Part shown: piece by piece, positions 1-64,000 of the stretch
Numbering within the stretch: position 1 is the first letter of the stretch
Layout of the letters: each line of letters starts with the position of its first letter
IMG/VR virus record: IMGVR_UViG_3300022187_000017
Location: 32,001-96,000 of that record
Source: a virus
Length of the DNA: 64,000 nt
Direction: 5' to 3' (one strand)
Made by a program: the position numbers and the translations under genes
The notes under the pieces: model-generated
What the model saw: the letters and a program-made list of their open reading frames with translations, nothing else
Told to the model about the DNA's origin: nothing
The model's database searches: none

Positions 1-274
1 TATTATAGTCTGAAATTGATTTATTTACTATAGAATCAGCTCTATGGCTGGCCTCAGTGTATAACCTATAAATTGAATCACCTCTTTTGCTTATAGAATC
101 CATTTCATGCATCCAAATCTCTCTCTGATTAGCATGCTCCTTCAATAGATCCTTTGTTGGATCAGGGCCAAAGAATATAGCAATTCCAAACCCTATCACA
201 AGTGACAGAATCATGGTTATAAGAGTGCTCTTATTGTTACCTACAAATACTTTTATGCCTTCTTTATTCATCAT
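1..274 (-). CDS. membrane-anchored protein, 3'-truncated by the window edge (possible spanin-like)
   Basis: My translation MMNKEGIKVFVGNNKSTLITMILSLVIGFGIAIFFGPDPTKDLLKEH... stays open to position 1. One N-terminal TM helix; start overlaps the portal stop codon. Confidence 0.6.
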   Translation of the reverse strand, partial: MMNKEGIKVFVGNNKSTLITMILSLVIGFGIAIFFGPDPTKDLLKEHANQREIWMHEMDSISKRGDSIYRLYTEASHRADSIVNKSISDYN

Positions 275-2057
275 CTAGAGCTAATTTATTAAATAATTGC
301 ATAGCATCCTTCATCATTGGATTACCTTGATACTTCTGTAAGGTAGTTTCTAGAGCTTTCTGGAACCCTTCTTCATCTGGAGCACCTTCATCACCATCTC
401 CACCATCATCCACTCCTATATCATCCCATTCAGCAGCTGCATCTGTAGACTCTTCCTGCTGGCCTGCCATAGCATCACCTTGGTTCTTAGATAGCCATAT
501 TTGATTCATGATCATATCATCATCATCAATCTTATCTGCAAGTCCTCTCTTTCTTCTGACTTCTTTAAGTCCCATGAATGAACCTGCTGCTTTAATGTCC
601 TTATCTAGTTCCTTATCTTCTGACTCTATATCCAATCCTACAAATCTGAATCTGAAAGTTGAATCTATCTGCCAGATGATCCATTTGTTGATCCAGCTTT
701 CAATAGCCTTCAATAATGGATACAACCCTTTATCTCTGGAGAATTTCATCTTAGCTTCAGTCTCCTGTCCTGAGCTGCTATTTATACCTCCACCTTTATT
801 GAATTCTATTCCAATTTCCTCTGGAGCTATTTTATATAATGCACAAATGATCTTGATCAGGTATTCCTGCCACTCATTAAACTGCATATCTGCATTGTTC
901 TTATGTAGATCTATCCACTCAACACCTTCACCCTCTAATACAGGTATCTTGTGAGCATTCTTTGTGCCTACAACCATAGATCTCCACTCCTGCCTTAGCT
1001 CTGCTATCCTGTTTCTATTAAGTCCCTTAGATACCTTTAAAATACCTTTTGGATTTGAACCTTGAGTAAAAAACTTACCATTATACTGATCAGTATTTAA
1101 CTGCCATGTAATGATATTTATAAGATCTTCTAATTCTGACTTACCATATCCATTCTGGTAGATATCTGTTCTGGCATTTCTGACACCATACATAATCTCC
1201 CATGGATAGTAGTCACTTACTATCTTACCATCTACTACCTGCACATGAGAAGGATAATATCCCTTTATCTCTTTTGGCTTGGCTCCAGTTCTAGCTTCAT
1301 AGTTACCAGACTTATCTATATGAGCTTGATAAATAGTTCCTGCATCAACTGCAAAGTATCTTGAAGGATCTCCTCCTCTATTAGGCACTATTTCAGCTGT
1401 AGCTGCATCCAATGTAAGGGAATCCTCAACTATCTTTCTTAGAAAAACAGTAAATGTGTCTGACCCCCATAAAGTTTCACCTTCTTTCTTATCCCCTCCA
1501 TTGAGAAGGAAATTAGTTAAATATTTGACCTGCTTCTTATCCTTTAGTGACATCTTAGGCTCTTCATCTGTATAGAAGTCAGTTGGCTTCTTCTCAATGA
1601 CAAACCCCATATCATACTTCCCCTTTCTAGGAGATGAAAAATTTTCTATTTGTGATTGTCTTGTTGTTATTATAGCTCTAACCACTGTAGTAGAACCCAT
1701 CTTTCTAAGGAATCCGGGTGACAGTTGAGCTCTCTTAGTCTTAAATCCATGCTGAGAATACTGATTCAGATATGGATCTGACATAATAGTAACCCCACCC
1801 TCCTTATTCCTAGCATCTTCATCTAAGATCTCCTCTAGGAATGACTGAGCTTTAATAAGTGTTTTAGGATCATTTGATGACAATGCCTTCTCTAAGAGCA
1901 TGTTTTTCTCTACCTCTAGCAGCTGCTTCTCCAGACCTATTTCTTCAAGTCTGTCTGTTGGCTCAACTGTTGAAGTACTCTCATAATTTCGGTCAAGTGG
2001 TTGCACCTGCACCCCATCTCCAGTGGAGCTGGTAATATAGTTATAAGTGTACTGCAT
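264..2057 (-). CDS. phage portal protein (SPO1/Twort-like type)
   Basis: Motifs FLRKIVEDSLTLD, AVDAGTI, RTDIYQNGYGKSELE, YNGKFFTQGSNPKGIL, DMQFNEWQEYLIKIICALYKIAPEEIG; 597 aa. Confidence 0.9.
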   Translation of the reverse strand: MQYTYNYITSSTGDGVQVQPLDRNYESTSTVEPTDRLEEIGLEKQLLEVEKNMLLEKALSSNDPKTLIKAQSFLEEILDEDARNKEGGVTIMSDPYLNQYSQHGFKTKRAQLSPGFLRKMGSTTVVRAIITTRQSQIENFSSPRKGKYDMGFVIEKKPTDFYTDEEPKMSLKDKKQVKYLTNFLLNGGDKKEGETLWGSDTFTVFLRKIVEDSLTLDAATAEIVPNRGGDPSRYFAVDAGTIYQAHIDKSGNYEARTGAKPKEIKGYYPSHVQVVDGKIVSDYYPWEIMYGVRNARTDIYQNGYGKSELEDLINIITWQLNTDQYNGKFFTQGSNPKGILKVSKGLNRNRIAELRQEWRSMVVGTKNAHKIPVLEGEGVEWIDLHKNNADMQFNEWQEYLIKIICALYKIAPEEIGIEFNKGGGINSSSGQETEAKMKFSRDKGLYPLLKAIESWINKWIIWQIDSTFRFRFVGLDIESEDKELDKDIKAAGSFMGLKEVRRKRGLADKIDDDDMIMNQIWLSKNQGDAMAGQQEESTDAAAEWDDIGVDDGGDGDEGAPDEEGFQKALETTLQKYQGNPMMKDAMQLFNKLALDDE

Positions 2058-2063
2058 TTAACT

Positions 2064-2396
2064 TTAATTTAAGTCCTCATCCTCATCTTCAATAGCAAAT
2101 TCATCTGCATCTCTAACAAATAGAACTACAGTTTCATCTCCTTTGATGACTTCAACTCTTTTCAAAGATTCAATTTCAGATAAGATCATAGCTGTATCTT
2201 CACCTTTCTCAAGTGCATCAGCCTTAAACTTCTCAATTGATCCTTGATCAAATATGTCATAGCCTACACTATATTTCTCATTGAACTGCTCTTGAGTCAT
2301 CCCTTTTAAGATGACTTCATCAGCATTTGAGAATCGACTAATCAAAGTAGATCTTTCTGCTGCTCTTTTAGATTGTATTTCTGATCTAATATCCAT
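2064..2396 (-). CDS. hypothetical acidic protein, possible internal head protein
   Basis: Adjacent to portal; repeated ILKG/LEKG/VIKG motifs. Confidence 0.55.
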   Translation of the reverse strand: MDIRSEIQSKRAAERSTLISRFSNADEVILKGMTQEQFNEKYSVGYDIFDQGSIEKFKADALEKGEDTAMILSEIESLKRVEVIKGDETVVLFVRDADEFAIEDEDEDLN

Positions 2397-2998
2397 TATA
2401 CTAATAATTTTAACATTTGTCCTGACAATTCCACTTCAGATTTATCTCCAAGTGAATTAATTATACCATCAATGAACAGCTTATCAGCTGACTTACTAAT
2501 GTAAGAGCTAACACAGTTATTATATTCATTCATGTATTTTTTTATATCTGCAGATTTCTCAACCTGAACATCTCCCATTTTAGTTAGATCTGAAGATCCA
2601 TAGTCTCCACCCATTGTAACTGGCTCATCATAAGATTTGATTTCTCTCTCTTTACCATACTTCTGCTCATAAGTGAACATATTGGGTAAATATGGAAATG
2701 CCTCTTTCCTCAATCCTTGTAGAGTGTATGAAGAAGGTGCCTTCATTGGAATGTCATTACATCCAAAAGACTTTATCATAGATAGAGCAATAGCCATCTT
2801 TGATTTCAACTCTTGACAATGAGATTCTAATGATATCCCTACCTTGGCCAGTAATACTTTGAGCTCCTTACCATTCTTCTTGATCTCAAATCCTTTACCA
2901 TAAGTGAAGTCATCTATTATCCCCTTAGATAGATCTAAATCCTTAGAGGATCTTATAGCCTTCTCTAACTTTACTAAATTTATTTCTTTTGCTTCCAT
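2396..2998 (-). CDS. hypothetical protein, possible internal head protein
   Basis: TAATG-coupled to the next gene; LEKA/LSKG/VEKS/ISKS motifs. Confidence 0.55.
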   Translation of the reverse strand: MEAKEINLVKLEKAIRSSKDLDLSKGIIDDFTYGKGFEIKKNGKELKVLLAKVGISLESHCQELKSKMAIALSMIKSFGCNDIPMKAPSSYTLQGLRKEAFPYLPNMFTYEQKYGKEREIKSYDEPVTMGGDYGSSDLTKMGDVQVEKSADIKKYMNEYNNCVSSYISKSADKLFIDGIINSLGDKSEVELSGQMLKLLV

Positions 2999-3060
2999 TT
3001 TTTATTGACTAAATATGTCTAATGATTACAATATAAGGAAAATTTATTTCTATATAAACA

Positions 3061-3089
3061 AAAAGGCCTTAAATTAATTAAGGCCTTTT
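3061..3089. terminator. intrinsic terminator, symmetric and potentially bidirectional
   Basis: AAAAGGCCTTAA-ATTAA-TTAAGGCCTTTT perfect inverted repeat with A/T tails. Confidence 0.8.
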
Positions 3090-3176
3090 CGCATTGCGTA
3101 AAAAGAGAATAGAGATTGTGATTAATATCACATAGAAGTAATATACGTCTATTATTCTATACTCCAACTACTAGAC

Positions 3177-3632
3177 CTACTTTTTTTCTTTATTTTCTAT
3201 AAAGTTTTTTCTGGAGGCCTCCCTTAGCTGCAAATGCTTCTTTGTAACTGGGATTTTATCTCCTACTTTTAGGTTCATTTTCTTCAACTGGCCAGTGATA
3301 TCCATCTCAACATCAATCTCATCTATCACCATCTCTTGATCAGCTGGCTCCTCTGGCTGTGCTGGCTGTGCTAATGCATTTGATATAGATGATTGTAATA
3401 CACCTACAGCTGCAAAGAAGTCAATCTCCTTCTGAGTCCTTGTAAGAATCAGAGTCTTAACCTGATTGTTCTTCAGTTTGTCAACTACAATCCTGTAATC
3501 AACCTCTTCTGGGATAGGGATCTCTGAGATACTTATATTATTTAGATCCACAATCTCCTGTTTTTCTTTTGCACCCTCTACAGCTTCTGTAGCTTTAATG
3601 GCATCTTTTTTCTCGTCTTTTACTACTTCCAT
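3177..3632 (-). CDS. hypothetical protein
   Basis: 151-aa ORF with a TATATTTG promoter element upstream (3668-3675). Confidence 0.65.
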   Translation of the reverse strand: MEVVKDEKKDAIKATEAVEGAKEKQEIVDLNNISISEIPIPEEVDYRIVVDKLKNNQVKTLILTRTQKEIDFFAAVGVLQSSISNALAQPAQPEEPADQEMVIDEIDVEMDITGQLKKMNLKVGDKIPVTKKHLQLREASRKNFIENKEKK

Positions 3633-3713
3633 TTTTACATTTTAGATTATTTATTATTTTTATGCTCCAAATATAGTGATTATATAGATACCAAAAAAAT
3701 ATTCATAGAACTA

Positions 3714-4346
3714 TTAATCCTCTGGCATGATCTCATTCTCCTCATCCTTTGGTAAATTATAGTCTCCATTCTCACTAAAATCTGATTCATCATACCCTCC
3801 TCTATATTGATCACCCCTCCTATTATTATCTTTCCAGTCATCATTTCTGGTGCCTCCTTCTATAACATATAATAGCCTATCTACTTTCTTTCTTATCCAG
3901 TCAGCCATCAACTTAATAGAATATGATACTGCATCAAATTCTGTTAACTCCTGTCCTGTTCTTATTGAATATAGATTACCTAGTGTAGAGTACCCCTCAT
4001 GCAGTGATAGGATCATTAGTCCCCAATTAAGCATCTTTACTGCATCATCTGTAAATAGTGAATATATTGTTGCTAATATAACTGGAAAGATCAGCATAAC
4101 GAACTTAGAGGCTACCCTTCTAAGTCCTGTTTTGCTGTCTGGCCTTCTCATAGTTGGAACCACTATTGACTTTACAATACCTGTAATAATATCAAATGTC
4201 CACAGTAGTAGAAATACCCCTAGGAATTTAACATTTACCCCATAATCTGCTAACCAATATAACATAGATGCACCAAAGTAAGGTGCTGATTTTAATAGTC
4301 CAGTAAAACTCATGTCTATTTTTAGTATTCTATCAAGCATTATCAA
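3714..4346 (-). CDS. holin (Phage_holin_4_1-like)
   Basis: Several TM helices; DIITGIVKS...DSKTGLRRVASKF...EGYSTLGNL pattern; charged C-terminal tail. Confidence 0.75.
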   Translation of the reverse strand: MIMLDRILKIDMSFTGLLKSAPYFGASMLYWLADYGVNVKFLGVFLLLWTFDIITGIVKSIVVPTMRRPDSKTGLRRVASKFVMLIFPVILATIYSLFTDDAVKMLNWGLMILSLHEGYSTLGNLYSIRTGQELTEFDAVSYSIKLMADWIRKKVDRLLYVIEGGTRNDDWKDNNRRGDQYRGGYDESDFSENGDYNLPKDEENEIMPED

Positions 4347-4366
4347 TTGATTTATGCGGTTTTTAT

Positions 4367-5296
4367 TTATCCTATCTTTCTAATTATAAAGTCTAATTCA
4401 CTCTCTCCACCTGTTGTATCCTCAAGTCCATTAAGATCTGCCAATACTTCCTGCCCTGCTGCTACTAGAGCATCTCTAATAGCTTTTCCTTGATATGGGC
4501 TATGTTCCTGATCAAATAAAATACAATCATCCACAACTAACTCCAATGAACTTGCTGACCATACCCTAGTAGGTACTGACTTCACTGCTATATTAGAGAG
4601 CATATCATAATAACTATCTCTTAATGTAGTAAATGTTGGATCTTCAAAATCACTCCATTCATCAAATCCATTACCATATGTTCTATCAACTCTTTGCTTT
4701 GCAGCTGGATCATCATCATATTGGCAGCTTACATCATAACCACTGGATACAAAGTCAGCAAATATGACTGACTCCCATTGAGGATACCAATATCCTGCCT
4801 GTGGGCCTTGTAGTGCTATTGCAACTACATCAGCATCTTCATCTTCAATGGCACTTCCACCACCTGCAGCAAAAGTATTATAGCCTATGTGTTGAGCTAT
4901 ACCTGTACCTGCAGAGCTACCTCTTATTACAAATTTGTTTTTATCAAGATTGAAGAATGTTGCCCAGAACTTTAGAAACTTCACTGCTCTTACTCCTGAG
5001 TCAAATGCTTTTCTAAATCCATTTAATTCAATATCTGTATTTACAAAAGGATAGTTTACTGTAGCTATTGCAATACCATTGGATAAGAAGTTCTCTACAT
5101 CAGTTAGACTTATACCAGTCTTATCTAATGCAACAAAACCACCACCATGAAAATGTACTACTATACCTGTTGTGGGTACTGAAGTAGGTATCCATATATC
5201 TAACACCTCTTTATTCTCATACCCATATTGAATATTATTATAAAAAGTATGAGGTGTTACCAATGTATGGTATGAAGATGATGATATAAACCCCAT
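4367..5296 (-). CDS. alpha/beta-hydrolase (HSL-like esterase)
   Basis: LDIWIP, HGGGF oxyanion motif, VNY, GSSAG nucleophile elbow. Confidence 0.85.
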   Translation of the reverse strand: MGFISSSSYHTLVTPHTFYNNIQYGYENKEVLDIWIPTSVPTTGIVVHFHGGGFVALDKTGISLTDVENFLSNGIAIATVNYPFVNTDIELNGFRKAFDSGVRAVKFLKFWATFFNLDKNKFVIRGSSAGTGIAQHIGYNTFAAGGGSAIEDEDADVVAIALQGPQAGYWYPQWESVIFADFVSSGYDVSCQYDDDPAAKQRVDRTYGNGFDEWSDFEDPTFTTLRDSYYDMLSNIAVKSVPTRVWSASSLELVVDDCILFDQEHSPYQGKAIRDALVAAGQEVLADLNGLEDTTGGESELDFIIRKIG

Positions 5297-5299
5297 ATA

Positions 5300-6334
5300 T
5301 TACCAAGTTGCAAATGTTAGTGAGGCTCTTGTCCAAACATTATCTGCATCACATTTATAAACAAAATCTCCTACCACTCTCCTTTCTCCTGCTTTACCAG
5401 AGGCAGTAGCACTTGCTGGAGCAACTGATCCTCCAAAGAACCCGTCTATCTCTTTTACCTGCCCACCAGCATCAACACCTAATGATCTAGTTGTTACTCC
5501 AATGGTAGTAGCATCTTGATCAGCATGTGCAAATCCTTGTACATAAGTTCCTGTACCATAATTGGATAATTCAAATCCTTTATCAAAAGAACTATAATAA
5601 GGAGTAAACCATGCTCTAGCAAGTCCTCCCCCGGGTGTTCCTGATACTCGAATCTCTACTGAGGGTTCTGTATCAAATCTAGAATTTGTAAGTGTCTTAG
5701 TTGCCTGTTGTACATAAGCATATCCATCCCCAGTACGACTATTGGCTATTCTAGTTACCCAATCTGTACTTACATCTAAATCATCAGGAAATACAGAGAA
5801 ACTAGCTAATTGTGCTGGTACTAATGATTGTATTCCAACTCCTACAGACATTTTACCTGCCGCTCCACTGGCTGCACTTACATCTCCATTATAAAGGAAT
5901 GACCTATATCCAGCTTGACCACCTACCCCAAACCAGTCAAATAAATTTGCCTCTATATTATCAGCAGGCACTCCTAATTCACTTAATACATTTTGTCCAC
6001 CGAATTGAACTCTAGATATTGCTCCTGATGTCCAAGTGTAATCAAATTTTACACCTCCAGTTGCTCCAACTTGAGTTCCTACTATATCCAATTGCTCTTC
6101 TGGAGTAGCCTCACCTAGTCCTAATTTGGCTGTTCTGTAGGCATCTACTGTTATGTCTGTATTTGGTAATCCTGTACCTACATCAGCTAATGGAGAATCT
6201 GTTCCATCTTCTTTGATAAGTAGATTGAGTAGTTTATCTAAGATCTCTACTGCCTTATTTTGCACAGGCTCATTACCCGGATTGTTTGCTGCCTTAACTA
6301 GTAGTGCTAAAAATTGTTCTGTATTTGTTGCCAT
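5300..6334 (-). CDS. putative tail/head fibre protein
   Basis: Gly/Thr-rich; LGLGEATPEEQLDIVG fibre repeat; C-terminal PASATASGKAGE...FVYKC...NVWTRASL..W fibre-type domain. Confidence 0.7.
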   Translation of the reverse strand: MATNTEQFLALLVKAANNPGNEPVQNKAVEILDKLLNLLIKEDGTDSPLADVGTGLPNTDITVDAYRTAKLGLGEATPEEQLDIVGTQVGATGGVKFDYTWTSGAISRVQFGGQNVLSELGVPADNIEANLFDWFGVGGQAGYRSFLYNGDVSAASGAAGKMSVGVGIQSLVPAQLASFSVFPDDLDVSTDWVTRIANSRTGDGYAYVQQATKTLTNSRFDTEPSVEIRVSGTPGGGLARAWFTPYYSSFDKGFELSNYGTGTYVQGFAHADQDATTIGVTTRSLGVDAGGQVKEIDGFFGGSVAPASATASGKAGERRVVGDFVYKCDADNVWTRASLTFATW

Positions 6335-6343
6335 CTTATATAC

Positions 6344-6386
6344 TATTAATTGTAATCATCAATTGTGAACATTAGTTTTAATGCCC
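6344..6386 (-). pseudogene. relic 3' end of a paralogue of the 7218-7796 gene
   Basis: 22-nt identity (tattaattgtaatcatcaattg) between 6344-6365 and 7216-7237; reads ALKLMFTIDDYN* versus TLQLLFSIDDYN*. Confidence 0.75.
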
Positions 6387-6405
6387 TTCTGATCTACTTT
6401 TACCA

Positions 6406-7200
6406 TTATGAACCGTTACGAACCCAATAACTTACAAATAACCTATCTCCTGCTGCTACTACATAGTTATTAGGAATTATCAAATCCCCATCTGAAGGAT
6501 TATAACTTGGATTGGTCACACTAAATGTTCTCTCTAATGCTTGAGTAGAGTCAACTATTATTCTTGCATCTGATGCTCCCATATCTGGAGCTTGAAAAGA
6601 TACTGTAGCAAAAAAAAGTTCTCCTAATGGTGAATTGAATCCTAGAGTCTCACCAGCCAATACTGCTTCTAATGATAACAACTCTGGTTGAAGATCAAAT
6701 GATACATCTGAGAATCCTGATATATCTTTAACTAATACTGCTTCTTCATCTCCCACACCTGCATATACAAATGTTACATCTTCTGTTGATGCATCTGGAA
6801 ATGTTACTCTAAATACTGCTGTAAATGAATCTAAGGTTACTGCATTATCATCATCAGCCTTCTTGAATGAGTACTTCATTGTATCATTTCCTATAGAAGA
6901 TGTTGCTACCTCTGGAGTAAGTCTGATATCTAGTGCATTGAAAACGGATGTTTCATGGCTAACCTCTGTCACTACCCCTCCTTCAGGAACTCCTAAATCA
7001 GCATAGTTTTCATATGTTCCTGCTGTATCTACTATTATTCTACCATCAATAGATCCAGATGCTATTGCTAATTCCTCTATTAATTCTGCTAGTGGATTCG
7101 CCATCTCTTCTCTGATAGTATCCAAACCTGCAGAATTAGCAGTTATCTTTTCTATTATACTAATAAGATCCTTTGCTGATTTTTGTTTATTTATTGCCAT
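6406..7200 (-). CDS. putative virion fibre/decoration protein
   Basis: N-terminus similar to that of 10292-11023; acidic, beta-rich body. Confidence 0.6.
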   Translation of the reverse strand: MAINKQKSAKDLISIIEKITANSAGLDTIREEMANPLAELIEELAIASGSIDGRIIVDTAGTYENYADLGVPEGGVVTEVSHETSVFNALDIRLTPEVATSSIGNDTMKYSFKKADDDNAVTLDSFTAVFRVTFPDASTEDVTFVYAGVGDEEAVLVKDISGFSDVSFDLQPELLSLEAVLAGETLGFNSPLGELFFATVSFQAPDMGASDARIIVDSTQALERTFSVTNPSYNPSDGDLIIPNNYVVAAGDRLFVSYWVRNGS

Positions 7201-7217
7201 GTCTTGTTTATTAATTA

Positions 7218-7796
7218 TTAATTGTAATCATCAATTGAGAATAGTAACTGTAGTGTCCAGTCTCCATCTCCTAATGTTGCATCTCCTGTATTGGCTTTCA
7301 ACATCACCCTATCATTAAATGACATAGGATCTCCAGTTGCTCCTGACTTATCTATTCTTCTTAAATAGTCTGCTGCATCATTTGGTGCTGCTAATACTAC
7401 AATTGTCTGTCCTAGAGTCTCATAATAAACTTCCATATCAGCTGGGAAGTTAAAATTAACTCCATTATGAACTAATCTTTCAGATCCTGCAATGAATCTG
7501 TATGTTTTAAGTGATCCGGGTGCTGGAGCTATCTCCTGTGGAGTAGTATTCAATGCTTTTGCTTCTGCTGGAGTTAGTGGTAGTATAAACTTCTCAATAA
7601 CTGTATTTGATGCTGCTGCAACTGCTGTCCATTTCGTACTAACATCAGTGGCAAATGTTCCTGATGTGTGAGCTGTATTACATAAATATATTGCTCCTGT
7701 TTGGGTTATACAATCACCTACTTGATAAGCTACTCCTGTTACCCATGCTGTAAGTTGAATTGCTGTTTTTGATATGACTCTTCCTTTGAACTCCAT
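7218..7796 (-). CDS. virion protein with N-terminal CBM5/12-like carbohydrate-binding module
   Basis: AWVTGVAYQVGDCITQTGAIYLCNTAHTS...W matches the CBM5/12 (ChtBD3) pattern. Confidence 0.7.
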   Translation of the reverse strand: MEFKGRVISKTAIQLTAWVTGVAYQVGDCITQTGAIYLCNTAHTSGTFATDVSTKWTAVAAASNTVIEKFILPLTPAEAKALNTTPQEIAPAPGSLKTYRFIAGSERLVHNGVNFNFPADMEVYYETLGQTIVVLAAPNDAADYLRRIDKSGATGDPMSFNDRVMLKANTGDATLGDGDWTLQLLFSIDDYN

Positions 7797-7797
7797 G

Positions 7798-8661
7798 TTA
7801 TATAATTATTGCTCTTCCGTTAAATTCTAACCCAACACCTACTGTAATTGTTACATCCCCATTTGTTGGATCTACATTGACTGAATCCACACCTATTACA
7901 TTATCTGTTGCATCATCAATCACTTGCACTATTGGATTAACTCCCTTCCCATGGACTGCTCCTGTTACAGTTACTGCTTCAGATGAAAAGTCTCCAATGA
8001 CGAATTCAAATGTATATTTGAACCCTGATGCAATTCCTGCCAGAGATACTGAACTATTAAATCCTCCATTGGCTCCTGTGAAGTTAAGGCTACTACCTAC
8101 TATTTCTACATTTGAAATTACTCCATCTGCTGCTGCTGATGTAGTTGTGACTGGAGTATATACTGTCTTATATGTTATTGCATCTGTATCTACTGTGAAC
8201 CCTGCTACATTGGTAAGATTGTATGGCTGAAACATCTTTCCTCCATTTACTCCTCCATTGTGAACTACTATCAGATGATTCCCCAATACTGATGTTGAGA
8301 ATCGATCTGGCCTTGTTAAGTTTCCTGCTCCATCTGCTTCATACAATCCATTCTGAGTAGCTACTGTCTGGCCATATAGCAATACTATAGATCCTGCTAC
8401 CAACCCCACACCATCTACTGATGTTATTCCTGTGAGTGCTGAATTATCACTGTCAGCTGCATCTGCCTTGAATACTGACTCTTCTGATGATAGAGGAACC
8501 CATGCTGAGTTAATGAAGTCATACCTCATCAATGTTACTTCAGCTCCTAGTGCCACTGTTTCCTTTGCCCAGAGCACATATGTCTTTGGTGTTACTAGAT
8601 CACTCTCTAGTGGTTGTGTAAAGGATTTGACTAATCCTACTATGTTTCCAAAATCTGCCAT
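7798..8661 (-). CDS. tail/head fibre protein
   Basis: LTGITSVDGVGLVAGSIVLLYGQTVATQNGLY...LTR resembles a widespread phage fibre domain. Confidence 0.7.
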   Translation of the reverse strand: MADFGNIVGLVKSFTQPLESDLVTPKTYVLWAKETVALGAEVTLMRYDFINSAWVPLSSEESVFKADAADSDNSALTGITSVDGVGLVAGSIVLLYGQTVATQNGLYEADGAGNLTRPDRFSTSVLGNHLIVVHNGGVNGGKMFQPYNLTNVAGFTVDTDAITYKTVYTPVTTTSAAADGVISNVEIVGSSLNFTGANGGFNSSVSLAGIASGFKYTFEFVIGDFSSEAVTVTGAVHGKGVNPIVQVIDDATDNVIGVDSVNVDPTNGDVTITVGVGLEFNGRAIII

Positions 8662-8903
8662 TAGTTATTATTAAATTGCATGTTCTTATATGGATCAAAA
8701 TAGAACCTGTCTATCTGAGATCCTGATCCTGCTAAATTACCACTAGCATCTAGTACTGCAGTAAATTGTGCTGAAGGATCTGTAATGTCTAGATTGCCAT
8801 AAGCATCTATAGTGAAGGTCACTAGTGTAGTAACTCCAGATGCTGTCAGAGCTTCTTCTGCACAGATCTCCTTCTTTATATCACAAAGGCTCCTGCAGTT
8901 CAT
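8661..8903 (-). CDS. small virion-associated hypothetical protein
   Basis: Repeated D..GNL motifs; coupled to the fibre gene. Confidence 0.55.
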   Translation of the reverse strand: MNCRSLCDIKKEICAEEALTASGVTTLVTFTIDAYGNLDITDPSAQFTAVLDASGNLAGSGSQIDRFYFDPYKNMQFNNN

Positions 8904-8904
8904 C

Positions 8905-9288
8905 TTAGTGAGGTTTACCTGTTACTACGATTACTACCTTACCTACTGATCCCCAAGTTATAGCTGATAGATCCATCTTGAAGTATCTTGCTAAGTGTTG
9001 TGGTACAACTTGCATTGCTGTACTATTTGCAACCATTGCAAGACTAAAAGCAGTGCTATAAGCTATCCCTGCTGCTCCTTTAATCCCAGCTTCTGTTGCT
9101 GTAATTGTTCCAGAAGTTCCTGTTGCTCCAATATGCTGAACTGTAACTGCTATTGTTTTACAAGATAAGAAGTCAAACCATAAGTTCTGTCTGATTGATT
9201 CTCCTGCTCCTAAATCTATATCTATTTTATATTCCCTTGAAGTTGGGCCTTGATAATCCTTAAAATCTTTGATCTTAGCTGATGCCAT
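8905..9288 (-). CDS. hypothetical beta-sandwich-like protein
   Basis: 127-aa ORF heading the fibre operon. Confidence 0.6.
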   Translation of the reverse strand: MASAKIKDFKDYQGPTSREYKIDIDLGAGESIRQNLWFDFLSCKTIAVTVQHIGATGTSGTITATEAGIKGAAGIAYSTAFSLAMVANSTAMQVVPQHLARYFKMDLSAITWGSVGKVVIVVTGKPH

Positions 9289-9391
9289 AATATATATATT
9301 TGTCTCGACTCTTAAATTCCCTGTGAGTCATAAATTAAACTTAACTATCACTTAATATACTGATTTTTTCTTTAACAAGATCTATTTTTAT

Positions 9392-9429
9392 AAAAAAGAA
9401 AAGCCAAAACATTTCTGCTCTGACCTCTC
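9392..9429 (-). terminator. intrinsic terminator after the sulfotransferase
   Basis: GAGAGGTCAGAGCA-GAAA-TGTTTTGGCTTTTC followed by T6. The 14-bp stem relies on G.U pairs that form only on the minus strand. Confidence 0.75.
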
Positions 9430-9456
9430 CCCATCATGAAAAAAATTATCTTTATA

Positions 9457-10284
9457 TTAGTATTTAAAATAGTCATAGAACCATTGATAAGATGCAATTA
9501 CACTTGCACTAAGGTTCCTTCCTAAAATTTCATCCCAGTCTGGTTTTAATGGTTGAACTTTCTTTCTGATTATATGATCTCCAAATGGGCCATATACTCT
9601 ATCATCTTCATGAGTAATTTGTTCTACATTATCAAAGTCATGATCATAATAAGGAAGTCCTAAGTACTCATACACCCTTTCCATTTCAGCTTTAGGATTT
9701 TCTGTGAAATCTTCAAACTTAATGAACAGTATATGTTCATCATTCCCTACATCGATTATCTCTTTTAGTCTTTCTAATGCCAATCCTACTGGAGGTGAAT
9801 TAGACCACCTAACTAATCTCTTTTCAATAGTAGTTCCTTCACCCTTTCCCCAATCTACTACACCATTATCTGCTTCAGCATTCTTTCTATGCTTCTTCTC
9901 CATTGAAGAAAATACTCCTCTGAGATCTCTTACCATGCAAATCATCTTAGGATCCTCTGAGTAACTTTTTACAAAGTCATAATAATATCCCCAGCCTCTA
10001 CATTTATCGACTACTCTAGGCTTATCTGTGAGAGCTCCATACCACCCTTGTAAACTTCCTTGGCAAAATCCCTTCCATGCCTTCTTCATTTCTTCAGCAT
10101 CTTGTGCTCTGAATTCTTCTGCTGTGGAATATTGCTTCCTTGCTCCAAATAATAGCTCTGCTACTCCTGATGTTGGAGATACATAAAACTCTGGGTTCTG
10201 TCCTATCACATTCTGCAATAAGGTGCTCCCACTTCTTGGTATTGATGACTGGTAGTAAATCTCTATTCTACTATTCTTAGGCAT
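9457..10284 (-). CDS. PAPS-dependent sulfotransferase family protein
   Basis: 5'-PSB motif IPRSGSTLL, VDK.R.W, 3'-PB motif VRDLRGVFSS, FEDF..NP...M..VY.YLG. Confidence 0.88.
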   Translation of the reverse strand: MPKNSRIEIYYQSSIPRSGSTLLQNVIGQNPEFYVSPTSGVAELLFGARKQYSTAEEFRAQDAEEMKKAWKGFCQGSLQGWYGALTDKPRVVDKCRGWGYYYDFVKSYSEDPKMICMVRDLRGVFSSMEKKHRKNAEADNGVVDWGKGEGTTIEKRLVRWSNSPPVGLALERLKEIIDVGNDEHILFIKFEDFTENPKAEMERVYEYLGLPYYDHDFDNVEQITHEDDRVYGPFGDHIIRKKVQPLKPDWDEILGRNLSASVIASYQWFYDYFKY

Positions 10285-10291
10285 ACTTTGA

Positions 10292-11023
10292 TTATGTTAC
10301 AATTGTTAAAACTCCTGCATTACTCCATACAGCTCCTGATGGCAACCCTGCAGCCGAAGTAGGTATTGATGTAATTGATAAGTTGTTACAGAAAAAAGAA
10401 TTAGTTCTATTAGTTGTAATGTAGGCTCCTGCAATAAAAGTAGTGGCATGGTTTACAATATTATATCTTCCACCCATGATCCCTGAATCGCTCATACTTG
10501 GATTTATGCTATTGCTATACCCACCACCAATAAATCCATATGCACCATTTATGGTATGGCTATATCCACCAGCTATGACAGATTTATTTCCAGCTGCATC
10601 GATAGTACTATTCTTCCCACCTCCTATGGTAGAGTTTAGTCCTGCAGCTGAATTATTATTTCCTAATGATACTGATTCAATTCCTGTAGCATCATTATCT
10701 CCTCCTACTGCAAATGACCTAGCTCCAGTAGCTCCTGATGCTTCATCTGCAAAGGTTTGGGAAGTTAAATCTACTGCATTAAGTCCTACAGGGCCAAAAT
10801 TAGCTGCTGTTCTTCCTAGAATTACTAATCCCTCTCCATTGCCTTCATCAAGTAATTCTGTTCCACCACCACCTGATATTGATGTGTTTTCATCTGCTAC
10901 TGCTCCTATTGAGCTTTCTAGTGCTGATGATATATCTTCTCTTATAACATCAGTCCCTTGGACATTTGATCCAATTTTCTCAATAACTCTTATTAGAAGT
11001 TCTGTGTTTGAATTTATAGCCAT
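10292..11023 (-). CDS. fibre protein with GG-repeat beta-roll/adhesin-like repeats
   Basis: Repeats S.IGGG.N / SVIAGGY / FIGGGY; C-terminal IPTSAAGLPSGAVWSNAGVL motif. Confidence 0.75.
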   Translation of the reverse strand: MAINSNTELLIRVIEKIGSNVQGTDVIREDISSALESSIGAVADENTSISGGGGTELLDEGNGEGLVILGRTAANFGPVGLNAVDLTSQTFADEASGATGARSFAVGGDNDATGIESVSLGNNNSAAGLNSTIGGGKNSTIDAAGNKSVIAGGYSHTINGAYGFIGGGYSNSINPSMSDSGIMGGRYNIVNHATTFIAGAYITTNRTNSFFCNNLSITSIPTSAAGLPSGAVWSNAGVLTIVT

Positions 11024-11071
11024 TATTTCTTGTATTAATTAATTATACTATCTAATATAATCAATTTTTAT

Positions 11072-12373
11072 TTATATATTCACATCCTCATGTCTTATCT
11101 TACCCCTGTGATCCTTGTACAAATGGCACATGCCAGCTGTAGATGAGAATCCCATACTTTCTGACCATAAGTTCCCTGTAAATAGTGGAGCAATTGTGAT
11201 CTTCCTGTAGTCTAATGAGTCATGCTGCACCACTATGATATCTTCATAGACAGCAATCTTCTTCTTTAATGTTCTTTTAGTCTCTCTAGCATGATTGTGG
11301 CCTTGCATTACTATATGATACTCTGCCTCACTGAACCCATAATCCTGTACAATCTTCCCTGTATCCTTCTTAGATAGACCTAAATGGCCATGCATCCCTA
11401 GGTACCCTATACCATCTAGCATCCTTTTAGATACTGATTGGAATACTTCAGACTCTATGCTCTTGTAATCCTTCTGGAATAAGTACTGGAGAGCATAGGC
11501 TACCTCTCCACTCATATCTTCTTTATTACTACTAGTTACTCTGTCATGATTACCCGGAACGAAATCCACCAGCTCCAGATTGTTGATCTTAGAATATAGG
11601 TGTTTACATAGCAGCTCATGTGTCATGATCAATCCATTGATGCCATAAGCATTCTTATCTAATCCCTTCCAGCTATTGATATGATTCAGGCCTGTAAATG
11701 ACTCTATAAAGTCTCCTAAGAGGCATAAATACACCTTCTTATATTGCTTATCATTCACTTCATTAGCAATCTCCTCTAAATATCCTGCTAGGATCCCCAG
11801 ATTGAAGTCCTGTGATTTTTGTAGATCTGCTGTGAATGCTCCTGCATGGAAGTCCCCTAATGGAATCACTCCCCAGCCTAACTTTGCATTACCCTTTTTA
11901 CGTACAGATCTCTTCTTATATTTTATATTCTTCCACAATAGCTCTGGGCATGCCCTAAGCAGCTTGAGAGTGATACCATAATTCTGGACAGTCACCACAT
12001 CAAATCCCATGGCCTTACCCTCTCTCTTTACTTTCATGGAAGTTGACCATGACTTACACTCAAACTTATCTACAGTATACTTATCTGTATCTATTTCAAA
12101 GTGTTTTATAGCATCCTCCTTACTCTTTAAAGGCTTACCTCCCAAGTAGGTTAATATAACTCCATTACTGGATTCTGTTATACTCTCCTTCTCTTCTGGC
12201 TCTGGTATTTTTGATGATATATTCTCCTTTACTACTACACCTAGTAATTCAGCCTCTTGTTCTGTTAATGCATACCTAGGTATTCTATTCTCTTCAAATG
12301 CATCTCCTCTCATTTCTGCAAGTGCAGATACTTGTTCAGCATCTAAGTGAACCCTTATTGTTTTACTATTCAT
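11072..12373 (-). CDS. calcineurin-like metallophosphoesterase/nuclease
   Basis: GDFH, LGDFIE, GNHDR, HGH, GHNH motifs in canonical order. Confidence 0.85.
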   Translation of the reverse strand: MNSKTIRVHLDAEQVSALAEMRGDAFEENRIPRYALTEQEAELLGVVVKENISSKIPEPEEKESITESSNGVILTYLGGKPLKSKEDAIKHFEIDTDKYTVDKFECKSWSTSMKVKREGKAMGFDVVTVQNYGITLKLLRACPELLWKNIKYKKRSVRKKGNAKLGWGVIPLGDFHAGAFTADLQKSQDFNLGILAGYLEEIANEVNDKQYKKVYLCLLGDFIESFTGLNHINSWKGLDKNAYGINGLIMTHELLCKHLYSKINNLELVDFVPGNHDRVTSSNKEDMSGEVAYALQYLFQKDYKSIESEVFQSVSKRMLDGIGYLGMHGHLGLSKKDTGKIVQDYGFSEAEYHIVMQGHNHARETKRTLKKKIAVYEDIIVVQHDSLDYRKITIAPLFTGNLWSESMGFSSTAGMCHLYKDHRGKIRHEDVNI

Positions 12374-12434
12374 AAGTAAGTATTAAGTTATCAATTGTTA
12401 CTTCAGTTCCTACCTAAAATAGGAAAATTCCCTA

Positions 12435-12671
12435 TCACAGGAATATGTAAACAAATGTAGCAATGAGGTATGTGTGAAAAGATACATTCCCTACTATGTA
12501 GATCCATTTCTCTAAAATTGGAATCTTTGCGAATATTTGCCTTTCATTGTGGTACTTATAGATCAGATTATCTAGCACTCCCAATAGGAGTATTGCTAAT
12601 GACAATATACCTGCCACCTGAGCTATAAGTTGTACAACTACAGCAAATGTAATTGATAATATTAAATCCAT
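12435..12671 (-). CDS. small membrane protein
   Basis: Two hydrophobic helices. Confidence 0.6.
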   Translation of the reverse strand: MDLILSITFAVVVQLIAQVAGILSLAILLLGVLDNLIYKYHNERQIFAKIPILEKWIYIVGNVSFHTYLIATFVYIFL

Positions 12672-12920
12672 TCTTTCTCTCTTTACTGACTACTTGTTAT
12701 ATGTATTCTCAACTAGGAAATCTGACTTTTCAATACTTCCAGTAGAATATGCTAATGCAGTCATTGTTACTATAAGGAAGAGAGCTATTGCAACTCCCCA
12801 CTGTCCACGCTTTTTCATATAATGTCCAATTAGTTATGCTTCATTTTTACTGGGTTTAGCTTACCCGACATCAGCCAATATACAAAATTATTGTCACTTT
12901 ATTGACATTGTGACAATAAA

Positions 12921-13268
12921 TTATCCTTTCTGCCATTTAGGAGGAAGAGCCTGCTTCTCTGGTTTGACTATATAAACCTCAACATCAGCTGGAAGATCTT
13001 CTGCTACTCCAAATATTGATGTTGGGTATAGGTAGATCTTACCCGGGCCGACTATTCTCTCAAATCTAACTACAGCTCCAGCCTGAAGGATCACCCTGAA
13101 TCCATTCAAGTAAAGAGTATCCCCTATGAACACTCCTCCATCATCAGCTACAAATGTAGTTGGAGTCTCCAATATTAATGACTCTAGTTTAAAATTCTCC
13201 TGTGCTTGGACACTTGGACATAAAAACTGTCCAACTATGATCAATAGTACTACTAATAATTTCTTCAT
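12921..13268 (-). CDS. secreted hypothetical protein
   Basis: Sec signal MKKLLVVLLIIVG...VQA-Q; Gln at +1 is typical of Bacteroidota. Confidence 0.65.
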   Translation of the reverse strand: MKKLLVVLLIIVGQFLCPSVQAQENFKLESLILETPTTFVADDGGVFIGDTLYLNGFRVILQAGAVVRFERIVGPGKIYLYPTSIFGVAEDLPADVEVYIVKPEKQALPPKWQKG

Positions 13269-13474
13269 AACTTGATTTTAAATTTATCTTCAATTTCCTT
13301 CTTAGTCCCAAATTCCACCTTATGCGTATCTATCTGGTATGCATTATCAGATACAACCATATATTTATCTTTAAATCCTGTCTTAATAACATGCATCACT
13401 TCTGGCTCATCTTCTAGCTTGAATGACTTAACTAATGTTATAGCATTGAACTTTACCCACTTATTCCAAGCCAT
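13265..13474 (-). CDS. hypothetical protein
   Basis: ATGA-coupled ORF in operon. Confidence 0.6.
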   Translation of the reverse strand: MAWNKWVKFNAITLVKSFKLEDEPEVMHVIKTGFKDKYMVVSDNAYQIDTHKVEFGTKKEIEDKFKIKL

Positions 13475-13478
13475 ATCT

Positions 13479-13862
13479 TTATCTTTGGCCTATGTCTCTT
13501 AGATACTCTCTGGTGTCATCTCTACCCATCATTCTAGCATAAGTCCCAGAAGGGAGCTCTATGATGATCTTACCTGCAGCTGTAGCATACTTTAGTTCCA
13601 TAGCTATTCCACCCGGGATTCTTCCATCTGGGAGAGCCTTGAATGCGAATACCTCACACTCTCTCACCTTAGTACCAAACACCTTATCAAACTTAGCCTC
13701 ATAGGATCCTGTTTTCTCTGCAGCAAACTCTGCTGATACCTCTGGTGTATTTGGATTCAATACCTCCAGACCTAATGCCTCCAAAGTTTTGACATCCCTC
13801 TCCTCTTGAGGAGTATTGTAAATTCCCATAAAATGGGCATAATAAACCTTTAATTTCTTCAT
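13479..13862 (-). CDS. nucleoside 2-deoxyribosyltransferase-like protein
   Basis: KVYYAH, VLNP, GG.AMELKYA...GK.I match the NDT/N-glycosidase fold pattern. Confidence 0.6.
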   Translation of the reverse strand: MKKLKVYYAHFMGIYNTPQEERDVKTLEALGLEVLNPNTPEVSAEFAAEKTGSYEAKFDKVFGTKVRECEVFAFKALPDGRIPGGIAMELKYATAAGKIIIELPSGTYARMMGRDDTREYLRDIGQR

Positions 13863-14203
13863 AGTTTTTTTATTAAATCGTATTTCTCAAACATTTCAAA
13901 TTCTAACTCATCACTCCAGATATGGATCTCATGATCTGGTAGGCTTACTATTCCTTTAATGGATCCTGTATCTAGCTCAACTAAGGAACAGTTGTATACA
14001 TTACTTTTACCATTCTTATATGTACCCTTCTCCCATCCATTACCTGAATCCCAGATGATCTTAGCTCCTATCTGAGGAACACTGGCTGCAACCTTCATAG
14101 CTGCCATGATCACATTGAAGAGACTTGGATATGTTTTCTTGAACTTATCAACATCCCAGTCCTTCATCAACTTTCTAGCCTCTCTATTGAGTATCTCTTC
14201 CAT
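13859..14203 (-). CDS. hypothetical protein
   Basis: Start moved to the TAATG-coupled ATG at 14203. Confidence 0.6.
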   Translation of the reverse strand: MEEILNREARKLMKDWDVDKFKKTYPSLFNVIMAAMKVAASVPQIGAKIIWDSGNGWEKGTYKNGKSNVYNCSLVELDTGSIKGIVSLPDHEIHIWSDELEFEMFEKYDLIKKL

Positions 14204-14673
14204 TAGGTATTGAAGTTTAGATTCTTCCACTTGATCATGTCTAGATGATCCTTAGATCTTCCATAGCTGGCCTTAGCATCGATAACTCCCTGCACTGACT
14301 GAACCTTACCTTTTACTCTGCCATCCTCACTCACATACTCTAATAATCCCTTTGGCAAACTAGCATGATCCTCCAGCAATATGTCCAGACAATACCCATT
14401 CTTCTTTAACTTCAGGGATCTCTTCCCTGCAGATCCAAGACAGTCTCCTTCTGATACTGATCTAAGGAGAGATAAGATATGTCTCTGCTCTTTAGTTGGC
14501 TTATAGATGATAATATCTAGATCATCTGGAGTTTTGTCCAGATTGAGTCCATGAAGGTGTAGTGCATGTGTCCCTCCTATTACTAAATTACTAAATCTAT
14601 TCAGCTGTGATAAAATTGTGTAGAATTGAATGATTGTCTCATTCATCTTCTCTGTTACGCTTAATTTTTTCAT
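14203..14673 (-). CDS. Pol-beta-superfamily minimal nucleotidyltransferase
   Basis: IGGT.AL.LHG....PDDLDII, LDI, K...GR.KD..D. Confidence 0.75.
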   Translation of the reverse strand: MKKLSVTEKMNETIIQFYTILSQLNRFSNLVIGGTHALHLHGLNLDKTPDDLDIIIYKPTKEQRHILSLLRSVSEGDCLGSAGKRSLKLKKNGYCLDILLEDHASLPKGLLEYVSEDGRVKGKVQSVQGVIDAKASYGRSKDHLDMIKWKNLNFNT

Positions 14674-14858
14674 CTCTTTCTCTTTTTACGTTTTCTCCTG
14701 TTCTTTGCTCTGGTGATCATACCCTTCTTTTTAGACTTCAGAGTTTTTCTATCCTCTGGAGTCATATAGACATAATCACTTACTCCTGAATACCACATTA
14801 GAAATGTTTCTCTTTTTTTAACCAATCTTGCGGTGTTATGTAGCCTTCTCTTTGGCAA
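14670..14858 (-). CDS. small basic hypothetical protein
   Basis: Lys/Arg-rich; ATGA overlap with the next gene. Confidence 0.5.
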   Translation of the reverse strand: MPKRRLHNTARLVKKRETFLMWYSGVSDYVYMTPEDRKTLKSKKKGMITRAKNRRKRKKRKR

Positions 14859-15181
14859 TGTTCCATATAGTACTGCATATTTTGAAACATATCTAACTTA
14901 CCCTTCGGCTTCGCAACATCGTGTATAGCTAAATTTTTAACTTGGTCTAAGTAAAAATCAACCATCATATATTTTAATCCATGTAGTGTAATATTTATTC
15001 CTCTGCCATATTCTGAGTTAGAGATGTAATCATTTGCTTTTTTGTTTAATTCACTTCTATTCATTTTTTTTACTTGCTTCTGTTCACATTCATTCCAAAC
15101 TTGTTTTAATGCTAACATTACACTTACGCTATCAGGGTAAGCTGTTTCCGCTTGTATTTCTTTAATTCTATCACTTGTCAT
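14798..15181 (-). CDS. hypothetical protein (compositionally foreign)
   Basis: 127-aa ORF, CpG-containing and GATC-free. Confidence 0.6.
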   Translation of the reverse strand: MTSDRIKEIQAETAYPDSVSVMLALKQVWNECEQKQVKKMNRSELNKKANDYISNSEYGRGINITLHGLKYMMVDFYLDQVKNLAIHDVAKPKGKLDMFQNMQYYMEHCQREGYITPQDWLKKEKHF

Positions 15182-15241
15182 ATAATTAATTTTAGTGTTT
15201 CAAATTTTGCTAGGTCTATGCCCATTATTACTTCACTCATC

Positions 15242-15838
15242 TTAAAACCTCTTCCAGTTAGCTGGATCTGTATCCAGTATGTTGATCTCAAATCCTACCT
15301 GTACTGAGTGCTTAAATGAAGATTTAATGTTATATAGGATCTCAAAATCCTGCCTGTCTACAAATTGTAGTGTAGCTATCCCCTTGAACCCATTAAAGAA
15401 TTCATATCCTAATACAGCTCCAGCTCCAAATCCTCTCTTTGCTAGACCTCTATCAAGTATTCCATAGTCTATGTATAATCCAGCCTCTAAGTGCTCTAAG
15501 AATAGCTGATTGAATGTGTAGCCTACCTCAACTGCATATCTCTTGTATGCTGGTAGTTCTGGATTAAGTGTAGCATATTCAAATGAAGGTGCTACATGCA
15601 TGTATCCCCACTCCTGTTGATTACCTTGCCATCTTGATTTAACTAGAATATTGGTTAACCCTGAAGGGATCCCATGTGCATCATCTCCTATTACAGTAAT
15701 CTTTGGATCTACCTGTACTGATAATGATACTGCTGTCTGTGCTGATCCTACCTGATATATACCCACTAGGAGTACAGCATACAGTAAGATCTGTAATAAT
15801 GTTCTGGTAATACTAATTTGTTTTTTCATGATTTTCAA
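15242..15838 (-). CDS. putative outer-membrane beta-barrel protein
   Basis: Signal peptide (...GSA-Q) followed by amphipathic strands (VEVGYTF, LEAGLYI, AVLGYEF, VQVGFEI). Confidence 0.6.
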   Translation of the reverse strand: MKIMKKQISITRTLLQILLYAVLLVGIYQVGSAQTAVSLSVQVDPKITVIGDDAHGIPSGLTNILVKSRWQGNQQEWGYMHVAPSFEYATLNPELPAYKRYAVEVGYTFNQLFLEHLEAGLYIDYGILDRGLAKRGFGAGAVLGYEFFNGFKGIATLQFVDRQDFEILYNIKSSFKHSVQVGFEINILDTDPANWKRF

Positions 15839-15891
15839 TTTATGTTTATTGTTGTTTAAGTTGCGAATATATAACTAATATATTTAATATC

Positions 15892-16482
15892 CTAATAAAA
15901 TTTTATATTGTGCCTTACACTGAAGGCTGTTGGATCATTAGTGATCTGAGGAGTCTCCAGCTCCTGTACAAAGGTTATTATCCTCAATCCATCCTCACTA
16001 CCATCATCATAATAGTAAGTCTCACTGTGGCCTCCTATGATCTCTCTACGTATCTTTGGGAACCTCTTCTGGATCTCTTTACTTAGATCCATATTGATTC
16101 CTTTGGCATGTAAGGCTTTCACTAGATGATATTCCTTCTGCTCAGTTATATCCTTTGACATCTTATCAATGGCTGCCTGCATATGGATCTGGCCTTCATC
16201 AAAGTCTATTGAGAACTTATTTGCTGTTGCTATCCTTCTTGGCTCAAAATAAACCTCTTCCACTCTATACCCTTCACATAAACCCCAGATCATCTTGGTG
16301 TCCCTGCATTGAATATATCCTACAGCATGATCAAATAATGCACCACCATACATTGCCTGTATTGGTTTTATACTTGGCTTTTCTATACATAACCCAACTC
16401 TACCATTGGCTCCTTCTGCTCCTGCTCCTCCATTTAATACTTTATAGAGGTACCCTACTTCTAATTGTTTTGTCTCTCCCAT
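15892..16482 (-). CDS. hypothetical protein
   Basis: 196-aa ORF in operon. Confidence 0.65.
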   Translation of the reverse strand: MGETKQLEVGYLYKVLNGGAGAEGANGRVGLCIEKPSIKPIQAMYGGALFDHAVGYIQCRDTKMIWGLCEGYRVEEVYFEPRRIATANKFSIDFDEGQIHMQAAIDKMSKDITEQKEYHLVKALHAKGINMDLSKEIQKRFPKIRREIIGGHSETYYYDDGSEDGLRIITFVQELETPQITNDPTAFSVRHNIKFY

Positions 16483-16697
16483 AACTTGCTATTCTTCCCA
16501 TCTGCTGGGAATAGATTAAAATTCTGTTTTACTGTTCTAAATTCTAGATCTGCTGCTACATGATCCATTGCTGGAATGAACTTCTGTGGTATTTTTATAT
16601 TCTTCTCCCAGAGCCTTCTAAACTCATCCTTATCAATAGATAGCATTGGAGGTACTGTCCCTATTACTATCACCTTACCTGTTGATCCTGTACTCAT
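16461..16697 (-). CDS. hypothetical protein
   Basis: Starts MSTGST inside a 21-bp direct repeat. Confidence 0.55.
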   Translation of the reverse strand: MSTGSTGKVIVIGTVPPMLSIDKDEFRRLWEKNIKIPQKFIPAMDHVAADLEFRTVKQNFNLFPADGKNSKLWERQNN

Positions 16698-16713
16698 ACT
16701 ATAACTTGTTATT

Positions 16714-16884
16714 TTACCAACTACTACCCTTATAATTAGGTCTTTTTCTTGGCCTCATTCCTAATACTGATGGATGAACTAACTCAGGATCTCCATTCTC
16801 ATGTATGATCCATATTAGATCAAACCCTATCCAGTTTATCCTAACCTTCTCTCCAGTAGCTATAATTGTTGATCCTGTACTCAT
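16714..16884 (-). CDS. 56-aa hypothetical protein (not in the ORF track)
   Basis: My translation MSTGSTIIATGEKVRINWIGFDLIWIIHENGDPELVHPSVLGMRPRKRPNYKGSSW*; ATGA-coupled to the 16881 gene. Confidence 0.6.
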   Translation of the reverse strand: MSTGSTIIATGEKVRINWIGFDLIWIIHENGDPELVHPSVLGMRPRKRPNYKGSSW

Positions 16885-17249
16885 ACTGCTGTCTTGTTTA
16901 AGTCAATATATCTTGGCTTATCTGAGATCTTATTGAAGGAAAGACCTTCCTCATACATATCCTCTTGGAAGTATACCAGTCCAGACTCTACATTCACCTT
17001 GATCAATGGAAAGAATCCACCTATTGCAGATGTCTTAGTCTCATATCTGAATAACTTCTCATTAGGCCTCATCTTGAAGTCTGCATATTGACCTACCTCA
17101 AACTCATCCAATGGATATAGGTAGAAGTCTTGACTCACATCTTTAAGTCCAAATGCTCCTACAGACTGTAGGCCATGGCTCTGTTGGCTCTCCCAGATCT
17201 TACACCCCTTGAATGTCTCTAGATCTGTAATTGTTAATCGATTATTCAT
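16881..17249 (-). CDS. hypothetical protein, first gene of a promoter module
   Basis: Follows the promoter at 17278-17308. Confidence 0.65.
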   Translation of the reverse strand: MNNRLTITDLETFKGCKIWESQQSHGLQSVGAFGLKDVSQDFYLYPLDEFEVGQYADFKMRPNEKLFRYETKTSAIGGFFPLIKVNVESGLVYFQEDMYEEGLSFNKISDKPRYIDLNKTAV

Positions 17250-17277
17250 GATGAAATGATTTATTGTTATTAGACTG

Positions 17278-17308
17278 CTAATATAATCATTATATTTTTA
17301 ATACGCAA
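17278..17308 (-). promoter_or_regulatory. Bacteroidota sigmaA-type promoter
   Basis: TTG-N20-TATATTAG. Confidence 0.7.
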
Positions 17309-17319
17309 ATTTATCTTTA

Positions 17320-18108
17320 TTACATCACCCAATCCTCTACTATATCTGGCTCTACTCCTGCCTCCAGAGCTTCCTGTACTGACTTGATAGATTCTCCATT
17401 CTTGAATGTATGGCCTATCTGCTCCTCTACAGCTACATACTCAGCTAATAACTCTGGGTTCTCTTTACCTGCTATTAGGAGTGCATTGAATGGACTGAAG
17501 ATACAGAAACAACATGACAGCCTTGGCATCCCCAGATCATATGCTTTATGATACTCCAGATTGTTACCCTTGATCACATCCCAGACCTTCTTAGAGCTCC
17601 AGTCATGTACAGGTAGATAATCTATCACTGTCCTCTTCTTAGTGGTTAACTGCTTATTTAATGACTCCACCTTTCTCTTAGATCTGGCTGGAGACTCCTC
17701 TGCTCTGAATCCAAATACATACAGGATCTTACAAACTCCCATCTCTTTAGTTAGCTTAGTTACTACTCTAGCACCCGGGCCACGCTTGAAATCACTGGTA
17801 CACCATCTCTGTTGGCTACTTGGCCACTTACCTCTCCTCACTGCATACTCCAGAAGATCCTCCTCATAGCCATCCTTATCTCTTCTCTTGCTGTAATAGG
17901 TCTTTAGTCCCCAGTGATCAGATTGTCTCTTAACTAGCTCCTTTGTGCCTTTCCACTCAACCTTACCTAGATCCTGATGTGACACTACTAACTGATCCAG
18001 AGGATAGCACTGTTCCAATGCCATCTGAACCATTTGCCAGACAGACACTAGAGAGTCCTTCCCTCCAGATGAATTGATGATCACTAGATCATAGTCAGCT
18101 AAGATCAT
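17320..18108 (-). CDS. PAPS reductase-family (PP-loop, Fe-S) protein
   Basis: SSGGKDS PP-loop, RWCTSDFK, GFRAEESPAR, RLSCCFC. Confidence 0.88.
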   Translation of the reverse strand: MILADYDLVIINSSGGKDSLVSVWQMVQMALEQCYPLDQLVVSHQDLGKVEWKGTKELVKRQSDHWGLKTYYSKRRDKDGYEEDLLEYAVRRGKWPSSQQRWCTSDFKRGPGARVVTKLTKEMGVCKILYVFGFRAEESPARSKRKVESLNKQLTTKKRTVIDYLPVHDWSSKKVWDVIKGNNLEYHKAYDLGMPRLSCCFCIFSPFNALLIAGKENPELLAEYVAVEEQIGHTFKNGESIKSVQEALEAGVEPDIVEDWVM

Positions 18109-18464
18109 AAGTAGACCATTTTAAGGATCTCCTCTTCCCACTCCTTGTAAGAAGGATCTAACTCAAACTTAAAAGTCTGAGGATTGTACTGTGAAGGATG
18201 AATAGCTGAATAATTCACCTCTCTCTTCACCTGATCAGAGGCTTTAAGATAATCAAGTATCTGCTCAATTCCCATCATAAACAAAGATGCAGAGAAATAC
18301 TTATCTACTGTCTCCATTTTAGATGTGTTCTTCTCCCCATTAAAGTAAGTCACTCTAATGATAGGCTTACCAGTATCAAGACACTTAAATGTGTCAACTG
18401 GGAAATCTAGACCTAGACTCTCTAGGCTCTTCTTAATTTCACTAATTGCTTTTTGTGATGTCAT
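18105..18464 (-). CDS. hypothetical protein
   Basis: Start moved to the ATG at 18464 (MTSQKA) because the longer ORF overlaps the promoter. Confidence 0.6.
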   Translation of the reverse strand: MTSQKAISEIKKSLESLGLDFPVDTFKCLDTGKPIIRVTYFNGEKNTSKMETVDKYFSASLFMMGIEQILDYLKASDQVKREVNYSAIHPSQYNPQTFKFELDPSYKEWEEEILKMVYL

Positions 18465-18487
18465 AATTGTTGTTTTTAATTCTGGTG

Positions 18488-18518
18488 TAAATATAGTTAC
18501 TATATATTTACTGTGCAA
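18488..18518 (-). promoter_or_regulatory. Bacteroidota sigmaA-type promoter
   Basis: TTG-N20-TATATTTA; 30 bp identical to 46480-46509. Confidence 0.8.
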
Positions 18519-18579
18519 ATTTATTTTTAGTGAAATGCCAAAATACCTTGTTAGCACCTATAAACACTAAGAAACTTTT

Positions 18580-18855
18580 TTAATATTTTATTTTTACATG
18601 AATCTCATCAAATAGCATTATGCTTAATGTATCACCATCTGATGTTGACATATTATTGATGTTAATAGCATCTATCATAGTCTGGCTGTAGCTGCAGTCT
18701 TTCATCTCTTCTCTGGCATTCTCTATCATCCATTCATACCACAGCTTGTGAATAGCATTATAATTTCTACCCCTTGGAGATAACTTCTTTCTAGGTATTG
18801 GAGTTAACTTCCTTCCTGATTTACTTCTGGGATCATCTGCTAACATTATCATCAT
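18580..18855 (-). CDS. hypothetical protein
   Basis: ORF in operon. Confidence 0.55.
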   Translation of the reverse strand: MMIMLADDPRSKSGRKLTPIPRKKLSPRGRNYNAIHKLWYEWMIENAREEMKDCSYSQTMIDAININNMSTSDGDTLSIMLFDEIHVKIKY

Positions 18856-18859
18856 ATCT

Positions 18860-19756
18860 CTAATATTTACTCATTACACAATGGCCATGGGACATCTTGT
18901 AGTCCACCAGCTCCTGCTCTGTCATATGCCCAAACTTCTCCAGAGCTGTTTTAAGGACTTCTGGGAGAGGATCTTTCTTACCCCACACACCAAGATTCTT
19001 TTCTTCCATGTGCTCATTAGCCTTCATCTTATTGGCCTCCAGCTTCACCCAGAGGTCATATGATGCTCTGTCATATCTATACAAGTACAATAACTCCTGC
19101 AGGCTCATGAATGGACATAAGATGCAATTGGAAGGATAAGGTACCTTCTCACCTACACTGGTGATGTAATCCTGACATGCTTGCCGATCCATACCCTCTT
19201 CAATCAATGGATACTGCTTATTGATGCAAGTATTAAACCATTTCATCCCACTGGAGCCATTCTCAGAGGCTCTCTTCTCTTCTCCCTTAGCAATGCCTAT
19301 AAGTACATTGATCTTCCCGTACTTCTCAGCAAACTCATAGAATGCTGCTTTCCTACCATACTTCTCAGTGTTGTAGTTGTGATGTACATACAGCTCTAGG
19401 AACTTGTAGATAGGCCTGATCTTCAGGTTATCTGTACAAGTCTTAGGGAATGCCTTAGATCCAACTGTATTTTTGCTCTGGTAGAATTTGATCAATCCAC
19501 CCTTCCAGCTATTGGATGCCCATAGATCAGGCTCCAGATGAAAGAATGGGATCTTATGCTCATCACATAGCTCTTCTACTCTCTCCAGATACTTATCAGT
19601 ATGATCATGCTCATTTCTGGTATTAGCCATAACCACAATAAGATCACCCTTCACATATTTGGCCTTGAATACTGGATCATGTAAACACTTAAAGAGGATG
19701 GCAGTTGAATCCTGCCCTCCTCCATAAGATAACATTGTAAGCTCTTTCTTCTCCAT
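18860..19756 (-). CDS. second PP-loop/PAPS-reductase-like protein
   Basis: LSYGGGQDS, ANT..E, CTDNLKIRPI, YPLIE, R..C, SNCILCPF. Confidence 0.8.
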   Translation of the reverse strand: MEKKELTMLSYGGGQDSTAILFKCLHDPVFKAKYVKGDLIVVMANTRNEHDHTDKYLERVEELCDEHKIPFFHLEPDLWASNSWKGGLIKFYQSKNTVGSKAFPKTCTDNLKIRPIYKFLELYVHHNYNTEKYGRKAAFYEFAEKYGKINVLIGIAKGEEKRASENGSSGMKWFNTCINKQYPLIEEGMDRQACQDYITSVGEKVPYPSNCILCPFMSLQELLYLYRYDRASYDLWVKLEANKMKANEHMEEKNLGVWGKKDPLPEVLKTALEKFGHMTEQELVDYKMSHGHCVMSKY

Positions 19757-20079
19757 TACACTAAGCTATGTGCTGTTGCTTGAGAGATCACTGGAAGATC
19801 CTGTGCCTTCTTAACGATCAATTCTAGATCTGCTTCTGCTCTGTATAAAGATACTAGGTTCCCATCTTCTTTGGCCTCATCTGCATTCTCCTTGATAAAA
19901 GTATCACATAGCTCCATTAAATCATTGTATAAGAATCCATCCTGCAATCCATGAAGGCTATTGATGAAGTTATTAAACCCATGCCCATACTGTGAAAAAG
20001 TTCTGATTGTGTTACTTAGGAATGATAATTCGATTCTGTTGAAGTTCTCTTGTCTGTTGAAATTTGTGTAATTTGCCAT
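19756..20079 (-). CDS. hypothetical protein, first gene of a promoter module
   Basis: TAATG-coupled to the PP-loop gene. Confidence 0.65.
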   Translation of the reverse strand: MANYTNFNRQENFNRIELSFLSNTIRTFSQYGHGFNNFINSLHGLQDGFLYNDLMELCDTFIKENADEAKEDGNLVSLYRAEADLELIVKKAQDLPVISQATAHSLV

Positions 20080-20109
20080 GATTTGATGTTTTTGTTGTTA
20101 TTAATGATG

Positions 20110-20140
20110 TAAATATAGTTACTATATCTCATTCCTGCAA
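20110..20140 (-). promoter_or_regulatory. Bacteroidota sigmaA-type promoter
   Basis: TTG-N20-TATATTTA. Confidence 0.75.
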
Positions 20141-20293
20141 GACTTTTTTTACTTAAAACATCAAATAATTTATAACTCACTGATTACCAGTGAGAAAAAT
20201 ATGCATATTTTTTATGCATATCACCCATATATGTATAAAAAAGTGCATAAATGTATACATATATGCTAACAATGCATGATCTTTCATACCAAT

Positions 20294-20333
20294 AAAAAAG
20301 GGAGGATTTACGATCCATTACTGGATTCCTCCC
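20294..20333 (-). terminator. terminator ending the tmRNA transcript
   Basis: GGGAGGA...TCCTCCC stem enclosing ATCCA-GTAA-TGGAT, followed by T6. Confidence 0.8.
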
Positions 20334-20575
20334 ATACGTCTTATGCAGCCATTCTAAATGGTGCAGTAGATTGTTGTATAACTTCTGGAGTTATAATTAA
20401 AATAGCCTCCTTTATCGCTTCTTTACGCTGTCAAAACCAGTCTACCCCATGTTCCCAGATATAGTGCTGGGATCACTTCCACTTTTTAAACAACCTCCTT
20501 CTGGAGATAGTGGAGTAGATGGGAGTCGAACCCATGTCCAAACATAATCCACAATAATATCAACGAACTACTTTG
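20294..20575 (-). ncRNA. ssrA: circularly permuted (two-piece) tmRNA
   Basis: The acceptor piece GGAC-ATGGG-TTCGACT-CCCAT-CTACTCC-A (ending 20511) lies upstream of the 5' end GGGGTAGACTGGTTTTGAC (starting 20448). 7-bp acceptor stem with G3.U70 and A73; three inter-piece helices; tag frame ending APFRMAA* (stop 20341-20343). Confidence 0.92.
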
Positions 20576-20578
20576 CTG

Positions 20579-20586
20579 TAAAGATA
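20579..20586 (-). promoter_or_regulatory. -7 promoter element for the tmRNA
   Basis: TATCTTTA (TAnnTTTG-like) a few nt upstream of the first paired base of the acceptor piece. Confidence 0.55.
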
Positions 20587-20649
20587 GTAAATCTATCGCT
20601 TTGTATATGATTTCGTTTTAATGAATTATATACTTTGTTGTGTGTAGTT

Positions 20650-20712
20650 TTATACCCGATAAGGTATAATATATGATACATTAACCTATATTATACCCGA
20701 TAAGGTATAATA
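20650..20712. repeat. two identical 22-bp quasi-palindromic repeats
   Basis: ttatacccgataaggtataata at 20650-20671 and 20691-20712; arms TTATACC/GGTATAA. Confidence 0.85.
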
Positions 20713-20725
20713 ACTCACTCATAAA

Positions 20726-21325
20726 TTACACACAACTCTTTATATGATTATCTAGAAGATAAAAACATACATCTGGCTTTCTGGCCTCATCATCATTATA
20801 GTCTATAGGCATCCCTACAGCCTCTTCTACAGTCTTAACCACTATTGTATGCTTCAATCCATATTCCTCTATTAAATGATCATCCCTACCTCCATAACTA
20901 GCTGTTAGGACTAAATTGGAAGGGATCTCATCTATTCTGGCTACCCAATATCTCAGAGACTTTGTATATGCCCAGAATTCAACCTCTGGATGATCTCTAC
21001 ATAACTGCAGCCACATGTCAAAGTATTTCTGGGAGAAGAAGTCTCCAGATGAATGGATCCTTACTGACTCACATTTATTGGGAATCACTGGGATCCCTCC
21101 AGCTCTTGCAAAATCAAAGTTATCCCATCTATGATCTCTCACTGCTGGGAATCTCTCTGCACTGGCTGCATAACATCTATATGCATCACTGCTGTTCTCA
21201 AACTTACCTGTCTCCCTGTCTACCTTCACTAAGCATTCCTCAGCAAATGGACAGGTATGGCCTGTTGGCATGTTCCATTCAAATACTACACCAGTGTAAT
21301 ATTTAGTCTTTCTTGTAAACTTCAT
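20726..21325 (-). CDS. Gp88-like (radical-SAM-related Fe-S) phage protein
   Basis: TCPFAEEC...CYA, VRIHSSGDFFS, FWAYTKS, PSNLVL.AS. Confidence 0.75.
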   Translation of the reverse strand: MKFTRKTKYYTGVVFEWNMPTGHTCPFAEECLVKVDRETGKFENSSDAYRCYAASAERFPAVRDHRWDNFDFARAGGIPVIPNKCESVRIHSSGDFFSQKYFDMWLQLCRDHPEVEFWAYTKSLRYWVARIDEIPSNLVLTASYGGRDDHLIEEYGLKHTIVVKTVEEAVGMPIDYNDDEARKPDVCFYLLDNHIKSCV

Positions 21326-21378
21326 AGTTCATTATTTATTAGTGTTCATGTTACATGAACAGTCCTCTAGACTGAACA

Positions 21379-21795
21379 TTATGCTGGAATATACTCTCCA
21401 GACTCTTCTCTATCATTCCTGAAGAAGATCCCTCCAGCATAGTGCTCATAAGACCTCTTCACTTTAATGTCTTGCCATCCCTTATAATCTGGGATCAATC
21501 TATACACTAGCTCTGCATAGCACTTCACATCTATACCATTGGGTACATAGATAGTCATCAACTTAGTTGACTGCTCTGGATCCTTCTTATCGATCAGCTT
21601 TTGAGTCCCCACCTTGAATGGAGCTTTAGTGTAATATAGGAATCCCTTCAATGCATCATACAGAAACATAGCATCCTGAACTGTCTTACCTTGGATAGAA
21701 AGTTTCCATCCATCAGATGTTTCTGAGTCTGTATTGACCATTAGGAAGTATCTGTTACTGTCCTTCAATTCGTTATATAGTGCTGGTGTTGCCAT
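21379..21795 (-). CDS. HopA1/lanthipeptide-synthetase N-terminal-like domain protein
   Basis: GWKLSI...FK...K.MTIY.P motif series. Confidence 0.45.
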   Translation of the reverse strand: MATPALYNELKDSNRYFLMVNTDSETSDGWKLSIQGKTVQDAMFLYDALKGFLYYTKAPFKVGTQKLIDKKDPEQSTKLMTIYVPNGIDVKCYAELVYRLIPDYKGWQDIKVKRSYEHYAGGIFFRNDREESGEYIPA

Positions 21796-21798
21796 AGT

Positions 21799-22023
21799 CT
21801 ATCTCTCTTCTATTGTTACTGCAGTGTCATATACTGCCACTGGATACTTCTTCAGCCTACCACTGATATCTCTCTTCTCTTCAGATCCTGCAGATGTTAC
21901 TGTCTGCTTCTGAGTCTGCTTCAGAAATGTCATTGCCTTCCCATGAGTTGGAAAATGAACCTCAGACCTCATTAATGTGAGGCCTGTGATCCTGTCTTTA
22001 TGTGTTACTGTGATGTGTATCAT
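21799..22023 (-). CDS. hypothetical protein
   Basis: ORF in operon. Confidence 0.55.
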   Translation of the reverse strand: MIHITVTHKDRITGLTLMRSEVHFPTHGKAMTFLKQTQKQTVTSAGSEEKRDISGRLKKYPVAVYDTAVTIEER

Positions 22024-22186
22024 AGCTTAGTTGCTTAAAGTTTGTATTGCATCCTCATAAGATAGATCTTCTCCTCTTTCCTCTGCCTGCATCATGGCTA
22101 ATCTAGCCAAGTGATGTAGATCTAATCCTATTAAAAACTCTCTTTTTTCTGTTGTCATGATATGCTATTTTGCTGTTATTCTGGTG

Positions 22187-22217
22187 TAAATATATACTAA
22201 CTATATTTAATACACAA
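22187..22217 (-). promoter_or_regulatory. Bacteroidota sigmaA-type promoter
   Basis: TTG-N20-TATATTTA. Confidence 0.75.
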
Positions 22218-22234
22218 CAAAAAAGTGAAAAACT

Positions 22235-22465
22235 TTATGAACTTTGTCTATTCTTCTTATAGGAATGAGAGTCTATCTGGTGCTTATAGATCACCCTCAG
22301 CAGGCCTGTATATCCATATGGCTTATTCTCTGGACATAGGATCTTCTGTGCTTTCTTCACACTCCCTTTAGTCTTTTTGAGTGCTGCAATGATCATCCTC
22401 TTCTCTCCTGCAAAGAGGTTAAATTCCCCTTTGTACATATTTGGTGTATATAATTTATCAGCCAT
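22235..22465 (-). CDS. Fis-like helix-turn-helix protein
   Basis: EKRMIIAALKKTKGSVKKAQKIL resembles the Fis/HTH_8 pattern. Confidence 0.6.
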   Translation of the reverse strand: MADKLYTPNMYKGEFNLFAGEKRMIIAALKKTKGSVKKAQKILCPENKPYGYTGLLRVIYKHQIDSHSYKKNRQSS

Positions 22466-22692
22466 TATCCTAGTATTTTTAATCTCTCAATATCCTTCTT
22501 TGTTGCCATATAAAACATCTCTCTGAGTTGCTTGAATGTTAGATCTCTCAATCTCTTAGTTCCATAATAACTCTGAAAATCTTCCATGTGCTTATCCTTA
22601 TACTCCAGCAGGTAGTATTTAATTCTACTAGGTATTTGATCTAATGGATCTGTTTTTTTTGGAGTATTCTCCCCTTCCCATGTTCCACTCAT
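22465..22692 (-). CDS. hypothetical protein
   Basis: Coupled ORF. Confidence 0.55.
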   Translation of the reverse strand: MSGTWEGENTPKKTDPLDQIPSRIKYYLLEYKDKHMEDFQSYYGTKRLRDLTFKQLREMFYMATKKDIERLKILG

Positions 22693-22711
22693 AACTTCTC
22701 TTTTAGTTCTC

Positions 22712-22894
22712 TCATGATTTCTGTTTATTTACCCATTTAATTGCATTCTTATGATCTTTAATCTCTTCTATGAGTCCTTTGTACTCTGGATCCAGTTCCT
22801 CTTCAGGGAGTATTCCATGTCCCATTCCTACCAGTTCTCTTTCATAGTGTTCCATAGTAGTCTTTAGTAACCTTAATGCTAATGCTTTACTCAT
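22712..22894 (-). CDS. hypothetical protein
   Basis: Small packed ORF. Confidence 0.55.
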   Translation of the reverse strand: MSKALALRLLKTTMEHYERELVGMGHGILPEEELDPEYKGLIEEIKDHKNAIKWVNKQKS

Positions 22895-22896
22895 GA

Positions 22897-23079
22897 TTAC
22901 TTATAATTACGATTAACTAAGTAGCTACTTAGCGTTAATGGCTTAGGGCATTCCTCTAATGGCTTTCTACTGTGTATATGCCCATTGAAACTTTGCTTAG
23001 TTACTTCAGTACTAAACCCCAAACTACACCCAAAAGATGTTAAGGCTCTACAGTTGTTACAATTTCTTTTCATTCCCAT
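22897..23079 (-). CDS. small Cys-rich (Zn-binding) protein
   Basis: CNNCRAL...CSLG...P.EECPKP. Confidence 0.6.
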   Translation of the reverse strand: MGMKRNCNNCRALTSFGCSLGFSTEVTKQSFNGHIHSRKPLEECPKPLTLSSYLVNRNYK

Positions 23080-23081
23080 CT

Positions 23082-23327
23082 CTATCCTTCTTTTATTTTA
23101 AATACACTCCAGCCTTTAGGATTGCCATCTGGATCCACTGTTCTTAGTGTCCCTGCTGCACCCATTAGAAGATACTCAAATGTACCTCCCATCATGTCTA
23201 TGAAGATCTGAGTAACTCTACTCCCACCTCTCATGTATGATATCCCTCTGGTATAATCAGAAGGCTCCAGAAAGACATTTGGATGTCTCACTGGAGTCTC
23301 TTGGTTTAAGTATTGATCTAATGTCAT
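23082..23327 (-). CDS. hypothetical protein
   Basis: Coupled ORF. Confidence 0.55.
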   Translation of the reverse strand: MTLDQYLNQETPVRHPNVFLEPSDYTRGISYMRGGSRVTQIFIDMMGGTFEYLLMGAAGTLRTVDPDGNPKGWSVFKIKEG

Positions 23328-23983
23328 TACTTGATCTTTCTAGTGGTTACAATGAACCTGTGATGAGGAGCTACTAAATGACCATCTACCCAGATGAATC
23401 TGCAATGGAACTCTTGAGTCTCCTGTTGGATAAGGATCTCTAATTCGCTCCCTCTAGCTCTTGCTGTTGATAATGTCATCTTCTCAGTTGACTTGGCCTC
23501 AGATAATACTCTTAATACCAGCTTATCAAATCTCTGGATCCAACCTTTGTTGGCCTCAGTCATAAATTTGAACTTAGTCAATGACTCTCTTCCAATCATT
23601 ATTCTAGTTGCATTCAGCTTATCCCACTCTCCCATTATAGTCCACTTGGATACTGGAGTATTTAACCACTCTTCTCTCTGTCTATCACTAAACTTCTGGT
23701 AAGAATTTCCATATCTACCATTGTCATAAGGAGCACTCTGACCTAGATCTCCTCTTGTGATAACATCTGTATACTTCTCAGCTGCTGCCTCTCTTGATTC
23801 AGCATCAACTATCATTAACTCCTCTTCAAGATCTTCTAACTGATCCCAATGGTAGTTAGTATACGCTGTCATAAATTTGTTCTCAAAGTCTCTTAGCATC
23901 TTGGCTAATTTCATCTCTAGATTAGACTTCTGAATTCTTCTTCTTTTTACTTCTGCTTGTGATAATTCCTTAATTAGTGTCAT
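23327..23983 (-). CDS. hypothetical protein, first gene of a promoter module
   Basis: 218 aa, follows the promoter at 24015-24045. Confidence 0.65.
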   Translation of the reverse strand: MTLIKELSQAEVKRRRIQKSNLEMKLAKMLRDFENKFMTAYTNYHWDQLEDLEEELMIVDAESREAAAEKYTDVITRGDLGQSAPYDNGRYGNSYQKFSDRQREEWLNTPVSKWTIMGEWDKLNATRIMIGRESLTKFKFMTEANKGWIQRFDKLVLRVLSEAKSTEKMTLSTARARGSELEILIQQETQEFHCRFIWVDGHLVAPHHRFIVTTRKIK

Positions 23984-24014
23984 AATATGATATTTATTTG
24001 TTGTTAATATGGTG

Positions 24015-24045
24015 CTAAAATATAGTTAATATATTTACTGTGCAA
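24015..24045 (-). promoter_or_regulatory. Bacteroidota sigmaA-type promoter
   Basis: TTG-N20-TATTTTAG. Confidence 0.7.
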
Positions 24046-24286
24046 GAAAAAGATGATTTATTTTCACTTTAAATGAATAACACCTCCTTAGAATACCATT
24101 ATTCAACCTCATCACATAAGAATAGTGACATTTGTCATAGCCTTCATAGTGATCCTTAACATAGGCAATAGCATCAAAATAGTGATCTGCCATTACTGTC
24201 ACATAAGTACTTCCAGAGGATCCATAGATCCCCTTATTGAATACTTCCTCGGTTCCTTGATATGGATATGTCCCAGCAAAATACAT
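24035..24286 (-). CDS. hypothetical protein
   Basis: Coupled ORF whose 3' end runs into the next promoter. Confidence 0.5.
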   Translation of the reverse strand: MYFAGTYPYQGTEEVFNKGIYGSSGSTYVTVMADHYFDAIAYVKDHYEGYDKCHYSYVMRLNNGILRRCYSFKVKINHLFLAQ

Positions 24287-24474
24287 TATCTACCTATTGA
24301 TTTTAATACTGTGTTAACCTCTCCTAGGTCTTGAGCTTCTTCTTTAGTTGAAGAATATCCAGTATTGTAGTCTCTATCACTACTGTCTATTAGATGAAAC
24401 TTCTCTGATCTGGTTCCATAAATGATCTTCTCTTCTGGCTTACAATTTGCTAATGCTTTGATAAATGTATACAT
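24286..24474 (-). CDS. hypothetical protein
   Basis: Start moved to the ATG at 24474 (MYTFIK), downstream of the promoter. Confidence 0.55.
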   Translation of the reverse strand: MYTFIKALANCKPEEKIIYGTRSEKFHLIDSSDRDYNTGYSSTKEEAQDLGEVNTVLKSIGR

Positions 24475-24493
24475 AATTTGTTGTTTTAGGCTA

Positions 24494-24524
24494 CTAAAAT
24501 ATAACAAGTATATTTAATACGCAA
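24494..24524 (-). promoter_or_regulatory. Bacteroidota sigmaA-type promoter
   Basis: TTG-N20-TATTTTAG. Confidence 0.7.
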
Positions 24525-24532
24525 ATAAAACA

Positions 24533-25366
24533 TCATTTATTTTTATCTACCAGTACCATCCCATAGTCATTTACTCCCTCTGGGATCTGTAGGCCCTGCT
24601 TCTTGATCATCTCATTATTCTTGAATCCACTATAATTCACCTGATGATGCCATCTCTCATACCTCCAGACTACCTTCACAACATCAGGATGCTGCCTCTG
24701 GAGACTCTCAGCAAACTCTTTCCTGTTATTGGTGTCTTTATATACCTCATCAGTATTGCCTCCCTTCATCTTCATTGTTGTGGCCTTCTGCTGTATGAAT
24801 GCATTGAATAGGACTGTTGGATGCCCATCCTTCAGGATCCTAAGACATAGATCTGTATCCTCATTGTACTTACCTCTCCACCTGTACTCCAGATCATTCT
24901 TGATCAATGTGCAGCTGTAGATCCTGTTATTCCTTGAGAATGCTGGCATGACTGTCTTGGCCTTGGCAAAGTGATCATACTGGAATCCTGCTAGTGCTAT
25001 GTTCTCATATCGATCTACAAAGATCTCTGCACACCTGAAGATAGTGCCATCTGTCACCTTCACCTGCAGGTTCCTGTTGAGTCTATTGAACTGCTCTATA
25101 TTGTCATCTAATAACCAGTGCCTCTCATGGCCTTCTGCAATAGAATGCTCCCAGACATAGTTTCTAGCTGGAATGGATCCCTGCCCTAAATTACTGAATG
25201 GGAGCTTTAATATCTTCTCTGGATCAATTACCTCAGCATAGCTATCATACTCCTGTGGCTCCACAACTATACGATAAGGGACTTTCATCCTCTCCAGAGT
25301 CTTAGATGTCATCCTTGACTTCCATCTGCCTTTAGAAATGATATAAACTGGATATTTAGGATTCAT
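24533..25366 (-). CDS. GREB1-like/TET-associated GT-A glycosyltransferase
   Basis: YPVYIISKGR, VVEPQE...Y, ARN...EH, HWLLDDNI (DxD-like), RWRGKYNEDTDL, GGNTD, RWHH.V.Y. Confidence 0.75.
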   Translation of the reverse strand: MNPKYPVYIISKGRWKSRMTSKTLERMKVPYRIVVEPQEYDSYAEVIDPEKILKLPFSNLGQGSIPARNYVWEHSIAEGHERHWLLDDNIEQFNRLNRNLQVKVTDGTIFRCAEIFVDRYENIALAGFQYDHFAKAKTVMPAFSRNNRIYSCTLIKNDLEYRWRGKYNEDTDLCLRILKDGHPTVLFNAFIQQKATTMKMKGGNTDEVYKDTNNRKEFAESLQRQHPDVVKVVWRYERWHHQVNYSGFKNNEMIKKQGLQIPEGVNDYGMVLVDKNK

Positions 25367-25589
25367 CTCCTCTATACTCTAGATGTGCATATCTCCTAGG
25401 TGCCATATATGGATACCATAGTGACTTCTGCTTTGGAGTGATCTTCTGCTTCATGAGCTCTTCAAACTCCTTCACATCTTCATCATTCCTGAAGTGAACT
25501 ACTATCTTTCTCTTGGAAGTGAGATCCTCTTGATGGAATTCTGGCATATCTTTCCAGTCCTCCTTCCATGACTCATCCTTCTTGGCCAT
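25356..25589 (-). CDS. small protein overlapping the glycosyltransferase start (likely partner)
   Basis: W.DMPEF.QED...VHF...ED...F..L..Q.IT...KSLWYP. Confidence 0.6.
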   Translation of the reverse strand: MAKKDESWKEDWKDMPEFHQEDLTSKRKIVVHFRNDEDVKEFEELMKQKITPKQKSLWYPYMAPRRYAHLEYRGDES

Positions 25590-25590
25590 C

Positions 25591-26025
25591 CTATTGAGTC
25601 TTTCCTAGCTCCTCTACTACAGCCTTATTGGACTGCTTCTGGATCTCAGCCATACCCAATAGACCTCTTACATTGGTGAAGTCTGCATATATTGTGAACT
25701 TACCATTAGTTACCATTGGCTTGAGTACTCCTAACATTATATTATATACATCAGCTGGAACACCATGCACTGGCATGACCAATCTCCATGGCTCTACATT
25801 CTTCTTCTCCTTCTTACAGTCATCAATATATCCCTTATTGATACTCATTAACTTCTCCTCCCAGTCTCTTACATTAGACTTTAGGTAGGCATCCAGCATC
25901 TTATTAGCTCTATCTACTCTTCTGAGTGTACCCCTACTGTTCTGTTGTACAAATAATTTTAATTTTTTTGCCATTGTCTCTATTTTATTATTTATGCTCC
26001 CATTTCTCTTTACCACAGTGAACAC
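25591..26025 (-). CDS. hypothetical protein
   Basis: ORF in operon; true start probably the later Met (MAKKLK). Confidence 0.6.
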   Translation of the reverse strand: MFTVVKRNGSINNKIETMAKKLKLFVQQNSRGTLRRVDRANKMLDAYLKSNVRDWEEKLMSINKGYIDDCKKEKKNVEPWRLVMPVHGVPADVYNIMLGVLKPMVTNGKFTIYADFTNVRGLLGMAEIQKQSNKAVVEELGKTQ

Positions 26026-26281
26026 AATGAGTTAATGAAGTCCCTCCATAGTCTGGCCAGAAATTACATTTAGCAGTGTTCTCTACTGTTATATTTACGT
26101 TTATACTCTCTACTGGTGCATTTGGATAGAACTTAACTGTATACCCATCATCTCCCAGATCTCCTGTAGCTTTACCTATCTCCTCTCCTTCATAATAGGC
26201 TATTCCATCTACTACCATATAGTTCTCTGCATTCTCTAGATCATCAAAGATTAATGCTATGAAGATACCACTAACTTGCAT
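25988..26281 (-). CDS. hypothetical protein with C-terminal Zn finger
   Basis: C...HCVHCGK...H. Confidence 0.55.
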   Translation of the reverse strand: MQVSGIFIALIFDDLENAENYMVVDGIAYYEGEEIGKATGDLGDDGYTVKFYPNAPVESINVNITVENTAKCNFWPDYGGTSLTHCVHCGKEKWEHK

Positions 26282-26389
26282 GCTTGAAGTATATAGCGAT
26301 TATTCCTCCAATGGCTGCCAGTGAGATCAATACCCAGAGAATACTCCATGTATGATACTCCTTCCAGCTGTTGAATCTCTTTATCCAGC

Positions 26390-26620
26390 TCATGATCTCT
26401 GCTTTGTCTGTTCTAGAATGATCTCTGAATTGATAATATCCCTCTTTGATTTATTGTAGGCTCTCATTGCCTGATCACCTATCCTGATACCAAATGCTGC
26501 TATCTCTCCAGTGATTACTTTGCCTGCATGCTCATTACCATCCAATAGTAATGCTGTTGCTGTTAAAATAACTGATGCCCAGACTGCTGCCCAGAAATTT
26601 GAAATGATTTTATCGTTCAT
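26390..26620 (-). CDS. small membrane protein
   Basis: N-terminal TM helix. Confidence 0.55.
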   Translation of the reverse strand: MNDKIISNFWAAVWASVILTATALLLDGNEHAGKVITGEIAAFGIRIGDQAMRAYNKSKRDIINSEIILEQTKQRS

Positions 26621-26717
26621 GCTATTATTATTATGATTATTATTACTGCAACCATTACAATGAATGGCCAGCTGCAGCCTATTTTCTTGATCTGTCCATT
26701 GGGATATCTCTCTATCT

Positions 26718-26927
26718 TCATGACTTCCCTAGTTTCTTCTCAACCCTATCCACAATAGTCTGTAGGTTCTGGATTGCTTTTGATTCCTCCATCTGATCCT
26801 CATAGACATCCATTGCCTTTGAGAGATCTTCATATGTCTCACACTCTTGTAGCTTTCCAACTAACTTAGAATGTGCAACCACTGCCTGCTGGATCTGATT
26901 CTTCTCTGTCTTACTTAAATTAGTCAT
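26718..26927 (-). CDS. hypothetical protein
   Basis: ATGA-coupled ORF. Confidence 0.55.
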   Translation of the reverse strand: MTNLSKTEKNQIQQAVVAHSKLVGKLQECETYEDLSKAMDVYEDQMEESKAIQNLQTIVDRVEKKLGKS

Positions 26928-27163
26928 GATCTTATCTGTTCTGAATTGTTTAGTAACATCTTAAATTGATTGGATCTCTGTAGCTTACCATCTTCAACAC
27001 CTTGACTCACTCCAGTTGCAAATATATTCTCCACTACATCCTTTAAAGTCATATCTCTATGTATGATCATGTGCTCCTGAGTTATATTACACCAATATCT
27101 ATGCTTGTGAACTGCAGTTTTATCTGGATATATGTCTATTTTAGCTAACTGATTATCTGTCAT
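26924..27163 (-). CDS. hypothetical protein
   Basis: Packed ORF. Confidence 0.55.
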   Translation of the reverse strand: MTDNQLAKIDIYPDKTAVHKHRYWCNITQEHMIIHRDMTLKDVVENIFATGVSQGVEDGKLQRSNQFKMLLNNSEQIRS

Positions 27164-27299
27164 ATTACTTCCATTGATGTTATGTCATCTATACTTGATA
27201 GAGTATTTTCTTCTATCCATCCTAGAGCTCCTATTAGTGTTTCAGCCTCTACTGAAGAGACTGTATTGCAATTATTGAATGTGAAATGATACTTCTTCA

Positions 27300-27512
27300 T
27301 TAGAATGTTATTTCTAGTACAGCCTCATAAATGACAGATACTATTGATGTCAATGCTATTGCTGGGATCCACCAGACTGCATATGTAAATAGTAAATACC
27401 AGTTACCAGTAATGAATGCTACTATCACTGGCACTAACCAGATAGCAAATACTGACACTACTGCTATTAATGTGAATAGGCCTAATAACCCAATTTGGAA
27501 TGATTCTTTCAT
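27300..27512 (-). CDS. small membrane protein
   Basis: Two TM helices; follows a promoter. Confidence 0.6.
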   Translation of the reverse strand: MKESFQIGLLGLFTLIAVVSVFAIWLVPVIVAFITGNWYLLFTYAVWWIPAIALTSIVSVIYEAVLEITF

Positions 27513-27531
27513 GATTCTCTATTTTAAGTTG

Positions 27532-27562
27532 CTAAAGTATAACAAATATATTTAACCTGCAA
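27532..27562 (-). promoter_or_regulatory. Bacteroidota sigmaA-type promoter
   Basis: TTG-N20-TACTTTAG. Confidence 0.7.
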
Positions 27563-27760
27563 ATTTATTATGATCATTATCATCATAGTTACCTAATATG
27601 ATCACCACCATCATAAGTACCAGTATGAACCCTGTTATTCCCTTTGCTGCTCCCTCTATTAGCATATTCATTGACTCTGTTTCCATGTGCTTTAATTTGT
27701 AAGTTATTGACTGCCAATACTCCTCCTACAGTCTTACTTAAAGTGATTGTTTAACTCTTT

Positions 27761-28138
27761 TTACTTCTCAATGTCTTTCTTTCCACTCCTGTTGATGGAG
27801 TTGATCTCTCTCTCAATAGACCTCAGCCTCTCTTGGCCTCCCTCTTTACCTCTGGTATGTTTGTTAGCTCTCTCCCTGAAATGCTTTAAGGCCTTATCTC
27901 TAGTACCCCTGCTCATATCAGTGGGAGCACTGCTTTTAGTGGCTATAATAGTCCAGTCCCCATCCTCTTGATCATCAAAAGGTATACTAACTAGATTTTT
28001 GCCTGTTTTAGGATCCACTATGATGTTCCCCAGTGCATCTGTATTGATAAACTCTTTCCCATTTTGAGAGTATCTACCTGAATGTGATGTCACATGGAAG
28101 ATCTCTCCTGTATCTGGATTCTTAAAGTTGCCCCTCAT
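27761..28138 (-). CDS. hypothetical protein
   Basis: 125-aa ORF with two P.TG motifs. Confidence 0.6.
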   Translation of the reverse strand: MRGNFKNPDTGEIFHVTSHSGRYSQNGKEFINTDALGNIIVDPKTGKNLVSIPFDDQEDGDWTIIATKSSAPTDMSRGTRDKALKHFRERANKHTRGKEGGQERLRSIEREINSINRSGKKDIEK

Positions 28139-28267
28139 CTGTTTATATAATTATAAATGTGTAATGCCATGACTATGATTCCAACCCATGATATTAGTCC
28201 CATTACCCTGAACCCTGTATCCTTTGATTGAAATAACATGCATTGTACAAAATATGTCTTTCTCATC

Positions 28268-28642
28268 TTAACAGTCCTGCCCTCCTTCAGCTCCTTTTAC
28301 CACCTTATCAGCATCTCTCTTCTCTTGGTTATTGATCCTAGCTATTTGCTCTTGCATCCCTAAGAATTTTCTCTCAGATAGGGCAGAAATCATCAGTACC
28401 CCTTTCTCGTCTTTGGCCTCTAGGTCAGTTATGAACCTTCCAATTTGAGATATTAGGTGTTCATCTGTATCATAGAAGAACTTTTCTTTATGCACATGGA
28501 CTGAACCATTACCGATCTCCAGAATGGGATAGGATACTATGTACATGATTACTTCCTTTAACTTCTTTGGTACTCCTACCAACTCTGGCATTGGTAATCC
28601 ATCAAATTCTGGTACTTGTATGTATTCAAGTTTTTTGCTCAT
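28268..28642 (-). CDS. hypothetical protein
   Basis: Packed ORF. Confidence 0.6.
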   Translation of the reverse strand: MSKKLEYIQVPEFDGLPMPELVGVPKKLKEVIMYIVSYPILEIGNGSVHVHKEKFFYDTDEHLISQIGRFITDLEAKDEKGVLMISALSERKFLGMQEQIARINNQEKRDADKVVKGAEGGQDC

Positions 28643-28645
28643 TGC

Positions 28646-29047
28646 TTAATATTTTATGATTCTTACTTCTTTACTGTATTCCTTCATTGTCTCTATCATA
28701 TTCTTAGTGCCATTAGATCCATTCCAGAATGCCACCAGATAATCTGCATATTCTGCCATATCTCTATTCCTTGCATGTCCTGCTCCTTTGAAGTATTTGG
28801 ATCCATCTGGCCTCTCTCCTATCATAAATGGCATCTTACCCTCTATGTTATCCCAGTCTGCAGGCATTCTGGTGAGCTTGTATGCTCTTCTCTTGGCATA
28901 TTGCTCCCCTAACCTATCTGCACCTGCTGCAGTCCCTGAAACGATCTCTAATGTCTCCTTATTGAGTTTTGAGAATAATATATCACATACCTGTTCTAAC
29001 TTTCTCTGATCTTTGAAGTCTCTACCTCCTGCAATTATTACTTTCAT
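28646..29047 (-). CDS. SLOG-family (YspA/DUF2493-like) protein
   Basis: KVIIAGGRDF, IVSG.A.GAD..G..YA, AG..RN..MA..AD..VAFW.GS.GT..MI. Confidence 0.85.
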   Translation of the reverse strand: MKVIIAGGRDFKDQRKLEQVCDILFSKLNKETLEIVSGTAAGADRLGEQYAKRRAYKLTRMPADWDNIEGKMPFMIGERPDGSKYFKGAGHARNRDMAEYADYLVAFWNGSNGTKNMIETMKEYSKEVRIIKY

Positions 29048-29233
29048 CCCTTATTTCTCATCCATCTAAAGGGAATTATACCATCCCATATATCTAATTT
29101 CAAATCCTCCTCATCCATCCATCTTCCCTCAGTAATCCACCATGCATGCATCATAATTAGATCCACTAGATATAATATTGCTACAAATATCACTATTACT
29201 AATATTATTAACTCTTTCATGATTTTAATCTTT

Positions 29234-29262
29234 AAAAAAAGAGGCTAGGCAACCCCAGCCTC
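29234..29262 (-). terminator. intrinsic terminator
   Basis: GAGGCTGGG-GTTG-CCTAGCCTC followed by T7. Confidence 0.8.
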
Positions 29263-29295
29263 TTTCATCTTCTTAGTGGCCATTGGCCTTTTTAT

Positions 29296-29625
29296 TTATG
29301 TAGTATATTCAAGTCTAATGTCAGGCAATGGATCTGGAGTTCTCAGTGATTTACCATTGAATACATTTTCGCTTAAAGTATTAGTAGTTATTAGCTTATG
29401 ATCTCCTATATCTGGAGGTGCATTCACATGCGAATAACTGGTTTCTAGAATAACCATGCTTGGTGACTCCACTGTGCTAAGAGTGTAGCTGTCTACTGAT
29501 ACTTGATCAATGGACATGGTTAGTTCATCTTGTACTGGATCATTGGCCAGCTCCTCTGACTGGAATCCAATGAGTGTGACTGCAAATAGTGCTAGACACA
29601 TAAATAGTCTGAATACATTCTTCAT
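29296..29625 (-). CDS. secreted hypothetical protein
   Basis: N-terminal signal-like helix. Confidence 0.6.
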   Translation of the reverse strand: MKNVFRLFMCLALFAVTLIGFQSEELANDPVQDELTMSIDQVSVDSYTLSTVESPSMVILETSYSHVNAPPDIGDHKLITTNTLSENVFNGKSLRTPDPLPDIRLEYTT

Positions 29626-29661
29626 ACTGTTCTATTTTAATGGTGCTTCATTTCTCAGGTT

Positions 29662-30597
29662 TCAGCTTGCCTGTTTTGTCTTTGTGAAGATCTCTCCCTT
29701 GTGTAAAGATAGGCCTAATAATTTAATATTGGCTATCATATCCTGCTTATTCCAGTATCCTTGACTGGATGCTCCAATGATTTTACCATTGGATGCTGTT
29801 ACTCTCCATCTCCACTTCCATAGCTTTCTATAGATCTCTACTGGATAAGGATGTTGTACTGGCACTTCTGTTTTCATTGTTCTATTGTTATTTGTGTTAC
29901 TATTATACTCAAACCATCTTGATTTGAACAGGAATCTCTTTCTATCTGTTCCTATCATCAGGTTAAAATAGTTTCTCTTTTTATTGAATATTCTCAATAC
30001 TCTTCTTAACCAAACTCTATCAAGGGGAAGTGTAAATGAATATCTAAAGTGCTTTGTTCCTCTTAATCGAAATGTAATCTTTTGTATCCCGAATATGGTT
30101 TTATTTCTCCAGATAAGAGGGTGACCAATTCCTTCTACTTTAAGAACATTGAGATGTTCATTTATCTCTGCACTTGTGTAGTTAGGAGTGATTAATCTTC
30201 CTAATGCTACTTTTGTATTCCATGTCCAGTTACGAAATGCTCCCCATGCATATGAAAGGAAGAATCTCTTGATAGCTCCATAATCCTCTTCAAATATCTG
30301 GTACTTGTCTCGGATGATATTTCCATACGGATCTACCTCATCATCTATCATCTCGTATACCCCATACCAATTATCAATATGAGCTCTCTCTGGGTCTCCT
30401 CCTCCTTGTTCATCTGAATTAGAAACCCACCATAACAATAGCCACTTCCAAAGTGTTGGGTTCTTGTCAATGGATCTCCTGAAGATGTATGCTAGCCAAT
30501 ATAATACAAATCCTACTGGCCATAAGATTAATACTTCAACAATAAACTTGAAGAAGAAGAATTTGAAGTACATCCATATGTTTTCTAAATGTCTCAT
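29662..30597 (-). CDS. membrane protein fused to a C-terminal YegP/DUF1508-like domain
   Basis: N-terminal TM helices; C-terminal WRWRVTASNGKIIGASSQGY..K.D. Confidence 0.6.
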   Translation of the reverse strand: MRHLENIWMYFKFFFFKFIVEVLILWPVGFVLYWLAYIFRRSIDKNPTLWKWLLLWWVSNSDEQGGGDPERAHIDNWYGVYEMIDDEVDPYGNIIRDKYQIFEEDYGAIKRFFLSYAWGAFRNWTWNTKVALGRLITPNYTSAEINEHLNVLKVEGIGHPLIWRNKTIFGIQKITFRLRGTKHFRYSFTLPLDRVWLRRVLRIFNKKRNYFNLMIGTDRKRFLFKSRWFEYNSNTNNNRTMKTEVPVQHPYPVEIYRKLWKWRWRVTASNGKIIGASSQGYWNKQDMIANIKLLGLSLHKGEIFTKTKQAS

Positions 30598-30598
30598 A

Positions 30599-30979
30599 TT
30601 ACCAATGCTTTTTTAGGTTATACTTGAAGTCTAATACCTCCTGTGATACAGATCCTAACACATTGATGTAGATCACATATCTCTCCTCTGGTGTTATCTT
30701 AACACATGCAGTTACATACAGTCCTCCTGTAGATATTGGAAGGATGTCCTTATCATCTACCATCAACTTGATCTTAGATACTAAATCATCTACAGCTCTC
30801 TCTATGATAGGCTCATCATTCTGTGAGTTATCACTTCCATTGACATACTCTACTATCTCCAGATTATATGGATAGTCTTTCTTTTCAATTGTGCATCCTC
30901 TTAATGGGACATCAACTGATACCCAATTCAGTGCCTTACCTATAGGATGATCTTCTAAAAGTATTGTTTTATGTTTCAT
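30599..30979 (-). CDS. hypothetical protein
   Basis: Packed ORF. Confidence 0.6.
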   Translation of the reverse strand: MKHKTILLEDHPIGKALNWVSVDVPLRGCTIEKKDYPYNLEIVEYVNGSDNSQNDEPIIERAVDDLVSKIKLMVDDKDILPISTGGLYVTACVKITPEERYVIYINVLGSVSQEVLDFKYNLKKHW

Positions 30980-31151
30980 CTTCCAGCTTTTACATTGTTA
31001 TAAGCTAACCTCATCACTATAGCATTGAATAACATCACTACTACTAACAATGGACTATCTATAAAGATACCTACTGCTATCCCTATGCCATTTAATATCC
31101 CTGCTGCTATCAGAGATCTCAGCATCCACTTGATCATTTTCTTTGTTGGTT

Positions 31152-31349
31152 TCATTCTATTGATTTAAGATTAAATGATATTTCAAATCCTGTCTTAGCA
31201 ATAGATTTAGTTTTTCCAAAAAAATCACCTTCGACAGTATCATCTTTTTTTACTTCAATTAATTCAGGGATTTTCATAATCCTCATCATTTCAACCATTA
31301 TAGCAAGAGATGTTACTTCCTGTCCTTTTTTAACGACTAATGTTTTCAT
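31152..31349 (-). CDS. hypothetical protein
   Basis: Packed ORF. Confidence 0.5.
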   Translation of the reverse strand: MKTLVVKKGQEVTSLAIMVEMMRIMKIPELIEVKKDDTVEGDFFGKTKSIAKTGFEISFNLKSIE

Positions 31350-31818
31350 AATTCTCTATTGATTTATTGATCTCCTTCATCATCTGATCATAATTCCCTT
31401 TGAACTGCATAGCCTCCATTCTGATCTTCATAGCTATCTTTCTAGCATATCCCTCTGGGATCTCATGTCCCTGTCTTATACTCACTCCATTTACAATTGA
31501 ATACTTCCCCATTATTGAAGAGATTCTGTTGTGAAGTAAGTAGTGCATATCATATGTATCATCTCCTAGTATATTACTATGAGCCTGCTTCAGGCTTTTT
31601 GGAAGGATGAACATAATTGAATAGAAGTGAGATCCTTTCCTTGGAGGAGTTGCTATTGTGGATACATCGATCCCAAAACACTTCTCCTTATCTCTCTTCA
31701 ATTGATAGTGAGGAAATGGTGTTACCACCTTATCAAATCTTCCAGAGCTCTCTAGCTCCTTCTCTATTGCAAATCCCACCATTCTAGTTTTTTGTGTATC
31801 AACTGGCCTTTCTAGCAT
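31330..31818 (-). CDS. hypothetical protein
   Basis: Packed ORF. Confidence 0.6.
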   Translation of the reverse strand: MLERPVDTQKTRMVGFAIEKELESSGRFDKVVTPFPHYQLKRDKEKCFGIDVSTIATPPRKGSHFYSIMFILPKSLKQAHSNILGDDTYDMHYLLHNRISSIMGKYSIVNGVSIRQGHEIPEGYARKIAMKIRMEAMQFKGNYDQMMKEINKSIENYENISR

Positions 31819-32107
31819 CTTTTCTTTTTTTACTTCTTATTAATCCTATGTAGCATCCTAATAGGGATCCTATTAATGAGAATATTATCACTGGGATATA
31901 TCTCATGTCATGTTCTACCATCACCATCAGTACTCCTTTGGCTCCTATAGCTATTGCAATCAACCATAGAACATGAATGAGTCCTCCAGATATAAGAGTC
32001 CTCTTGATGTCACCTTCAGCTATAAAATGAATATTCACAGTCCTAGCATATAAAAATGCCAATTGACTGAGGAATACCACTGCTGATTCAAATATTATAT
32101 CACTCAT
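31799..32107 (-). CDS. small three-TM membrane protein
   Basis: Three hydrophobic segments. Confidence 0.6.
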   Translation of the reverse strand: MSDIIFESAVVFLSQLAFLYARTVNIHFIAEGDIKRTLISGGLIHVLWLIAIAIGAKGVLMVMVEHDMRYIPVIIFSLIGSLLGCYIGLIRSKKRKDARKAS

Positions 32108-32143
32108 AAATTTCTTATTGGATGTCTCCTGCTGCTTTTAATA

Positions 32144-32205
32144 AAGGGAAGGCCATCACACCTTCCCTTCTACTAAATAAACAACAAATATAGGCCATCA
32201 CACCT
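32144..32205. repeat. two hairpins sharing a 14-bp repeat
   Basis: aggccatcacacct at 32150-32163 and 32192-32205; the first copy is enclosed in a 9-bp stem (32144-32169). Confidence 0.75.
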
Positions 32206-32211
32206 AATTTG

Positions 32212-32314
32212 TGATGGGAGGAGACTTGATTCTCCTTAGTAGCTCCCAAATTACTAACCTTTAAAAACTAACTATGAAACTTAGCTACTAATATTGCCCT
32301 TGGCAAATCCCACC
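32212..32314 (-). ncRNA. putative tRNA-like structured RNA with a 38-nt loop
   Basis: GGTGGGA/TCCCATC closing stem plus A; TTGCC-AAG-GGCAA arm; 9-bp TTAGTAGCT/AGCTACTAA stem; GGAGA-ATCAAG-TCTCC arm. Confidence 0.5.
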
Positions 32315-32352
32315 TATCAGAACCCCTTCTGATATACTTTCAATGAACTCTA

Positions 32353-32616
32353 TTATCCCTGCATAGGGATCAATCTTTTTACTACTTCTCTTGTTAAGTG
32401 ATCCACTTGAACTATGAATATCCTTCCTGCTCTGATATCCTCTGCCTCTCTTATCACTCTATGGATCCTGCAGTACATATGTCTAAACTCTGTATCTGTT
32501 TCTCCCTTTAATCTTAACCTATCCAGTAATGTAACCTGAAATAATCCTCTCCCTGTTACTCCTCTGACAGTGTGCTTCTCACCTATCATCTCACTATAAG
32601 GCTTTGTTCTATCCAT
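32353..32616 (-). CDS. hypothetical protein
   Basis: Packed ORF. Confidence 0.55.
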   Translation of the reverse strand: MDRTKPYSEMIGEKHTVRGVTGRGLFQVTLLDRLRLKGETDTEFRHMYCRIHRVIREAEDIRAGRIFIVQVDHLTREVVKRLIPMQG

Positions 32617-32618
32617 TC

Positions 32619-33263
32619 CTACAACTGTCTCTCTCTGGTTAATAGTCCGTATGGCTGTGCTATCTTCATCACTTCTACTGCAAAGTTACTACCTAGCTCC
32701 TGTACTGATCCACTCCATAAAATCCATCCCCAGTAATAGTCTTTCTTAGCTCCTGCTTTCTTAGCCTCTCTCCATTTCTTTGTAGGAAACTTAACACATA
32801 CCCAGTTAGCATCTAATCGATTCTGACCATCCCAATTCTTCTTCAGGTCATCTAACTTAGCTATTAACTCTTGATAGTCTGTAGATGGCTCTGGAGTAGG
32901 TTCTGGAGCTGCCTCTATAAGTGCTAGATGTGACTCTCCTATGATTGTATTCATTTTCTCATTTCTGACTACATATCCATAATGTGAGAAGTTTATTACT
33001 TCTTCTTTCCCTCCATAGTCACCATCATTAGCTTGCCATGCATGGATAGTCAATACAGCATCTCCACCTTCTACATCTTCAATATCCCATTTGATCTCTT
33101 CTCTCATTGAAGGAAGATCACTCTCTCTATAGGCAAGATTGCCATCATGGTTATAGAATACTCTCTCTGCTCCCTTTTCTGAAACTACTGATTCAGTCAT
33201 TCCATAAAGATCTGCTGGATGTGTCACTTTGTCTCCTGATTTGAATTTTGGTAATGTGTTCAT
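32619..33263 (-). CDS. hypothetical two-domain protein
   Basis: SH3-like KFKSGDKV start and a PEPTPEP linker; follows a promoter. Confidence 0.65.
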   Translation of the reverse strand: MNTLPKFKSGDKVTHPADLYGMTESVVSEKGAERVFYNHDGNLAYRESDLPSMREEIKWDIEDVEGGDAVLTIHAWQANDGDYGGKEEVINFSHYGYVVRNEKMNTIIGESHLALIEAAPEPTPEPSTDYQELIAKLDDLKKNWDGQNRLDANWVCVKFPTKKWREAKKAGAKKDYYWGWILWSGSVQELGSNFAVEVMKIAQPYGLLTRERQL

Positions 33264-33292
33264 GATGTACGATTTTTGTTGTTATCTGGGTG

Positions 33293-33323
33293 TAAATATA
33301 TAACCAATATATTTATTGTGCAA
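33293..33323 (-). promoter_or_regulatory. Bacteroidota sigmaA-type promoter
   Basis: TTG-N20-TATATTTA. Confidence 0.75.
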
Positions 33324-33326
33324 CTT

Positions 33327-35420
33327 TTACTTAAAAAACTTTCTTATTTTCTTTGTAATCTTCACCTCAAACTCATGAGGCCCTACATTATTAGTGGTGT
33401 TACAGTCATTACACATATACAAATAGAAATTTAATCCTAGGTGATTTCTTCTAGAACATGGATCCTCTACATCTATAAATGGATGCTGGCCTGCCTCTGG
33501 AGTTCTCTCTGGAATCCTATGGCTTACTCTATAATTCTGGTAATATACTGGTAGTTCCTCTCTGGATACATTAAGTACCCACATGAGCTCTCTGTAGTGA
33601 GTAATGATCAACTTCTTAACTGATGTTGCTGTATTGGATCCACAGCACATGCATTCCTGATCCCTCTCTATTGTCTTTCCTATACCTACTCCAGCAGTTT
33701 GACTTCTAGCCTTACTGATTGTTACCACTCCTCCAAATGGATAGTATTGGCCACTTACTGCTGGAGCTAAGTCCCCTAATACTTTGTAAGAATCAACATT
33801 ATCCATGAATGAGATATTCTTTCCTTCCATTAACCTTGGCATGATCTCATCATATCGACTATTAAACATCTGGTTTAACTTATATGTATCAACTTCATAC
33901 CTATTACCTAGTTCATTAATCTTAGGTAAGATGGATCTAACTACCATATCACCCAATAACCTCTCTGAGAGGAGCTCATATTCATCCTGAGAGGCTATTT
34001 TGTCTGCCTCATACTCCCTAGACTTGGTTACTAAGCTATATGGATTCAATGTAAATACTCCAGTAAACCCATAAACTGACTCTATAGATCCTATGATCCC
34101 ATTGAATATATCCTTCCTGACCTCATCCCATCCATTGAGATGGTTAGTACTCATCAAATTGATAGTTTCCTTCTTGACCATCTTATCATGTATGAAGTCT
34201 ACTCCTGAGACTATCTCCTTCACATCATTCTTCTTAGATTGGATCAATCTCATCAGACTATCTGCCATCAATATCATCAATAATCTAGCCTGACCTGATG
34301 TATTTCTTGCCAGATCTAAACTCAAAATATTATTGTGATTCTCAGATACTGATAATGTCTTAAACTCTGCATCCCATCTGGCCACTATATAACCATCCTT
34401 CTTGAACTCTACAGCTATTAGAGATGGATTAGCTCCTCCAGATGTAACATAGTAACATATGTCAAAATCAACATCCATATCAGTTACATCCTTCCTAACC
34501 AAATCAGTTACATGATTAAAAAACCTCTTAGAGCTTTCAGATGTCCAGCTAGATGAATGACTACTAGAATTAGCCTTATTAGCATAATCCATTCCTGTTA
34601 TAGCATCTATTCTATCTACCATATTATCAAGTAACTGATATGGGAACTCAACTATCCCATCTAATGCAGATAGGTGATCTATGAATTCAAACCTCTTGAT
34701 ACTTGTACCATTAAATGACCTCTGATCAGTTACTATCCAAACACTATCTAATTTGTGTAATGCTATGATAAAATTGGAGTTAGAGATGTCTACTGGATCT
34801 AGATTCAAGAATAGTGATACCCAAACCTGTCCATCTATTGCTGGTAATGTCTTATATACCTCAGCTATCCAACTATTAAGACTCCTACCTAACCCCATCA
34901 CTGGATGTACTGTCCATCTATCTGCACTCTGGATGTTGGCCACTCCTGACTTGTATTTATATACCTCAAAAGTATTATCCTCCACAACCAATTTATTGAC
35001 CATATCTATGATCTCTGGAGTAACTTCAGGATTTGAATGTGCCATTATTGGATTGTCATAGATAGATTCTATTATTGGCTGATATGTTGCCTTCTTCCAT
35101 TGCTCATATATGATTATTAATCTGGATAGAATGTCTATATATTCCTTCAAGAACTTAGTCCTCTTTGGGTTTAGATCCTTATGACCATATACCTGTACGA
35201 AGTTACAGAATCCCCTCTCATAGATCCCTGAAGTAAATGGAATAGCATCATACAATTGATTAATTGCTAATGCATAGTTTGTATTTAGTAAGTTTTTTGA
35301 TTGAAATACTTTGATTTTTAGGTGATGCTCTTGATGATCTTGTGCTACCTCATCAGGCTTCCAGCCAAAGTATGCAATTAGATCATCACATACTGCATTC
35401 AGTTCTTTTATAAAAGACAT
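33327..35420 (-). CDS. large hypothetical protein with C-terminal Cys motifs
   Basis: 697 aa; CMCCG ... CNDC. Confidence 0.7.
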   Translation of the reverse strand: MSFIKELNAVCDDLIAYFGWKPDEVAQDHQEHHLKIKVFQSKNLLNTNYALAINQLYDAIPFTSGIYERGFCNFVQVYGHKDLNPKRTKFLKEYIDILSRLIIIYEQWKKATYQPIIESIYDNPIMAHSNPEVTPEIIDMVNKLVVEDNTFEVYKYKSGVANIQSADRWTVHPVMGLGRSLNSWIAEVYKTLPAIDGQVWVSLFLNLDPVDISNSNFIIALHKLDSVWIVTDQRSFNGTSIKRFEFIDHLSALDGIVEFPYQLLDNMVDRIDAITGMDYANKANSSSHSSSWTSESSKRFFNHVTDLVRKDVTDMDVDFDICYYVTSGGANPSLIAVEFKKDGYIVARWDAEFKTLSVSENHNNILSLDLARNTSGQARLLMILMADSLMRLIQSKKNDVKEIVSGVDFIHDKMVKKETINLMSTNHLNGWDEVRKDIFNGIIGSIESVYGFTGVFTLNPYSLVTKSREYEADKIASQDEYELLSERLLGDMVVRSILPKINELGNRYEVDTYKLNQMFNSRYDEIMPRLMEGKNISFMDNVDSYKVLGDLAPAVSGQYYPFGGVVTISKARSQTAGVGIGKTIERDQECMCCGSNTATSVKKLIITHYRELMWVLNVSREELPVYYQNYRVSHRIPERTPEAGQHPFIDVEDPCSRRNHLGLNFYLYMCNDCNTTNNVGPHEFEVKITKKIRKFFK

Positions 35421-35494
35421 ATATTTTGCGAAATTAATTCAACTCTATTCAAATCCTACCTGCAAAAGTAGTGTAGATATATGGTAAATACAAA

Positions 35495-36601
35495 TTATTT
35501 AGTCTTTTTATCTACTTTATCCTTCACTTTATCTATAACTACCTTTCTTTCAGCTGCTTTCCTTTTCAATTCTTCTCTTATCTTATTGATATTTGGGATC
35601 TCTTTCTCTGGAATATCTTCAAATTCTGCATATTCACCCTCACCTTCCTTATCCTGATGCTTCTTAGCTATAGCTCTCCAGTCATACACCATTGTAGAAG
35701 GATATTTAACCTCTTCTGACATGAAATCTTGACTAGATGAATTGAACCCTGAAAACTTGGAATAGATAGAATTGTGCAGCCTATTGATCAATAGTGCAGG
35801 ATTCACTCCCATTCTAAATGCTGCTCTGGCTATGATGATATCATTAATGGCCAAGGATCCCATGATCTCCCTCTCAATATGCTCTGCTACAGTATGCTGG
35901 ATCTTATGAGTAACCTCACCTTTTATATTGAGTGTATTGATGTGCATCTCATCCTTAACCTGCTTCAGGATCTTCAACATCATATCAGCCTCAGCTCTGG
36001 ATCTTGATACCTCATACTTCTCCCTTCTATCTCCATATAGAAATGAGAGCTCTTCCAACCTCCCTCTCTTATGAGATAGCCTCACATTATTTGTGTCCTT
36101 CCTGAATGTCTCCTGTAGAGCTGTGATCTTCTCCTTATGATCATCATGGAAGATCTTCAGCTGCCTCTTACTGACATCAACACCCCACTCTACATAGAGT
36201 ATCTTTAAAACATCATCTATGGATAGGTATCTACCAAAGTACTCCAATACCTCTGAAGATCTCTCATCTAAAAACATCATCCCAGACTCACCATCTGTTA
36301 CAGATAGTGCAGGAGATGCCTGCTTACCAAATGCCTCACTCTTATACTTGAATTTCTTCTTATTAAGGATCTTAACAACATTTACCCTCTCCAGTATAGC
36401 AATTTGCTCATCAGCTGGTAGGTGTTTTATGTAGCTCTTTATGATATCAAGTAGGAATAGAGGATCTATCACCAGTGAGATATCTGAAGTATATATCATC
36501 CTAGTGTCTTGCTTGAGTGCTTTTGAATCCCTTATCTTCAGGTATTTCAAATAAGCCTCTTCATTTATCACATCATCTGGTATGTTAATTTCCTTAGCCA
36601 T
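35495..36601 (-). CDS. hypothetical protein, possible terminase small subunit (DUF2280-like)
   Basis: Central segment V...L..EWGVDVSKRQL...F......RL.HK.GRLEEL...L..LKQ.KDE resembles DUF2280/TerS-like helical domains. Confidence 0.4.
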   Translation of the reverse strand: MAKEINIPDDVINEEAYLKYLKIRDSKALKQDTRMIYTSDISLVIDPLFLLDIIKSYIKHLPADEQIAILERVNVVKILNKKKFKYKSEAFGKQASPALSVTDGESGMMFLDERSSEVLEYFGRYLSIDDVLKILYVEWGVDVSKRQLKIFHDDHKEKITALQETFRKDTNNVRLSHKRGRLEELSFLYGDRREKYEVSRSRAEADMMLKILKQVKDEMHINTLNIKGEVTHKIQHTVAEHIEREIMGSLAINDIIIARAAFRMGVNPALLINRLHNSIYSKFSGFNSSSQDFMSEEVKYPSTMVYDWRAIAKKHQDKEGEGEYAEFEDIPEKEIPNINKIREELKRKAAERKVVIDKVKDKVDKKTK

Positions 36602-36791
36602 TTAACTTGTACTTTTCTATACTCTTATCCTCTAAATATAGAGTTAATACCCTAGACTTAATCTCTTTTTGAATACTATGTTTACATAACTGAATGAGAG
36701 TGAGTACATCTGTGGATACTTCTTCTGTAACGAGCTTTCCACTTTGATAATAGATACTCCCTTTCAGTCTATATCTGAAATGTAATTCCAT
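36594..36791 (-). CDS. hypothetical protein
   Basis: Packed ORF. Confidence 0.5.
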   Translation of the reverse strand: MELHFRYRLKGSIYYQSGKLVTEEVSTDVLTLIQLCKHSIQKEIKSRVLTLYLEDKSIEKYKLNG

Positions 36792-36796
36792 TTAAT

Positions 36797-37177
36797 TTAT
36801 ACATCATCTTCCCTGTTATCTCCTGATCCTTTCAGTGTTCCATTACTTTTACGCTTTACCAACTTCTTGAAATTCATCTCCATGATCTCATTTAAAGATA
36901 GTCCCAACTCATTTGCTAATGCTGTAATATACCAAAGTACATCTCCTAGCTCCTTAGCGATCTCCTGCTTATCTTCCTCATGAACTATGCCAGTGATATG
37001 AAGATCTTTGTCCCTGAATAGCTTCTTGATCTTACCAGCCACTTCTCCAGCCTCATCTGTAAGTCCCAATGTACAATAAGCTATACCCATCTCCTTTGGA
37101 TAGATTGCTGTATGATTAATTATTAATTGATAGTAATCTGTAGTCATCTTTATTCTGTTTTTATTGGAGGATTCCAC
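36797..37177 (-). CDS. mazG: MazG-like nucleoside triphosphate pyrophosphohydrolase
   Basis: LGL.DEAGEVAGKIKK, KELGDVLWY, N..KL..R...G.L.GSGDNR. Confidence 0.9.
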   Translation of the reverse strand: MESSNKNRIKMTTDYYQLIINHTAIYPKEMGIAYCTLGLTDEAGEVAGKIKKLFRDKDLHITGIVHEEDKQEIAKELGDVLWYITALANELGLSLNEIMEMNFKKLVKRKSNGTLKGSGDNREDDV

Positions 37178-37199
37178 TCCTCATTAAAGTATATAAATG

Positions 37200-39428
37200 T
37201 TATATTTCGCATGATCCACCTGCACATGCCAATGCTCCAAGAGTATTAGCATCTATGTAATTTGGTTTTGTCAATATCTCTGTAAAATCAACTGGCTTGA
37301 AATTCTTCTGAATCACATTCCATTTATGCCAGAGATGAACATCCTTCATACAATATACAGTATTTTTTATGTTATTCTTGAAATAATTCCTAGAAAATTT
37401 CTTAGCTCTCCTAATCCAATCCTTCCTTAGAAGTACCTGATCTCTGGTACCATCTATAGGTATATTTCTATCCAAGACATGATCTAGTGCCTTCCAGAGA
37501 TCTCCACCAAAGTAGTGAAGTCCATCAACTATGAGTCCTGATGCAAATATAGCAGCATCTCCATATGTATCCACCAACTCCTGAGTTGTTAGTACTGATG
37601 TGAATGGTGCCTGATTATAATCCTTATCCCCATATTCCCCTAAAAAGGATACAGCAGTGAAATTATCCTGATGCTCAAAGATGTAATCTATGATCTCCTC
37701 TTTATTGTCTACAATAACTGTATTGGATACATTATGCTCAGTATCATACTTGTACCCTAGATCTCTATTGGTGCCTTCCCTAACCCAATAATTCTGAACT
37801 AATTCAATCAATTTTAGATGCTTGATACCCTTCATATCATCTTTATAGATGGTACCTTCTGGATTCTCACATGGAGAGAATACTACATAGTCTGTATTGG
37901 ATGCAGAATATACTGACTCCTCCAAGATCTCTGGCCTGTTCTTTAATAACCACTGTGCTGTCTCACTCTCCTTATTGAGCTGCATTACTCTGAAATACTT
38001 CTCAGAATGCTCTGGGTGTATCCCTGATGATGTCTGTAGAATAACAGATGCATTACCTGATGGCTTCACTGTGGTAGTTCTGGCTGCCTGATTGATCCCA
38101 AGAATTGCAGCTACTTCCTTGTTAGTTTCTTTTACTATTCTAGCTCCCTCCTTCAGGATCTCTGGATTGAATAGCTCTGGCCTTGACATCCAGCCTGTAA
38201 TCGATATGCCTAATAAGGCCTCTCCTGCCACTATCTCTTCAGTCTGCTTCCCAAGATAAGGGAATGAAGTATATCCAGCCTGTAGTGTACCTAATATGGA
38301 TGCTCTCTTGCATAACTGATAGAACTTCTTCTCTGAGAAATTCCCTTTAGAGTCTACACATGCTGATGCTGAGATCTCATTTAGATTACAGAATTGAAAT
38401 ACTGACTCCTCTCTATTCTTGATCTGCTCCCAGAAGTTGAACCCAATCTCAAAACATGGATTGAACATATCAGCAAAATGTGACATGAATACAAATCCTA
38501 GATCATTATCTCCCTCATTCTTACTCACCAGCTCATTGAATTGCTTCTTAGTGAATCCATCTCTTATCAGTCCTACTGAGTTATTTGATCTAGCTCTCCA
38601 TGGATGTGTCTGTCTCCAGTTTCCTGTCTTGGCATTGATCAGATCATAATCATCCTCATCCATGATGATATTCATAGCTGATCTTCTTACTCCTCCAGAT
38701 AATACTGCATCTGATAGATGCATGAATATGTCATATGCTATGATCCCTGTTATTGGAGCTGATCTCTTACCCTCTCCCATTGAGTTTATGTGATCATTGA
38801 GTAGCTTTTCTATTCTCTCCATGGCCAGCTTCAGACCATCTGGCCCGGGTGCTTTGAACCCTCCAGTAATAAATGCTCCCTTCTCTCTGACTAATGAATA
38901 GTCAAACTTGATCTCATATCCATAATACTCTTCCAATAGTGAAGAGTGCTTTATGTAAGAGCTCATAAGAACCTTACCAGCATCTGCCCAGCCATCAATG
39001 GAATCCTGTACTACAAATATCTTTGCTCCCTTTGTTCTCCTGTGAACAGCTGGAAGGAATTTTGTGAACTCCCTCTTTAATGATACTCCTAATCCTGTAC
39101 CTGATAGAAGTACATGAAATCCTCTATGGAATACATCTGGAGAATATGCATAAGTAGTACAACAATTGTACAGCTTTGCATTGTTTTTAAGGATACGATC
39201 TCCCCTGAATTGTAAGTTTCTTTGTGATGCTAGTAATTCTAGGTTCAGGTATGATGGCCTTACCTCATTAATGAGAGGCCTAGCTACCTCTCCATACCTC
39301 ATAATATGTGTATCTAATACCTCATCCACAGCCTCTTCCCACTTCTCAAATCTTCCCAGATCATCTTTGAATTTTAAGTAATCTGTATATAATTTTAGAT
39401 CTGAAATGAATTGCTTGCCTTTGCCCAT
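37200..39428 (-). CDS. nrdJ: ribonucleotide reductase, RTPR-like (probably class II, B12-dependent)
   Basis: YNCC, GGVRRSA, NPCFEI, CNLNEI, TVKPSG, C-terminal CAGGSC; no beta-subunit gene nearby. The class assignment is inferred. Confidence 0.85.
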   Translation of the reverse strand: MGKGKQFISDLKLYTDYLKFKDDLGRFEKWEEAVDEVLDTHIMRYGEVARPLINEVRPSYLNLELLASQRNLQFRGDRILKNNAKLYNCCTTYAYSPDVFHRGFHVLLSGTGLGVSLKREFTKFLPAVHRRTKGAKIFVVQDSIDGWADAGKVLMSSYIKHSSLLEEYYGYEIKFDYSLVREKGAFITGGFKAPGPDGLKLAMERIEKLLNDHINSMGEGKRSAPITGIIAYDIFMHLSDAVLSGGVRRSAMNIIMDEDDYDLINAKTGNWRQTHPWRARSNNSVGLIRDGFTKKQFNELVSKNEGDNDLGFVFMSHFADMFNPCFEIGFNFWEQIKNREESVFQFCNLNEISASACVDSKGNFSEKKFYQLCKRASILGTLQAGYTSFPYLGKQTEEIVAGEALLGISITGWMSRPELFNPEILKEGARIVKETNKEVAAILGINQAARTTTVKPSGNASVILQTSSGIHPEHSEKYFRVMQLNKESETAQWLLKNRPEILEESVYSASNTDYVVFSPCENPEGTIYKDDMKGIKHLKLIELVQNYWVREGTNRDLGYKYDTEHNVSNTVIVDNKEEIIDYIFEHQDNFTAVSFLGEYGDKDYNQAPFTSVLTTQELVDTYGDAAIFASGLIVDGLHYFGGDLWKALDHVLDRNIPIDGTRDQVLLRKDWIRRAKKFSRNYFKNNIKNTVYCMKDVHLWHKWNVIQKNFKPVDFTEILTKPNYIDANTLGALACAGGSCEI

Positions 39429-39727
39429 TGTTTATTGAATGTTTTTATTATTGATATAGAAATGAACTACTAAATTTAGCATTTTTATACCAAATTATTA
39501 TCATCTACTATTGTTAATTTTTTACTATTACTTAGTGTTAGCTACAATTATTTTAAAACCCATTCTAAAGTCTTAATGTCATCTTTTATATCTCGCACAG
39601 TTTGTAGCATAACATCTTTATTTTTATCAGTAAACTGATTAGTATTTAATAAGTGTTGAGTTTTCTTAACACCTTCTTCCAACTGTGCTATTTTATCTAA
39701 TATTTCTTTTTGTGTTTTCATATTGTT

Positions 39728-40231
39728 TTAAATTAATGGATCACCATCTGGTATCATATCCACTCTCTTCTTCCTAGCATTATTGGCTAATAAGTCAGCT
39801 CTCTCATTATCAGGATGTCCATCATGACCTTTGATCCAATTTAGCTTCAATTCAATGCCATTTTCATGCATCTCCCTGAAGTGAATTAGGAACCTCTTCC
39901 AGAGATCATGATTCTCTCTCATCTTACCCTTCTTCTTCCACTCAGTTCTCTCCCAATTGAATACCCATCCTTCACTGAATGCACTGGTGACATATTTGTT
40001 ATCAGAGAATATTGTTATTGGGATACCTTTGCCTTTATAGATACCCAGAACAGCTATAACTGCCCTGAGCTCCATTCTAGCAGATGAAGTATTGTAGTAT
40101 GTACCTATAGATAGCTCTCTCTTGGAGTTATCTGGTAGATTTATAACTGCTCCCCAGCCTCCTTCTCTTGCTCCTACTCTGGTTTTATTCAGTGAGTTAT
40201 CACAAGATCCATCAGTATAAATTTTGATCAT
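39728..40231 (-). CDS. rnhA: ribonuclease HI
   Basis: IYTDGSC, RMELRAV, SD.KYV, N.DLW, WIKGH.G.P.NERAD.LA. Confidence 0.95.
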   Translation of the reverse strand: MIKIYTDGSCDNSLNKTRVGAREGGWGAVINLPDNSKRELSIGTYYNTSSARMELRAVIAVLGIYKGKGIPITIFSDNKYVTSAFSEGWVFNWERTEWKKKGKMRENHDLWKRFLIHFREMHENGIELKLNWIKGHDGHPDNERADLLANNARKKRVDMIPDGDPLI

Positions 40232-40905
40232 TTAATCTTCTTTACAAATTGAGCACATGCCTCAGCTAATTCTAATAGGGATCCATTGTTATCTATTTCA
40301 TGAGCAGAATTCATCTCATAACTTTCAGACTCATGCATCATATCTCTACCAGTATTACCCCCTGTCCAAATTGGATCTTCATCAGGTGCATTTCTAAACA
40401 CCTCAACTAGATGTACCTCCCAATCTCCAATGAGATAATCTGAGAGTTTTTCTTCATTTGGGAATCTCCAGTCAGATATGATCACAGTAATATCCTCATA
40501 TCCTTCTGCATACTCATCAACTAGATTATTGATCCTGATGGCCTCTGCTTTCACATGGATATCCTTATCAAAGTTATTCCTCATACCTTCAGTAGCTAAT
40601 AGCTGTAGCATTCTACCAAGAGTCATACCCCAAAGTGTTAGGTATGTTTCTTTTTGCACTTGACTAAAATCTGGTGTAGGGTTCCTGAATGGATGTCTTA
40701 GGTAGTGTTCTTTCTCTGGAGTATTCAGATCTATCATCTTCATTCCAGTTAGGCTCTCAGCTAACTTCTTAACAGTGTAGGCAAACATTCCCTTCAGGAT
40801 CAATCTAGGCCTTCCTATATGTAGCTTATTTGCAATAAAAGCAGCAGCTGTGTCCTTACCAGACTTGTAGCCACTGCCTTTAATTAAAACTATTCTCCTT
40901 TTCAT
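40228..40905 (-). CDS. deoxynucleoside monophosphate kinase
   Basis: G.KSGKDTAA P-loop, FA..VK, LQ..ATE..R, ISDWRFPNE, HESE. Confidence 0.85.
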   Translation of the reverse strand: MKRRIVLIKGSGYKSGKDTAAAFIANKLHIGRPRLILKGMFAYTVKKLAESLTGMKMIDLNTPEKEHYLRHPFRNPTPDFSQVQKETYLTLWGMTLGRMLQLLATEGMRNNFDKDIHVKAEAIRINNLVDEYAEGYEDITVIISDWRFPNEEKLSDYLIGDWEVHLVEVFRNAPDEDPIWTGGNTGRDMMHESESYEMNSAHEIDNNGSLLELAEACAQFVKKIK

Positions 40906-40911
40906 CTCTCT

Positions 40912-41481
40912 TTAACAGATAAAATCATCAAATTCATAATTGAGTCCAATGGCCAGATCTCTAGCCAATTCCCATCTGGATGAGAATAGAACTCCTAGCT
41001 TGGTAGCTCTGATTCCCTTGCCAGTAGCTGCTCTGTAGTGAGCTGCCATGTCCCATCTGGAGAGCTCTGTTAGATCAAGTACGTTCAATGGATCTGCTGC
41101 ATGTAGAGCTGGCTCTAGGAGCTCCTCTATATGCTCATCATACTGCTCTGGAGTTAATCCTAGAGCCTTAGCCTCATGATCTGCTACAGTAACTGGATCA
41201 CAGCATACATTATCAGGTAAATCTCTATGACCTATATATTGAGGCATTTTTGGCTCCTCATCAGTTTTACCACAACAAACTGCTTGATGTTCATCATAAC
41301 TAACTAATGCCTGTAGTGCCTTTGTAGCAATACGTTTTCTAGATTTCAGATCAGTAAATTCTAAATCTTCACCAGTTTCTTTTTTGACATATGCAGCTAT
41401 CTCTCTAGCTGTCATAGATCCACCCTTTCTTTTTGTCCCTCCAGTATTAAATACCTTCAGATGTTTACTCTGTGTGCTCAT
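40912..41481 (-). CDS. hypothetical protein
   Basis: Packed ORF. Confidence 0.6.
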   Translation of the reverse strand: MSTQSKHLKVFNTGGTKRKGGSMTAREIAAYVKKETGEDLEFTDLKSRKRIATKALQALVSYDEHQAVCCGKTDEEPKMPQYIGHRDLPDNVCCDPVTVADHEAKALGLTPEQYDEHIEELLEPALHAADPLNVLDLTELSRWDMAAHYRAATGKGIRATKLGVLFSSRWELARDLAIGLNYEFDDFIC

Positions 41482-41743
41482 TTTCTCTCTTTTTTATTAA
41501 TGAAAAGTTTAATAGTTCTTCAGGAAGAAATTCCTCTAAATACTCAATGATGTCCTCCTGTTTCATCTTTGAGTCTGTATAATCTTTTGTCAGTTTGGCC
41601 TTGTGCAGCTCATCATCATTAACTAATACAATCATGATCCCATACCTGTAGATTACATGCACATCAAACTCCTCATCTGTTGAGAGGAGGAGTTGTGTTG
41701 GCTTTTCAGCTGATACTAATTTTATTGCGTTTACTGTATACAT
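41465..41743 (-). CDS. hypothetical protein
   Basis: Packed ORF. Confidence 0.55.
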   Translation of the reverse strand: MYTVNAIKLVSAEKPTQLLLSTDEEFDVHVIYRYGIMIVLVNDDELHKAKLTKDYTDSKMKQEDIIEYLEEFLPEELLNFSLIKKRENEHTE

Positions 41744-41744
41744 C

Positions 41745-41984
41745 TTAATACATTACGAATCCCCAAGGATTATTCTTCCCTTCCTTAGAGATGTTATGAC
41801 CTCTAACCTTTCTCTCTGCCTTGACATAGAGAGCATCTGTTACCTCTTCTGGGATGTCATCATCCTGATCCTCTTGGAATGGATTTAGATACCTTAGATG
41901 AGCCTCTCCTGCCTCATTGACTGTTAATACTCCTACAAATCCTTCTTTCTGTACTGTTAAAACTGTGTTTTTCATGATGTTCAA
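41745..41984 (-). CDS. hypothetical protein
   Basis: Packed ORF. Confidence 0.55.
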   Translation of the reverse strand: MNIMKNTVLTVQKEGFVGVLTVNEAGEAHLRYLNPFQEDQDDDIPEEVTDALYVKAERKVRGHNISKEGKNNPWGFVMY

Positions 41985-42001
41985 TTTATTGTTTATATTA
42001 A

Positions 42002-42736
42002 TTATGCTTTCTCGAATTTAGTAATTGTATAATGATCATCTCCATAATAATCTTTTACCTTTTCAATAGTTACTACAGCATCACCCTTCATAGATCTCAT
42101 TCCTGCTAATACTCTGTAATTATAACCATTGTAATATCTCTCAGAAGTTGCCATATAGATATCTTTTGATACCATTACTTCAAATCCCCAAGGATAATTA
42201 CCTAATGCATCTAGTGCCTCTGTAATTATCTTAATCCCTCCATTGTCATTTACATTACTCATAACCTTCACTTGGATTCCTTCTCCTATCAATGCCTCTT
42301 TTGCATTTTTTATCAACTGTATTGAATCATAATCCTCTTGTGTCATTAAGAACCCATCCATATCAACATACCCATTAGCTAATAGTTGAGCAGTTGCTGG
42401 AGGACAATGGTAATTATTAGAATACCACTCTAGATATTTAAAATCTGTACACTCAGAGATCAATTCTCCTTTATACTTCCCACACTGGAATTCTGGTAAT
42501 GAATGATCTCTAGGCTCAAATTTTTGTCCAGAGCTCATAACCCATGAATCTCCTTTTAACCCACTAAAATGAGCTTTTGGATATAGCTTTTTAGCCTCTT
42601 CAAGATCCCTACTGATGTTCTTCCAAAATGATGCTTGCTGCTCTCCCTCTCCATCTGGTGATCCTACTGACCATAATGTATAAAATTCTCCTCCGAATCC
42701 TATGTGTAATCCTACTTTTGCGTTCTGTACTTTCAT
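42002..42736 (-). CDS. hypothetical protein with EFYTLW domain
   Basis: First gene after the 42768 promoter; F..GKYKG.......D..YLEW central motif. Confidence 0.65.
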   Translation of the reverse strand: MKVQNAKVGLHIGFGGEFYTLWSVGSPDGEGEQQASFWKNISRDLEEAKKLYPKAHFSGLKGDSWVMSSGQKFEPRDHSLPEFQCGKYKGELISECTDFKYLEWYSNNYHCPPATAQLLANGYVDMDGFLMTQEDYDSIQLIKNAKEALIGEGIQVKVMSNVNDNGGIKIITEALDALGNYPWGFEVMVSKDIYMATSERYYNGYNYRVLAGMRSMKGDAVVTIEKVKDYYGDDHYTITKFEKA

Positions 42737-42767
42737 GATGTGATGTATTTTAGTTGTTATTATGCAG

Positions 42768-42798
42768 CTAAAGTATAATAAATATATTTACCCTGCAA
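42768..42798 (-). promoter_or_regulatory. Bacteroidota sigmaA-type promoter
   Basis: TTG-N20-TACTTTAG. Confidence 0.72.
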
Positions 42799-42819
42799 AT
42801 ATAATACAACCTTTTTTCA

Positions 42820-43248
42820 TCAATTCTTGTTAAGTTCCTGAATACCAGTGAATCTAGTCACAAAAAAGTCTACCCTTCCTAGCCTACCTGTTGCAGGAAC
42901 TATCTTAACCATCTTCATAAGCTCTGGCTTAATATGATCAATGAACTTTTCTGCATATCTCTCCTGTAGCTTATTAACTGTGAGGCTATTCATGTCTACT
43001 ATTGAATTGTAATATACAGATGTTTCTGGAGCTAATACTGTTAGTCCCATGGGAAGATCTGAATGTAGATTTAATAGGAATGCTGACTCTGAATCTTTCA
43101 GAGGATACCTCATAGCAAATCTGCCTACTTTATATTCTCCAGATTTTAGGTGCTGAGAAAGATCTTGATCTACTTTTAGGATCTTCACACTCCAGTTGTA
43201 CATTCTCTTGGCAATACTTGCTCTTAGGCTTTTTAATAATTTTTTCAT
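42820..43248 (-). CDS. hypothetical protein
   Basis: 142-aa ORF overlapping the lysozyme 3' end. Confidence 0.55.
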   Translation of the reverse strand: MKKLLKSLRASIAKRMYNWSVKILKVDQDLSQHLKSGEYKVGRFAMRYPLKDSESAFLLNLHSDLPMGLTVLAPETSVYYNSIVDMNSLTVNKLQERYAEKFIDHIKPELMKMVKIVPATGRLGRVDFFVTRFTGIQELNKN

Positions 43249-43669
43249 GATATCTCTCTCTTTTTGTTTTTAAATATTTACTCCAATACACTATTGTTGA
43301 TCTCTTCTTGTATCCTTTTGGCCCACCATTCCAGATCCTTGCATATATCTCCTCTGTAGGATATTGGCCTGTATTCTTCTGGTACTGCTTACCCCAGAAA
43401 CTGAGATACTTTATGAACATCTCCTCTGACTTCTGGACTGAGTTACGATCTTGATAAGTGTAGGATGTTTTGTAGATCCTATTCACATCATCTACTGTGA
43501 TCTTCCAGATCTGGAGATGGCCTATTGCCTTCCCTCCATCACCATTGGTTAATAAACCACTCAAACTCTCAACCTCAGCTATGCCATCTAGCATATTTTG
43601 AATGATCTTCTCATCTGCATGCACTAACATGGAAATGAATAATAACGCTGTTAAAAGTACTTTCTGCAT
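43130..43669 (-). CDS. lysozyme-like muramidase (destabilase/i-type-like) with signal peptide
   Basis: VES...GDGGKAIG.LQI....V.DVNR, ARIWNGGP.G, T..YW.K. Confidence 0.8.
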   Translation of the reverse strand: MQKVLLTALLFISMLVHADEKIIQNMLDGIAEVESLSGLLTNGDGGKAIGHLQIWKITVDDVNRIYKTSYTYQDRNSVQKSEEMFIKYLSFWGKQYQKNTGQYPTEEIYARIWNGGPKGYKKRSTIVYWSKYLKTKRERYHEKIIKKPKSKYCQENVQLECEDPKSRSRSFSAPKIWRI

Positions 43670-43674
43670 GATTT

Positions 43675-44337
43675 CTATCTATTTCTGACTCCAGTATACT
43701 CAGTGGCTTTCACCTTCTCTACTGCAAACGCAAATCTCCAAACACTCTTGAGATCTAATGAGTCAATTAATTCTACTTTTCTCCAGTGACATAATCCCCA
43801 GAGAGCTATCCTTTCTATGATAGTCTCCATGGAAGGATTCTGCTCACCATAATAACTTGTTAAATGAACCTTAGTGATCCCATTGAGGATGTTGACATAT
43901 GGCTTAGGCATAGTCACAAACATGAATCCCTTCTCAATAAGTAGGAATACATCTGGGAAGAATCTATTAGGGAACCCATATGGATCCAGATCAATCACAT
44001 CAAATGTCTGTTTTTCAGCTATCCTCTTGTGAAAGTCTAGGAATGAATTAGTTCTATTGATGAAGATATTTGGATATTCTCTGATCTGCTCCCTCAATTC
44101 AGTAAAGACCTTCCCTTTGAATTCATTAGCCTGAACAAATCCATAATCTGTATAGATCTTAGAGCAATTACCTCTCCCAGCAAATAGATCTAAGGTACTC
44201 AGATCACTCTGGCCTTCCAGAACTTGCTTGATCTGGTTAATCTTCTCATCTGGATGATGCAATGTATCACAATAACCTCTCTGTTTCTTCCTTACAATCT
44301 CATGATCAATCACTCTCAATTTTGGCTTATCTCCCAT
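43675..44337 (-). CDS. SAM-dependent methyltransferase
   Basis: LDLFAG.G motif I; FDVIDLDPYG.P. Confidence 0.8.
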   Translation of the reverse strand: MGDKPKLRVIDHEIVRKKQRGYCDTLHHPDEKINQIKQVLEGQSDLSTLDLFAGRGNCSKIYTDYGFVQANEFKGKVFTELREQIREYPNIFINRTNSFLDFHKRIAEKQTFDVIDLDPYGFPNRFFPDVFLLIEKGFMFVTMPKPYVNILNGITKVHLTSYYGEQNPSMETIIERIALWGLCHWRKVELIDSLDLKSVWRFAFAVEKVKATEYTGVRNR

Positions 44338-45239
44338 TACTTTTTGTTTTTCGTTCTCTCTTTATAGTATTCCAGTACTCCATCAATATGATCTACAATC
44401 CCAGATATAATTGGATCTGGTTCTAGTTCCTGATTTATTAATGCATTTGAATAAGATGATAATCTAACTGATATCGATCTTATCTCTGCAGCTGATGTGT
44501 TATTAAACATACCAGAATCCATACGATTCCTCAGCTCTGCAGTTATCTCTTGCTGGATAGTCTCCAGATTATCTCCAGAATACCATTCTGTAAGTTCCCT
44601 CCCAATCAATACTAGATCTCCATTTGTAAGCCTAGGAAGAGTCTCATTAAGATCTCCCTTAGTCAACCTATCTATTCCAAGATCCTTGTAGATCACAAAT
44701 TGAATTGCTACAGTAAGATCTGATTTGAATAACTTTGGATACATCAGAGATAGGTAAGTAATCACCTCACCAGATGCAATATTGTATGATCTAGATATGC
44801 TCATGATAGCCTCACCAACATCATTCAGAGATTTTCTTACCTCTGGTAGATTACTCAGTGCATCCTTCATAGCATCCCTATAAGGAGTATCTACTTGAAG
44901 AGTCACTGGCATTTGTCTCTGGATAAGAAGAGAGATTGTATACATCAATCCTTCCCAGTTGGTAAAGAACTGTCTTACACTAGAGTCAAAGCCATTCCCA
45001 TACACAATTTCATAGGTATCTCTTAACTCCACCTGCATTGGACTTAAAACAATTCCTGTTGGAGGAGCTGGCTCTGGTTCTTGATTATTACTATCCAGAA
45101 CACTTTGTCTGAACTGCTCTTCTAGGATTGCTGATTCTTCATCCTTCTTAGCAAAGTACCTGATCTCTAGGATCCTCTTTACTGATTCAAAGACACAATA
45201 GATAATAACTGCTGAAATAATTGTTGCTTGTATAGTCAT
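44337..45239 (-). CDS. membrane-anchored hypothetical protein
   Basis: N-terminal TM helix, Pro-rich linker, helical body. Confidence 0.65.
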   Translation of the reverse strand: MTIQATIISAVIIYCVFESVKRILEIRYFAKKDEESAILEEQFRQSVLDSNNQEPEPAPPTGIVLSPMQVELRDTYEIVYGNGFDSSVRQFFTNWEGLMYTISLLIQRQMPVTLQVDTPYRDAMKDALSNLPEVRKSLNDVGEAIMSISRSYNIASGEVITYLSLMYPKLFKSDLTVAIQFVIYKDLGIDRLTKGDLNETLPRLTNGDLVLIGRELTEWYSGDNLETIQQEITAELRNRMDSGMFNNTSAAEIRSISVRLSSYSNALINQELEPDPIISGIVDHIDGVLEYYKERTKNKK

Positions 45240-45287
45240 ATCTAAATTTACGAATTATTTGTGGGATATTCCCATGATATTTGCTGT

Positions 45288-45665
45288 TTATGTTGTTAGT
45301 GCTATAATTTGACCATTCACCCACTGGCTGAATGTCTTAGGATTCTCCTTCCCTTTGATGAATTTGCAGTATGCAACCTTAGTAAGATCACACCACTCTC
45401 CAAATGTTCTATTGCCATAGGCATTTCTGGTATGTACAAATAGTGCTTTTAAGTCTCCTAGATCAATTTCTAGACCTACCACATAACACTCTGTAGGACT
45501 TGGAACCTTCATTCTGAACTTATCATTGAATAGGAATACAAGTGTATGATCTCCATCCTGCTTAGTGATCTTTACTGGATTGTATACTGTCTTTCCTGAA
45601 GTAGTTAATCCCTCCAGTAATACGATTTCATTTACTTTGTGATTTGATAATTTTGATGCTTCCAT
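45288..45665 (-). CDS. hypothetical protein
   Basis: Packed ORF. Confidence 0.6.
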   Translation of the reverse strand: MEASKLSNHKVNEIVLLEGLTTSGKTVYNPVKITKQDGDHTLVFLFNDKFRMKVPSPTECYVVGLEIDLGDLKALFVHTRNAYGNRTFGEWCDLTKVAYCKFIKGKENPKTFSQWVNGQIIALTT

Positions 45666-45669
45666 GATG

Positions 45670-46203
45670 TTATTTATTGTCTAATTTAGTTGATAAATCT
45701 GGTATGTTTAAGAACATATACCATGCTCCCTTTGGACTCTTCCATAATGCCCATCCCATTTCCTTCAAAGTATCCTTATCCTCTCTCCATACTTCCCAGA
45801 AGGTAGGTGTAGCCTTTGCACTCCATACATCCACTGTGCATTCTAGTCTCCTATCCCATTTTCTCTTATGCTTCATCTTGGCACCAAATGCTGTAGTAGA
45901 TGGCTTAGAGTAATTCTTCAAGTTAAATGAAAAGTCCTCCTCAGTTACATCAGCTCCTAATTCCAATGCTTTCTCTAATGCTTCTTTAGGATCCTTAGAT
46001 AGATTCTGGATGAATTTCTGATGTGTATGAAGATACAAATGACCTCCAATTGAGTTAATTACCTCACTTCTCTCCATCTTCTTGATAGATCCATCTGCAT
46101 TTCTAGGTCTTAGATCTACATCTATAGTTCTCCATAGTGTATAAAATTCTGACTTATCCCCTGTTGAGATGTCCCATTCTACTTTTGTTGTTTTGTGTTC
46201 CAT
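45670..46203 (-). CDS. hypothetical protein with EFYTLW domain
   Basis: Shares motifs with 42002-42736. Confidence 0.65.
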   Translation of the reverse strand: MEHKTTKVEWDISTGDKSEFYTLWRTIDVDLRPRNADGSIKKMERSEVINSIGGHLYLHTHQKFIQNLSKDPKEALEKALELGADVTEEDFSFNLKNYSKPSTTAFGAKMKHKRKWDRRLECTVDVWSAKATPTFWEVWREDKDTLKEMGWALWKSPKGAWYMFLNIPDLSTKLDNK

Positions 46204-46214
46204 GATGTGATGTT

Positions 46215-46448
46215 TTATTTTATTGTTATTGAAATTTCTCTCTGACTATTGATTGCAGATCCAAATAATGTATCCCATTTGAAGTTATGGTTTTGCTCAT
46301 TCATGTAAATGTTGATTTCATTTTTGAATTGCTTTAGCTCTGCTATAGGTACATACATACGAAATGTTTTCTTTGCACCCCATGCCACCAAAGTTGGTAG
46401 GCCTTTCTCTATTGATTTTTTAAACTCTATTGCACTTGAATTTACCAT
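46215..46448 (-). CDS. hypothetical protein, first gene of a promoter module
   Basis: Follows the 46479 promoter. Confidence 0.55.
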   Translation of the reverse strand: MVNSSAIEFKKSIEKGLPTLVAWGAKKTFRMYVPIAELKQFKNEINIYMNEQNHNFKWDTLFGSAINSQREISITIK

Positions 46449-46478
46449 TGTGATGTTTTAATTAGATGTTTATAGGAG

Positions 46479-46509
46479 CAAATATAGTTACTATATATTT
46501 ACTGTGCAA
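46479..46509 (-). promoter_or_regulatory. Bacteroidota sigmaA-type promoter
   Basis: TTG-N20-TATATTTG (full -7 consensus). Confidence 0.8.
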
Positions 46510-46619
46510 CTTTTTTAGAACTTTTCTTCTCTTTTTCTTGTTTTTCTCTGTTTAAGCTACTGTAAGTAGCTATTATTAATAGTTAGCCTGTGAGAAAGAG
46601 TATGTTCTTTTATTAAGAG

Positions 46620-47507
46620 TTAAATAATCCCATAGGCATAGTCATATACTTCTTCATTCTTAGTATTAAATCTTCTTAGATCCAGAAACTCTGGAGACAC
46701 ATCCAGCTTATTAGGTAACTTCCTAAATGCATACCCCTGAATGAAATCATACTTCTCAAAACCAAATTTAATAAGGAACTCATGGTATTCAATTTTGTCC
46801 CCTACTCTAACCCTCTTATTTCTCCCCACAAGCAAAAATCCTGCTGCTTCCAGCCTCTTTACTAGCTCATGGGTACCAGAAGTCGATCTGATACCTAAAA
46901 GTCTCTGTAAGCCTCTATTTGAGAGTGTAATATTTGGGTTGCAAATCTTGGAAGGTTTCTCACCATCCTCAGCATTTCTAATCAATTCTATATTCTCCAG
47001 ACTCCTTTCCACCATATACGCTGTATGAGTAGATGCAAGAGAGTCTAAAAACTCTCTCTTTGTTGCACCTCTGCGATTCCTGTAGTTACGTTGGTAGACT
47101 CTATCCTTCAAAACAGTCTGACTAGCTGCCTTTCCTTGCTTAATTAAATTCCTTCTTACTTCATGAAATGCTGAGAGATCTGTAGCTCTCATATTCTCAT
47201 CCAGCTTACCTTGATCCCAATGCTTATATCTTAGCTTGAGTTTAGCAAATAAACGATCATATGAGCATAACCTATATCCATTCCCTACCTTCTTGATCCA
47301 TTCTAGGTCAATTAGGGCAGAGATCTTTCTATAGATGGATGCTTCAGATAGGCCTATCCATTTAGTCTGCTCCAGAAGAGCATTCTTATGAATAAACCCA
47401 GTAGAATTGATAGACTTCAATTGATAGTAAAAGTCAACACTATGCCTTATCTTAGGACATTGTATTGACTGATATAAACCAATTGGAATTTTTATTTTCT
47501 CTCTCAA
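46620..47507 (-). CDS. putative DNA-binding protein with two winged-helix-like segments
   Basis: GLSEASIYRKISALIDLEWI and LSNRGLQRLLGI.S.SG..ELVKRLEAAGFL; basic. Confidence 0.5.
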   Translation of the reverse strand: MREKIKIPIGLYQSIQCPKIRHSVDFYYQLKSINSTGFIHKNALLEQTKWIGLSEASIYRKISALIDLEWIKKVGNGYRLCSYDRLFAKLKLRYKHWDQGKLDENMRATDLSAFHEVRRNLIKQGKAASQTVLKDRVYQRNYRNRRGATKREFLDSLASTHTAYMVERSLENIELIRNAEDGEKPSKICNPNITLSNRGLQRLLGIRSTSGTHELVKRLEAAGFLLVGRNKRVRVGDKIEYHEFLIKFGFEKYDFIQGYAFRKLPNKLDVSPEFLDLRRFNTKNEEVYDYAYGII

Positions 47508-47522
47508 CTCTCTTCTCTCTGT

Positions 47523-47846
47523 TTAGTGCTTCATGAACTGTACAAAATTAGTATATTTGTTATATCTATAAATTCTCCTAATAGCTGCATCTAAAAATGT
47601 CTGAAATTGCTCCTGCATCTTCCCAGTTACTAAGTAGTTTTTATGATCAATTATGAATGTTGTTACATCCTTAGCTCCTATATCATGTTGATCAGTAGAA
47701 TCCATTGCATTAGCGAATGAATACTCTCCATCTATTACCAATATTCTTCCACCTATTACGATCACACTATGACTCCAATCTACTATAGCATAAATTGATT
47801 CTAGTATATCCTGTGGAATACTGTCTGCTGTTAACTTTATCTCCAT
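47523..47846 (-). CDS. hypothetical protein
   Basis: Packed ORF. Confidence 0.55.
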   Translation of the reverse strand: MEIKLTADSIPQDILESIYAIVDWSHSVIVIGGRILVIDGEYSFANAMDSTDQHDIGAKDVTTFIIDHKNYLVTGKMQEQFQTFLDAAIRRIYRYNKYTNFVQFMKH

Positions 47847-47849
47847 ATC

Positions 47850-48374
47850 TTAAAATTTTCTTCTTCCATACTCTGCTAATAATAATGCATCCACTGCACC
47901 ATCATGTATCTTCATAGCCTTCTCTGTTTTCCTATTTGGATCCCTTAGATCTACATCAGGAAATAACCTCTTAGCAGCTATTAAACTCATTGCTTTAGTA
48001 TCAGTCTTTTTTCTACCAGATGCTGTCTTAGTTGGCTTATATTGCATAGGTACTCCCTGCCACATCTCCTTCTGCCATGTCTTGGAATGCACCAGTGTAT
48101 ATGGTATGTCAAAACATGATGCCATCACCTCCAGAATTGTTTTACCTCTGGAGAGACTCCAATTCCCAGCCTTCATTGCTCCCTGTAGAGCTTTAACATC
48201 CTCAATAATTATATGATGATTAAACCTCATTCTCATGAAGATCTTTTTAAACTCCTGCAGATCATATTCCTTCCCTATTATAGGGAATCCTAATATCTTT
48301 ATATTACCATCAGGATACATTATTGTCATGGCTCCTAACTTACCCGGATCCATTCCTACATATACTTTATTCAT
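47850..48374 (-). CDS. ruvC: RuvC-like Holliday junction resolvase
   Basis: VGMDPG..GA, IIEDV, W.K, DG.VDALLLAEY. Confidence 0.85.
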   Translation of the reverse strand: MNKVYVGMDPGKLGAMTIMYPDGNIKILGFPIIGKEYDLQEFKKIFMRMRFNHHIIIEDVKALQGAMKAGNWSLSRGKTILEVMASCFDIPYTLVHSKTWQKEMWQGVPMQYKPTKTASGRKKTDTKAMSLIAAKRLFPDVDLRDPNRKTEKAMKIHDGAVDALLLAEYGRRKF

Positions 48375-48383
48375 ACTTTCCTT

Positions 48384-48677
48384 TTAAACTCCCAATTCTA
48401 GATCATCTTCATCTAGATCTAAAAGATCTATATCTTTTTTCTCCTCCTTCACCTCATAGAATTTCTTGTGAGTATTCTTAAATCGATCTATAGACTCTGA
48501 AATACCTACCCAGTTCCATAATGACTTCAGAGAATTCATCTCTACAATCTCTCCTGCAGCTCTTCCACCTAATGTAGACACATCTGTTATGTGTATGCAT
48601 TCTGATTCAGGATTCTCCTTCTGGTATTGAAGGAAGTCCATATAATCACTGGCTATGTATACTACAGGCTTTCCCAT
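48384..48677 (-). CDS. hypothetical protein
   Basis: Packed ORF. Confidence 0.55.
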   Translation of the reverse strand: MGKPVVYIASDYMDFLQYQKENPESECIHITDVSTLGGRAAGEIVEMNSLKSLWNWVGISESIDRFKNTHKKFYEVKEEKKDIDLLDLDEDDLELGV

Positions 48678-50551
48678 ACTGATACTCCTTTATCTTCTTT
48701 TGTTACTCTTACAACCTTATCATGGTTCCCATTGTATACTGAATGGGTAATGATATAAATACACTTCCCTAGGTCATCTAATGACTTGAGAATGTTTGTT
48801 ATTCCTTCCTCATCAATACTCTCTACAATCTCATCTAAGAATAGGAGATTTAACCCTCCAGCTGTAGACTTTGAATTGATCTGAGACTGTAGTGCTAAGA
48901 TCCCTGCAATATCTATCCTCCCTCTTTCTCCTTGAGAGAATGGCCCTATTGATCCAATCTCTACACCATTACGATTAACTATAGTTGAGATCTTCTCACT
49001 GATGCTACCACTTTTAGTTTCCTTATATCCTGAAATAGTTACAGATATTGAAGATTTCATGGCATCTAGGTACTTATTTGTGTAGAATTCTATCACACCT
49101 ACAGTCTTATTGACTAATTGTGTCTTAAATCTATTAAAATGAGTTAGCATGTCATCATTTTTAGTGATATCCTTCTCAATTGCCTCTATATGTTTATCTA
49201 TCTCAATGATATTAGCCTCATGCCGCTTGATGACCTTCTGGATCTCTGCTGTTTTGTTGGTTATCTTAGTTTCTTCAAGATCCTTTATGGATTGAATAGA
49301 TATCTTTATAGTCTCCTTACTTGTTTTTATGGACTGATCTGCTGCAGGAATTGTTCTCTGGAATCTACTCAATTCACTCTCCAGAGTATTTAGATCCTGA
49401 TTCAAAGTCCTCTTTAGATTAGTTAGAGTAGTCTCCTTCTCATTCAATACTTTAATGTCCTCCTGATCTTCAGCTAAATATATATTCTGCTCTTCCAGTG
49501 CCTCCTTCAGCATTGGTATTGCATTCTTTACCTTTGTTAGATCCTTAGATGGATCTGATGCATTGAATTCATGCTTACATTCTGGACATTCAACCTTACC
49601 AATTAGAAGTCTATCTGCCTGAGCTGTCTTATCCTTGATCTGCTTGATCATCTCATTTACCTCATTGATACTCTCTGTGATCTCCAGCTTAGAGCTACCT
49701 ACTTGATCAATCAATCCCTGACCTGTGGCAATTCTACTCTTTAGAGTTGTGATCTTCCACCCATACTCCTTAATCTGACCTTCTGCCTGAACTTTACTGG
49801 CTGTCTGAGTAGTGATATTGAGCTCATGTTCAGCTATTGTAGCCTTTACTCTAGCAATAGCACTTTGTCTCTCTGCATTCTGATCCCTATTTTTCTCCTG
49901 CTCTAATGTATTAGTGTAGGCATTAATAGATCCTTCCTCTCTAGCTCTACTCTGATCCTCTATAGCTATCAATTTACTGAGCTCTGTACTCTTATCCTTC
50001 ACCTGCTGGACTGCTGGATCTAATAGCTCTATATTTGAGAATCTCCCTATCACTTTCTTTTTGGCTGCATCACCTCCAGAAAAGAATGACTGGAACCTCA
50101 TTTTGTCAATAAGGTAGTAGTTCATCAGATCTTCTTTTGGGATGTCTAGGAAGTCTAAGATGACCTGATTTGCATGATTAGCATCAGTTACATCTACAGG
50201 CTTTGTTCCTTCTGTAATAGTTACCTCTTGAGATTTACTTGATTTTAAGTGGAATACTCTATGAATTATCAATTGGGTATTAAGCATTGTATTTGAGAGA
50301 TGTAAAGTTACCTCCATAACCTCTTCTTCCCTTCTGATAAGATCTCTTGGTGTAGTGTCTGGCCTCATTGGTCTACCAGTGAATGAAAGTACTAATGCTT
50401 CCATGATCACTGACTTTCCTGAACCATTCCCATTCTGACCTTCATCAAATTGATTTACTCCATATATTAGAGTAGCTCCTGTTTGCAAGTCCACCTCAAG
50501 ATCTTGATAGCTCATGAGGTTTTTAATTTTCAATTTTGTTGGTGTATACAT
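48662..50551 (-). CDS. sbcC: SbcC/Rad50-like SMC ATPase
   Basis: NGSGKS Walker A, coiled coil with CPEC zinc hook, FSQGE signature, LFLDE Walker B, IITH. Confidence 0.92.
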   Translation of the reverse strand: MYTPTKLKIKNLMSYQDLEVDLQTGATLIYGVNQFDEGQNGNGSGKSVIMEALVLSFTGRPMRPDTTPRDLIRREEEVMEVTLHLSNTMLNTQLIIHRVFHLKSSKSQEVTITEGTKPVDVTDANHANQVILDFLDIPKEDLMNYYLIDKMRFQSFFSGGDAAKKKVIGRFSNIELLDPAVQQVKDKSTELSKLIAIEDQSRAREEGSINAYTNTLEQEKNRDQNAERQSAIARVKATIAEHELNITTQTASKVQAEGQIKEYGWKITTLKSRIATGQGLIDQVGSSKLEITESINEVNEMIKQIKDKTAQADRLLIGKVECPECKHEFNASDPSKDLTKVKNAIPMLKEALEEQNIYLAEDQEDIKVLNEKETTLTNLKRTLNQDLNTLESELSRFQRTIPAADQSIKTSKETIKISIQSIKDLEETKITNKTAEIQKVIKRHEANIIEIDKHIEAIEKDITKNDDMLTHFNRFKTQLVNKTVGVIEFYTNKYLDAMKSSISVTISGYKETKSGSISEKISTIVNRNGVEIGSIGPFSQGERGRIDIAGILALQSQINSKSTAGGLNLLFLDEIVESIDEEGITNILKSLDDLGKCIYIITHSVYNGNHDKVVRVTKEDKGVSVWESL

Positions 50552-50569
50552 TCGATTCTCTTTTTCGGC

Positions 50570-51541
50570 CTATAAATTTACTACTTTATTTTTAATTTCT
50601 TCTAACAATTCTGGATTATCTCTTAACAATGTCAAAACTGCATCCTGTCCCTGACCTAATTTAGTCTCATCATAACTGAACCAAGATCCTGCTCTCTTAA
50701 TAATACCAGCCTCTACCCCTAATTGAAGTACCTCCCAGACAGTATCTATACCTAGTCCATAAGTGATCACAGTCTCAGACTCTAAGAATGGAGCTGACAC
50801 TTTGTTCTTAACACATTTTAGAGCTACTATATTGGATAGCTTCTCACCATCTTTATCCTTCTTAGGATTCTTCTTTCTTACTTCCAGTCTCTGAGATGCA
50901 AAGAATTTCAATGCATTTCCTCCTGTAGTAGTTTCTGGATTCCCAAACATCACTCCTATCTTCATTCTCATTTGATTGATAAAGATGACAGTTGTACCTG
51001 TTTTCTGTGCAGAATTTGGGATCTTTCTCATAGCTTGACTCATTAATCTAGCATGCTTACCTACATTTGCATCACCCATCTCTCCCTCTAACTCACTCTT
51101 TGGTACTAATGCAGCAACTGAGTCTATTACAATAATATCCACCTCTCCAGATAATGCCATTTGATTAACTGTCTCTAGAGCCTGCTCACCATTATCTGGC
51201 TGCATAAACACTAGATTGTCAACATCTACTCCAATAGTGCCTGCCCACTCTGGATCCAATGAATGCTCCATGTCTATGAATGCTGCTACTCCTCCTGTTT
51301 TCTGAACCTCAGCAATGGTATGAAGAGTTAGTGTAGTTTTACCACTGGACTCCCATCCAAAAATCTCCACTACTCTTCCTTTTGCCCATCCACCACCTAG
51401 AACATAATCTGCCTCTAGGGATCCTGTAGGGATTCTCTCTACATTCCTATCAGCATCTCCTAGCTTTACAATAGCCTTCTCACCAATGGATTTATTCAAG
51501 TTATCCATTAATGTATTTAATCCCTTCTCTGATTTGCTCAT
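50570..51541 (-). CDS. recA: recombinase RecA
   Basis: GWESSGKTT, DSVAALVPK, ARLMSQAMRK, INQMRMKIGVMFGNPETTTGGNALKF. Confidence 0.98.
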   Translation of the reverse strand: MSKSEKGLNTLMDNLNKSIGEKAIVKLGDADRNVERIPTGSLEADYVLGGGWAKGRVVEIFGWESSGKTTLTLHTIAEVQKTGGVAAFIDMEHSLDPEWAGTIGVDVDNLVFMQPDNGEQALETVNQMALSGEVDIIVIDSVAALVPKSELEGEMGDANVGKHARLMSQAMRKIPNSAQKTGTTVIFINQMRMKIGVMFGNPETTTGGNALKFFASQRLEVRKKNPKKDKDGEKLSNIVALKCVKNKVSAPFLESETVITYGLGIDTVWEVLQLGVEAGIIKRAGSWFSYDETKLGQGQDAVLTLLRDNPELLEEIKNKVVNL

Positions 51542-52584
51542 AATGTTTCCTCTAGTATTTTTTTACCTTCTTTATGAAATCCCTTTCTCTCCTCATCCTT
51601 CTCACAGTATCCATCCCACTCTTCCAGAATGGATGTCTTGGTGAATGCAGCAAAGCTATCTGCTACCTCAGCATCTACAGCTACAGTCTCAACCTTCTCT
51701 TCTTTGAAAGTAACCTTGATCCCCTTTGATTCTATTAGAGACTTAGGTACATTCTTGAATTTATCCTTAGATCCTTCAAATCTAAACCTGATCTTATCCT
51801 TCACATCTGCATAGTCCTTAACCAGTTTATTGATCTTGGCCTTGGTAGTATCATTTAGATCTACATCTACAGTCAAAAATAGGCTCTCTCCCAGACTTTC
51901 CTGCTCCATTGACTCATCAGTATAGAAGTAAGTAATACCCTTATTAGTATCCTCTCCAAAGTTGTTCTGGAGTAGAGATCCTATATAGGTAATATTACCA
52001 AATTCCTGCTTATCATGGTAATGACCAACTAAAACTTTACCAAATTTCTTGAAGGTATCTCTAGGTAGTGTCTCACTTACCTCAGATCCATCATTATTTC
52101 TAACCCCATCAATAGATAAGTGAGTTAATAATACACTCTTCCTTGGAATTCCTATTTTATTTAATTCCTCCAAATATGGAAGGAGTGCATCCTTCTCCCT
52201 GAAGTATGGTAGTTGGAATACTGTCCATCCTGTATCCAATGTAATCTGACCTATACCTGTCTCTAGATCCATAGCTGGATGCCATCTGTATATATCTAGG
52301 TATGAATTCTTGGATGTGTAATCGATCTTATCATGATTACCCGGGATGCACATCAGAGTAACACTCTTATTATGTGCATAGTCCAAGATCCTAGTAAAGG
52401 CCTGCATTGTATTGAATGACTGAGTTTTCCTATCTGTAAAGATATCACCTATAACAAATAGTAGAGTAGATCCCTTCTCAACTGTCTTATCGATACTCAG
52501 CCTCATAGCAGCCTCTACCTCAGAGATATTTTTATCTGAGAGGTGAGGATCTGCTACTACTGAGAATGCTAGTTTCTTCTCCAT
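51538..52584 (-). CDS. sbcD: SbcD/Mre11-like nuclease
   Basis: ADPH, GDIF, GNHD, GHYH, YIGS..Q.NFGE. Confidence 0.9.
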   Translation of the reverse strand: MEKKLAFSVVADPHLSDKNISEVEAAMRLSIDKTVEKGSTLLFVIGDIFTDRKTQSFNTMQAFTRILDYAHNKSVTLMCIPGNHDKIDYTSKNSYLDIYRWHPAMDLETGIGQITLDTGWTVFQLPYFREKDALLPYLEELNKIGIPRKSVLLTHLSIDGVRNNDGSEVSETLPRDTFKKFGKVLVGHYHDKQEFGNITYIGSLLQNNFGEDTNKGITYFYTDESMEQESLGESLFLTVDVDLNDTTKAKINKLVKDYADVKDKIRFRFEGSKDKFKNVPKSLIESKGIKVTFKEEKVETVAVDAEVADSFAAFTKTSILEEWDGYCEKDEERKGFHKEGKKILEETL

Positions 52585-53981
52585 TAGAATGCATCTGATA
52601 TTTTATTCTGTACTCCTCTTCTGGATCTTCTGCTTACTGCAGGAGTCTCATCTACTGGCTGCTCTGCTGCAGGAGTTTCCTGATCAGGCACTTCCTCAAA
52701 TGGAGTGTAATCCTCTCCTTTAGCCTCTGCCTTTAATAGATCCTCCTCATTTCTGATGAAGGCTCTGATCATATCATCTGTATGATCTGCTGTCACCAAT
52801 ATATTCAAAGAATTAGCCTGAGAATAGGCAAGTAGCTCACTTCTATCCATGAGACTCAGCTTGTCATTATCATCATCAAAGATAGCTGGATCTACCATAG
52901 GTCTTGTTACTTTCTTCTCTTCCACAATTGGAGCTGTAGTAGTTGCAGCAGCTCTTCTTCTTCTATTTGCTGCTGGATCTTCTTCTTTAGTCTCTACACC
53001 TGCAAATGGATCTGCTGCCTCTACTTTGGCCTTCTCTGCCTTAGATCCTGCTCTTACGATCATTGGCTCATTTACATCTGCTGGATAGTATCCAGAAATC
53101 TCCTTAACAATTGTCTGGAAGGTAGGATCTGCCATGATACCAAAATTATGCTTTGCATCAAATCTGGTTAATCCTTCAATGGCCATATTGAAGTCTAATC
53201 TTCTGTAGGATCCAACATATCTCTCAGCCAATGGACTCTGATCTTCTAACCATTGAAGATCTTCCTCTGACCATGGGATACTAACCTCATTATCCAATGA
53301 TACTGCATACTTATCATTTGGATCCTTCTTACTATCATACTCCAGAACTAATACAGCTCCTGTATCAATATCTGTAAAAGGATTAGTAACTGTCACCTTA
53401 CTTCTACGATCCTGAGCTGCTGCCAGTGAATCCATTTTCTTCCCTACTGAATAAGGGAACTCAAATACTCCCTTCTCAATACTAGCAGGTGCATCTCCTG
53501 CATCATTCCATGTAATAATACCTCCATACCCAGTCCATTTGAACTCTCCAGAGATACCAGTCTTAAAATATCTGATAGGCTTCATTACTTCCTTCACCTT
53601 CTTACCAAAATCCTGCTTAGAGATATCCATCTTCTTGATCTTATCTATCTCTCTTCTCTCATAGAATGCTATATACTCATCAATTACATCCTTTGGAGTT
53701 CCTCCATGAGTTCTTGAGTTGAAAATAGGCTTTCTTTCCTTGATGACCAAATTGCCATCTCTATCCTCTTCCTCAATTGGTAGCCTGTGGGTGTGTTTCA
53801 ATTGGATGAAATTTGATTCTTCATCAATTGAAGGGAATAATCTGAAGTCATTGAATCCCTCTTGGATCTTTAACCAGTTAATTCCTCCATTTCCATGGCT
53901 CATTTTTTCTTCTGCATCTTTTATCTGGCTAGATAGAGGAGATGCTTCCACTCTTTGCGAATACTTGTCTCTTAGACTCAT
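52584..53981 (-). CDS. putative ssDNA-binding protein (gp32-like) with long acidic tail
   Basis: G.N.FRLFP, D.DTG and Y.V motifs; position in the recombination operon. Confidence 0.55.
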   Translation of the reverse strand: MSLRDKYSQRVEASPLSSQIKDAEEKMSHGNGGINWLKIQEGFNDFRLFPSIDEESNFIQLKHTHRLPIEEEDRDGNLVIKERKPIFNSRTHGGTPKDVIDEYIAFYERREIDKIKKMDISKQDFGKKVKEVMKPIRYFKTGISGEFKWTGYGGIITWNDAGDAPASIEKGVFEFPYSVGKKMDSLAAAQDRRSKVTVTNPFTDIDTGAVLVLEYDSKKDPNDKYAVSLDNEVSIPWSEEDLQWLEDQSPLAERYVGSYRRLDFNMAIEGLTRFDAKHNFGIMADPTFQTIVKEISGYYPADVNEPMIVRAGSKAEKAKVEAADPFAGVETKEEDPAANRRRRAAATTTAPIVEEKKVTRPMVDPAIFDDDNDKLSLMDRSELLAYSQANSLNILVTADHTDDMIRAFIRNEEDLLKAEAKGEDYTPFEEVPDQETPAAEQPVDETPAVSRRSRRGVQNKISDAF

Positions 53982-53993
53982 TTTTCTCTCTTT

Positions 53994-54569
53994 TTAATTG
54001 TTACTTAATATACTTTTACGATTCTCAAACTTTATATAATATCCATTTACTTTACCTTCCATTATATTACTTTCAAAGTCTACTGGTTTAAGGCTTAAAT
54101 TTTCGGATAATGCGTTTAGTTTAGTACTTTTATTCTGGACTCCCCAATAGAAGGCATCCAATACAGCATGATATTTCTTCAATCTGTACATCTTACCCTT
54201 GAGAAGTATAGATGTCTTATCAGTGAATGCTGCATTATTCACCTGATCATTTGAAGGATACTTAGTTCTATCATTTACTTCAGTTATTAGAGTCTTTCTT
54301 AAACTCTCACTAATCTCAGCTAAATGCCTCTGGTAGTTTAGTCTGGCCATGTCATACTGATACTCAGCTTCTGCCTTCCAGATCCCTACTCTATTGATCA
54401 AAGTAGCAATAGTCAGCAACTCTCCATAAATATTGTTATAATCGATTGTAGTATACTCTTCTACATTCAATTCTATGTCAAACCCTGCAAAGGCTAACCT
54501 TACATTCTTGTCTTTAAATGGCACATCAATATGTTCATGCTCACCATCAAACCCTAAATTATATATCAT
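53994..54569 (-). CDS. helical protein, possible UvsY-like recombination mediator
   Basis: Coiled-coil character and position only. Confidence 0.35.
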   Translation of the reverse strand: MIYNLGFDGEHEHIDVPFKDKNVRLAFAGFDIELNVEEYTTIDYNNIYGELLTIATLINRVGIWKAEAEYQYDMARLNYQRHLAEISESLRKTLITEVNDRTKYPSNDQVNNAAFTDKTSILLKGKMYRLKKYHAVLDAFYWGVQNKSTKLNALSENLSLKPVDFESNIMEGKVNGYYIKFENRKSILSNN

Positions 54570-55225
54570 TAGTTATTTTTATCTCTATTTTTTCTCCTAG
54601 TAATGACTCCATAGACATATCCATCTGATACTGTATCATTATGAAGTCTAGAGTAGGCATCCATGATCATCTTTGGTTTAATCTCAGTGAATAGATCTAA
54701 TCCATTCTCATCAATTAGAGTATCTATGATCTTATTGATCCTTGGTTCTTTTACCTTTGTAACACCAGAGACCTTAACATTAGGCTTCTTTAAGAATGTA
54801 CTCTTCATTCCTGAAGGAATAACATCTCTGGATTTCTCTCTCTTTGGCAAATTGGAAGGTTTTAATACCTTCACTGAATTAGAGATGATAATATCCCTAA
54901 CTTGGAAATAAACTTCCTTCCTCTTTTCTAGTGAAGGAATTGCTTTAGTCTTAACATGCTTACTCACAAATGTAGTTACAGAAGTGTATAGTGCATTTGT
55001 AAGCATTTTCTCTGTAAGGTCTACATACTCCGATAAATGCTGAAATAGCAAAAATCTATTAGTATCCTCACTTATTTTATGTGTATATAATTGATTTGCT
55101 ATTGCTATCAATCCATCCTTTGAAGTTGGATTCTGGACTCTATAACCAAAGTGGATCTCTAAATAAAGTACAATTTCTGGAATTTCCTTCTCTGATAATA
55201 TTGGAGTTAGATCTTTTTTACTCAT
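54569..55225 (-). CDS. hypothetical protein
   Basis: Start moved to the ATG at 55225; promoter TTG-N19-TATATTTG at 55250-55279. Confidence 0.6.
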   Translation of the reverse strand: MSKKDLTPILSEKEIPEIVLYLEIHFGYRVQNPTSKDGLIAIANQLYTHKISEDTNRFLLFQHLSEYVDLTEKMLTNALYTSVTTFVSKHVKTKAIPSLEKRKEVYFQVRDIIISNSVKVLKPSNLPKREKSRDVIPSGMKSTFLKKPNVKVSGVTKVKEPRINKIIDTLIDENGLDLFTEIKPKMIMDAYSRLHNDTVSDGYVYGVITRRKNRDKNN

Positions 55226-55286
55226 AGATTCTCTTTTTATTTCTGGAGTCAAATATAGTGCTTATATCTGATTCCACAAAATTAAT

Positions 55287-58200
55287 TTATAAAAACTTTA
55301 CTAATAACCCTTTCATTCTTGATGAGATCATCAACTCATTGTGTGACTTCCACTGATCAGGCATCTGGACATTACCTCTCATGATAACCATCCTGCCACT
55401 ATGCCTCTCAAGCATAGTTTTCATGTCACACTCAATATCCACCCATTCCATCTTATCCTTCTCCTCATTATGAATATTCTTCTTGTATGAATATTTGAAC
55501 CTACTATCTCCTTTCTCATTTACCAGCTCTCCACTCCAGATCCTCACATGAATGATATCTGTATTGTGTAGTAGCTCCAGCATAGCATATGGATCTCCCT
55601 TCTTAGTTGTTCTGATCAGCACATTATTAACAAGGCCTATAACTACAACTGGCCTAGTTTTACTGAGTGTATTGAACTGATCACCATCTACATAATCATC
55701 CAGATAGGAGTAGAACTGATCATCCTCACTGACTATAGTTTTATAGTTCAAATTGGATAGCTTACATACCTCATACTGCTTAACTCCCCAGTATGGATTG
55801 AATGTACTATTGCTGTGGTATTCCTCTAAGATATCCTCCTTAAATATCTTCTCATAGATATCCTGCATTACTACAGCTCTCCTACATATAGTATCCTTGA
55901 TTATGCCATACATCTCATCAAATGCTCCTGCTAATGTTAGCTGAATCATTGTCCTTTTATTTACTGCAGTCACCTTACTGCCTACCCTCTCTTTATTGAA
56001 CTCCTTCATTCTGTCCCAGAATTCCTTTATTGAGAAGAATTGGCCATTCTCATCTCTATCCAGCACAATTGCCTCAACTGACATATCTCCAATGAATTTA
56101 ATCTTACTGAGATCCCAGTATATGGTATTTTTGTCTAGATCATAGGTGAAATGACTGGTAGACTTATTTATGTTTGGAGGAGATAGTGTGATTTTAGTGC
56201 TCTTGGTTAATTCTGATATGAAATTAGCTATCTTCTCATCATCTGAGTACTCAAATGCTGTGATCCAGAATTCTAATGGATAATGCACCTTAAACCAGTT
56301 GCAGAAATATCCAATTACTGAATATGCTGCAGAGTGACTCTTGTTAAATCCATACCCTGAGAATACCTGTAGTTTCTCCCAGATGGCTTTGGCCTCATCA
56401 GGATCACATCCATTTCTTTCAGCTCCCTTGATGAATTTGGATCCATACTCATCCATCTTCTTCTTGATCTTCTTACCCATTGCCTTCCTGACACCATTAG
56501 CCTCAGCTAAGGTGAATCCTCCTAGTACCTGTACAGCCTTCATAATCTGCTCTTGATACACATAGAGTCCATAAGTCTCTTCTGTTACCTCCTTGAGTCT
56601 ATAATCATATTTTGGCTGCTTTTCACCATTTTTGAGTAAGATATACTCAGTATGAGACTTGGAGGCCATGGCACCCGGTCTGTAAAGTGCAGTAGCTGCA
56701 ATTAGATCTGACATCTGCTTTGGCTGCATGCTTACTAAATATGCAGTTAATCCTGAAGATCCAAACTGGAATACATCCTGAGTCAGTCCCCTGCAGAAGG
56801 TATTATATACCTCTGGATCATTTAATGGGATCTCTTCAGTCTTAATCTTGATACCATGATTCTTCTCAACCAAATTGATCATATTCCCAATCTTGGCCAT
56901 CTGAATAGTAGATAAGATATCCTCCTTTAGATATCCTGCATCATCTAGCTCCCCACCTTCCCATTCTGACACCAATGTTCCATCTTCTCCAACCCTTAAT
57001 GGTATCTGTCTCTTGATTCCCTTCCCTATCTTAGGTGCAATAATAGTAGCACATGCATGTACAGATCTATTCTTTAGGGATCCTATTAGACTGGATATGT
57101 CATTTATTGCTGGATAGTACTTCTTAGTGAATTGAATGAGTCTCTTATCACTGGAGCTCCCTATCTTCTTGAAGATGTCTATAAAATCTGACTCTGAATC
57201 ATCAAATATCTTTGTTAAGAAATTGATATGCTCATTAGTTCCTAATCCATAGAATCTAGATAGTTCCTTCAGAGCTGACTTTAACTTCAATGTTCCATAG
57301 GTACCCACTTGACATACAAATCCTTCTCCATATCTATCTTTGATGTAGTCTATAACTGCCTCTCTTCCATCACTGGCAAAATCCACATCGATATCAGGAA
57401 GGGATGTTGTTACCCTACTCTCATCCAGAAATCTCTCAAATAGCAGCTCATACTCCAATGGATTCACTTTAGTAATCCCTAGACAGTATGATATTAATGA
57501 TCCAGCTGCAGATCCCCTACCCGGGCCAACCTGTATCCTATTATCCTCTGCCCATTTGATGATATCCCACAGTATTAAGAAGTAGTCAATTACTTCACCT
57601 TTCTTGATAAGAGCTCCCTCCTTCTTGATCCTTTCAATGACTTCCTCCATAGGATATATATCAAAGTCAATAAGTCTCTCCAGTCCTGCAGATATTAAAT
57701 CCTTGAATAGTGCCTCATTGTCTGGGTATGACTCTTTCTCTATCTCTGTCATCTCATACTTTGGGAGGAATCTCTTACCTTCCTCTATCTGAAAATCAAC
57801 TGCCTCATTTATGCTCTTGAATGCAGCTATTGAATTATGCATCACCTCCCTTAATTTTGGCTTCTTATCCTCATCAAAATACTGAGAGAATTGATGTACT
57901 ATATCATCATAAGGTAGTAGGCTATGATTCTTAGTCATTGTGCCTCTGCTCCCTCCATGAGTTACCAATATCTCCTGTAGATGCTCCTGATCCTCCTCTA
58001 AACAATAAGAGTCATTCATCAGCACTCCCTTAACCTCTCCATGATAATTATTCATAAACCACTTCATATTCTGCTGCTCCTTCTCATGATCACCCTTTAT
58101 GTAATTCTCAGTGGTAGTATATTGATAGTATGCCTGATCTGCCTCTTCATTAATGGAGTTTAATATTACATCATCCACTACATGAGATGGCTGTATAAGT

Positions 58201-58868
58201 GCAATGGTTCCAGCTAATCCTTTTAGTATATCTTCATGCCTCAGCATCTCTGATGATAGGCTAGTATTATGTAGTAGTAGATTCTCCCATCCCTCCTGAT
58301 TTACAGCGAATAATTTTAGATTGTAGTAACCTCCTATTGCCTTAATTGGGAACTGGACTCCTAATATTGGCTTTATTCCAACATCATTACATGCATGAGA
58401 GAACTGGATCACTCCAGCTAATGTCTCCTTCTCACATATCCCTAGAGATGTATATCCTAAGAATTTGGCCTTCTTTGCCCATTCCTTATACTCATGCATA
58501 CCACACATGATCTCATGCTTACCATGGATACCTAAATATATTCTAGATTCTTCTGGAATTGGTGACATCCATTGGTACTCTCCAAAGTACCTCAATAGAG
58601 TCAGCTCTTTGAGTTTAGTCTTATTTACTGGAGTATAGTAATACCATCCTCCAAACTCAAATACGAAGTAGTCAATTTTATCTTCATCTCTCAGCTTCTT
58701 ACCATAAGGATCTAAAATAAGTTGAATCTTCCCTCCTTTAAGATCTAGGATCTTATCATTAGTTGGAGGTACCAGATAGAATATCTTATCATTTACCCTT
58801 AGCCTTCCTGCTGCTAGGTTTTGGTGAACTAATAAGTTGGAGTCCAGCCATTTTTTCAGTCTTTGCAT
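55287..58868 (-). CDS. dnaE: DNA polymerase III alpha subunit
   Basis: PHP domain, GPGRGSAAGSL, LLFERF, PDIDVDF, VFQF, LYRPG, VYQEQ, YGFNKSHS, OB fold; no intein seen. Confidence 0.97.
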   Translation of the reverse strand: MQRLKKWLDSNLLVHQNLAAGRLRVNDKIFYLVPPTNDKILDLKGGKIQLILDPYGKKLRDEDKIDYFVFEFGGWYYYTPVNKTKLKELTLLRYFGEYQWMSPIPEESRIYLGIHGKHEIMCGMHEYKEWAKKAKFLGYTSLGICEKETLAGVIQFSHACNDVGIKPILGVQFPIKAIGGYYNLKLFAVNQEGWENLLLHNTSLSSEMLRHEDILKGLAGTIALIQPSHVVDDVILNSINEEADQAYYQYTTTENYIKGDHEKEQQNMKWFMNNYHGEVKGVLMNDSYCLEEDQEHLQEILVTHGGSRGTMTKNHSLLPYDDIVHQFSQYFDEDKKPKLREVMHNSIAAFKSINEAVDFQIEEGKRFLPKYEMTEIEKESYPDNEALFKDLISAGLERLIDFDIYPMEEVIERIKKEGALIKKGEVIDYFLILWDIIKWAEDNRIQVGPGRGSAAGSLISYCLGITKVNPLEYELLFERFLDESRVTTSLPDIDVDFASDGREAVIDYIKDRYGEGFVCQVGTYGTLKLKSALKELSRFYGLGTNEHINFLTKIFDDSESDFIDIFKKIGSSSDKRLIQFTKKYYPAINDISSLIGSLKNRSVHACATIIAPKIGKGIKRQIPLRVGEDGTLVSEWEGGELDDAGYLKEDILSTIQMAKIGNMINLVEKNHGIKIKTEEIPLNDPEVYNTFCRGLTQDVFQFGSSGLTAYLVSMQPKQMSDLIAATALYRPGAMASKSHTEYILLKNGEKQPKYDYRLKEVTEETYGLYVYQEQIMKAVQVLGGFTLAEANGVRKAMGKKIKKKMDEYGSKFIKGAERNGCDPDEAKAIWEKLQVFSGYGFNKSHSAAYSVIGYFCNWFKVHYPLEFWITAFEYSDDEKIANFISELTKSTKITLSPPNINKSTSHFTYDLDKNTIYWDLSKIKFIGDMSVEAIVLDRDENGQFFSIKEFWDRMKEFNKERVGSKVTAVNKRTMIQLTLAGAFDEMYGIIKDTICRRAVVMQDIYEKIFKEDILEEYHSNSTFNPYWGVKQYEVCKLSNLNYKTIVSEDDQFYSYLDDYVDGDQFNTLSKTRPVVVIGLVNNVLIRTTKKGDPYAMLELLHNTDIIHVRIWSGELVNEKGDSRFKYSYKKNIHNEEKDKMEWVDIECDMKTMLERHSGRMVIMRGNVQMPDQWKSHNELMISSRMKGLLVKFL

Positions 58869-59463
58869 TGTTCTTTATTCTCTCAGTTATGTTATCTATA
58901 AACTTGTAGACATCTTCAAAGAAGAAGTACCTACCCAATATCTCTTTATGGTTAGTTACACCTCCAGCTCTTGCATGCCACTCCTTAATCCTATATTCAT
59001 TTAATCCTAGTAGATCTAAGTGCTCAACTAAATCTTCAAAGGTAGATTCTCTAATTACTATTCTTAGAGACAGCTTCCCTGAAACTGTATTTCTGAGTCC
59101 AGCTATCTTTAAACAAACTTTACCTCCCCTTATTAATGAGTACCATAATTTTCTCTCTTGAAGTATCCATCCTAACTCTTTACATTTTTTCCCTAGTGCA
59201 ATTATCTCTGGAAGAAATTGGTATTGATCCACATCAATTAGAAGTCCTGTTCTAAAACTTGGATCTGGAGCAGTGAATATACTCTTACCTTCTAATATTG
59301 ATGTTGTGTCAATAAGAGAAGAAAGGTCATCTAAGTCACTTACCCAGTCATTACCATTATCAATAAGCCTTTGTTGTAGTTCAAATATAGCCTCCTCTTC
59401 TGTCTTTGGAACCTCACCTAATAACTCTCCAGCCTTGATTAATAAATTATCAATGTCACTCAT
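58789..59463 (-). CDS. hypothetical protein
   Basis: Start moved to the ATG at 59463; promoter TTG-N20-TATATTTG at 59480-59510. Confidence 0.6.
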   Translation of the reverse strand: MSDIDNLLIKAGELLGEVPKTEEEAIFELQQRLIDNGNDWVSDLDDLSSLIDTTSILEGKSIFTAPDPSFRTGLLIDVDQYQFLPEIIALGKKCKELGWILQERKLWYSLIRGGKVCLKIAGLRNTVSGKLSLRIVIRESTFEDLVEHLDLLGLNEYRIKEWHARAGGVTNHKEILGRYFFFEDVYKFIDNITERIKNNAKTEKMAGLQLISSPKPSSRKAKGK

Positions 59464-59514
59464 ATTATGTTTCAATTTTCAAATATAGTAATTATACCTA
59501 ACCCTCACAACTAA

Positions 59515-60018
59515 TTATAGGATTCTTTTCAAATTTTCTATACCAACCTCTATTTCATGGTCTGTGTCTCTTATGATAACATAAACCTTTCCTTCCATTA
59601 TAACAGCATTATTATTTGAGATCTTACATATTGCAATACACCCATTTTCAAGAAGTAAGGCAAATTCTGAATTGACTGAGTAATAATTTAATTTATCAGA
59701 CTTAGAGATCCATTTCTTTGACTCCTCATCTCTATAAGTGAATCTAGGAATACCCCAGTCTGGGTGTACCTCCTTATAGAATTCCTCATATTTATCTTTA
59801 GAGTTGAATATACTTGGCAGATGATTCCTTTCAGATATCTGAAGTATTGATTCTCTCTTCCCTAACATCACTCTATTTTTGTAATATTTTTTATCTTTAG
59901 CTTTAGGGTATATTTTACTTCTTAATTCAGCTACAATATACTCTATTTGTAGTGACTTATAAAAGTCCAATAATGATTGATCTCTATTCTTATACTTTTG
60001 AGATTTAGTCTCTTCCAT
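59515..60018 (-). CDS. hypothetical protein
   Basis: Packed ORF in the replication operon. Confidence 0.6.
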   Translation of the reverse strand: MEETKSQKYKNRDQSLLDFYKSLQIEYIVAELRSKIYPKAKDKKYYKNRVMLGKRESILQISERNHLPSIFNSKDKYEEFYKEVHPDWGIPRFTYRDEESKKWISKSDKLNYYSVNSEFALLLENGCIAICKISNNNAVIMEGKVYVIIRDTDHEIEVGIENLKRIL

Positions 60019-60019
60019 T

Positions 60020-61138
60020 TTAACCTTTAAATTTATATTTTTTTCTATCTAATTTATTGCCTACTAATCCTGTGTAGAATTGAATAAATGACCTCATTGA
60101 ACTTAGAACTGATTTGAATTCTTGTTGTGACATATCTCCCGGATCCTTGCCCTCCACTGGCATAGCTAACTTCACATCACTAAAATTCTTCACTAATTCT
60201 GATCCATAATACTTACTGTCCTCTATTGCTTCTGGATCATACATTAAAATAATACTTTTCATCGAATTATTTTGTATTTCATCGGTTTTTTCGATTAACT
60301 TCATCATTTGGCTATATGAAATTTTCTTACCAAAAGTGCATACACATTTAACCTTTTCGCTCTTATTTAGCTGTAACTGTTTGTCTGTGTTTGTTTTATC
60401 AAATGGCCCTTCTACAATTATGATAGTTTCAGTATTGCTGGTGACATCATCTATACCCCACAGCATTTTCTCAAAAAATACTCCTCCCTGATTTTTGTAC
60501 TTTGGATGAGTCATCTTTCTATCACCCTTCTCTGCTGTCTTGTTAAATTCTTTAACATGCTCATTATAAGCATTCATCCTATCATTATCCCATGTAGATC
60601 TTCCTACATACCCCTTGTTCTCACCATCCTGCTCTATTAAGATCACAACATAATCCTTCAATGGATAGTAGATCTCTGTTATCCCTACTTGATAATGCTG
60701 AAATTGCCATGGATCCCATCCTCTGGCCACCAGATATGGATGGTATTCTAACCTACTCCAACCTAGAGGAGGAGGCATATTGGCCAACTCATCCTCATTT
60801 ACTCCCTCACTTACACCTTCATTTAATCCCTCATCTAATTTCTCTCTAGTGGATTTTATGAATTCCCTATTGCCTACTAGGTGCTCCTTACCAAATAACT
60901 CCAGCAGCTTATACTCTGATCCATGCTCTGCACAAGATCCTGAAAAGCAATTGAATGATACCTGATTGTGATACTTACCATCTTTCTGATCATTAAATTT
61001 GACACCAAACTTATCCTCCTTCCCACAGAATGGACAATCAGTAATATGCCAGCCTCTAGGAGTTTTCTTTCTTACATTCAACCCTAGTGACTCTATGACA
61101 GCATTCTGGATATTAGTCCATTTCTTCTTCTGATCCAT
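60020..61138 (-). CDS. dnaG: DNA primase
   Basis: CPFC...NCF...C zinc finger, YL..RG, GYVGR, KYKN, TOPRIM VEGPFD, YD.EA, KDPGD. Confidence 0.9.
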   Translation of the reverse strand: MDQKKKWTNIQNAVIESLGLNVRKKTPRGWHITDCPFCGKEDKFGVKFNDQKDGKYHNQVSFNCFSGSCAEHGSEYKLLELFGKEHLVGNREFIKSTREKLDEGLNEGVSEGVNEDELANMPPPLGWSRLEYHPYLVARGWDPWQFQHYQVGITEIYYPLKDYVVILIEQDGENKGYVGRSTWDNDRMNAYNEHVKEFNKTAEKGDRKMTHPKYKNQGGVFFEKMLWGIDDVTSNTETIIIVEGPFDKTNTDKQLQLNKSEKVKCVCTFGKKISYSQMMKLIEKTDEIQNNSMKSIILMYDPEAIEDSKYYGSELVKNFSDVKLAMPVEGKDPGDMSQQEFKSVLSSMRSFIQFYTGLVGNKLDRKKYKFKG

Positions 61139-62501
61139 ACTGTCTGATTTTGACTGTTCTTAGGTGATCATAGAATCTCTCATTCTCCATGTTTGTAGCT
61201 ATAGGAAATGTAGGTACTGGAGCATTATACTTTCTGAACTTATCCCAGTGTAGCCTCCTCCTATTCTCATCCTTCTCAGCATCTGTACCATTGATGGTAA
61301 TAAAGTAGGAGAATGGCTTAATCATCCCTTTGAATTCTGATATATGCTCTCTCCTGTATACAAATGTTGGATCATTCTGATCATCATGAGATACAGTTGA
61401 TGATTGAGTAGCTGTGAACCCTGCACAATCAAATTCCATACATAGATTCTTGAATCCCTGTCCTAGCTTTTCTCTTCTCTTCCTCTCCTGATCATTGCTG
61501 GTGCCATAGGTCTTACCATCACCCGGATGTAATAGCTCCAAGTAATCCAATACCAGTGCATCAATAGGCCCATAAAGATCTACTATCTCCCTCATATAAT
61601 TCCTCACATCCAGTAGACTTCCCTCATCAAATGTCTCAAATGCCTTCAGATGGATCTCTCCACCTTTCCTCTGAATATCCTTCAGAGCTGCAGAGAGCTC
61701 TTCTATGGTATCTTCATCTAACATACCTGTCTCAGCAACTGCAATGCTTATTCCTGCATAAGCAGCATCATAACACTGCTCTGCTTCATCTCTGGAGCCT
61801 TCTGCTTGGACATGAACTATCCTATGTCCTAATTTTGAGTTATAGTAACCTATGAACTTTAGCATCTTAGATTTACCAGATCCACTAGGCCCCATTAACA
61901 TCAATGTATCCTTTCTATCAACTCCTCCCTTGAGCTGATCATCACATCCTAATATTATTCCTGTTGGTATTTTTCTGGCTCTAAACTTTGAAGGATCCAC
62001 TGAAGTAAACTCATCCTTCCTGTCATCCATCCTATCCTCCATACCTTCTATGATATTGTGATAGTATGTCTCATCCTTTATCTTGAAGTTAGATAACTTC
62101 TCTGCCACTTCTGTCATGAGCTGGAATGCTCCAGCATCATCATTCTTATTATACAGCTCTGCTAGTTCCTTGTGAGCACTTATGAAGATCATTTGCTTGA
62201 TGAATATCTCCAGCTGCTCCAATAGATCCTCTATATTGGGTTCATCAGAATTGGCTATATCACCAATAACTTTCATCACATCCTTATCAGCCTCATACTG
62301 CTGGCCTAATATCCCAATCGATATAAGCCTGCCTGTAACCTCATAATGATTTACCATGGATCTCCAGATCAGCTTGTGATCTTCTGAAGGTAGGAAGTGA
62401 TATTCAATGTGCTCTCTTGCTAATTCAAATACATCAGATTGTCTTAGACATACCTTATACAATTCTGTAATGAAGAATTCATTCAGTTGCTTCTTTGCCA
62501 T
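61113..62501 (-). CDS. dnaB: DnaB-like replicative helicase
   Basis: IPTG, GPSGSGKS Walker A, AEG, LDYLEL Walker B, TATQ, K.R. Confidence 0.9.
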   Translation of the reverse strand: MAKKQLNEFFITELYKVCLRQSDVFELAREHIEYHFLPSEDHKLIWRSMVNHYEVTGRLISIGILGQQYEADKDVMKVIGDIANSDEPNIEDLLEQLEIFIKQMIFISAHKELAELYNKNDDAGAFQLMTEVAEKLSNFKIKDETYYHNIIEGMEDRMDDRKDEFTSVDPSKFRARKIPTGIILGCDDQLKGGVDRKDTLMLMGPSGSGKSKMLKFIGYYNSKLGHRIVHVQAEGSRDEAEQCYDAAYAGISIAVAETGMLDEDTIEELSAALKDIQRKGGEIHLKAFETFDEGSLLDVRNYMREIVDLYGPIDALVLDYLELLHPGDGKTYGTSNDQERKRREKLGQGFKNLCMEFDCAGFTATQSSTVSHDDQNDPTFVYRREHISEFKGMIKPFSYFITINGTDAEKDENRRRLHWDKFRKYNAPVPTFPIATNMENERFYDHLRTVKIRQYGSEEEMD

Positions 62502-62540
62502 TTAGTTTTACAATTTTAATAGTTACAAATATAGTGATAA

Positions 62541-64000
62541 TTATCCTAGGAAATTGAAATCAAATGATTTTAATGACCTTTTAAATCCTTTCATCATGAT
62601 ATACAGTGACATACTAGTATCATCATGCTGCCCAACTGACTCCAATTTCCCTTTATCTTGGATAAAAGTCATTGAATTCAACTCTGAAAAGTATAGATCT
62701 GTTAGATCCTTAGCCTTCTGAGTCCCATATGGGAACTTAATTCCTCCCTGTTCAAATAGGACTGCCAGTGCAGGCACTCCCTTGTACATATCTTTCTTCT
62801 CTGCTCCAGTGAAATCTCCAACTGCAGGAAGTCCAGCCTCCTCAACTAATTGAAGGAATATCTCCTGCATGCCATTTGTCTCTAAAACAAAGACATCTGG
62901 CCTGAATCTTCTATTGATCATCTTCAGAGCTGCAATCTGGCCTCCATATTTCACACCTCTCTTCCTCCATGTATTGAGTACATGGATCTTACCTCTGGAA
63001 TCTACACCTCCAATAGTGAATACTGAGTAATCAGATCCAATACCAGATGATATTGCAAAGTCACACCCTACAACTATCATCTCATACTTCTCTTTACATG
63101 AATCAATGTTCTCTACTACATCAACCTCATCCTGTCCTATAATCGATTTTCTTAGAATGTCATAAGGGAATAGAGTTGCTCCATCAGCTAATGGCTGCAC
63201 CATGATCTCTCTTGAGAATACTATCTCTCCTAGAAGAGCTTTTTTCTCCATGATAGAGTCATATGAGTGCCTTGTTTCAAATAACAATGTACCATCAGGG
63301 AATATTGCTGGATATTCAAATATACCAAACCTCTGAGCTTCTCCCTTTGCTATTGAATCTGCATTGGCTTTCTTCAGTGTTCCATATAGATCCAATTCAA
63401 AGAATGGAGTTCCAATGATGACCATCTGGCCACCCGGAGTCAGTGCTGGGTATATCACCCCAGAGAAGATATTCCAATACCTATCTCTCTGCTCTTGGCT
63501 GTATAATGAACTATCATTCAGGAAGTCATCTAATACTACCCATTTAGGGTGAAGTCCTCTAATTTTCGAGTTTGCAGACCTTACATAGAACTTAGCTCCA
63601 TTCTTACAGACAATCTTCTCTCTACCCCAGCCATCTCTTTTACTATCTGGCATCAATCTAGCTCTTAATACATCATTGCTCTCAATCTCATCCCTCACTT
63701 TACCCATGAACTCTGTAGATAGCTTATATTCATTTGTCACTAGCATACCTTCACCAGCCATAAACAGCTCTTTAGATGCTGCTGGATCCTGTGGAGAGAA
63801 TTTTCTGTATCTATACAGCTGCCATAGTGGATATGCAAATGACATCTGGTGTGACTTACCATGATCCCTTGCAGCCAATATAAGTAGTAACCTATACATC
63901 TGGGTGAGATTACCCCACTCAGCATTATGCCATCCCATTATGAAATCTGGGAGTACTGATAGCATGAAGTAATTGAATGATCTACATCTTAATGTTTCCT
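62541..64000 (-). CDS. terL: terminase large subunit, 5'-truncated
   Basis: AARDHGKS Walker A, IRGLHP, VVLDD Walker B, IGTP, GCDFA...SDYSV nuclease motif, HDD; frame open to the window end. Confidence 0.92.
   Translation of the reverse strand, partial: ETLRCRSFNYFMLSVLPDFIMGWHNAEWGNLTQMYRLLLILAARDHGKSHQMSFAYPLWQLYRYRKFSPQDPAASKELFMAGEGMLVTNEYKLSTEFMGKVRDEIESNDVLRARLMPDSKRDGWGREKIVCKNGAKFYVRSANSKIRGLHPKWVVLDDFLNDSSLYSQEQRDRYWNIFSGVIYPALTPGGQMVIIGTPFFELDLYGTLKKANADSIAKGEAQRFGIFEYPAIFPDGTLLFETRHSYDSIMEKKALLGEIVFSREIMVQPLADGATLFPYDILRKSIIGQDEVDVVENIDSCKEKYEMIVVGCDFAISSGIGSDYSVFTIGGVDSRGKIHVLNTWRKRGVKYGGQIAALKMINRRFRPDVFVLETNGMQEIFLQLVEEAGLPAVGDFTGAEKKDMYKGVPALAVLFEQGGIKFPYGTQKAKDLTDLYFSELNSMTFIQDKGKLESVGQHDDTSMSLYIMMKGFKRSLKSFDFNFLG

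What the first reader, a model, noticed from the sequence alone, without database searches (positions are those of the whole stretch)
20294..20586. Circularly permuted, two-piece tmRNA gene in a Bacteroidota phage
Seen (minus strand, in order): a -7-type promoter element (20579-20586); the tmRNA 3' half ...GGAC-ATGGG-TTCGACT-CCCAT-CTACTCC-A (ending 20511, followed by CTA rather than CCA); a 62-nt intervening segment (20449-20510) with two hairpins (CTCC/GGAG and TCCCAG/CTGGGA); the 5' half GGGGTAG-ACTGGTTTTGAC starting at 20448; a tag frame ending APFRMAA-TAA; a terminator. The acceptor stem is 7 bp with G3.U70 and A73. Three further helices zip the two pieces together: 20423-29/20541-47, 20412-18/20551-57 and 20399-407/20566-74. 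Established: G3.U70 is the alanine identity element and C-terminal AA is the ClpXP-type degron. Permuted tmRNAs are known from Alphaproteobacteria, some marine cyanobacteria, a betaproteobacterial lineage and some mitochondria. The Bacteroidota and phage tmRNAs I know of are one-piece. Inference: this may be an independent permutation, giving the phage its own ribosome-rescue/tagging RNA that uses host RNase P, CCA-adding enzyme, AlaRS and SmpB. It could substitute for a host tmRNA cleaved by anti-phage nucleases. I cannot confirm that this lineage is uncatalogued.
Basis: partly seen in the sequence, partly recalled or inferred. Interest (0 to 1): 0.92.

Follow-up and report, generated by a model that had tools for sequence, protein, structure and literature searches.

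The report
Two-piece tmRNA gene in Bacteroidota phage
A roughly 106-kb phage that most likely infects Bacteroidota carries a genuine "back-to-front" (two-piece) gene for tmRNA, the RNA that frees stalled ribosomes. The same kind of gene is already annotated in crAss-like phages and in a cultured Chryseobacterium phage, so this is a new member of a little-described phage family, not a first.

Summary
On the minus strand at 20586-20294 lie, in order: a Bacteroidota-type -7 promoter box, the 3' half of a tmRNA tRNA-like domain, a 62-nt spacer, the 5' half, a tag frame ending APFRMAA-stop, and a terminator. Rfam's tmRNA_permuted model scores 56.1 bits (cut-off 47). ARAGORN misses the gene.

Two narrow pattern scans found the same layout in 99 other IMG/VR viral contigs. 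It is also in the cultured Chryseobacterium phage MA9V-3. Across 87 unique genes, G3.U70 is invariant while the acceptor and T stems covary.

The tRNA-like domain is of the Bacteroidia one-piece type. The alpha, beta and cyano lineage models all fail. On a core tree the gene lies apart from alpha-type two-piece tmRNAs. An independent, phage-borne permutation is therefore likely.

The novelty claim is weakened:
- A 2022 supplementary table lists ARAGORN "Permuted" tmRNAs in 13 crAss-like phages and in Cellulophaga phage phi4:1.
- RefSeq and GenBank records of cr7_1 and MA9V-3 annotate these genes as tmRNA.
- This scan reported the same kind before on other DNA (e1-5869850).

No paper I could search describes them as a lineage. 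Processing, charging and tagging are inferred, not shown.

The parts
20579..20586 (-). Promoter-like -7 box TATCTTTA (Bacteroidota type, TAnnTTT[G/A]). The transcript start is inferred near 20574.
   Evidence: Read. The related box CTATATTT[G/A] is 4.3 times denser in this phage's intergenic spacers than in its coding DNA, mostly 15-60 nt before ORF starts. A TTTAC-type motif sits at the same relative place in several relatives.
20511..20574 (-). Acceptor piece (about 64 nt plus an added CCA). It holds the 5' strands of helix P2, GGAC, the T arm, the acceptor 3' strand and A73. The 5' end is inferred.
   Evidence: RF04321 alignment and the family model R1 at 136 bits.
20566..20574 (-). Outer P2 strand (P2c). 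It pairs with 20399-20407 (9 pairs, 3 of them G.U).
   Evidence: Read. In a fixed register only 51% of cells pair across the family. Register-free, cognate strands pair better than non-cognate ones in 30 of 31 genes.
20551..20557 (-). Middle P2 strand (P2b). It pairs with 20412-20418 (7 pairs, 2 of them G.U).
   Evidence: Read. Rfam pairs nearly the same bases. Across the family 49% of cells pair in a fixed register.
20539..20547 (-). Inner P2 strand (P2a). It pairs with 20423-20430.
   Evidence: 81% of cells pair and 5 of 8 pairs change on both sides. The G of GGAC pairs with the C of GAC in all 31 genes.
20519..20535 (-). T arm: ATGGG, T loop TTCGACT, CCCAT.
   Evidence: 99.4% of cells pair, with compensatory changes at 3 of 5 pairs. 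There are 14 different T stems in 87 genes.
20511..20518 (-). Acceptor 3' strand CTACTCC (U70 at 20514) and discriminator A73 (20511). It is followed by CTA, not CCA.
   Evidence: It pairs 7/7 with 20442-20448. G3.U70 is present in 87 of 87 genes and A73 in 86 of 87.
20449..20510 (-). Intervening segment of 62 nt with two hairpins, presumed to be discarded.
   Evidence: Folds at -16.9 kcal/mol, z -2.2. Spacers in the family are 36-70 nt and are not conserved in sequence.
20296..20448 (-). Coding piece (about 153 nt). It holds the acceptor 5' strand GGGGTAG, the D-loop analogue, the P2 3' strands, the tag frame and the terminator. The 5' end at G1 (20448) would be made by RNase P; this is inferred.
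20430..20441 (-). D-loop analogue ACTGGTTTTGAC, of the Bacteroidia type.
   Evidence: The same TGGTTTTGACAGC signature occurs in Bacteroidia one-piece tmRNAs, and the alpha-type two-piece tmRNAs differ.
20341..20388 (-). Tag reading frame. By homology to relatives the tag is PEVIQQSTAPFRMAA, then TAA (20343-20341). The resume codon CCA (20388-20386) is inferred and unusual.
   Evidence: The frame was read. Relatives have 15-codon tags in register (GKTFEMFHAPLRAVA, GKVVQMYNPSLRAVA, SKVINFFPAPLRAVA).
20344..20365 (-). Hairpin resembling helix 5 over the end of the tag frame.
   Evidence: Folded. The stem covaries among relatives (CCGC/GCGG, CCAU/AUGG, CCGG/CUGG; sequences).
20294..20333 (-). Intrinsic terminator: hairpin at 20333-20300 and a U run at 20299-20294.
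   Evidence: -17.1 kcal/mol, z -3.3, 0 of 200 shuffles as good. The simple terminator scan missed it because its loop limit is 8.

Best explanation
This is a working gene for a two-piece tmRNA carried by a lytic-type phage of about 106 kb, probably of Bacteroidota.

**Proposed mechanism (every step below is inferred)**
1. One transcript of about 280 nt starts just after a Bacteroidota -7 promoter box and ends at the terminator.
2. Host RNase P cuts before G1 (20448).
3. The trailer after A73-C74 is removed, and the host CCA-adding enzyme completes the end. The host's own CCA-less tmRNA gene needs the same pathway.
4. The 62-nt spacer is lost.
5. The acceptor piece (about 67 nt) and the coding piece (about 153 nt) stay together through the 7-bp acceptor stem and helix P2.
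6. Host AlaRS charges the RNA through G3.U70 and A73.
7. Host SmpB and EF-Tu bring it to ribosomes stalled on broken mRNAs.
8. Translation resumes near 20388 and adds a tag of about 15 residues ending MAA, which marks the protein for host proteases and frees the ribosome.

**Likely benefit to the phage (inferred):** more ribosome rescue while mRNAs are being degraded during infection.

**Origin:** the gene belongs to a phage-borne family of minimal two-piece tmRNAs with no evident pseudoknot. Their tRNA-like domain is of the Bacteroidia one-piece type, so the permutation most likely arose independently of the alpha, beta and cyano lineages.

**Shown here:** the sequence anatomy, the model match, covariation across relatives, and family and host signals.
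**Inferred:** transcription, processing, charging, tagging and the benefit to the phage.
For: **Model match and anatomy**
- RF04321 scores 56.1 bits against a cut-off of 47. All elements are at the stated coordinates.

**The same gene order elsewhere**
- It occurs in 101 loci: 99 other IMG/VR contigs, phage MA9V-3 and the window.
- Among 87 unique genes, G3.U70 is present in 87 of 87, A73 in 86 of 87 and C74 in 86 of 87. These sit on 18 different acceptor stems and 14 different T stems.

**Pair counts on 31 genes**
- T arm: 99.4% of cells paired.
- Acceptor stem: 93% paired in the alignment, and 7/7 when tested free of register.
- P2a: 81% paired, with changes on both sides.
- Covariation score 0.347 against 0.155 in shuffles (0 of 500 shuffles as high) and at most 0.18 when the partners are slid.

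**Outer P2 helices**
- Cognate strands pair at -11.25 kcal/mol against -7.88 for non-cognate strands.
- The cognate pair is better in 30 of 31 genes, and in 22 of 26 cluster representatives (p 2.5e-6).

**Tag**
- Tag frames end in Ala-rich C-termini plus a stop. ARAGORN of 87 genes as permuted tmRNA.

**Host signals**
- TerL and PolIII-alpha best hits are Bacteroides, Chryseobacterium, Cellulophaga and Tenacibaculum phages.
- The TAnnTTTG box is enriched 4.3-fold in intergenic spacers.
- Bacteroidia one-piece tmRNA genes share TGGTTTTGACAGC...TGTTTGGAC and likewise lack CCA but keep C74 (6 of 6).
- No SmpB is found in the phage.

**Origin**
- Alpha, beta and cyano models stay below their cut-offs on 6 of 6 family members tested.
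- The family model R1 gives 81-138 bits on members but at most 29 bits on 30 alpha-type cellular genes.
- RF04321 gives 113-162 bits on those cellular genes against 52-65 on the phage genes.
- On the core tree, 23 alpha-type genes form one clade (SH-aLRT 97) that excludes all 25 phage genes. The phage genes mix with Bacteroidia-type one-piece tmRNAs.
- The window is sister to a phage one-piece tmRNA (support 96) and shares its exact 29-nt 3' half.
- In one genome of each of about 185,000 species, the pattern gave only one permuted gene, on a 2.6-kb crAss-like fragment.
Against: - There are no expression, processing, charging or tagging data for this gene or for any relative.
- ARAGORN does not call it.
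- The RF04321 score is only 9 bits above the cut-off, and scores of 60-65 bits can be false.
- The window's own P2 duplex is no better than shuffles (z -0.9).
- Its two outer helices are not conserved in a fixed register (49-51% paired, the same as the slid controls).
- The homologous resume codon is CCA (Pro), not the usual Gly or Ala codon, so the tag start is uncertain.
- No pseudoknot is evident, although PK1 matters in studied tmRNAs.
- Part of the apparent tag conservation is explained by a covarying hairpin.
- No second assembly of this exact gene was found.
- The origin claim rests on 72 alignment columns, and no beta-type or cyano-type sequences were in the tree.
Confidence: 0.8

Rival explanations
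1. Decoy rather than rescuer. The RNA, or its tRNA-like part, binds host SmpB and blocks the host's own trans-translation. A TLD-only molecule, like the one in mycobacteriophage DS6A, inhibits tmRNA in this way.
For: - A TLD-only phage molecule and its inhibitory effect are on record (PMC4131195 and PMC11915505).
- The phage has no SmpB of its own.
- The gene is stripped of pseudoknots.
- The resume codon is atypical, and ARAGORN fails to call a tag.
Against: - A full tag frame with an Ala-Ala end and a stop is kept in the window and in relatives. ARAGORN of 87 genes.
- Helix 5, the terminator and the resume context (A-rich, then GGC AAA in most relatives) are conserved.
- A decoy would need none of these.
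Confidence: 0.08
2. The permuted form was captured by horizontal transfer from one of the known two-piece lineages (alpha, beta or cyano). It then diverged in phages, rather than arising by a separate permutation.
For: - Marine phages do carry alpha-type two-piece tmRNAs taken from hosts (PMC9004378).
- The beta and cyano models give partial matches of 30-49 bits.
- I could not put beta-type or cyano-type sequences in the tree.
Against: - All three lineage models stay far below their cut-offs and match only the tRNA-like core.
- Alpha-type genes have a different T loop (GGCGGTA) and D analogue (AGGATCGAC), and they form a separate clade.
- The phage genes share the Bacteroidia signature and the Bacteroidia CCA-less 3' end.
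Confidence: 0.12
3. Artefact. Either a tRNA-like end lies by chance before the 5' half of an ordinary tmRNA, or the order of the halves is a mis-assembly.
For: - RF04321 does give 60-65 bits on a tRNA followed by a one-piece tmRNA.
- 13 of 58 viral pattern hits and 27 of 28 genome pattern hits were of that kind.
- No second assembly of this exact gene was found.
Against: - The two acceptor strands pair 7/7 with G3.U70, which the artefacts do not (at most 6/7).
- No tRNA is called, and no 3' tmRNA half follows the tag.
- The gene lies mid-contig between a promoter box and a terminator.
- The same order is seen in about 100 independent contigs and in a complete cultured phage genome.
Confidence: 0.02

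Closest known systems
Permuted tmRNA genes annotated in crAss-like phages (for example uncultured phage cr7_1, NC_055895.1, Crassvirales) and in Chryseobacterium phage MA9V-3 (PV245944.1)
   Same: - The gene order is the same: P2 strand, T arm, acceptor 3' strand, a spacer of 57-70 nt, GGG-start acceptor 5' strand, D analogue, tag, terminator.
- G3.U70 and A73 are present and no CCA is encoded.
- There is no pseudoknot region after the tag.
- The family model R1 gives 112-113 bits on both, and RF04321 gives 64.7 bits on MA9V-3.
- Both are already labelled tmRNA in the records.
   Different: - The non-spacer columns of the window's gene are 69% identical to its nearest family member found, L045.
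- Tags differ: DNVNNIVDYTNVA, GNVIDINKYVAKLEVAA, and here ...APFRMAA.
- The flanking genes are different.
- ARAGORN calls those genes but not this one.
Two-piece tmRNA of Alphaproteobacteria (Caulobacter type; Keiler et al. 2000; Rfam RF01849) and the alpha-type copies in marine phages (Melnitz, pelagimyophages; PMC9004378)
   Same: The gene is circularly permuted, a spacer is removed by tRNA-processing enzymes, the two pieces are held by the acceptor stem and P2, and a tag frame lies on the piece that starts at G1.
   Different: - RF01849 finds nothing in this phage and gives 9-26 bits on relatives (cut-off 50).
- Alpha genes have T loop GGCGGTA, D analogue AGGATCGAC, an encoded CCA and extra structured regions.
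- They form a separate clade.
One-piece tmRNA of Bacteroidia (Rfam RF00023), and one-piece tmRNAs in other viral contigs (L005, L006)
   Same: - They share the tRNA-like domain signature (TGGTTTTGACAGC ... TGTTTGGAC, T loop TTCGAnT) and the same CCA-less end with C74.
- L005 and L006 share the window's exact 29-nt 3' half, and L006 is its sister on the core tree.
   Different: - Those genes are colinear, 346-399 nt, with four pseudoknot regions and 9-residue tags such as GENNYALAA.
- Here the order is permuted, everything between the tag and P2 is gone, and the tag is about 15 residues.
Mycobacteriophage DS6A tRNA-like-domain-only tmRNA
   Same: It is a phage-borne, strongly reduced tmRNA relative (PMC4131195).
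   Different: DS6A lacks a tag frame, whereas this gene keeps one with a stop codon and a helix-5-like hairpin.

Membership tests
tmRNA, permuted (two-piece) gene form (Rfam RF04321) | Score at or above the family's gathering score | tested here: met
   56.1 bits against 47, full model 1-213. Matches of 60-65 bits can be false, so the features below were checked one by one.
tmRNA, permuted (two-piece) gene form (Rfam RF04321) | 7-bp acceptor stem with the alanine identity pair G3.U70 and discriminator A73 | tested here: met
   GGGGTAG and CTACTCC pair 7/7, followed by A. G3.U70 is kept in 87 of 87 relatives over 18 different stems.
tmRNA, permuted (two-piece) gene form (Rfam RF04321) | T arm with GGAC and a TTCGAnT loop, and a D-loop analogue without a D stem | tested here: met
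   Read. The T arm is 99.4% paired with compensatory changes.
tmRNA, permuted (two-piece) gene form (Rfam RF04321) | The 3' half of the tRNA-like domain lies upstream of the 5' half, and no colinear alternative exists | tested here: met
   The order was read. There is no other acceptor partner and no tmRNA 3' half after the tag.
tmRNA, permuted (two-piece) gene form (Rfam RF04321) | Helix P2 joining the two pieces | tested here: inconclusive
   The inner part is supported (81% paired, changes on both sides). The outer two helices are not conserved in a fixed register (49-51%), although cognate strands pair better than non-cognate ones in 30 of 31 genes. The window alone gives z -0.9.
tmRNA, permuted (two-piece) gene form (Rfam RF04321) | Tag reading frame with a hydrophobic, Ala-rich C-terminus and a stop codon, entered at a resume codon | tested here: inconclusive
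   The frame ends FRMAA-TAA and is in register with 15-codon tags of relatives. The homologous resume codon is CCA, and ARAGORN calls no tag.
tmRNA, permuted (two-piece) gene form (Rfam RF04321) | Pseudoknots (PK1 before the tag, and others after it in most tmRNAs) | tested here: not met
   Only about 10 nt lie between P2 and the resume site, and only a terminator follows the tag. This was judged by inspection, not by a pseudoknot predictor. RF04321 itself models no pseudoknots (PMC11915505).
tmRNA, permuted (two-piece) gene form (Rfam RF04321) | Cleavage into two RNAs, CCA addition, alanylation, SmpB binding and trans-translation | not testable with these tools
   Needs RNA and protein work in infected cells.
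alpha_tmRNA (RF01849) | Gathering score and lineage-specific structure | tested here: not met
   No match in this phage. Relatives score 9-26 bits against 50. The T loop and D analogue differ, and the clade is separate.
beta_tmRNA (RF01850) | Gathering score over the whole model | tested here: not met
   31.5 bits against 84, model positions 81-162 only. Relatives score 30-49 bits. No beta-type sequences could be fetched for a tree.
cyano_tmRNA (RF01851) | Gathering score over the whole model | tested here: not met
   30.3 bits against 70, model positions 51-126 only. Relatives score 27-43 bits. No cyano-type sequences could be fetched.
Standard one-piece tmRNA (RF00023) | Colinear 5' and 3' halves with pseudoknots between them | tested here: not met
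   Only a truncated 3'-end match of 28.9 bits against 47.

The most novel reading that the evidence does not exclude
The Bacteroidia-type phage genes, this one included, are a fourth, independently permuted lineage of two-piece tmRNA. On this reading the lineage exists only on phages, has lost every pseudoknot, has not been described as a lineage in print, and is missed in about a quarter of cases by the standard finder. A second phage sub-class (CCA-encoded, ANDxxALAA tags) would suggest that permutation happened or spread more than once in phages.
Probability: 0.5. Interest if true: 0.55.

Novelty: new member of a known kind. Interest (0 to 1): 0.36.

Why it matters
Phages of the main gut and marine Bacteroidota hosts, crAss-like phages among them, appear to bring their own stripped-down ribosome-rescue RNA. 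If it works with no evident pseudoknot and in two pieces of about 65 and 150 nt, it is close to a natural minimal tmRNA. That is useful for asking what trans-translation really requires and why phages invest in it.

For annotation:
- ARAGORN, which phage annotation pipelines such as Pharokka use, missed 24 of 87 such genes, this one included.
- Rfam's general model catches them only just above its threshold. At the same score level it also catches false 'tRNA plus tmRNA' pairs.

The cultured Chryseobacterium phage MA9V-3 makes the question testable at the bench.

Tried and rejected
- **ARAGORN** on the window and on the whole phage genome found nothing.
- **BLASTN** of the gene, and of relative L049, against 50,697 phage records gave no match. 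Only the crAss-type relative found annotated records.
- **TerL-based search** for close relatives in IMG/VR found none.
- **Two metagenome scans** for a second assembly of this exact gene found none.
- **Fetching cyano-type and beta-type two-piece tmRNAs** failed. There were 0 hits in 81 cyanobacterial genomes and 0 in 151 Burkholderiales genomes, with silent controls. These screens are insensitive, so I give little weight to the 0 of 151 Bacteroidota result for RF04321.
- **Fixed-register counts** for the two outer helices, on both the MAFFT alignment and the model-fitted alignment, equal the slid controls. I replaced them with a register-free cognate versus non-cognate test.
- **Unconstrained cofolding** of the two pieces recovers the acceptor stem but otherwise gives a different fold, and is not informative.
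- **A sigma-70-type promoter reading** (TTTACA, 17 nt, TATTAT) was rejected. Spacing is not kept in relatives, and the genome-wide signal is the Bacteroidota -7 box.
- **Synteny** around the gene is not shared with relatives.
- **A hairpin that presents the resume codon** exists only in a subset, so it is not a family feature.
Full report
**What is in the sequence**

- a box TATCTTTA at 20586-20579;
- GGAC, then the T arm ATGGG/TTCGACT/CCCAT at 20535-20519;
- the acceptor 3' strand CTACTCC at 20518-20512, and A73 at 20511 followed by CTA;
- a 62-nt spacer at 20510-20449 with two hairpins (-16.9 kcal/mol, z -2.2);
- GGGGTAG at 20448-20442, which pairs 7/7 with the upstream strand and gives G3.U70;
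- the D-loop analogue ACTGGTTTTGAC;
- a frame ending APFRMAA-TAA, with the stop at 20343-20341;
- a hairpin at 20333-20300 (-17.1 kcal/mol, z -3.3) followed by six U.

Rfam's tmRNA_permuted model (RF04321) matches 20556-20341 at 56.1 bits. The gathering score is 47 and the E-value is 3.2e-8 for the whole window. ARAGORN reports nothing in the window or in the whole phage genome.

**Is it a false positive?**

RF04321 at this score level can be fooled. Two hits of 60-65 bits in proteobacterial genomes turned out to be a tRNA followed by an ordinary one-piece tmRNA. The same arrangement accounts for 13 of 58 viral pattern hits and 27 of 28 bacterial pattern hits.

The window is not of that kind:
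- the two acceptor strands pair 7/7, whereas the artefacts reach at most 6/7;
- no tRNA is called;
- the only fitting acceptor 3' strand lies upstream;
- nothing tmRNA-like follows the tag down to 19400.

**Relatives and covariation**

Two narrow DNA patterns were scanned over IMG/VR. With the cultured Chryseobacterium phage MA9V-3 and the window, they gave 101 loci with the same gene order, 87 of them unique. Across the 87 unique genes:
- G3.U70 is present in 87 of 87, A73 in 86 and C74 in 86;
- the acceptor stem takes 18 different forms and the T stem 14;
- spacers are 36-70 nt long and are not conserved.

Pairs were counted on 31 non-redundant genes. The results were almost the same on the plain MAFFT alignment and on the model-fitted one:

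| Helix | Cells paired |
|---|---|
| T arm | 99.4% |
| Acceptor stem | 90-93% (the misses are register shifts) |
| Inner P2 (P2a) | 77-81%, with changes on both sides at 5 of 8 pairs |
| Two outer helices, in the window's register | 45-51%, no better than the slid controls |

The covariation score is 0.347, against 0.155 in shuffles (0 of 500 as high) and at most 0.18 when the partners are slid.

By eye the outer helices exist in shifted registers: AAAAC/GTTTT, AAACAA/TTGTTT, CCACAA/TTGTGG, and here AAAGTAG/CTATTTT. A register-free test agrees. Cognate outer strands pair at -11.25 kcal/mol on average, against -7.88 for non-cognate strands. The cognate pair is better in 30 of 31 genes and in 22 of 26 cluster representatives (p 2.5e-6). 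The window's own duplex is unremarkable against shuffles (z -0.9).

The two outer ones are plausible and fit a family-wide trend, but they are not proven for this gene.

**The phage and its host**

The window is bases 32001-96000 of an IMG/VR virus record of 105,777 bp, estimated 98% complete. It encodes a portal, a large terminase, a PolIII-alpha-type polymerase, a primase, a helicase and a ribonucleotide reductase, all on one strand.

Several signals point to a Bacteroidota host:
- The best hits among cultured phages are Bacteroides phages DAC16-23 and SJC03 for TerL (36% identity). For the polymerase they are Chryseobacterium phage MA9V-3 (36.6%), Cellulophaga phages and a Tenacibaculum phage.
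- The Bacteroidota -7 promoter box TAnnTTTG, mostly as CTATATTTG, occurs at 2.66 per kb in the 44 intergenic spacers against 0.62 per kb in coding DNA. It usually lies 15-60 nt before an ORF start.
- The box before the tmRNA gene (ACTATCTTTAC) is a one-off variant of that consensus.
- Sampled Bacteroidia one-piece tmRNA genes share the signature TGGTTTTGACAGC ... TGTTTGGAC. In 6 of 6 they lack an encoded CCA while keeping C74, exactly as here.

The phage has no SmpB gene and no tRNA genes.

**Which lineage**

- The alpha model finds nothing in this phage. The beta model gives 31.5 bits (cut-off 84) and the cyano model 30.3 bits (cut-off 70), and both cover only the tRNA-like core.
- Five other family members also stay below all three cut-offs.
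- RF04321 gives 113-162 bits on 30 cellular two-piece genes, but only 52-65 bits on the phage genes.
- A model built from the phage family (R1) gives 81-138 bits on members and at most 29 bits on those 30 cellular genes.
- The cellular genes sampled are alpha-type, with a different T loop (GGCGGTA) and D analogue (AGGATCGAC).

A tree was built on the 72-column core. The 23 alpha-type genes form one clade (SH-aLRT 97) that excludes all 25 phage genes. The phage genes are mixed with Bacteroidia-type one-piece tmRNAs. The window is sister (support 96) to a one-piece tmRNA from another viral contig, and it shares that gene's exact 29-nt 3' half.

In one genome for each of about 185,000 bacterial and archaeal species, the pattern found a single permuted gene. 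It lies on a 2.6-kb crAss-like fragment binned with a Succinatimonas MAG.

Together this favours a phage-borne permutation of a Bacteroidia-type tmRNA. The limits are few alignment columns, an unrooted tree, and no beta-type or cyano-type sequences. My attempts to fetch those found nothing and their controls were silent.

**What is already known**

- The literature names three bacterial two-piece lineages plus mitochondria (PMC11915505).
- Permuted phage tmRNAs are on record. Buchholz et al. 2022 counted 53 two-piece calls among phage genomes (PMC9004378). Their Table S1 marks as 'Permuted' 13 crAss-like phages, Cellulophaga phage phi4:1, and phages of Stenotrophomonas, Citrobacter, Bordetella and others whose hosts have one-piece tmRNA.
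- I verified that cr7_1 (NC_055895.1, Crassvirales) carries such a gene annotated 'transfer-messenger RNA, SsrA', 100% identical to my locus L024.
- MA9V-3 (PV245944.1) carries one annotated as tmRNA. It scores 64.7 bits on RF04321 and has the same minimal layout. Its paper mentions only 'tmRNA' (PMC13120357).
- The 2025 tmRNA database counts 48 'permuted' instances in Bacteroidota genomes, typed by best-scoring model, without comment.
- This scan reported the same kind before in another genome (e1-5869850).
- I found no paper that describes these genes as a lineage or tests them.

**How it most likely works**

Shown here: the anatomy, the covariation, and the promoter and terminator signals. 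Every step below is inferred from established tRNA and tmRNA biology.
1. A transcript of about 280 nt is made.
2. RNase P cuts before G1.
3. The trailer after A73-C74 is trimmed and the CCA is completed by host enzymes, as the host's own CCA-less tmRNA gene requires.
4. The spacer is lost.
5. The two pieces are held together by the acceptor stem and P2.
6. AlaRS charges the RNA through G3.U70.
7. Host SmpB and EF-Tu deliver it to stalled ribosomes.
8. Translation resumes and adds the tag.

By register with relatives' 15-codon tags (GKTFEMFHAPLRAVA and others), the window's tag would be PEVIQQSTAPFRMAA, starting at CCA 20388-20386. A Pro resume codon is unusual. The nearest tag relative (L034) has TCA at the same place, and ARAGORN calls neither.

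Host Bacteroidia tags are 9 residues, such as GENNYALAA. The end of the frame lies in a hairpin whose stem covaries among relatives, so part of the peptide conservation is RNA-structural. Only about 10 nt separate P2 from the resume site, and only the terminator follows the tag, so I see no room for pseudoknots.

**Rivals**

- *A decoy that titrates SmpB.* This is possible for a reduced tmRNA, as in the DS6A precedent. It does not explain the retained tag frame, stop codon and helix 5.
- *Capture from a known two-piece lineage.* This is disfavoured by the models, the sequence signatures and the tree. It is not excluded for the beta and cyano lineages.
- *An artefact.* This is excluded as far as sequence alone can show, although no second assembly of this exact gene exists in the collections scanned.

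**Verdict**

This is a real permuted tmRNA gene, and the reading of its parts is correct. The host and origin ideas are largely supported. It is a new member of a phage family that public records already label as tmRNA and that a published table already flags as permuted. The part that may be new is the recognition of a phage-only, Bacteroidia-derived, pseudoknot-free lineage.

Noticed in passing
whole phage genome, for example window 20109-20117, 22186-22194, 33292-33300 (minus strand), and a 646-nt spacer near window 59044-59487: A promoter box CTATATTT[G/A] (the Bacteroidota -7 consensus TAnnTTTG) recurs in intergenic spacers, at 2.66 per kb against 0.62 per kb in coding DNA. It mostly lies 15-60 nt before ORF starts. 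Three copies sit in one 646-nt spacer.
   Followed up: partly
loci L178-L233 and L007-L064 (IMG/VR contigs): Phage permuted tmRNA genes fall into two sub-classes. With D analogue GGTTTTGACAG there are 54 unique genes, 3 of which encode CCA, with tags such as ...APLRAVA and ...DYTNVA. With GGTTTCGACAG there are 33 unique genes, 27 of which encode CCA, with proteobacterial-style tags ANDxxxALAA. This suggests different host groups and perhaps more than one origin.
   Followed up: partly
L235 148-584 and L236 360-774 (bacterial genomes G125, G109): Rfam RF04321 passes its gathering score (60-65 bits) on a tRNA lying just before an ordinary one-piece tmRNA. That is a false-positive mode at the same score level as the true phage genes.
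   Followed up: yes
window 20377-20395 (minus strand); also L034, L047, L057, L041 and MA9V-3 (L066): A small hairpin (UAUAAC/GUUAUA here) presents the presumed resume codon in its loop (UCCAGAA). It covaries in a subset of relatives (CAACU/AGUUG, AACUG/CAGUU) but is absent in others.
   Followed up: partly
window 17320-18108, 18860-19756, 24533-25366 (minus strand): Two PAPS-reductase-like proteins (phrog_424) and a glucosyltransferase of the HMC-glucosyl type (phrog_842) lie within 5 kb of the tmRNA gene. They may form a DNA-modification set.
   Followed up: no
whole window: Every ORF of 250 aa or more lies on the minus strand. GC skew is steadily negative (-0.20 to -0.27) across all 64 kb, with no switch.
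   Followed up: no
L029, L036, L042, L044, L045, L047 (IMG/VR contigs): In several relatives a tRNA gene ends only about 10-15 nt before the acceptor piece. There the piece's 5' end would be made by tRNA processing rather than by a promoter of its own.
   Followed up: no
phage genome 97820-97857 (outside the window): A weak T-arm-like match to the beta_tmRNA model (10.3 bits), although ARAGORN calls no tRNA anywhere in the genome.
   Followed up: no
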